Of a DNA stretch of 32,000 nucleotides, positions 1 through 32,000 are shown in pieces (position 1 is the stretch's first letter; each line of letters opens with the position of its first letter). A program made the position numbers and the translations under genes. The stretch covers positions 450,001 through 482,000 of the forward strand of contig AP027133.1 of assembly GCA_027925325.1 (NCBI GenBank), read 5' to 3'. The notes beneath the pieces are model-generated. The model was not told the origin of the DNA. It did not search any database and saw nothing but the letters and a program-made list of their open reading frames with translations. The DNA is from Candidatus Saccharimonadota bacterium (lineage in GTDB: Bacteria; Bacillota_I; Bacilli_A; Mycoplasmatales; Hepatoplasmataceae).

Positions 1-1309
1 TAGCACTTCCTCCCGCTGAATCTCCTTCGACAATGAATAATTCACGCTCGAGCGGATTTTTTGATTGGGCTAATACTAATTTTCCTGCAAATGATTTCTT
101 TGCTTTTATATTTAATTCTCGTGTTACTTGTCGAGCTTTTTTTGCTGCTTCTCGCGCTTTTTTTGCCGCATATGCATACTTAATAATCTCTAATGCTTCT
201 TTTTTATTTTGATATAAATAATCCTTAATTACTTGATATAAGTTTTTTTCAAAAAAATTACGAATCACCGGAGAAGCTAATTTTGTTTTTGTTTGCCCTT
301 CAAATTGAACAATTGATTCAACCAAATAAACAGAAATAATACAATAAATCCCTTCACGAACATCTTGTCCGTCTAAATTTTTACCATTCTGTTGTAATTT
401 TTGCTCTAATGCATATTCATTAATTGCACGAGTAAGAGCAATTTTAAAACCAGCTTCGTGTGATCCACCATCTAAAGTTGGAATATTATTTGCAAAAGAA
501 ATAATATTTTCATAAATTGATTTTGTATAACAAAAGGCAATATTAGCTTTCACTCTTTTATCTGTATTTAATTTAAAATTTGCAATACTTGTAAATTTTA
601 TTTCACCTTTTGTTAATTCTTCAAGATAAGAAGTAAGACCTCTAGGAAAATGAAAGACAAATTGATCCTCATTTTTTTGATCATAATATTCAATTATAAG
701 ATTTGGATTTAAATAAGCAACTTCTTTAATTCGCTCAATTATCTCATGAGAATTAAAATTTATCGTTGAAAAAATATTTTTATCAGCCTTGAATTCAATC
801 TGTGTTCCGGTTTGATTTGTATTTCCTAATATTTTTAATTTACTTATGCTTTTTCCGCCGTTTTTAAAATCAATTTGATATTCTTTATGATCTTTTCAAA
901 CATTAACAATTAAATATTCAGAGAGCGCATTTACAACCGAAGCCCCAACCCCATGTAAGCCCCCAGAAATTAAATAACCAGAATTTTTACCACCAAATTT
1001 CCCACCAGCATGAAGGATAGTAAAAATCGTTTCAATTGTTGTTTTATTTGTTTTTGGATGGATATCAATCGGAATTCCTCTTCCGTTATCTCTAATGATG
1101 ATAGAATTTTTTTTTGTAAGTGTTATTTTAATTTTATTGGCAAACCCAGCAAGATATTCATCGACAGAATTATCAAATATTTCTTTAAATAAGTGATGTA
1201 ATCCTTTTGCACTAGTATCACCTATATACATTCCCGGACGTTTCCGTACAGCCTCTAAATTTTCAATTACTTCAATTGAATTTGCATTATAATCCTTTAT
1301 TTTTTTCAT
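1..1309 (-). CDS. parE: DNA topoisomerase IV subunit B (ParE), N-terminal ~435 codons; the 3' end of the gene lies outside the window
   Basis: Track fragment 896..1309 starts [30 protein letters not shown]...LHAGGKF...[16 protein letters not shown] (GHKL ATPase of type IIA topoisomerase B subunits). It continues through an in-frame TGA to base 1, ending ...FEGQTKTKL...[29 protein letters not shown]. The GKLxxAQSKN context before EGDSAGGS is the ParE-type rather than the GyrB-type (GKLADC) signature. Confidence 0.75.
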
Positions 1310-1320
1310 ATAAACTCAAA

Positions 1321-1812
1321 CTAAATAAATTTCGCTACTTTATTATTATAAAAAGATTTATTAATTAATATTAATAAATAATTAAAATTTCTTACTCTTT
1401 TTTTTAAAAGAGAATCTTTTAAATCAAGATAAAATGATAATAATTGACTTTGATCATCTAAAGTAAATTTTTGCGCATTTTTGCAAGTAAAATAAATTTG
1501 TAAAAAAGAATTAAGATTATTAATATAATCATAGTCCTTATAATAATATTTGAATAATTTTGCAATAAAATTAACTTTATTTGCGGTATCGATCATCAAA
1601 ATTTCTTTTGAAATTAAATCTGCAAAATTTTCTTTTGTACTACTTTTTGTTTCAAGTGCAAAAAGATAATATTCGAAAAAATATTTAGAAAATTTTTCTT
1701 TATAAATAAAATTAATAACATTTGTAATAAAAGATTGTTGATAAAATTTATCATTTTTTTGTAATCATCTTTTAAAATGTTGATCTTTTTTGATCTTTTT
1801 TAGATTATCCAT
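1321..1812 (-). CDS. hypothetical protein (163 aa), no recognisable family
   Basis: Track ORF 1321..1599 extends upstream in frame through one TGA to an ATG at 1810..1812 (MDNLKKIKKDQHFKRWLQKNDKFY...). It is tightly packed between the UPF0154 gene and parE. Confidence 0.45.
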
Positions 1813-1814
1813 TT

Positions 1815-2054
1815 TTATTTTCGTTTTTTATAAGTTTGACGATTTTTCCCTTTTAAAGCATTCATCGTATTTCGAATCTGCGCTTCTGATGGTTTTCTTC
1901 CCATTGATTGAAACATTGCTCTTATTTGTTGTTCACTGATCGGTGGGTTTTTTTTAATCTGTCTTTCAATCAATTTTTTTGTAATATAAAATGTGAAAAA
2001 AATTGTAATTGGAAACAAACAGATAAAAATGATTCCTGTAATTTCCCAAGCCAT
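1815..2054 (-). CDS. UPF0154 (YneF-like) small membrane protein
   Basis: 79 aa with one N-terminal TM helix followed by KKNPPISEQQIRAMFQSMGRKPSEAQIRNTMNAL. This matches the KKNPPI..E..R.MM.QMGQKPS..KI...M core of the UPF0154 family. Confidence 0.7.
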   Translation of the reverse strand: MAWEITGIIFICLFPITIFFTFYITKKLIERQIKKNPPISEQQIRAMFQSMGRKPSEAQIRNTMNALKGKNRQTYKKRK

Positions 2055-2058
2055 AAAT

Positions 2059-2532
2059 TTATTTCTCCTTTGTTTTTTTACTTGATTTTTCTTTCTCTGT
2101 TTTTATTTGCTTTTTTAACTCTTCTTTTTCTTTTTTCAATTGAATCTTCAATTCTTTACGTTCTTTTTTTGATTTTTCTTTCTCTTGCTGTTTTAGTGAT
2201 TTTTTTTCAATTTCACTTTGTAAATTTTCGATATTTTTTTGATAATTAATCTGTTCTTTATGAATTGCTAAAAGTTCTTGTGCTGATTGTGCTTTTTGTT
2301 CTTTTTCCTTCAATTCATTTTGAAAATTAGTATTTTCAATAACAGCACCCCGTTGAATTTTTGGTTTATCTTTATCAAAAAATGACTTAAATTGTGCCTT
2401 AATATTTTTGGTCTTATTATTCAATTTGGGACCATAAATATGTCAACGAGCGAAGGCAATTATTAAAATTAAAAGAAATATAATTCCTAAAAAGAACATA
2501 TGCAACAACAGATATTGTAGTCACATTTCCAT
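2059..2532 (-). CDS. membrane-anchored Lys/Glu-rich coiled-coil protein (157 aa)
   Basis: Track ORF 2059..2424 extends in frame over two TGA codons to an ATG at 2530..2532 (MEMWLQYLLLHMFFLGIIFLLILIIAFARWHIYGPK...). This adds an N-terminal TM helix. The rest is low-complexity KEKE-type sequence. Confidence 0.5.
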
Positions 2533-2535
2533 GAA

Positions 2536-3552
2536 TTAATTATACATTTTTTCAACGCCTTTATAATATTTTGCGTTTTCTCCAAATTTTATAAATTTAA
2601 CAAGACTTTCTTTATTTTCTTTTCAATAAACCTTTGTATAATTAATAAAATTTTTATCAATTGAGCTAACTTTGATATTAGGGATATTTTGTTCAGGGTA
2701 ATAACGATAATAATGCTCTTTTAATAAAATTGAAGCGCAAAAATTATCAAAATTTTGATTAACTAATAAAGAAGAAGAAAATAATGAAGAAAATTGATTA
2801 TTTCGAAAATTATCAAAATTAATGATTTTTTTAATTTCAAATTCTAAATTTTCAATATAAGTTTGTCCAAAAGAAAGAACTTCAATATCTTCCAAATTAA
2901 GATTTAAATCAGCAAGCGCAAGAATAATTCCAACCATTGAGGGATTGTTAGCTCATAATCCTCCATCAGCAAAATAATCATTTGTAAACGAAGATTTAAT
3001 CGGTTCAAAATAAAAAGGAGCAGCACTTGAAGCATATATAGCATTTCTTACCAATTCTTTACGATGCTTTTGATTTACACTTTTAAAATTTTTTGAAGCA
3101 AACATAACTGGCTTCCCATTGCTTACATTTGAAGCACAAAAAACAAAATATTTTTTTACTTTTGCTTCAAAATCATCAAAATTTAAATCACCTAATTCTT
3201 CAATTAAGCTTTTTTTTAATTCTTCACCATCAAATTGTGGAAAAAAGGGTTTTCTTGTTTGTGATAATATATCAAGTCTTTTAGAAAAAATCCTATTAGG
3301 AATTTCTTCATATTCTCGACAATATTTTTCAAGATCTAATTTAAGCAAAATTAAAAGGGCAAGAATTGCTCCGGTTGAAGTTCCAACAATCATATCAAAA
3401 TAATCATAAAGATTAATTTTGTATTCATCCATCAATTTTTTTAAAGTATAAATTGTAAAATACCCTTTTACACCGCCTCCATCAATTGAAAGAATACGAA
3501 ATTTTTTTGCCGTTTGAATTGTTTTTTCAATTATTTCTTCTTTATTATTCAT
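2536..3552 (-). CDS. patatin-like phospholipase (338 aa)
   Basis: Fragments 2953..3582 and 2623..2937 join in frame across TGA (DGGLWANNP), and another TGA at 2623 extends the ORF to a TAA at 2536. All catalytic motifs are present: oxyanion hole DGGGVKG, nucleophile elbow GTSTG, and Asp motif DGG. The preferred start is the ATG at 3550..3552, preceded by AAAGGAG. A GTG at 3582 is an alternative. Confidence 0.85.
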
Positions 3553-5263
3553 TTGAAATATCTCCTTTTTTTGTTGGTGCACCCATCATCTCATCTGTTC
3601 CTTTAGATGATTTAGGAAATGCAATTACTTCCTTTATACTATCAATTTTTAACATTAAGGCGATTAAACGATCGATTCCAAGCGCAATTCCACCATGGTG
3701 TGGGACTCCATAAGTTTGAGCTTCTAAAAGAAAAGCAAAATCGTTTTCAATTTGTTGCTGATTTAAATCTAAAATCTGAAAAATCTTTGTTTGAATCTTA
3801 GGATCTATAATTCGCATCGCTCCACCGCCGATTTCAACACCATTTAAAACAATATCATAAGCTTCTGAATTTAATTTAAGTAGCTCTTTCTTTGATTTGA
3901 TATCTATCTTTAAAAATTTTTTCAATTGATTTTGTTTAAAAATAGTAAAAGGGTTATGCATTGAACCGATTTTTAAATCTTTTAATAAATAAAATAAAGG
4001 AAAATCTTCTATTCAAACAAAGGAAAATTGTTCTTTATTAATTAATTTATTTTCTTTTGCAATTAGCACTCTTAATTTTCCGGCGATTTCTTTTGCAATT
4101 AATGCTTTATTTTTAATAATTAGGATTGAAAATTGATCTTTTTTTAATATTAAATCTTGATTATTTTTAAGAAGTTTTAAAAAATCAACTTTGATAGCAT
4201 CTTGCAAATTTGTATCTAAAATTTTTTTATTTTTAAAATTAATAAAATAAAAATCTGTTTTTTGTTTTATTTTTAAAAGATAATCATTAATTTTGCTTTG
4301 ATTTAATAATTTAGGAGAAAAAACAGCAATTAAAGATTCTTGTTGATTTAAATTAAACTTTAATCTCTCTTTTAAAAAGTTAAAGTTATAAATTTTTCCT
4401 TGATATCTTAAATCAGGTTTATCGGTACCAAAATTATCAATCGCTTGTTTATATTTTAATGTCTGAAAAGGAATTTTTAGATCTAATTTTAAAAGATTAT
4501 TAAATAATTTAACTAATAATTTTTCAATAATTTTTTTTATCTCTTTTTTTGTTGTAAATGCTTTTTCTAAATCTAATTGTGTAAATTCAAGTTGGCGATC
4601 TTTTCGTAAATCTTCATCACGATAACATTTTGCAATCTGATAATATTTTTCGATTCCCCCATACATTAATAATTGTTTATAAATTTGCGGAGATTGAGCA
4701 AGCCCATATTGATAACCAGGATGATTTTTTGATAAAACTTTAAATTCACTTGCACCACCAAAAGTTAATTTAGTAATAGTTGGTGTTTCAATTTCTAAAA
4801 AACCAAGTCTATTAAAATAATTTCGAATAATCATATTAAAATCAGAACGAAATTTAATAATCTGATAAATATTTTCTCTTCTAAAATCTAGATAACGATA
4901 GCGCATTCTAAGCGGTTCTAATCCATCTGTTTGATCAGCGATAATAAATGGCAATTGATTTGCTTTTGAAATTATTTTTAAATTAGAAGCGATAATCTCA
5001 ATCACTCCTGTTGCTAATTTTTGATTAATGCTTTTACGTTTTTTTACAATTCCTTCTACTAAGATTACATCTTCTTTTGTAATTTTTTTTGCAATTTGAT
5101 AGATTTTTTCTTTATCACTGGTAATTACTATTTGGACAATTTTGCCTGAGTTTCGTAAATCAAAAAATATTAAATCACCTAACTTGCGAATTTTTGCAAC
5201 TCAACCAGTCAATTTAACTTTCTTTTCAATTGCTTTCTCATCAAGATTAAAATTATTATTCAT
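3545..5263 (-). CDS. aspS: aspartate--tRNA ligase (572 aa)
   Basis: Fragments 3545..3961, 4013..5005 and the N-terminal OB-fold part up to the ATG at 5261..5263 are in one frame, joined by TGA codons. Class II motifs are present: FRRE-like DFRREN, WIEDFPLF, HNPFT, GGGAMRI, YGVPHHGGIALGIDR. Confidence 0.95.
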
Positions 5264-5280
5264 AACAATTATTATATTTT

Positions 5281-5841
5281 TTAATTAAAAAATTTTACCA
5301 AATTATCAGCAAATTTGACTGCTGTACGAAAATCAAGTCCGGTAATAATATTACCATCGATTATCGTTGAACAATCTTGTTCTGCTTTACAATTTAAATT
5401 TTTAATTTTTGCACCATTTGCAATTAAAATACTTTGATATTTTTTATTCGGATAGCAAATTGCATATTTTCCTTTTAAATATCCTCTTTTTGCAAGTAAG
5501 GTTGGAGCAGCACAAATTGCGGCAATTTTTTTATTTTTGCTAATAAAATGAGCAAGAATTTTCGATGTATCCTCTGAATTATCAAGTCTTGTTACATTTC
5601 CATCGCCACCAGGAATCATTAAATAGTCATAATTATCCAGTTTTGGAATAATTGAATTTAAAGTTTCCTTTACAATAATATTTAATCCACATGCTGATGT
5701 AACATGATCTTTATCTTTTTGTAAAAGATAAGCGACATCAATATTAAATCCTCATCTTTGCAAAATATCAAAAGATGCGGTAAATTCCAAATCTTCATAA
5801 CCATCTGCAGCAATAATTAAAATATGATTATTTTTGCTCAT
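5281..5841 (-). CDS. DJ-1/PfpI (ThiJ) family protein (186 aa)
   Basis: Track ORF 5281..5619 extends across a TGA (ILQRWGF) to an ATG at 5839..5841 (MSKNNHILIIAADGYEDLEF...). The nucleophile-elbow Cys context AAICAAPTLL and IPGG are present. Confidence 0.8.
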
Positions 5842-6025
5842 TTTGATCCTCTTCATTTATATTTTTTTTAAGATATTTTTCTTCATCTAATTTAATTTGT
5901 TTTTTTTGATTTCGCTTAACAATAAAGGTAAACAAAAGATAAAAAAAGATGAAAATAATAAGAAAAACGGCTAGTGCAATTATTATATAAACTGCCGGAC
6001 TAGTAATTTGATAATCTTTTCTCAT
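5828..6025 (-). CDS. small single-pass membrane protein (65 aa)
   Basis: ORF with one hydrophobic helix (AVYIIIALAVFLIIFIFFYLLFTFIV) and a charged tail. Its start overlaps the stop of the upstream ORF and its stop overlaps the DJ-1 start by 14 nt. Confidence 0.4.
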   Translation of the reverse strand: MRKDYQITSPAVYIIIALAVFLIIFIFFYLLFTFIVKRNQKKQIKLDEEKYLKKNINEEDQNEQK

Positions 6026-6384
6026 TATTTATTTTTAGCATTTGCTTGTTGTTGATTTTCTTGATTTTGTTGTGATTTTTGAATTTGCTTTATTTCTTCT
6101 GGCGTTAATTTCATTGATGCATTCACTAAATTAGTATGAAATTTAATTACAGCATCTTCTGCCCGTTTCATTTCTTCATCACTTTCATCTTTAATTTTAA
6201 CTGAAAAAACACGATAATATGCTTCATCATAATTCATTAAGATTTTAACCTCAAATTTTTTAAGATCAGCCCGTATTTCTCTAATCTGATCATAATTAAA
6301 AATTTGTGCGGCGATCTCTACATCACCCTTTGCTAATAAAATTAAAGAATTTTTAGACATAAATATTCTTCTAAAATTTTCCAT
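6025..6384 (-). CDS. hypothetical protein (119 aa)
   Basis: Intact ORF whose start overlaps the hisS stop (TAATG arrangement). I recognise no family. Confidence 0.45.
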   Translation of the reverse strand: MENFRRIFMSKNSLILLAKGDVEIAAQIFNYDQIREIRADLKKFEVKILMNYDEAYYRVFSVKIKDESDEEMKRAEDAVIKFHTNLVNASMKLTPEEIKQIQKSQQNQENQQQANAKNK

Positions 6385-7637
6385 TATAACTTATCAATTG
6401 ATATTTCCTTTTCTGTTTTTGCTTTAATATCTTTCAATATAATTTTATTATTTTTTATTTCTTTTCCAATGATTATTACAAAATCAAAGTTACTTTTGAT
6501 TGCCTGTGTTAATTTTTTGCTAAATTTTTGTTGATTATCATTAAAATAAATATTTTTCCCTTTATTTCTTAAAAATTGCGCAATTTTATAAGCATCATCA
6601 TAATATTTATCACTTATAGGAATTATAGAATAAGAAAAACTTTGTAAGTAATTTTTTTCAATATAGGAATTAGCAGCGAGCATTAATCTTTCAACCCCTA
6701 ATGCAAAGCCAATTGCTTTTGCATTTTTTGATCGATCCAAATTATTAATTAAAAAATCATATCTTCCGCCACCAATTATTGTTGCTTGTGCTCCTAATGA
6801 TTTCTTATCAAGACCGACAAATTCAAAAACTAAATCATTATAATAATCAAGTCCACGAACTAAAAAAGGATTAATTTTATAATTTATATTTTGCATTTTT
6901 AAATGATTTTCAATTAACGCTAAATTTTTTTTCTCATTACTATTTAGATAATCAATTATTTTTGGTGCTTTTTTTAAAAGCAAAAGATCATTTTGATCTT
7001 TTGTATCCAAGATTCTTAAAACATTTTTTTGCAATCTAATCTGTGAATCTTTTGATAATTGATTATTTATTTTTAAAAGATATTTTTTTAAATCTTTAAG
7101 ATAATTTTGTCTTGTCTCTAAAGAACCGATTGAATTCAATTCTAAACAATAATCGCTAATTTCAAATTTTAAAAGAATCGCAATTGCTAAATCCAATATC
7201 TGATAATCGGCATATATTGAATCAGCATTGACATACTCAATCCCAAATTGTAGAAATTCTCGTTGACGACCCTTTTGCGGTCTTTCATAACGAAACATAC
7301 TTTCAAAATAAAAAAAACGTAAATCATTTTTATCGGTATCAAGTAATTTATTTTCTAAAATCAGACGCATCGTAGATGCCGTTCCTTCCGGTCTTAGAAC
7401 GATTGATCTATTTTTACGATCAAGAAAATGATACATCTCCTTATTTACAATATCAGTCGCTTCGCCGATTGTTTTTTTAAATAAATCTTGATATTCAAAA
7501 ACAGGAAATTTAATCGGTTTAAAAAAATAATTCATTGCAATTATTTGCAAATTTTTTTCAACAAATTTAAGTTTCAGCCCTTCTTTTAAATAATAATCTT
7601 TTGTTCCTTTGATTTTTTGATAAATAATTTTGTTCAT
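6384..7637 (-). CDS. hisS: histidine--tRNA ligase
   Basis: Uninterrupted ORF with class II HisRS motifs (KGTKDY, LRPEGTA, FRYERPQKGRQREF, GGGRYD, GFALGVERL). I prefer the ATG at 7635..7637 (MNKIIYQKIKGTKDY), just after the secDF stop. The track start at 7658 is possible. Confidence 0.93.
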   Translation of the reverse strand: MNKIIYQKIKGTKDYYLKEGLKLKFVEKNLQIIAMNYFFKPIKFPVFEYQDLFKKTIGEATDIVNKEMYHFLDRKNRSIVLRPEGTASTMRLILENKLLDTDKNDLRFFYFESMFRYERPQKGRQREFLQFGIEYVNADSIYADYQILDLAIAILLKFEISDYCLELNSIGSLETRQNYLKDLKKYLLKINNQLSKDSQIRLQKNVLRILDTKDQNDLLLLKKAPKIIDYLNSNEKKNLALIENHLKMQNINYKINPFLVRGLDYYNDLVFEFVGLDKKSLGAQATIIGGGRYDFLINNLDRSKNAKAIGFALGVERLMLAANSYIEKNYLQSFSYSIIPISDKYYDDAYKIAQFLRNKGKNIYFNDNQQKFSKKLTQAIKSNFDFVIIIGKEIKNNKIILKDIKAKTEKEISIDKL

Positions 7638-7638
7638 A

Positions 7639-10600
7639 TTAATCATTAATTCCTTCAATTATCTCCTCAATCACAACATCATCTTGTTTTGAGAGAATGT
7701 GATCACGATCTTTTCGTCTTTTTTTATTATTTTTAAATCTTTGGTCTAATCTAATAACAATAGTAGGAAAAACAAAAATAGTTGTAAAAACTTCAATAAT
7801 ACTAAAGATTAAAAGATAAATTAAAGTTATTAAAGCAATCTTACCGATAATAATAATTGCAAATAAAGAAATTAATAAATTTAAAATTATAAATTGAAAT
7901 AAAAATAAAATGAAATTATCCTTAAATTTAAATTCCTGATCCTTCGTTCTTTTTACTAAAAGTAATTTTGCAAACAAGCTGAAAAAAATCGAAATTAAAA
8001 GCGCAAAAACAATTACATTAGCAAAAGGTGTAAATAATAATAAGGTAAGCGTAAGAGTGAAAATAACTTCGATTAATAAAGTTGCCAAGATTGCTAAGGT
8101 AAGAGCAAAACGATATGTGATTGCGCCAAAAAATAAAATTGATAAGAAGATTAGTAAAATTGCAATAAAAACATCTAAACTTTGATAAGTTAGACTTGTG
8201 TCAGTAAGATCATTAACACTATAACCAACAATATTTGCTGAATTAAAATAAATTGATGGTGCGCTAACATTAGGATTAGTTGGATCTGCTATAAAGGCAT
8301 TGTTTTCATAGCTATCTTTATAATAGCTTTTTCAATTTTGATCTTCAATTGAAATCGATGAAGTTGGAATTAATTGATAATAGTAATCATAATCATAATA
8401 ATAAGGAGAATTTTGCAATTGTCCATAATAGGCATATTTTAAATTATATTTTTCATCTTTTGTATTATGTAATGTCTGTTGATAAAGGTCATTATTAATT
8501 GCGACAAACATTTCTGATGTAATTTTTGTATCTGAATAAACAGAGATTCCATACGTAAATTGATAATCATAATTTACAATCGTACTTACCTGATTTTCAT
8601 CTGGTTTATAGCTTTCTTGATAAATTAATTTATCATAGCGAATAATTTGATAGTGATCAATTTTTACATTATTAGTCTTTAAAGTTTCAATAATTTGATC
8701 GATATTATCATTTAATTCATCGATATGTCCGGCTTGATTCTGTGGATCTTCTAAACGAGCATTGCCATCAGTTGTTTGATTATCCAAACTATTATAACTT
8801 GCATATGTATCTTTTGTCGATGTCTGATATGTTTTAACAATATCGTATTGATAAAGTGAATCATTTAAAAAACCTTTATTTAAACCACTATTTGTTTGTG
8901 AATAATTTATCGCAAAAACCGCTCCAAATAAAACCGAACTAATTAATGTTAAGATAATAATAAATTTAAAATTATTGTTATTTTTTTTAACTTTTAATAA
9001 TTCTTGCTTTTTATTACTAAATAATTTTTTATCATTAAAACCAATAAAATAATTTCAAAATTGATCCTCTTTTGTAAAAACAAAATTTGTAAAATTTGTC
9101 GCTCAATCGATAAAAAAGAGCACTAGCGGTAAAATAAGATAATTAACTAGCAAAAAGAAAAGAATCGCAAAAACTAAAAAATAAATAAAAATTTGCGGAA
9201 ATATCGGTAAGAAAAATCCACCAATTAAAAATGAAACCAAAACTACAAAAAGTAACGGTAAGAAAGTAATTGAAAAATCCTTCATTATTTTTTGATATTT
9301 AGTCTTCGCATTCCACAATTTATTATCAATATCTTTATATTTTTTTAAAATGTAAAACGAGAATCAACTAGTAATAAGAACAATCAAGAACAATCCACTC
9401 AATAATGCAAATGAAATTGGAAGTGAAAATAAATAAATAAAATAGCTAAATAAAATTGCAAATAAAAGATTATTACCTGTTGCAATAAGTCCTAGTAAAC
9501 CAAATCAAAAAACAAAAAAGAATCCGACTAATAAAACAAAGGTAATAAATAATCAAAACATTCAACCTAAATCATTGATTGAATTTTGATTATAAACTAA
9601 ATTGTAATTACTTATACTTAGATCAAAATATTGCAAAGTATCGGAAAAATTAATTCTTCGAACGATGTTATTGGCCTTTGCAACACTAAAATCACCTGTA
9701 ATTGCAAAATAATCATTATATACGCTCGTATTATAATTTGATGGTTGGCCGATCGTAACAAAATAAGGTTCAGCGATTTTTTTAGTAATTTCTTGTGTTA
9801 AATTACCATCTTCATCAGTATGAGTATATGTATAAACATTCTCTTGTACTTGTTCCCCTGATGGATCATAATCAACAGGAATATAATCAAAAATACCATT
9901 ATCTGTCCCTTTTAATAAAATATTTTCTAATTGATCATAATCAAATCAAATCGTCCAATATGATGAATTGGGATCACTTGAAGTTGCTTGTGCCGCTTGA
10001 TCTTGATATCAAGTGATTGCATCACGAAAAATTGTCGCATCTTTTGGATAAATTTTAATATAAGGATTACCTTGATAATAATCAACTTCTGCTGTATCAA
10101 TTAAATTACCTTGATTTGTTGTGGCATCTAAATTAGAATATAAATCAGTTGATACATCATCAGTTGATGCGATTGGAGGAGCAACAAATTGATCGCCATT
10201 TGGAAATAATAATTCACCATTATAACTACGAAATTCTAAATAATCTTGATTTATCAAAGTTGCCTGTAAATAAATAACTTCTTGAAGTAACGCTTGTTGT
10301 GTCGGATCAGAAAAAGGTTTATTTAAAAGATCATCACCATAATTACCATTTTGAATTGAAATTATTGGCATATCAATCAAAATCGTATCATCATCAACAA
10401 CATAAACCTCACTATCATAATAATTTTCATTAATTGATAATTGTTGATTAAAATAGTCTGCTAATTGATTAATTTCATCATTTCGATCAATCTGTTGATC
10501 TTTTCACTCTACGCTAACCTCAAATTGGTAATAATTTTTAAAATTATTACCAATTTGATAATCATTAGGATTATTAAAATTAAGTAAACCAAAAATTGAA

Positions 10601-10716
10601 CCGAATAAAATTAAAATAAAAAAAAAGACGGAAAAAAATAATGTAATTATCTTTCCTCTTTCTTTTGTTTCTACTTTCAAATTTTTTCCTTGTGTTTGCT
10701 TTAACTTATTTTTCAC
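7639..10716 (-). CDS. secDF: fused SecD/SecF-like protein-export membrane protein (about 1025 aa)
   Basis: Five track fragments (7639..8088, 8332..8787, 9103..9318, 10009..10380, 10504..10716) share one frame. I translated all gaps and found only TGA codons, no TAA or TAG. The topology is TM1, large ectodomain, about 5 TM, TM, second ectodomain, about 5 TM, which is the SecDF pattern. SecD-like ITGDFSVAKANNIVRRIN precedes the first TM bundle, and SecF-like ITYRFALTLAILATLLIEVIF lies in the second. The start is uncertain: GTG at 10716, or TTG at 10680 preceded by AAGGA. Confidence 0.6.
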
Positions 10717-10782
10717 AATTATAAAGATAAAATCATCTAAAAAAGAGATTATAAATACTTATATTATAAATAAATTGTAAAT

Positions 10783-11736
10783 TTATTTAATTGCTTCCAA
10801 TGCCTTTTTAGTTGTTTCTTTTAAAATTGTTACAGATTTTTTAAATTGCATTAATTCTTCTCTTGCCAAAGGAAATTGATGAGTTTTTAATATTCCTTTT
10901 CTCCCGATTATTGAAGGGACTCCTGCATAAATGCCTCTCTCCCCATATTCTCCATTAAGTAAAGAACCTGTAGCAAATATCTTTTTCTCATCTCGTAAAA
11001 TTGCTTGCGAAATCTCTGCAAGAACAGCTCCTATTCCATAAAAAGTCGCACGTTTGCGATTGATGATTTCATAAGCTTTCATATAAACATTTTTATGAAT
11101 TTCTGCTCTTTTTTTAGCATCGATATTTTTCTTTAAATAAAAGTCTTTTAATGGAATCCCATTTAAAGTTGCATTTTCAATCGTTGATACAGATGAATCT
11201 CCATGTTCACCCAATACAAACATGTTTAAATCTTTTGCATTAACATCAAAGATTTTTGCAAATTCAATTTTTAATCTATTTGTATCTAATGTACAAGATG
11301 ATGAAATAACTTTTTTTGCATCAAATTTTGTCACAAATTGATAAACTGTCGTCATAACATCGACAGGATTTGAAGCAATTAATGTGATTCCATCAAAATT
11401 TGTTTTTTTGATCTCTAATGCGATGTTTTTCATAATTTTAGCATTATCAGCGACCATCTCTAAACGAGTTTCACCTGGTTTTTGTGGACGTCCTGCTGTA
11501 ATCACCAAAAGATCGGCATCATTTAATAATTCATAACCACCACTTTTAACCATGTAAGGATAAGCGGCAGATGGAGAAGCATCTTCAAAATCTAATTCTT
11601 GTCCTTTTGCTGCGTCTTTGTTAATATCAATAATTACATATTCTTCAGCAATTCCTTTTGACATTGCTCAATATAAAAAAGAAGTACCAACGGCTCCGGC
11701 ACCGACCAAGGCAATCTTATTTGTTGTTTTTTTCAT
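10783..11736 (-). CDS. ldh: L-lactate dehydrogenase (317 aa)
   Basis: Track ORF extends across a TGA (FLYWAMSKG) to an ATG at 11734..11736 (MKKTTNKIALVGAGAVGTS: Rossmann GxGxxG). It contains ITAGRPQKPGETRLE, where Gln rather than Arg is the LDH-type specificity residue, and GEHGDS. Confidence 0.9.
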
Positions 11737-11863
11737 AAATGAAATTTCTAATTTCTCCTTTATCGCTAACTTTTAAAGTAAAAGTTACAACTATATTTTA
11801 AAATAAAAAGATAATAATAATATAATTTATTACTAAAAGAAATCTTTTATCTAAAAATTCATA

Positions 11864-12286
11864 ATGGCATTTAAAAAAATTTATAATAACAAAACCAAAT
11901 ATTATTTTTTTGTGAAAAATAAAGATACAGAAATTTATCTAACAAGAATAATTAATTTTAAGGATTATAAAAATAATTTGATAAAAATAAAAGAATTTCC
12001 TCCTAATTTTGGGTATTTTATTTTTAAACCAAAAGGATTTAATTCTTTTTTAATAAATGAAAAATTGGATATTATTTTCACAGATTGGGATAATAGAATT
12101 TTTTACCTACAAAAAAGTTTTAAAACAAATAATTTTACTAAAGGATTTAAAGATGCAAAATTTCTTTATATTTTGCCACAAAAAACGATTGAAAATTTCA
12201 GCATATCAATCGATGATATTATTACCCATAGAAGAATGAGTAATAAAAAATGAAGAAAAATAGAATTTCGAAAGATAAATTATTAA
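11864..12286 (+). CDS. hypothetical protein, possibly DUF192 family (140 aa); the only plus-strand gene
   Basis: Track ORF 11864..12253 reads through the TGA at 12251 to a TAA at 12284..12286. The segment GYFIFKPKG...EKLDIIFTDWDNRIFYL...AKFLYILP resembles the DUF192 core (Gmlf.f...pLDiiF.d.dg.i..i....a.yvlE). This is recognised by eye only. Confidence 0.4.
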
Positions 12287-12927
12287 GTTCTTTTATTAAT
12301 ATATTTGATAATATTTTTTGTAACTTTATTTATTGAAAGATAATCAGTATCTAATTCCAAATATCTTTTCGAATATTTACGAAAAATATCTTTATTTGCT
12401 TTTTTAGAATAATAACGATAATATAAATCTTGTCAATATTCACGATCAAATTTTTGCTCTTCCAAACGATTTCGTTTTTTCATTCGTTCAATAATCACAT
12501 CAAAAGAAGCACGAAGAACGATAAAAAAATCTGGTTTTTCAAATAAATCTATCTTTTCAAGCATCGAATTATAAACCTTCTCATAGGCAAGACCCAATTC
12601 TTTTGATCTTGTTTTTTTAATTAATCTTAATTCTGCAAAAATTTTATCCTCAAGAAAGTGACGATCATAAATAATCACAACATTTTTATGATTTTTGTAT
12701 TTTTGTTCAATTTCAATGAATTGATGAAATCTTTCAAACAAAAAATCAAGTTGAGCAAGGAAACTTCAATTTAAAAAATTATTAAAATAAAGATCAAAAT
12801 AAGGTGAATAAACTAAAATTTCTCCCATTATAATCACCTTTTTCCCCTCTTTTTGATAATAATTTTTTAAATTATTAACCGTTGTGCTCTTCCCAACGCC
12901 AGTTGTTCCGCTGATAACTATTTTCAT
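12283..12927 (-). CDS. deoxynucleoside kinase family protein, paralog 1 (214 aa)
   Basis: ATG at 12925..12927. MKIVISGTTGVGKST (P-loop), NWSFLAQLDFLFER, YDRHFLEDKIFA, and lid RMKKRNRLEE. Joined across two TGA codons. The stop TAA at 12283..12285 overlaps the stop of the convergent plus-strand gene. Confidence 0.8.
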
Positions 12928-13561
12928 AAATATTTCCTTTTTCTATTATTTTTAAAATATCATCCAATACTTTCTCTTTACTTTGATCAGCATTTATTAG
13001 GTAAAAATGATCGCTGTTTTCTTTAAAGTATTGTTGAATTTGCAAATCTTGATAATATTTTTTATAAAGTTCCTTTCAATAAAAATTAAGTTTCGGATCT
13101 AATTCTATCTCTCTTCCTCGTTCTCTAATACGATTTAAAGTTATCTCAAATTTGCTTACCAAAAGAAAAAAATAAATCTTATTTTTTTGGTAATTTAGTT
13201 TCTCAAGTAGAATTTGATTAATTTTTTTATAAATCATAAAATTAAAGCTTGCCATCGAATCCTTAATTAAATTAAGAGAAGAAAAAACATAATCATCAAG
13301 AAAATGACGATCATAAATATTAATATCATTATGATCTTTATTTAAAAAAGAATCTTTAAATCTTAATCTTAAAAAATCAAGTTGAGTAAGAAATGATCAT
13401 TCTTCTTTATTTTGGTAATAAAAATCTAAATAAGGATTCTCTGTGAAAATTTCTTTAATTAAATTGATTTTTGATTGCTTTGTTTTTTTTAATTTTAAAT
13501 AAAGCATTTCAGAAATTGTTGATTTGCCAACACCAACCGTTCCACTTATTATAATATCCAT
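12875..13561 (-). CDS. deoxynucleoside kinase family protein, paralog 2 (228 aa)
   Basis: Not in the ORF track because it is broken by TGA. ATG at 13559..13561. MDIIISGTVGVGKST, ENPYLDFYYQNKEEWSFLTQLDFL, YDRHFLDDYVF, and lid RIRERGREIE. Its frame runs 53 nt into paralog 1 before a TAA at 12875..12877. Confidence 0.75.
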
Positions 13562-13579
13562 TTTAAGCTATATCTTTTA

Positions 13580-14233
13580 TTATTGAATTTTAATGTGTGA
13601 TAATATCTCGTCTTTTACTTGCTCTGGACTTTTATTTAATGTATCAATGATGATAAAATTTTCAACATTTCGTTTAAAATGATTTTGAATCATCGGTCGT
13701 TGATAATAATTATGATAAAGATCTTTTCAATAATTAAGATCAACACTCTTCTCTACACTTCGATTCCGATTTTTAAATCTCTTAATTATTTCATCAAAAT
13801 TAGCTGTAAGAAGAAAAAAATAATTTGGTCTTGCCTCTAAAAAATTCATTTTATCAATTAATTCTTTATAAATTGCTTGATAAGTAATTGAATTCATATT
13901 AGAGATATTTTCTTTGATTGTATGTAATTCAGCAAATACATAATCATCAAGAAAATGACGATCGTAGATTGTAATATAATTTTTATTACGATCTAAAAAT
14001 TGTTCTCTTCTTTTTTCATCTAATAATCACTGTTTAAATCTTCCTAATAAAAAATCCAATTGCGAAATAAAAGCTCACTCCTGTGGATTTTTATAATAAT
14101 AATCAAGATATATTGATTTTACAGTTTCCTCTTTTAATAAATTTAAATAATTAGTTTTTTGTAATTCTTTAAATAACAATTCTGAAACAGTTGATTTACC
14201 AACACCGACCGTTCCTGAAATTACAATTCTCAT
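13580..14233 (-). CDS. deoxynucleoside kinase family protein, paralog 3 (217 aa)
   Basis: Not in the ORF track because it is broken by TGA. ATG at 14231..14233. MRIVISGTVGVGKST, YYKNPQEWAFISQLDFL, YDRHFLDDYVFA, and lid RFKNRNRSVE. TAA at 13580..13582. Confidence 0.8.
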
Positions 14234-14265
14234 AATATTATATTTACCTCTCTTTTATTAAAAAT

Positions 14266-14835
14266 TTAAGAAACCTTTGAAACATATTTTTTTGTTTCCG
14301 TATTTATTAAAACCTTATCATTTATACTGATAAATTGCGGAACATCAATTAAAAGTCCGGTTTCTAATTTTGCTTTTTTTGTCGCATTTGTGACAGTATC
14401 ACCTTTTATTGCATCTACCGTTTCGATTACTTCTAACATCATATTTTTTGGAATTTCAAATTCAATTAATTTGTTTTCATAAAATATTAAATTAAAAATA
14501 ACACCCGATCCTAAAAAATCACGATTAACATCAACTTTAGAATCAATTATCTCGATTTGATCAAAATTTTTTGTATCCATAAAAAAAGCTTTATTACCTT
14601 CAAAATAAAGAAATTGTGCTTCTTTTTTTGTAACATAGGCTTTTTCTACTTTTTCTCCACCGATAAAAGTTAAATTTTGTAAAGAATTTGTAAAAAGATT
14701 CTTCGCTTTTACTTTTACATGTGCTTGTCCTCGACCAGATTTTGCATGACTTGCTTCGATTACTTGATAAACTTGATTATTTCTCAAGAAAGTAATTCCT
14801 TGTTTGAATTCATTTACATTAATTTGATCGGCCAT
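14266..14835 (-). CDS. efp: elongation factor P
   Basis: 189-aa intact ORF. N-terminal ...FKQGITFLRNNQVYQVIEASHAKSGRGQAHVKVKAKNL matches the EF-P KOW domain with the conserved KPG(K/R)G-type loop region. It sits next to a pepP-like gene, as in Bacillus (yqhT-efp). Confidence 0.92.
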   Translation of the reverse strand: MADQINVNEFKQGITFLRNNQVYQVIEASHAKSGRGQAHVKVKAKNLFTNSLQNLTFIGGEKVEKAYVTKKEAQFLYFEGNKAFFMDTKNFDQIEIIDSKVDVNRDFLGSGVIFNLIFYENKLIEFEIPKNMMLEVIETVDAIKGDTVTNATKKAKLETGLLIDVPQFISINDKVLINTETKKYVSKVS

Positions 14836-14907
14836 ATTTTCTCCTATTATTTAAATTTAAGAACAAAATTATTATTACATTTTAAATTAAATTTAAAAAA
14901 TATAAAA

Positions 14908-15960
14908 TTATATTTTTAAATCAATTGGCGAATGATTTAAAATTTGATGGCCATTTTTGGTGATTAATATATCTTGTTCCAAACGAACGCCAAATTCATT
15001 AGGAAGATATATTCCCGGTTCAATTGCAATTATCATTCCCTCTTTTAAAATTAAATTACTATATCCACTAATAACCGGTGCCTCATGAATATTTAAACCT
15101 ATTCCATGACCAAGCGCATGAATAAAATATTTATCATAACCCTCATCTTGAAAAATTTTGCGAACTAAATGATCTAATTCTTTAATCTCAATTCCTGGCT
15201 TCATTATCTCAATCACTTTATCTAAAGCATATTTTACAAGTTCAAAAATCCTTTTTTGCATTTTTGCTATATTATTACCAACTAAAATCGTTCGTGTCAT
15301 ATCAGATTTATAACCATTATAACTAACACCAAAATCAATCGTAATAAGATCACCTTTTTTGATCGTATAATTTGTCGGTTCAATATGAGGATTAGAACTA
15401 TTCTTACCAGCAGCAATAATCGGATCAAAGGCAAATTCACAATCTCTATATTCAATCAATAATTTATGCAATCTTTGCTTTAAATCTTTTTCTGTTTTTC
15501 CTACTTTAACATATTTTAAAAATTTCTTATAAATCTGATCTGTAACAAAAACAGCTTTTTTAACTAACTCTATCTCTTCTTTATTTTTAATCATTCGCAT
15601 ATAAATTAATGATTCTGATTTTAATTTAAGTAAAGGATAATTTTTTCTTAAATAATCAAATTCTTTCAAAGTTAAAAATTCATCATCAACAGATAATTTT
15701 ATTCCTGTTTTTAAAATCTCAGGAATAATAATATTTTTAAAAGGTAAGAGATTAGCATTAAAAATATTAATTCCTTTTAACTTATTTTTTGCTTGTTCAT
15801 AATATCTATCATCGGTGACTGCATATCAATTTTTATTAATATAAAATAAATTTAAATTTGTTGATTTAAATGATGTAAGATAATAAACATCATCAGGATT
15901 TTTAAATCAAACATTTTTATTATTTATTAATTTTTTTAATTCCGGTTCATTTATTTTCAT
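14908..15960 (-). CDS. pepP: Xaa-Pro aminopeptidase/dipeptidase, peptidase M24B (350 aa)
   Basis: Track ORF 14908..15669 extends across TGA codons to an ATG at 15958..15960 (MKINEPELKKLINNKNVWFKNPDDVYYLTSF). Metal-ligand motifs are present: DFGVSYNGYKSDMTRT, HALGHGIGLNIHEAP, EPGIY and RLEQD. Confidence 0.85.
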
Positions 15961-17128
15961 AATTAAATTCCATATTTTGATAATATTTATTAATTTTTTT
16001 GCTTGATTTTAATTTTAAAACATAGCGAATATAAGCATCTCTTGTATTCTTATCTAAATCGGTAAATTTAATTCCCCGTTCTTTTAATTTTTCGACCTGT
16101 TTATTTAATAATTTTGCAAAAGTAAAATCTAAATTCTTATAAGCTTGTTTTCTTTGATGATAAATTTCTTTTCCTTTACGATCAGAAGAAATCTTATCAG
16201 CAACATAGATAATTTTATCAAGTTTAGACATTTTTCGTGCTGCTGTCGTATGTTTTCTAATCGCTCCTAAAAATTCCTGATCTTTAATTTTATACATCTG
16301 TTCTAATCAGAAAGCAGCAGCATAACCATGAAGGGCAGGAAAAGGTGGTAATTCTTCATTTTCTTTTAAATTTTTACTAACATATTCAAGTAGAAAATTT
16401 TTAGAATGATATTTAAAAAGATCATGAATAAGTCCTGCATAATATGCTTTTTTTCAATTAAAATAATGATAATTTTTCGCTAATCTTTTAGCATGAGAAG
16501 CAACGGAAACAGAATGTTGATACCTACGAAATTTAAGATTATTAAAAACAATTGTTTTTAAATAAAGATAATTCTTAGCAAGATATTTTTTTGTCGGTTC
16601 TAAAAGTTCTTCTCACCTTAAATTTTGCAATATATCGGTAGAAGATATATCATAAATAATTTCATCATAAAATTCTATATATTTTTCATCGATAAATTTA
16701 TTATGATACGAACCGGTAATAAATCGACGATAGACAATAATATTTGCTAATTTTTGTATCTCTTCATATTTATATCAATTATGAAATGTATGATAACGAT
16801 CTTCACCCATAATAAAATAAAATTGATTATCGGGATATTTTTCTTTTAACTTTACTAGTGTCTCGTAAGTATATGAAATATTATGATTTTTGATCTCGAT
16901 ATTTGATAATTTAATTCAATTTATCTTTAATTTTTTTAAAGTATATTTGATAATTTTATATCTTTTTTTAGCAGAAATATTTTCAATTGAAAAAATCTTA
17001 TCTACTGTAATATAGGTCGGAATTATTCAAATTTGTTTTAAACCAAATTCTTTCTTAATATTTTTAATAATATTAAGATGACCTTTATGGAAAGGATTAA
17101 AAGTTCCCCCCAATATTCCTACTTTCAT
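15947..17128 (-). CDS. nadD: fusion protein: nicotinate-nucleotide adenylyltransferase (NadD) plus YqeK-type HD phosphohydrolase (393 aa)
   Basis: A single frame runs from the ATG at 17126..17128 to the stop at 15947 with only TGA codons in between (I translated it completely). The N-terminal half has MKVGILGGTFNPFHKGHL (the (H/T)xGH nucleotidyltransferase motif) ...ISSTDI. The C-terminal half has RYQHSVSVASHAKRLA...GLIHDLFKY...HGYAAAFW...AIRKHTTA, the YqeK HD domain. Confidence 0.8.
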
Positions 17129-17130
17129 TG

Positions 17131-17844
17131 TTATCCTAAATTTGTATATACATTTTGTATATCCTCATTATCTTCTAATCCATCTATTAATCTTTTAACT
17201 TTAGGTAAATTTTCTTCTGATAAATTAATATATGTATCAGGAATTTTTACAATTTCAAAAGACAAAAATTGATCTACGCCTTTTTGTTGCAAATACTCTT
17301 TTAATTTTATTAAATTATTTGGAGTTACTTCAATTAAGATTAAATCATTTTCTGTATAAAAATCAATAATATCAAAATCTAATAACTTTGTAAAAATATC
17401 TTCTGAATTATATTTTGTCTCATCTAAAATAATCTGTCCTTTTACTTTAAATAAATAAGATACAGAGCCACTTGTTCCTAAATTCCCCCCCAATTTATTA
17501 AAAATTGATTTTACAAAAGCCGCTGTCCGATTAGTATTATCGGTAAGACATTCAATAAGAAAAGCAACACCAAATGGTCCGTATCCTTCATATGTAACCT
17601 CAGTAAAATTTGTTGGATCTTTTTCACTTCGTGATAATAATTTTTTAATATTATCATTTGGCATATTACGGGCTTTTGCTTTTTCAATCGCTAAACGTAA
17701 GCGCGGGTTTTTTTCAGGATCACTTCCTCCTGATTTACTCGCTACTAAAATTTCCTTTGCAAATTTTTGAAAAAGATTCGATCTTTTTGAATCTTGCATC
17801 GCTTTTTTATGCTTAATATTAGCTCATTTTGAATGTCCAGACAT
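17131..17844 (-). CDS. yebC: YebC/PmpR (TACO1) family DNA-binding regulator (237 aa)
   Basis: ATG at 17842..17844. MSGHSKWANIKHKKA (the Trp is encoded by TGA), then ...PEKNPRLRLAIEKAKARNMPNDNI...YEGYGPFGVA. Confidence 0.9.
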
Positions 17845-17877
17845 AATATTTCAATTTTTACCTTTTTATTTTATTGA

Positions 17878-18546
17878 TTAATATTCGTTTCTTCCTTCTA
17901 ATCCCTTTACAATATCAATTCCATTTGAAGTTCCAATTCGATCGGCGCCACTTTTAATTAATTCTTGCGCTTGCTTTAAAGTTCTTACGCCACCTGAAGC
18001 TTTAATTTTTGCTCTACCATTAATTACTTCTTTCATAAGTTTTACATCCTCAACTGTCGCCCCGGTTGTATTAACAGCTGTTGATGTTTTGATAAAATCA
18101 AATCCTGCTTCTACTCCAAGTTTTGTTGCAAAAATCTTTTCTTCTTGATTTAAAAGACCGGTTTCGATGATTAATTTAATTGTTTTACCTTTTGTAACTT
18201 TTCTAAGAAAAGCAAGTTCTTTTTTTAAATATTCTTGATCTTTTTCATGAACTTTACTTGCATTAATAATAAAATCTAATTCATCAGCGCCATCTTTCAT
18301 CGCTCTTTTAGCTTCACATCCTTTTACTTTCATTGATTGTTGGCCATAAGGAAAACCGATTACAGTCACAACTAATATATTATTTTGATGTAATTTTTCT
18401 TTAACATGAGAAATTCAAAAAGGAGCTATACAAAGTCCCTTAAATTTATATTTTATTGCATCACTTACAGCCTGATCAATTTCTTTTGTTAATACATCTC
18501 TTTTTAAAATTGTATGATCAATATATTCATTTATATTCTTTTCCAT
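17878..18546 (-). CDS. deoC: deoxyribose-phosphate aldolase (222 aa)
   Basis: Track ORF extends across a TGA (IAPFWISHV) to an ATG at 18544..18546 (MEKNINEYIDHTILK). It contains VIGFPYG, the Schiff-base Lys context FIKTSTA, and KASGGVRT. Confidence 0.9.
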
Positions 18547-18576
18547 TCTTAACACCTAGACTTAAATTTATAAGTA

Positions 18577-18600
18577 ATAATCTTATATTAATAAGATTAT
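18577..18600. promoter_or_regulatory. perfect 10-bp inverted repeat (ATAATCTTAT-atta-ATAAGATTAT) overlapping a minus-strand TATAAT box 50 nt upstream of deoC; candidate operator/promoter
   Basis: Read directly: 18577..18586 is the exact reverse complement of 18591..18600. On the minus strand, TATAAT corresponds to 18596..18601. AGGTG (a likely SD) lies just before the deoC ATG. Confidence 0.3.
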
Positions 18601-18627
18601 ACATAAAATAATTCAAACTTTGGAGAG

Positions 18628-18662
18628 TAATAAAAAAGGTGCAAGCATCTCTGCTTACACCT
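18628..18662 (-). terminator. rho-independent terminator (works for the minus strand; an A-tract on the other side makes it potentially bidirectional)
   Basis: Stem 18637..18647 (aggtgcaagca) pairs with 18652..18662 (tgcttacacct) at 10 of 11 positions, with loop tctc. On the minus strand the hairpin is followed by TTTTTTATT. It is the most GC-rich hairpin in the window. Confidence 0.7.
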
Positions 18663-18841
18663 ATTTCTAAATTTTTTAGTACTTATCTCTGATTGAGTCA
18701 CCAATTATCTTCGTTCTACATTCTAAATCTAAATTCTGCGTTCTAATGGTTATCTTCTAATCTACTTCCCAACCATAATTATTTTATCATAAAAAGAGAA
18801 AAAATCCAAATTCTCTTATGAACTTAATAACAAAATTAATC
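18663..18841 (-). other. non-coding purine-rich tract with clustered (T)AGA(A/T) repeats between the zinc-ribbon gene and the terminator; a long 3' UTR, an independent small RNA, or a deoC leader
   Basis: No ORF in any frame under table 4. The minus strand reads GGGAAGTAGATTAGAAGATAACCATTAGAACGCAGAATTTAGATTTAGAATGTAGAACGAAGATAA. A possible sigma-70-like promoter is TTGGAT (18804..18809), 17-nt spacer, TAAAAT (18781..18786). Confidence 0.25.
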
Positions 18842-19138
18842 TTATTGTTCTATTATTTCTTGTGAATCTTTTTTAGTATTATTATGTCATCTTTCAAGTT
18901 CAGGTAATTTTTTATTATACATATTAACCATGAAGTTTGGAAAATGTCTTTTTTTCATTTCTTCTTTATTTTTATTTTTAATATCCTCTACTGTGCATTT
19001 TGGACATGTAAATTCTCCATTTTTATAGCAGTTTGAGCAATATTTTTCTGATGGTGAACCATCTTTTTCTTTTGCTGGTCCATTTTTATCTTTTTTTAGA
19101 GGCATACCGCAAGATTGACAAATTTTTTTATTATTCAT
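18842..19138 (-). CDS. putative zinc-ribbon domain protein (98 aa)
   Basis: CQSCGMP...EKYCSNCYKNGEF...CPKC...LPELERW matches the 'putative zinc ribbon domain' family pattern (CxxCGMPL...YCxxCyxxGxF...RW). The terminal Trp is a TGA at 18887 and the ORF continues to a TAA at 18842. Confidence 0.6.
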
Positions 19139-19197
19139 TTTATTCCTTTATATTTAAAAAATAAACTTTTTTAACAATTTAATTATATTAAATTAAG

Positions 19198-20091
19198 TTA
19201 AAAATTTCGATAATTTTTTCCTTTTAAATCAATTTCACCATATAATAGTCCTTTAATTCTTTCAATTATCCGCATAATATTTTTATTCTCAAAAAGATCT
19301 TGTTGTTTTTTTGCATTTGCTTCATTTTGCAAAATTTTTTCATACTGCATCAAAGAATAATTAGAAATAAAAAACGTTAATTTGCTTGCTTCTAATCGAT
19401 AATTTATAATTGGCAATAAAAAATTATTTCTAATTCAACTATTTGATTTTTCGGCACCGATATCATCAATTATTAAAACATCAGCCATTTTTAAATAATT
19501 AAATCTCTGTGCTGTTGAAATCTCACTTGTATTTAAAGAAATATTGTTTTGATAATCAAGAACAAAATCTGGTCAAAAAATATAAACAACTTTAAAATTT
19601 AAATTTCTAGCAATAAAATTTAAAAACGAAATCATGATGTAACTTTTGCCAACACCAAAATCACCATAAATTCAAAATCCTTTTACTTTCTCATGATTTT
19701 TCAATTTATTTAAAATCGTAAAAAGATTTTTTTGTAAAATTAATCTTTCTTTTGTTCAATAAATATCTTTATCAATATCTATCAAATAATAATCTTTTGT
19801 TGAGAGAGGAAAATAATAATTTTTTGCTATTTTATTAATTAATAATTCTTTACTGTATTCTAAATCTTTTACAGAAAAATTAAAGATGAACTGTTTATTT
19901 TCAATCGCTAAATTTAAATTATATCTGCGCAAATTTTGATTTTTTTCTTCAAATTGATCAATATATTTTAATAAGAGATTTTGATTACTAATTATCTCTT
20001 TTTCTGAAATATCATTATTCTTAATTTCCAAGAATAAATTTTTATCAATTTTTTCTAATTTTTCTAGTAGGTATTCTGCATTATTTTTCAT
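19198..20091 (-). CDS. dnaI: primosomal helicase loader DnaI (AAA+), 297 aa
   Basis: Fragments 19198..19416 and 19756..20127 share one frame, and the gap translated has only TGA codons. Walker A is GDFGVGKSY and Walker B is LIIDDIGAE. It lies directly downstream of a DnaB_2-type gene, as in Bacillus dnaB-dnaI. The likely start is the ATG at 20089..20091 (MKNNAEYLL), overlapping the upstream stop by 11 nt. Confidence 0.8.
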
Positions 20092-21286
20092 TCTTATATA
20101 AAACGTCCTTAAAAAGGTTTTTATCATCTAAAGAAATATTATTAATTTCATCTTCCAAGTTAAGTTGATTTCATTTAATTTCTTTTGTTTTTGCTATATT
20201 ACTATTTTTTAATCGAAAACTTTGTTTTAAATAATTAATTAAATATGTTGGATCTTTAATATTTTCTTCTTTAATCGAATTTGCAATCTTTAAAATATAA
20301 TTTTTAACAATTTGTTTATTATTTACCAAATAAGAATAGTCTAATAATATATTTATAAAATAATCTGAAAAAAAATATTTTTCTCTTAAAATTGTAATTA
20401 GTTTTTGATGTGAATTAATTAAAGTATCAATATTTAAGAGATCTAATAAAAAGTTTTCCGGAGTTATTATTTGTAAATGATTCCATTTTAATCGCTCTTT
20501 TTCAATAAATGAATTATGATAATTATTTAAAATTCTTTTTTGATAATTTTTTACAATTATTTCTTTAAATTTTTCAAGATCAAATCCATTTAAAAAATCA
20601 TATGATTCAGATATGATTCTTGCAAATTCAAAATTATCAAGTCCATATATATTTTCATATTCATTTAATAATTTCTTCAATTTAAAATTAAAAAAAGCTT
20701 CATATTTGATTCCTTTTTGCTTTAAAAGCAAATACAAGACACTAAAATTATAGTGATCTTTTTCTTTTTGATTTGAATAAAGATTATCATTTAGATTAAT
20801 ATTTTCTTGTTCTTGTTTAAAATCATTTATTAATTCAAAACTGTCAACTTTGATGTTAATAATTTTTTTTTGCAAAAATTTTAAATTTAAATCATAATTT
20901 TCTTTTCCTATTTTTGCTAATAATAAATTTGTAAAATATGTATTTTTAAAAAATTCATTACATTCCAATGGTTTTTTTAATTCGTATATATAACGATTTT
21001 TTTTTTGATCAAAATATATATTAATCAAATTTAATTTTTCAATTAAAGAAAAAGCCTCAATTAATTGATTTTGATTTAAATCCAAACTTTGTGAAATTCT
21101 TGCAGATGGAATAAATAAATTATTAATTAATCTATTTTCACCTTCCGCTAGTAAAAATGAAAAAAGAAAAAACCCTTCTTTTCCAAGTAATAAAAAATAA
21201 GTGTAATTAAAAAAAATTTCATTTAGAATTGTTCTTGAATAATTAAGATGAATTTTATAAGTAGAATAATATTTAAATTTTTTCAT
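20081..21286 (-). CDS. dnaB: replication initiation and membrane attachment protein (Bacillus DnaB-type, DnaD-like domains), 401 aa
   Basis: The track ORF reads through the TGA at 20171 to a TAA at 20081. The C-terminal segment FINILLDYSYLVNNKQIVKNYILKIANSIKEENIKD resembles the DnaB_2/DDBH2 motif (INVLIHYVM...KNYVEKIASHWARxNIKT). Synteny is coaE-dnaB-dnaI. Confidence 0.65.
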
Positions 21287-21288
21287 AA

Positions 21289-21834
21289 TTATTTATTTTT
21301 TAATAAATTTTTAATATATTTAATATCCTTCTCTTTTAAACCATTTGTTGTATCAATTACATAATCAAATTTAATTGCTAAATTGTCCCATTTTTCAATC
21401 ATTTTTTCGATAAAAGGATAATAATTACCGCTTTCTTTTGCTCGTTTGATTATTTCATTTTTATCTGCTTTTATTAAAATTAATTTATCATAATTAAATT
21501 TTATCGGCGATGAAGAAATGATTGGTAATTCTGCAACATAGTTATCTTGATCTTTTAAATGATTTTTGATTATCGGATGAATCATTTCATTTAATTTCTT
21601 TAATTCTTGTGGATTATTTGTAACTAATATTCCTAATTTTCTTCGATCAACCGATTTGTCTGTGACAAATTGCTTCCCGAAGTATTTTTTAATTAATTTA
21701 TATCCCTCTCCATTCTTAAGATAAATTTTTTTAACAAAAGAATCAGCATGAAAAACTCTTACTTTTTCTTTTTGTAATTCTTTTAAAATTGTTGTTTTTC
21801 CAGAAAATGGTGAACCTATAAGAATAATTATCAT
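21289..21834 (-). CDS. coaE: dephospho-CoA kinase
   Basis: 181-aa intact ORF. The P-loop is GSPFSGKTT. FGKQFVTDKSVDRRKLGILVTNNPQELKKLNEMIHPII matches the CoaE core (FG...dG.ldR..L..ivF.n......Ln.i.HP.i). Confidence 0.8.
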   Translation of the reverse strand: MIIILIGSPFSGKTTILKELQKEKVRVFHADSFVKKIYLKNGEGYKLIKKYFGKQFVTDKSVDRRKLGILVTNNPQELKKLNEMIHPIIKNHLKDQDNYVAELPIISSSPIKFNYDKLILIKADKNEIIKRAKESGNYYPFIEKMIEKWDNLAIKFDYVIDTTNGLKEKDIKYIKNLLKNK

Positions 21835-21949
21835 TTTAGTCTCTTTCTAAAAATATCTTTAATTATATAATAATTAAATTAAATAAAGATTTCAATAATT
21901 AATATTATAGTTTTCTCTTCTATTTAATTAAAGATTATTTAAATTAATA

Positions 21950-23359
21950 TTAAATTGTGCTCTCAAGAACGATAAATAAAATTAAAATCGGTGTAATAAA
22001 AGCAAGAATTGAATCTAATTCTTTTCATCTTTTGGTAAAAATCATTATTATTACGTAAAAAATCAAGCCAAATATTATTCCGTCGCCGATTGAATAAGTT
22101 AAAATAGAAAAAATAATAATTGTAAAGCTGGCGATAAGAATTGCATTATCTTTTAAATTAATTTTAGTAATATTTTTAAACATCAAAAAGCCAACAAGAA
22201 ATAAAGCCCCAATCGTAATACAATCTGTTATCAGACTTTCAAAAAGAGGAATAAAAGGAATCGCTAATAAAAAGCAAATTCCGGTTGTAATTGAAGTTAA
22301 ACCGGTCCTTCCTCCATAAGCTATCCCTGTCGCCGATTCTGCATATACGATTGTATTTGTTGATCCAATTAACGAACCTAAACTTATAGAAGTTGAATTT
22401 ATAAAAAAAGTTCGTTTACTCTTTTTTGGATCAATTTGATAATTTGGATCATTTTCTAATTCTTTTTCAATCATAAAGATTGTTCCTGAACTATCAAGTA
22501 AAGAAATTAAAAATAAAATAAAAATAATAATATAAAAATTGATATCGGTTCAGGTTGAACTATCTGTTAACCCTTCTCAGAATAATAAACTAAGATTATT
22601 AATTCCTATAAAAGACTCCTTATAGCCACTAAAATCAAAATTTATTCAAGGTAAATCTTCATTTATTTCTGAAGTATAATTTAAAATTAAATTCATCAAT
22701 AAACCGACTAAAATCGCAAAAATAATCCCATAAATAATCGCTCCATGAATCTTATTTGCTCAAAGGATTGTTGTAAAAATAATCGTAAGGAGCGCTAATA
22801 ATGTAACAAGATTATAAAGATCACCTAATTCTGTTGGTGTTCCGTTTCCTGCTGTAATAATCCCAGTATTATATAATCCAACATAAAAAATAAAAGCTCC
22901 TATTCCAACTGTAATCGCTAATTTTAAATCATTTGGAATCGCTTTTAATAATCGCGCTTGTGTTCCGGTAAGCGCAACAATCATCAAAAATATTCCCGAA
23001 ATTAAAATTGCAAGATAACTTGCAAAAGGGCCGATCAACGAAATTGCATTATAAGCGATAAAAGCATTTACACCCATTCCAGATGCTATTCCAACCGGAA
23101 ATTTTGCATATACGCCAATTATAATCGTTGTTATTCCGGCCACAATTGCTGTAATTATCATAATTGAGCCAGGATTATAAATTAAAAACTGATCTGGATT
23201 TGCTTCATTTCAAATATCAATTCCCACCGATAAAATACTCGCTTGGACAAAAATAATATAAAGCATCGAGATAAAAACGATTAATCCAGCGATTAATTCT
23301 TTTTTAATATTAGTCTTATTATTTTTTAATTGAAAGTAATTGTAAATAAAATCATGCAA
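21950..23359 (-). CDS. NCS2/AzgA-family purine (guanine/hypoxanthine/adenine) permease, 469 aa
   Basis: Fragments 22025..22474 and 22760..23161 plus flanks are one frame joined by TGA codons. The N-terminus YFQLKNNKTNIKKELIAGLIVFISMLYIIFVQASIL parallels PbuG-type FFQ..E.GT....EIIGGLTTF..MAYILFVNP. It also has ...YAESATGIAYGGRTGLTS. The apparent start is a TTG at 23357..23359; the nearby ATG is out of frame. Confidence 0.75.
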
Positions 23360-23372
23360 TTTATTAACCCTA

Positions 23373-24215
23373 TTATTTATTAATATTTAAAATCTGTTCT
23401 GTTGGACAAAAATAAGTTCCTCTTCCAGCGACAACAATTTTTTTAATTGGTGTACGACAAATTTTACAAGCCAATCCTTTTCTTCCATGGACCATTAATT
23501 TATTTTGAAAATTTCCTTTTTCACCAAATGACTTAAAAGTCTTAATTGTTGATCCACCATCCTTAATTGATGCTTTTAAAATTAAAATTGAGGCATCAAT
23601 GATTTTTTTAAATTGTTCTTTTGTAATATTTTTTACAATTTCTTGTGGATGAATTTTTGCCGAAAATAAAACTTCATCAACATAAATATTACCTAAACCA
23701 GATAGATATTTTTGGCTCAAAAGAAAACTTTTAATCGTACTCTTAATATTTTTAATTTGTTGATAAAATTTTTCAAAATCAAGATCTCAAGGTTCAGGAC
23801 CGAGATTTTTAAAAAAAGTATGATCCTTGATCTGTTTGTTATTTTCAAAAAGATCAATCGTTGCGAATTTTCGATGATCATCAAATAATAATCAATTATT
23901 ATCATTTAACTTAAAACTAGCAATAGTATGTTTTAAATCATATCGTTCTAATTTATCTTTTTTTAATAATTTAAAATTTCCCTCCATTCTAAGATGAAGA
24001 ACAAAATATTTATCTTCTGTTTCAATAATTAAATTCTTAGCAATTTGAAAAACATCAATCACTTTCAATTTTTTTAAATCTTCTAATTCTTTTTTTGTTA
24101 CTGTTCGCAAAGACTTTTCACAATAAAGTTTAATTGAATCAATTATTTGATTTTTTTGTAACAAAATTGCTTTTAATTGGTTTGCTACAACCGTAACTTC
24201 TGGTAACTCAGGCAT
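23373..24215 (-). CDS. fpg: formamidopyrimidine-DNA glycosylase (280 aa)
   Basis: Fragments 23892..24215 and 23373..23720 are in the same frame, joined by TGA codons. The N-terminal catalytic MPELPEV is present, with the H2TH region SGLGNIYVDEVLF. The C-terminal finger is CKICRTPIKKIVVAGRGTYFCPTEQ. Confidence 0.9.
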
Positions 24216-24239
24216 TTCTTTTCTCGCTTAATTTTTATC

Positions 24240-25160
24240 TTATTTTTTTTTGTCTTCCGACATCTTCATTTTTTTAAATTTATCTGCTAAACTAAAAACT
24301 TCTTTCTCTTCAAAAAAAAGAATTAATTTTTTAAAATCATTTAAATTATGATAAAAAAAGTCATCTAATTTAAATTTGAAATCATTATCTTTTGTTTTGA
24401 TCGTTGCCAAATCTTTAGATTGAAGCGCAGTTGCTTTTTGAGCAATAATTTTTGTTGCAAGACTCTTTGGTAATTGATTAATATTTGAAAATATCGTCTC
24501 TAAATTATTATAATAAACTAATAATTTAATTGCTCCTTGCGGACCGATTCCTTTTATTCCTAAAATATTATCAGATTTATCACCAGCAATCGCTTTATAA
24601 TCAGGAATTTGAACAGGACTAAGATTATTAAATTTTTTGGCAAAATTATTAATATTAAATTCTTCTAAATCCTGTACTCCTTTTCTAGCAAGATAAACCG
24701 TTACTTTTTCATCAACTAATTGCAAAAAATCGTAATCTGTTGTTACGATATTTATTATATAATCATCTTTTTTTGCTTCCTTTGCGATAATTCCAATCAA
24801 ATCATCTGCTTCATTATAAGGATTATTAGCAGCATAAATACCATATAAATTTAAAAATTGATAAACCATCGGAATCTGTAAAATTAAATCTTTTGGTGTC
24901 TCTTTTCGATTTGCCTTATAAAAATCAAATTGATGACGATACGTCTTTTTTTCTTTTGAATCAAAAGCAACAAAAATATATTGTGCATTTTTAAAAATTT
25001 GTTGTAATTTTAAAATCATCAAACTAAAAGCACGTAAAGCATTTACAGGTTCACCTTTTGAATTATAACCCTTCTTATTTTCTAGCATTTTATAAGTACC
25101 ATAATAGGATTTAAAAAGTAATGAATTCCCATCTATAAGTAATATTTCTTTGTTTTTCAT
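24240..25160 (-). CDS. 5'-3' exonuclease (FEN/Pol I N-terminal domain only, 306 aa; no polymerase domain)
   Basis: Intact ORF. LLIDGNSLLFKSYY, FDSKEKKTYRHQ..YKANR, NPYNEADDLIG, TTDYDFLQL, and IAGDKSDNILGIKGIGPQGA (H3TH). The ORF ends after about 300 aa. It sits upstream of fpg, as polA does in Bacillus. Confidence 0.88.
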   Translation of the reverse strand: MKNKEILLIDGNSLLFKSYYGTYKMLENKKGYNSKGEPVNALRAFSLMILKLQQIFKNAQYIFVAFDSKEKKTYRHQFDFYKANRKETPKDLILQIPMVYQFLNLYGIYAANNPYNEADDLIGIIAKEAKKDDYIINIVTTDYDFLQLVDEKVTVYLARKGVQDLEEFNINNFAKKFNNLSPVQIPDYKAIAGDKSDNILGIKGIGPQGAIKLLVYYNNLETIFSNINQLPKSLATKIIAQKATALQSKDLATIKTKDNDFKFKLDDFFYHNLNDFKKLILFFEEKEVFSLADKFKKMKMSEDKKK

Positions 25161-25190
25161 ATAAATTTTCTTAATTATGACTTAATAATT

Positions 25191-25625
25191 TTAACCAACA
25201 AGAACTAAAATTCCACCAATAAGTGAACAAAATAAACCAAAAATTCCAGCAGCAATCTTATATTTTACATTCCCTCTTAATACGACAAAATTAAAATAAA
25301 TACAAGGAATTGTATAAATAAGCGTAAAGATGAAAAGACTAAAAAAGATTCCAAAAAAAATGTTAATAACAGCTCCTATTTTTGTAACTGTTGAAACTTC
25401 AACTTGAAAGACAGTTTGTTGATGATTATATTGTTCAAAATTATTTTGTACCCTTTGTGGATTTTTTAGATCATCCGCTTTTAATAAATCAATCATTTCT
25501 TGTCGGTTAGTTTTATCTTGAACAAATGGAATTTTACGAGCAATTAATTGTTCAAGTAATTGTTGATCAGTTAAAATATCATAATTCATAAATAAATTAT
25601 AATACAGAAAATTAAATTCAATCAC
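25191..25625 (-). CDS. hypothetical membrane protein (two C-terminal TM helices)
   Basis: Intact ORF. The soluble N-terminal part DILTDQQLLEQLIARKIPFVQDKTNRQEMIDLL looks helix-extension-helix/SAP-like. The start could be the GTG at 25625 or the ATG at 25589. Confidence 0.4.
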   Translation of the reverse strand: MIEFNFLYYNLFMNYDILTDQQLLEQLIARKIPFVQDKTNRQEMIDLLKADDLKNPQRVQNNFEQYNHQQTVFQVEVSTVTKIGAVINIFFGIFFSLFIFTLIYTIPCIYFNFVVLRGNVKYKIAAGIFGLFCSLIGGILVLVG

Positions 25626-25949
25626 TTAATATTTTTTTAATAAATCAAAAAAATCAGTTTGCAATTTTTGTTCTTTAATTTGCGAAATTAAATTTAATAA
25701 TTGTCTATTTTTTTCACTTAATTTTAATTTCTCTTCAAAAAATAGAAGATTTTTTTCAGCACGTTTTAAGATATCATAAACTGAATTTCGATTAATATCT
25801 AAAACAGTAGCAATTTCTGTAAGGGAGAAATCTTCAAAATAATAAAACTCAAATAATTGCTGCTGTTTTTTTGTTAATAATAATTTATAAAAATCATAAT
25901 AATCAATAAGTTTTGCTAATTTATTTATTTTATTTGTCATTCTCATCAT
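25626..25949 (-). CDS. ylxM: UPF0122 protein YlxM (SRP-associated HTH protein)
   Basis: 107 aa. YDFYKLLLTKKQQQLFEFYYFEDFSLTEIATVLDINRNSVYDILKRAEKNL matches the YlxM sigma-70-region-4-like HTH. It lies immediately downstream of ftsY, as in Bacillus. The start overlaps the ftsY stop. Confidence 0.85.
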   Translation of the reverse strand: MMRMTNKINKLAKLIDYYDFYKLLLTKKQQQLFEFYYFEDFSLTEIATVLDINRNSVYDILKRAEKNLLFFEEKLKLSEKNRQLLNLISQIKEQKLQTDFFDLLKKY

Positions 25950-26964
25950 CTTCTTCTAAGAGATCAGAAAGCATCGCTAGCAAATATTGATTAAGATCAA
26001 ATTGAGCAAAATCGGTGATTTTTTCACCCATTCCGATAAATTTAACAGGAATGTTAAATACATCTTTAATTGCAAGAATAATTCCCCCTTTTGCACTTGA
26101 ATCGGTTTTTGTAAGAATTATTCCTGTAAGGTTGATTAATTTATCAAACTCCGCAGCCTGATTAATTCCATTTTGACCGATCGTTGCATCAAGAACTAAT
26201 AATTTTTCTTGTGCATTTTTATTTAATAATTTTAAAATTACCTTATTAATTTTTTCAAGTTCTTGCATTAAATTTGCTTTATTTTGCAATCTTCCGGCCG
26301 TATCGATAATTAAAACATTTGCTTTTATTTTTTGTGCTTTAAGGATCGCTTTATAAACAACTGAAGCCGGATCTTGTCCTTCTTTATCTGGAATTATAAC
26401 ATCTATTTTTAATCTATCTCCTCATACTTTTAATTGCTCAACAGCACCGGCACGAAATGTATCGGCCGCTGCAAGGACTACTTTTTGTTCTTTTTTGATT
26501 AAATAATCAGCAAGTTTAGCGATTGAAGTTGTCTTCCCTGTTCCATTTACACCGATTACTAAAATAACATTTAAATCATCTTTTAAATTAAGTAATAATT
26601 GCTCTTTTTTATGATCTTTTTCTAAATATGAATCAAATAAATAATCAACAACAAATTGATTAATTTTTGCTGTCTCGTTAATTTTTTTAATTTTAAGATC
26701 TGCTTTTATTTTATTAATTAAATTATTAGCATATAACGCCCCAATATCAGCTTCAATTAATATTTTTAATAATTCATCAAAATATTCCTGATCGACAACA
26801 AATTTTCTTGCTGCCAATTTTTTTAAACGATATGCAAATGATTTATTTGTTTTGCTTAATGCTTTTTGATATTTTTGTTCAATTTGATCTTCTTTTTGTG
26901 CTTTAATCTTTGTTAAAACTTGATCTTCTTTTTTCTTCTTTTTTAAAAATTTAAATATTGCCAT
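25930..26964 (-). CDS. ftsY: signal recognition particle receptor FtsY (344 aa)
   Basis: Fragments 26422..26964 and 25930..26289 are in the same frame, joined across TGA. SRP GTPase motifs are present: [25 protein letters not shown] and [12 protein letters not shown]. Confidence 0.93.
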
Positions 26965-27140
26965 TTTTATTCTCTTTAATTGATAAATTCTTCTTTAATT
27001 TGATCTAAATTAACATTAAAAATACTTGTAATCCCTTTTTCTTGCATCGTAACACCGTAAAGAATATCTGCTTTTTCCATCGTTCCTGGACGATGAGAGA
27101 CAATAATTAATTGTGTTTGATTATTTAAAATTTTAGCAAA
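26941..27140. repeat. 200-bp direct repeat, copy A (ftsY 5' end + spacer + duplicated smc 3' end)
   Basis: Base-by-base comparison with 28057..28256 gives 196 of 200 identical. Mismatches are at 27032, 27033, 27057 and 27081. Confidence 0.95.
26976..27140 (-). pseudogene. smc: duplicated 3'-terminal fragment of smc (last 54 codons + stop)
   Basis: Translates to [54 protein letters not shown]. It differs from the true SMC C-terminus (28092..28256) only by V to I. Upstream it is fused in frame to unrelated sequence (possible 80-aa chimeric ORF 26976..27218). Confidence 0.85.
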
Positions 27141-28056
27141 ATAAAAAATATTTCGATATTTTCTTCAATAGATAATGCTTTTATTTCATTTAACAATCCA
27201 TATATAAATAATGTTCATGACGAATGTAAATTTAATTAATAAAAATCCTTCATTTCTTTTAAGATATTTATAAATTTAATTTATTATTATGTTTGTTATA
27301 ATGTTAATTTATTTTAAACTTCATATCAATTAAATTTTTGTAGAAAAAAATCCATTATAAAATATATTTTTTTATCAATAAATTCTTTTTTAATCTTGAA
27401 ACTTTCATAATCTAATATAAAATTAAAATCATTATTTTTTCTTTTGTTATTTTCTCAAAAAGATATTTCATTTATTTTTTTTAAAGAAAAATTTTTGTTT
27501 AAATTTTCTATTTTCATGTTATCGTTAAAACATAAAACATTATAAGTAAAGTTTCATCTATATACTCGATTTTTATCTTCTTTTGAATTCAAAAAAAGAA
27601 TTGTTTTTTCAAAAGATTTTAAAATATGCACTATACGATTTTTTTCATTTTTTCTTCTATGTTGACGAAGAGATTTTTTAAATCAATTATCTATTGATTC
27701 TTCATTTTCTATGTATTGAAATGTTTTTCATTTAAAAAATCACATATAATATAATTCTCAAAAATGTAATTCATTTTGATCTAAAATTTTATCAAACAAT
27801 TTTAAAATTTTAAAATCTCCTTTTCATTCTTTTTTTATTGTTTTTTCTTTTTTGTATCAATGTTGATATAATCTATTTCTTAAATTTGTTGTTCTACCAA
27901 TATAAGTAATTTTATTATCTAATCATAATGAATATATGCATTTTATATTATTAAATTCTTTTTTATTAATACTATTGTAGTTAAACATTTCTCCAAAGTT
28001 ATAATCTTCAAATTTCACTTTTTAAGTAATCCTTTTACAATTCTTTATATACAATA
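27141..28056 (-). mobile_element. 916-bp insertion carrying a free-standing GIY-YIG endonuclease gene (homing-endonuclease-like cassette) between smc and ftsY
   Basis: Unique sequence lying between the two 200-bp direct repeats. It contains one long table-4 ORF with GIY-YIG motifs. I saw no transposase, integrase or terminal inverted repeats. Confidence 0.7.
27314..28018 (-). CDS. GIY-YIG domain nuclease (234 aa) with an uncharacterised C-terminal half
   Basis: Absent from the ORF track because it has 10 in-frame TGA codons and no TGG. My translation: (GTG)KFEDYNFGEMFNYNSINKKEFNNIKCIYSLWLDNKITYIGRTTNLRNRLYQHWYKKEK...NELHFWELYYMWFFKWKTFQYIENEES... The motifs are (G)IY, spacer, YIG, R..RL..H, then a conserved Glu (FWE) and Asn. 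I checked the frame at four coordinates. The stop is a TAA at 27314..27316. An alternative start is the ATG at 27988. Confidence 0.7.
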
Positions 28057-28080
28057 TTTTAAAAATTTAAATATTGCCAT
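28045..28080 (-). pseudogene. ftsY: decapitated duplicate of the ftsY start (RBS + first 8 codons, then a stop after 11 codons)
   Basis: ATG GCA ATA TTT AAA TTT TTA AAA is identical to the ftsY 5' end at 26964. It then diverges (TAT TGT ATA TAA) at the repeat boundary. Confidence 0.7.
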
Positions 28081-28256
28081 TTTTATTCTCTTTAATTGAT
28101 AAATTCTTCTTTAATTTGATCTAAATTAACATTAAAAATACTTGTAACTCCTTTTTCTTGCATCGTAACACCATAAAGAATATCTGCTTTTTCCATTGTT
28201 CCTGGACGATGAGAGACAATAATTAATTGTGTTTGATTATTTAAAATTTTAGCAAA
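28057..28256. repeat. 200-bp direct repeat, copy B (true smc 3' end + spacer + duplicated ftsY 5' end)
   Basis: See copy A. Mismatches are at 28148, 28149, 28173 and 28197. Confidence 0.95.
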
Positions 28257-30935
28257 TGAAGCAAATCTTTCCACATTTGCTTCATCAAGGGCCGCTTCTA
28301 CTTCATCTAATAATAAAAGTGGTAATTTTCTAATCTCATTGATGGCAAAAATTAATGAGATTGCGATCAATGATTTTTCACCACCTGAATAAAGAGAAAG
28401 ATTTTTCACCGCTTTCCCAGGAGCGGAGGCTTTTATTTCAAGTCCTGATTCTAATAAATTATCTGGTTCTAAAAATTGTAATTTAGCATGTCCACCTCTA
28501 AATAAAGTTTTAAAAATAGCATCAAAACGATCATTTATTTTTGTAAAAGTATTTCCGATTCGTTTAATCATTTCTTGATCCATAATTTCAATCGTAGAAA
28601 TTAATTTATTCTTTGCCTCTGTTAAATCAGTCACTTCATAATTTAATTTTTGATAATCTTTTTCTAATTTTTGATATCTTTCAATTGAATCTTGATCGAT
28701 ATAACCAATCGCTTTTAATTCACTTCGATATTGTTGTTGTTTTGCTATTATCTCTTCTAATTTCTCTTTTGTCTTTACAAATTTCTTTTGTTTTAAATTA
28801 TCATATGTTAATTGATAATCTTTGTTTAAAATATCAATATTATCATTAATTTCTCGTTCTAATTTATCTAATCTAATTTCCGCATGTTGCACTTTCTCTA
28901 AAAGCTCTTGTCATTTTTTATTTTGTAACTGTTGCTCATCTTGCGCACCAATTATTTTAAGTGACAATTGATGTTTTTTAGCATTAAGATTTTTAATTTG
29001 ATTGATAATTTTCTCAAGTGATAAAGGCTTTTCAATTTTTGTTTTTTGCTCTAATTGATTTAAATTAAATTCTTCATTAAACGTAGTTTGATAACCTTCT
29101 AATAATTGCATAAATTCATGATCTAAATGATTCAATCTTTCACCACTACGGATAATTTCTCGTTGAATTAACTCTTTTTTGGCATTAAAATCTAAAATAT
29201 TTGTCTCTAGATTATCAATTTTTATTTGATTTACTTTGATAATTTTTTCTAATTTTTCTTTTCCCAATTGATATTTTGCTAATTCATTTTTTGTTTTAAC
29301 TTTATTATTATATCCGCCCTTTACCGTAAAACCTGGATAGATAATATCACCATCTAAGGTTACTATCGTTAAACGATATTGAATAAATTTTGCAGCCATT
29401 AAAGCTGAATCTAAATCGTTAAAAATAACAATATTTCCTGTAAGGGAAGAAATGACATTTTTAAATTTTTGATCAGCTTTTATTACATCGCTTAAAATTG
29501 CAACAAAACCATTAATTTTTAAAACAACATTTTTTAATTCATTGTTTAATAGTTTTCCTTTTACATTTTCAGCAGGGATAAATGTTGCAACTCCACTTTT
29601 ATTATTTTTTAAAAAAGCAATCGCCTCTTTGATTGTTTTTTCATTATTTACAATTAAATTTTGAAATTTATTAGTAATTGCTGCCTCAAGTGCCAATTGA
29701 TATTCTTTATCAACTTTAATAAGATCTTTTACCGTTCCATAGATAAAATTAAAAATTAATTTATTATCTAAAATTATTTTTACGGCTTGATTATAATTTT
29801 TATCGCTTTTTTTTAAATATTCGATCTGAAATTTTATTTGATTCAATTTATTACTATAATCTTTGGTTTGCTCTTCTAAATTAGACATTTCCTTTTTAAA
29901 AGAAATTATTTCCTTATTTAAATTTTCTTCTTCTTGTTCTGCTGTTTTGATAATTTCTTTTAAATCATTTACTGCAAAAAGCGAATATTTAATTTTGCTA
30001 GCAAATTCTTTTTTATCACCCTTGAAATTAATTGCTTTATTTAAATTATTTTGTAAATTATTCTGCTTTGCATGTAATTCTGTGATTTCTTGGTCTAATT
30101 TTAAAAGATCTATTTGATCTTTTTTTAGTTCTCTTGCTAATTTATCTAAATTTTTTTCAATTAAAACCTTTTCATCATCACTTTTTAATTTGAATTGACT
30201 TAATTCTTCTTGTTCTTTATAATCATCATTTAAAATATTTTGAATAAGTGGTAATTCAATCTTTGCTAATTGCTCTTTTATTTGTAAATAATTTTTGGCT
30301 TGTTCACTCGCCTTTTTTAAAGGGGCAATTTGTTTTTTTAATTCTGCTAATTTTACCTCAAAAATTTCTAAATTTGTCTTTACTTTTTCAAATTTTAAAA
30401 GCGCTTCTTTTTTATGGAGTTGATATTTGCTAACTCCTGAAGCTTCATCTAAAAGTGCTCGTAAATCTTGCGCTCTTGCTTCTGCAATTTTAGCAACCGA
30501 ACCTTGTGAAATAATCGAAAGATCGGTATTACCTAATCCAGTATCTAAAAAAAGATTACGAACATCTTTTCTTCTTACTTTTTCTTTATTAATAAAATAT
30601 TCATTTTCATTTTTATTACGATAAGACTTTCTTGTAATTATTACCTCATTTGCCTCATGTTCTAAAATTTTATTATCGTTATCAAAAAAAAGACTGACCT
30701 CTGCAAATTCAGCCGCTTCTTTATTAAGTGAACCACTAAAGATCATATCATCAGTTTTTTTAGCACGCAAAGTCTTTTTTGAGCTCTCGCCCAAAACTCA
30801 CTTTAAAGCGTCATTTATATTTGATTTTCCTGAACCATTTGGACCGACAATCACCGTAAGTCCCTTTTTAAATTCGACAACTGTTGGAAAAGCAAATGAC
30901 TTAAAACCTTTAAGCTCAATTTTTTTTAAAAACAT
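28092..30935 (-). CDS. smc: chromosome condensation/segregation ATPase SMC (947 aa)
   Basis: Fragments 28092..28892 and 28911..30794 plus the N-terminus up to the ATG at 30933..30935 are in one frame, joined by TGA codons. The N-terminal Walker A is [14 protein letters not shown]...[11 protein letters not shown] long coiled coil and hinge follow. The C-terminal signature is LSGGEKS-like YSGGEKSL, with Walker [13 protein letters not shown] and the H-loop VSHR. Confidence 0.93.
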
Positions 30936-31627
30936 TATTTTAAATCCACCTTTTTACTAATTGCATTTTTGGCCGCTTTTTGCTCTGCTTCCTTTTTTGA
31001 ATTACCAGTCCCTTCCCCTAATTTATTATTATCATGAAAAACAGCAACCATAAAAAAATTTTTATTTCCTTCTCGTCATTGCTTAATAACCTTATAAAAA
31101 GCTGTATTTCCACCATTCGATTGTAAATTTTCTTGTAATCTTGTTTTATAGTCTTTAAACGTTGATTTAACTTTTAAATTTTTCTTTATGTAAATCAAAA
31201 TATTTTTTTTGATAAAAGATTTTACTGCTTTTAATCCAAGATCAAGATAGATTGCACCGACAAGCGATTCAAAGACATCTTCATAAACCGAATCAGAAGG
31301 TTTATTTTTCATTTCGCCTAATCCTCGTTGAATATAATTTTCAAATTGTAATTTCTTTCCAAGCTGTGAAAGGTTTTTTTTATCAACATGGGTCGAACGA
31401 ATTAAAGTCATTTCGCCTGGTGGTAAATCAGGAAAATTTTTATAAACATATTCACCAACAATATAACCTAAAATTGAATCACCAAGAAATTCTAGCCGTT
31501 CATAACTTTCAATCTGATTTTTTGCCTCATGACTAAAAGACATATGTGTAAAGGCTATTTGATAATATTTTATATTTTTAAAATTAATCCCATTTTTTAA
31601 TAAAAAAGTTTCAAAATTATTTTTCAT
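30935..31627 (-). CDS. rnc: ribonuclease III (230 aa)
   Basis: The track ORF reads through the TGA at 31076 to a TAA at 30935..30937 (TAATG overlap with the smc start). The RNase III signature is [12 protein letters not shown]. The C-terminal dsRBD is [19 protein letters not shown]. Confidence 0.92.
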
Positions 31628-32000
31628 TTTTAAGTTTTTTTTGAATGTTTTCTAATAATTGATTTTCAAGTAATCTTTTTCCTAAAATTAAGGAATTAAG
31701 AAAATATTTAGTATCAGATCCTCCATGTACTTTAATTAAAAGATGATTTAAACCTAAAACAATCGCTCCACCTACATCTCCTGCACTAAATGCTTTTTTA
31801 AATCTTGTTCGTAGATCTTTTGCCAAAAATAGACCTAATTTTGTTAAAAGATCTTTATTTGCAGTTTCTTTCATTAATTTATAAATAATATTAAAAGAAC
31901 CTTCGTAGGCTTTAATTACAATATTACCACTAATTCCATCGGCAACAATAATATCTTCATCAGCATAAAGTAATTTATCAGCTTCAATATTTCCTAAAAA
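31617..32000 (-). CDS. plsX: phosphate acyltransferase PlsX, C-terminal part (the 5' end of the gene is outside the window)
   Basis: Translation ...FLGNIEADKLLYADEDIIVADGISGNIVIKAYEG...GGAIVLGLNHLLIKVHGGSD matches the PlsX core (F.GN.E...l.....DV.V.DGF.GN..LK..EG ... GGA.LLG......K.HG.S). The stop overlaps the rnc start by 11 nt. Confidence 0.85.
   Translation of the reverse strand, partial: FLGNIEADKLLYADEDIIVADGISGNIVIKAYEGSFNIIYKLMKETANKDLLTKLGLFLAKDLRTRFKKAFSAGDVGGAIVLGLNHLLIKVHGGSDTKYFLNSLILGKRLLENQLLENIQKKLKNEK

Follow-up and report, generated by a model that had tools for sequence, protein, structure and literature searches.

The chromosome of Candidatus Hepatoplasma scabrum Ps-JP (606,194 bp), an isopod gut symbiont, carries a small GIY-YIG endonuclease-like gene between smc and ftsY, and a copy of the smc-ftsY junction lies on each side of it. 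How did this gene come to lie between two essential genes without destroying either of them, and is it a mobile element? We analysed these questions in a 32-kb stretch of the chromosome, hereafter called the window, and all positions given below are those of the window.

The duplicated smc-ftsY junction

smc, the nuclease ORF, and ftsY are all encoded on the minus strand, and all of them need translation table 4, in which TGA is read as Trp. The complete smc (28092–30935, minus strand; table 4 translation) encodes 947 amino acids with the Pfam domains SMC_N (4.7e-68) and SMC_hinge (2.5e-26), and it is collinear with smc of the relatives (942–951 aa). The complete ftsY (25930–26964, minus strand, start at 26964) encodes 344 amino acids with the Pfam domain SRP54 (1e-72), and its product is identical to the NCBI FtsY of Ca. 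Hepatoplasma scabrum. Re-analysis of the sequence confirmed the arrangement described in the first-pass annotation, i.e., a 200-nt direct repeat with a start-to-start spacing of 1116 and a 916-bp insert (27141–28056) holding an ORF on the same strand. The two copies, copy A (26941–27140) and copy B (28057–28256), are identical at 196 of 200 positions and form by far the longest and most identical direct repeat of the window, the runner-up being 80 nt at 68–71% identity. Each copy consists of 54 smc codons and the stop (165 nt), an 11-nt spacer, and eight ftsY codons (24 nt).

Copy B (minus strand) contains the smc 3′ end with the stop at 28094–28092, the 11-nt spacer, the ftsY RBS, and an ATG at 28080 followed by the remainder of the eight codons, which together form a non-functional ftsY start. 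Copy A (minus strand) contains a displaced smc 3′ end that lies outside any complete gene, followed by the functional spacer, RBS, and first eight codons of ftsY; its translation matches the end of Pfam SMC_N (positions 178–219 of 220). Since smc is finished by copy B and ftsY receives its RBS and start from copy A, both genes are whole, and the earlier statement that no host function is lost held when the geometry was read again. The duplicated ftsY start in copy B opens a mini-ORF of 11 codons (28045–28080, minus strand; MAIFKFLK + YCI + stop, read from the sequence). It terminates 26 nt upstream of the nuclease start and could serve as a leader.

The copies differ at 27032/28148, 27033/28149, 27057/28173, and 27081/28197, and share exact stretches of 91 and 59 nt; all four differences fall on one side of the 91-nt stretch. 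Three of them are synonymous and one exchanges Ile and Val. At three of the four variable sites both states were seen in functional smc genes of relatives, while TAC was unique to copy A. This is the pattern expected of two functional alleles and not that of random decay. In the spacer and ftsY part the copies are identical at 35 of 35 positions. As this part of copy B has no obvious function and is nevertheless identical, homogenisation is favoured over constraint alone.

The 200-nt block of the first-pass annotation was confirmed, but the homology does not end with it: it continues for approximately 60 nt past copy A at approximately 63% identity. Positions 27141–27200 (minus strand) hold a decayed smc remnant, which corresponds to the Walker B/D-loop region (codons about −74 to −55) and is approximately 63% identical to 28257–28316. 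The remnant aligns in register with smc, a 2-nt gap shifts its frame, and its substitutions are mostly from G/C to A/T. It was detected by an anchored, in-register test and was missed by local alignment with strict scoring. The anchored score was 14 versus 3.1 ± 2.7 for the null; among 5000 random windows, 18 scored as high, a number that includes the true self and homologous positions. No comparable homology extension was found on the ftsY side by the same anchored test, and very permissive blastn and blastx searches gave A/T-rich noise only. An extension of approximately 63% abutting a block of 98% indicates an old, longer duplication that holds a sharply bounded, recently homogenised 200-nt block. 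As judged from the alignment, the duplication would originally have spanned at least 260 nt, from about smc codon −74 to ftsY codon 8.

An open frame of 99 codons from stop to stop (26976–27275, minus strand) runs from the decayed remnant through the smc tail of copy A up to the native stop of smc, which the 11-nt spacer separates from the ftsY ATG. Its sole upstream ATG is at 27218, without an evident RBS; the 45 codons upstream of copy A were open in just 1.1% of shuffles. The sequence downstream of the nuclease gene (27201–27313, minus strand) has no recognisable similarity to anything: it gave no Rfam match, no terminator-like site, and no significant similarity to smc or ftsY. As a terminator-like site is lacking, transcripts from the operon promoter probably extend through the cassette. 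A promoter scan of the locus gave as many matches as the shuffle expectation.

Related loci were then compared. The cassette was absent at all six loci of other Hepatoplasmataceae, representing at least four lineages (one Hepatoplasma with 82% FtsY identity, three H. crinochetorum assemblies, a more distant lineage, and Tyloplasma), and ftsY directly followed smc in each of them. The empty site with a single copy of the junction that had been expected from the first reading was thus found, and the insertion is lineage-specific; the comparison is one between lineages, as H. scabrum is represented by one genome in the databases. The repeat is 95% identical to the corresponding sequence of the closest relative (L001) and 92% to that of L002, versus a background of about 80%, and its codon identity at conserved residues is 0.86–0.88 versus a mean of 0.72–0.73. 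By these comparisons the repeat covers the most conserved DNA of the locus; this position and the decayed smc extension are newly noted here. Conserved sequence of this type is a typical target of homing endonucleases. At the four variable sites copy A matches L001 three times and copy B once, a count that involves few sites in copies differing by 2%.

The inserted gene and its relatives

The sole ORF of at least 80 codons wholly inside the 916-bp insert is the free-standing GIY-YIG endonuclease-like gene (27314–28018, minus strand; 234 aa, BDV03716.1/HPPSJP_4370). It has 234 codons, a GTG start at 28018, and a stop at 27316–27314; a candidate RBS read from the sequence, AAAGGA (28030–28035, minus strand), lies 11 nt upstream of the GTG. 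In-frame stops number zero in the ORF versus 16 and 28 in the other two frames, and 2000 shuffles of the ORF gave a mean of 23.5 stops with a minimum of eight. These counts show that the ORF has been kept open by selection. Its Trp codons are TGA only (ten TGA and no TGG), which indicates that the gene evolved in a system reading TGA as Trp. The GC content of the ORF is 16.5% versus 26–27% in the neighbouring genes. A group I intron or another structured RNA was ruled out, as no Rfam match was obtained in 26500–28700 at E-values up to 1. Together with the position of the ORF between the smc stop and the ftsY start, this means that the gene is free-standing and not intronic.

The GIY-YIG assignment proposed at first was upheld by several comparisons. 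Pfam PF01541 matched the ORF with 24.6 bits, a small margin over the gathering score of 22.6 (E-value 3.1e-5), with aa 27–91 on profile positions 3–68 of 78, and PHROG 1111 'endonuclease' matched with an E-value of 2.3e-5. A profile built from the ORF and three distant relatives matched T4 endonuclease II (2WSH, E-value 3.3e-6) and the UvrC N-terminal domain. Tyr29 (in CIY), Tyr39 and Gly41 (in YIG), Arg49, His53, and Glu88 are invariant in the alignment with the distant relatives, while BDV03716.1 lacks an equivalent of the conserved Asn that P0124, P0125, and UvrC have in their 'KYN' segment. Residues 92–234 had no match in Pfam, NCBIfam, PHROGs, and PADLOC, and no homologue found in the protein searches covers them; the C-terminal stretch of approximately 130 aa contains no recognisable DNA-binding domain. 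AlphaFold2 models had a mean pLDDT of 32.5 from the single sequence and 38.3 from a 3-sequence alignment, which is too poor for a fold search; the strand-strand-helix order at aa 29–56 in these low-pLDDT models is compatible with a GIY-YIG fold and says no more. No PADLOC defence model and no NCBIfam entry matched BDV03716.1. The authors of the genome had already listed the protein as a GIY-YIG type nuclease of unknown role (PMC10928387 supplement).

For BDV03716.1, no relative above approximately 35% identity was found in 5.8 billion protein clusters, 1.84 billion representatives, GTDB genomes, JGI metagenomes, IMG/VR, GenBank phages, and PLSDB plasmids. A word-indexed protein search returned BDV03716.1 itself only, an exhaustive HMMER search gave four weak matches, one of which was a low-complexity repeat protein, and a profile search recovered only its own input. 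Scanning GTDB genomes, JGI metagenomes, and IMG/VR with back-translated patterns yielded nothing related; degenerate motif scans gave nothing in genomes or metagenomes and one unrelated phage GIY-YIG gene in IMG/VR; and tblastn against GenBank phages and PLSDB plasmids gave nothing. The protein is hence a singleton across these databases and shows no sign of spread. Its only relatives, all distant, are GIY-YIG genes on phage-like contigs: P0124 adjoins terminase and portal genes, and the contig of P0125 consists of short ORFs, most of them without annotation.

Origin of the insertion

With moderate confidence, we interpret the locus as the result of an insertion, specific to this lineage, of a free-standing gene of phage type that resembles GIY-YIG homing endonucleases; it would have entered the 11-nt smc-ftsY junction together with a duplication of that junction. 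As the operon has no spare intergenic DNA, the cell can survive such an insertion only with a junction duplication. The nuclease activity and target of the product, and the mobility and insertion route of the cassette, are what we infer. The nuclease or a chance break would have opened the smc-ftsY junction, and repair would have copied the cassette from a donor via homology on one or both sides, with the duplicate junction retained. The outer displaced smc tail would then have decayed under A/T mutation pressure, and the inner 200 nt would have been re-homogenised by gene conversion between the copies or by later transfer or recombination with a host junction. The 200-nt repeats permit precise loss of the cassette by homologous recombination. 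Against this interpretation, the duplication leaves any native target of less than 200 bp whole in one copy or the other, so that classical self-protection through target disruption cannot apply.

The cassette could have entered by another route, the Campbell-type integration proposed in the first-pass annotation, in which a non-replicating circle of 1116 bp, carrying the nuclease gene and an smc-ftsY fragment, is inserted by a single RecA-dependent crossover inside the homologous stretch. Such a circle could be excised again and could reach cells by transformation. The geometry is exactly that of a single crossover, with direct repeats and a unit length equal to the repeat spacing of 1116, and the 91-nt identical stretch, on one side of which all four differences lie, is a possible crossover site. 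Repeated excision and re-integration would refresh the 200 nt, whereas the decayed 60 nt, being part of the core, would go on decaying; this would explain the sharp boundary. Host recombination would have to act, as the insert has no integrase or transposase. On the other hand, this route does not explain the origin of a circle bearing host junction DNA, involves a 1.1-kb circle without a replication function, and gives no role to the nuclease. We consider it improbable. The circle fits the geometry, as do break repair with partial homology and capture at a tandem duplication, and it concerns the route rather than the nature of the element, so that it is compatible with the insertion of a homing-endonuclease-like gene proposed above.

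Passive capture without homing seems doubtful to us. In this case, a spontaneous tandem duplication of the junction would have trapped foreign (phage) DNA at the novel joint, the nuclease gene would now be an immobile passenger or domesticated (e.g., for defence or repair), and intragenomic gene conversion would keep the repeats alike. The singleton status of the gene, without relatives or other copies in the databases searched, is in line with this, and the decayed extension suggests an old duplication. The ORF is still open, as fits a host-useful function, and the authors of the genome count as many as three nucleases of the GIY-YIG or HNH type, with no known role, per Hepatoplasmataceae genome (PMC10928387). 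Furthermore, the native target is still intact in the genome. However, neither PADLOC nor NCBIfam offered a match that would indicate such a domesticated function, and a deletion-prone reduced genome could use the 200-nt repeats to drop a useless gene precisely. The differences between the copies, mostly synonymous and largely shared with functional alleles of relatives, also suggest that sequence was introduced from another strain.

An assembly artefact or heterogeneity is very unlikely. The chromosome would then have a single junction, and SPAdes would have threaded the 916-bp core of another molecule or strain, which has a junction-like flank of its own, into the chromosome through the 91-nt exact stretch. 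The genome is an Illumina-only MAG (2 × 150 reads, 20× coverage, unpolished), the cassette is known here from one instance, and ONT data of 4.9× coverage did not give the genome as a circular contig. The exact stretches of 91 and 59 nt are long enough to act as graph repeats for de Bruijn assemblers at common k values. However, such assemblers merge repeated sequence and do not create it, four sites distinguish the copies, each junction is a unique sequence, and the authors of the genome stated uniform coverage and a check of read mapping. Even if the core were episomal, it would be a Hepatoplasma-associated element, as it contains a decayed piece of this smc and uses the host genetic code. 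An insertion sequence or transposon was ruled out by the lack of a transposase and of an inverted repeat pairing the insert ends, and by a duplication of at least 200 nt.

Known systems and significance

The first-pass annotation could not assign the cassette to a described element family. We found that its layout matches that of the mobile ORFs of fungal mitochondria, while no bacterial example of this layout was found in the databases and literature searched. In the mitochondrial cases, an ORF of the LAGLIDADG or GIY-YIG type follows a complete gene end and precedes a displaced duplicate end, as in Glomus atp6, atp9, cox2, and nad3 (PMC3630166; PMC4019555). Allomyces macrogynus atp6 is a further example (Paquin, Laforest and Lang 1994, as cited in PMC3630166 and PMC4019555), and Phlebia radiata atp6 and cox2 contain mobile ORFs with a carboxy-terminal duplication. 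The order of parts is the same in H. scabrum, i.e., gene core, complete end, endonuclease ORF, and displaced duplicate end approximately 1 kb downstream. In both systems the host gene stays functional, the displaced end can decay freely, an ORF-less allele occurs in related genomes, and TGA is read as Trp. In contrast, the H. scabrum cassette lies in a bacterial chromosome and not in an organelle, its ORF forms no in-frame fusion with the host gene, and its duplicate spans a two-gene junction and so rescues the ftsY start as well as the smc end. Identity between the H. scabrum copies is 98% across the 200 nt and then falls abruptly to approximately 63%, whereas the Glomus copies are 64–81% identical. 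The hallmark of mobile ORFs is a clearly foreign inserted end versus a native displaced end, whereas the H. scabrum copies are only 2% apart.

Homing-endonuclease genes of cellular bacterial chromosomes are known mostly from introns and inteins, and free-standing ones are a speciality of phages and organelles. The H. scabrum gene resembles the free-standing GIY-YIG genes of phages (T4 seg, I-TevI-like), which are likewise small, intergenic, on the same strand, and outside introns, and have an N-terminal GIY-YIG domain followed by a longer C-terminal part. Its nearest relatives are on phage-like contigs, and, like phage genes, it adjoins unusually conserved sequence of essential genes. Unlike it, the phage genes insert without a long flanking duplication, have recognisable DNA-binding modules, none of which was detected in the H. 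scabrum protein, and belong to families of many members, compared with a singleton in a cellular genome. Integrative elements with a replacement 3′ end of their target gene (phages and islands at tRNA, tmRNA, or protein-gene ends) share the flanking direct repeats, the restoration of the interrupted gene end, and the possibility of precise excision. The H. scabrum insert differs from them in consisting of a single gene without a tyrosine or serine recombinase. Its 200-nt repeat exceeds typical att cores, and its recombination would be homologous, not site-specific.

A bolder reading, to which we give little credence at present, is that the cassette represents in bacteria what the mobile ORFs are in mitochondria. 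A single GIY-YIG gene, together with a 'patch' restoring both the end of the upstream essential gene and the start of the downstream one, would then form a minimal selfish cassette. Its transfer between strains of Hepatoplasma would rely on approximately 200 nt of the most conserved rnc-smc-ftsY DNA and proceed either by nuclease-triggered break repair or via a 1.1-kb excised circle, and the flanks of the cassette would be renewed at each transfer.

If the gene is a fixed passenger, the result matters little beyond annotation: BDV03716.1 would be recorded as a GIY-YIG gene and the frame of 79–99 codons downstream of it as the displaced smc tail. If the gene is mobile, it shows that such a gene, by carrying a duplicated junction along, can settle in a genome nearly devoid of intergenic DNA, and the trick of the fungal mitochondria would be more general than thought. 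This uncultured symbiont with its reduced genome would then also offer a natural insertion site that allows precise excision, and possibly a new nuclease specificity.

Duplication of the smc-ftsY junction

The window is A/T-rich (GC approximately 24%), and nearly all of its genes lie on the minus strand and are legible only when TGA is read as Trp. Two 200-nt direct repeats, copy A (26941-27140) and copy B (28057-28256), are identical at 196/200 positions and spaced by 1116 nt. No other direct repeat of the 32-kb window comes near this pair in length or identity. The second-ranking repeat (80 nt, 68-71% identical, spacing approximately 650 nt) originates from three tandem paralogous deoxynucleoside kinase genes at 12283-14254 on the minus strand (Pfam dNK, E 1e-21 to 1e-26). 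A plus-strand ORF of 140-143 codons at 11855-12286, without a Pfam match, is among the few sizeable ORFs of that strand free of minus-strand overlap.

The transcriptional order is rnc, smc, the rest of copy B, the nuclease ORF, 173 nt, copy A, ftsY, and ylxM. The last 54 codons and the stop of smc (30935..28092, minus strand; 947 aa; Pfam SMC_N and SMC_hinge) are located within copy B; beyond them come the 11-nt spacer, an ATG of ftsY type, and eight ftsY codons, whose frame continues through three foreign codons to a stop. The nuclease ORF (28018..27314, minus strand; 234 codons) starts with GTG 26 nt after this stop, and AAAGGA is present 11 nt upstream of the GTG. After the 173 nt, copy A brings the smc tail, stop, and spacer a second time and leads into the real ftsY (26964..25930, minus strand; Pfam SRP54). 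The coordinates and arithmetic of the first-pass annotation (165 + 11 + 24 = 200) were thus all reproduced. No intron-like RNA was detected at the insertion site and no terminator-like site at the insert, where promoter matches were not above the shuffle count.

The FtsY of the window is identical to that of Candidatus Hepatoplasma scabrum, and the nuclease protein is identical to BDV03716.1 (HPPSJP_4370) of the same organism (606,194-bp contig). BDV03716.1 is already placed under 'GIY-YIG type nuclease', function unknown, in a supplementary table of the genome paper, and the accessible portion of that paper contains no mention of the flanking repeat (PMC10928387).

The inserted GIY-YIG gene

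The nuclease ORF has no in-frame stop, compared with 16 and 28 in the other two frames and a mean of 23.5 (minimum 8) in composition-matched shuffles; it is therefore a gene held open by selection. All ten of its Trp codons are TGA. Its GC content is 16.5%, versus 26-27% in smc, ftsY, and rnc. A similarly low GC content (17-18%) was observed at 20001-21500. This region covers a 403-codon ORF (20081-21292), and in relatives the corresponding ORF matches a DnaB winged-helix family of Pfam. Low GC by itself is therefore no sign of foreign DNA in the H. scabrum genome.

Several lines of evidence supported the earlier assignment to the GIY-YIG nucleases. Pfam GIY-YIG (PF01541) matched aa 27-91 at 24.6 bits, slightly over the curated 22.6, and PHROG 1111 'endonuclease' matched with an E of 2.3e-5. 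A profile of the nuclease and three real distant relatives found T4 endonuclease II (2WSH, E 3.3e-6) and the UvrC nuclease domain. In the alignment with these relatives, Y29 (the Tyr of 'GIY'), Y39 and G41 (the Tyr-x-Gly of 'YIG'), R49, H53, and E88 (the Arg, His, and Glu) were invariant, and the usual Asn of GIY-YIG was not seen. The protein had no NCBIfam or PADLOC match, its C-terminal ~130 residues matched nothing, and two structure predictions gave pLDDT values of only 32 and 38, too low to judge the fold.

A word-indexed search of 5.8 billion protein clusters returned the nuclease itself and nothing else. Exhaustive HMMER search of 1.84 billion representatives yielded four weak matches, all to the N-terminal domain and one of them spurious. 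Pattern scans of GTDB genomes, JGI metagenomes, and IMG/VR revealed no relative, and tblastn against GenBank phages and PLSDB plasmids gave no match. One weak relative is the immediate upstream neighbour of phage terminase and portal genes, and another lies on a phage-like-looking contig of short, mostly unannotated ORFs; by family, the nuclease is thus a phage-type free-standing GIY-YIG gene, of which, as judged from these searches, it is a singleton.

Separately, a motif scan identified a 203-aa ORF with GIY-YIG motifs, not close kin of the Hepatoplasma gene, on an IMG/VR contig (IMGVR_UViG_3300046012_000093, 11670-12281, minus strand). Translations of the ORFs on either side look like halves of one putative ribonucleotide-reductase-type gene; if this reading is right, the contig would represent the classic phage case of a gene split by a homing endonuclease.

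Empty sites in relatives and age of the duplication

The ftsY neighbourhoods of six loci outside H. scabrum were compared: Hepatoplasma of Logan ERR14042366 (FtsY 82% identical), Ca. H. crinochetorum Av, Ca. H. crinochetorum Tokyo2021, a third H. crinochetorum assembly, a more distant lineage in ERR14127475 (FtsY 56% identical), and Ca. Tyloplasma litorale. All six retain the order rnc-smc-ftsY-ylxM with 2-25 nt from the smc end to the ftsY start, and none carries the nuclease gene at the junction, in agreement with the empty site anticipated by the first-pass annotation. The outgroup is likewise without the gene, which places its gain in the H. scabrum lineage; the databases contain one genome of this species. 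In the closest relative, ERR14042366, an RNase HII gene on the opposite strand separates the permease gene from coaE (11008-11847 of its locus, minus strand), a place that is just a short gap in the window (~21846-21950) and in H. crinochetorum.

The repeat falls on the most conserved DNA of the locus (95% and 92% identity to the two nearest species versus ~80% elsewhere). Compared with the ERR14042366 locus (L001) and three other Hepatoplasma loci (L002, L005, and L006), the last ~54 smc codons (28092-28256) were the most conserved part of rnc-smc-ftsY-ylxM. Codon identity at conserved residues was 0.86-0.88 in the repeat against a mean of 0.72-0.73 (sd 0.07), placing synonymous conservation of the smc end ~2 sd over the gene mean. 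This hints at nucleotide-level constraint, e.g. ftsY expression signals within the smc end.

The duplication exceeds 200 nt. The stretch from 27141 to ~27200, which adjoins copy A on its upstream side, is an in-register match to smc 28257-28316 (~63% identity, 2-nt gap; anchored score 14 versus 3.1 +/- 2.7 for random windows). In this decayed remnant, the Smc Walker B segment now reads LLNEIKALSIEENIEIF, followed by a frameshift, and the substitutions relative to smc are for the most part G/C to A/T. The ftsY-side end of the repeat is abrupt, with no decayed extension. A decayed remnant adjoining a 98% identical block indicates a two-age structure. Selection alone is insufficient to explain this identity, because in copy B the spacer and ftsY' segment, with no evident function, are 35/35 identical to copy A. 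Homogenisation does explain it: the copies may have undergone gene conversion with one another, or each transfer may have brought fresh recombination with junction DNA of the host. Of the four differences, three are synonymous and one is an Ile/Val change. At three of the four sites both states occur in functional smc genes of relatives, the TAC of copy A being unique, and the closest relative agrees with copy A at three variable sites and with copy B at one. Although four sites are few, this pattern resembles a pair of functional alleles more than random decay.

The displaced smc tail frame (26976-27275, minus strand) spans 99 open codons between two stops. Its 45 codons before copy A, frameshifted remnant included, contain no stop, an outcome seen in only 1.1% of shuffles. 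The frame terminates at the native smc stop, 11 nt ahead of the ftsY ATG, and its sole upstream ATG (27218) has no evident RBS. Its openness may reflect chance, or translation retained for ftsY coupling.

Nature and origin of the cassette

Most likely, a free-standing GIY-YIG homing-endonuclease-type gene, with putative nuclease activity and mobility, entered the smc-ftsY junction along with the junction duplication. One repeat copy completes smc and the other supplies the native upstream context to ftsY, so that the insertion is survivable in an operon with 11 nt between its genes. The repeat geometry, the GIY-YIG gene, and the empty junction in relatives proposed by the first-pass annotation therefore stand; its view that the element could not be assigned to a described family does not, as the same layout is known from the 'mobile ORFs' of fungal mitochondria. 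In these, LAGLIDADG or GIY-YIG endonucleases follow a complete, often imported, gene end, and the displaced native end lies ~1 kb downstream; they were found first in Allomyces atp6, then in Glomus atp6, atp9, cox2, and nad3, and Phlebia atp6 and cox2 (PMC3630166; PMC4019555).

The cassette could have arisen by three routes with an identical outcome. One is break repair that relies on partial homology, which has been suggested for the mitochondrial elements. Another, the one first proposed for this locus, is a single crossover, Campbell-type, of an 1116-bp circle. In the third, a spontaneous tandem duplication captured foreign DNA at its joint. All four differences lie on one side of a 91-nt identical stretch, a possible place for the Campbell-type crossover. 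Repeated transfer through break repair or the Campbell-type crossover would neatly account for the two-age structure, and intragenomic gene conversion would do so as well. It is improbable that an episome or strain variant was misthreaded into the chromosome, although the assembly calls for caution: according to the genome paper, it was made with SPAdes from 2x150 Illumina reads only and left unpolished (Illumina 20x, ONT 4.9x; PMC10928387), and the exact runs of 91 and 59 nt common to both copies would permit such an error. Against a trivial artefact, the copies differ at four sites, the junction sequences are unique, the ORF is written in the host genetic code, and, most strongly, the insert contains a decayed piece of the same smc gene.

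The geometry of the cassette cuts against simple homing. Because the junction is duplicated, any native sequence of less than 200 bp survives whole in copy A or B, and the insertion thus gives the genome no protection from its own predicted enzyme; immunity would have to come via sequence differences, low activity, or repair. Unlike the mitochondrial mobile ORFs, the H. scabrum cassette resides in a bacterial chromosome, its duplicate spans the junction of two genes, and its copies are almost identical over a block with sharp bounds. The element is of a kind known from organelles, and the H. scabrum case is a new version of it in a bacterial chromosome.
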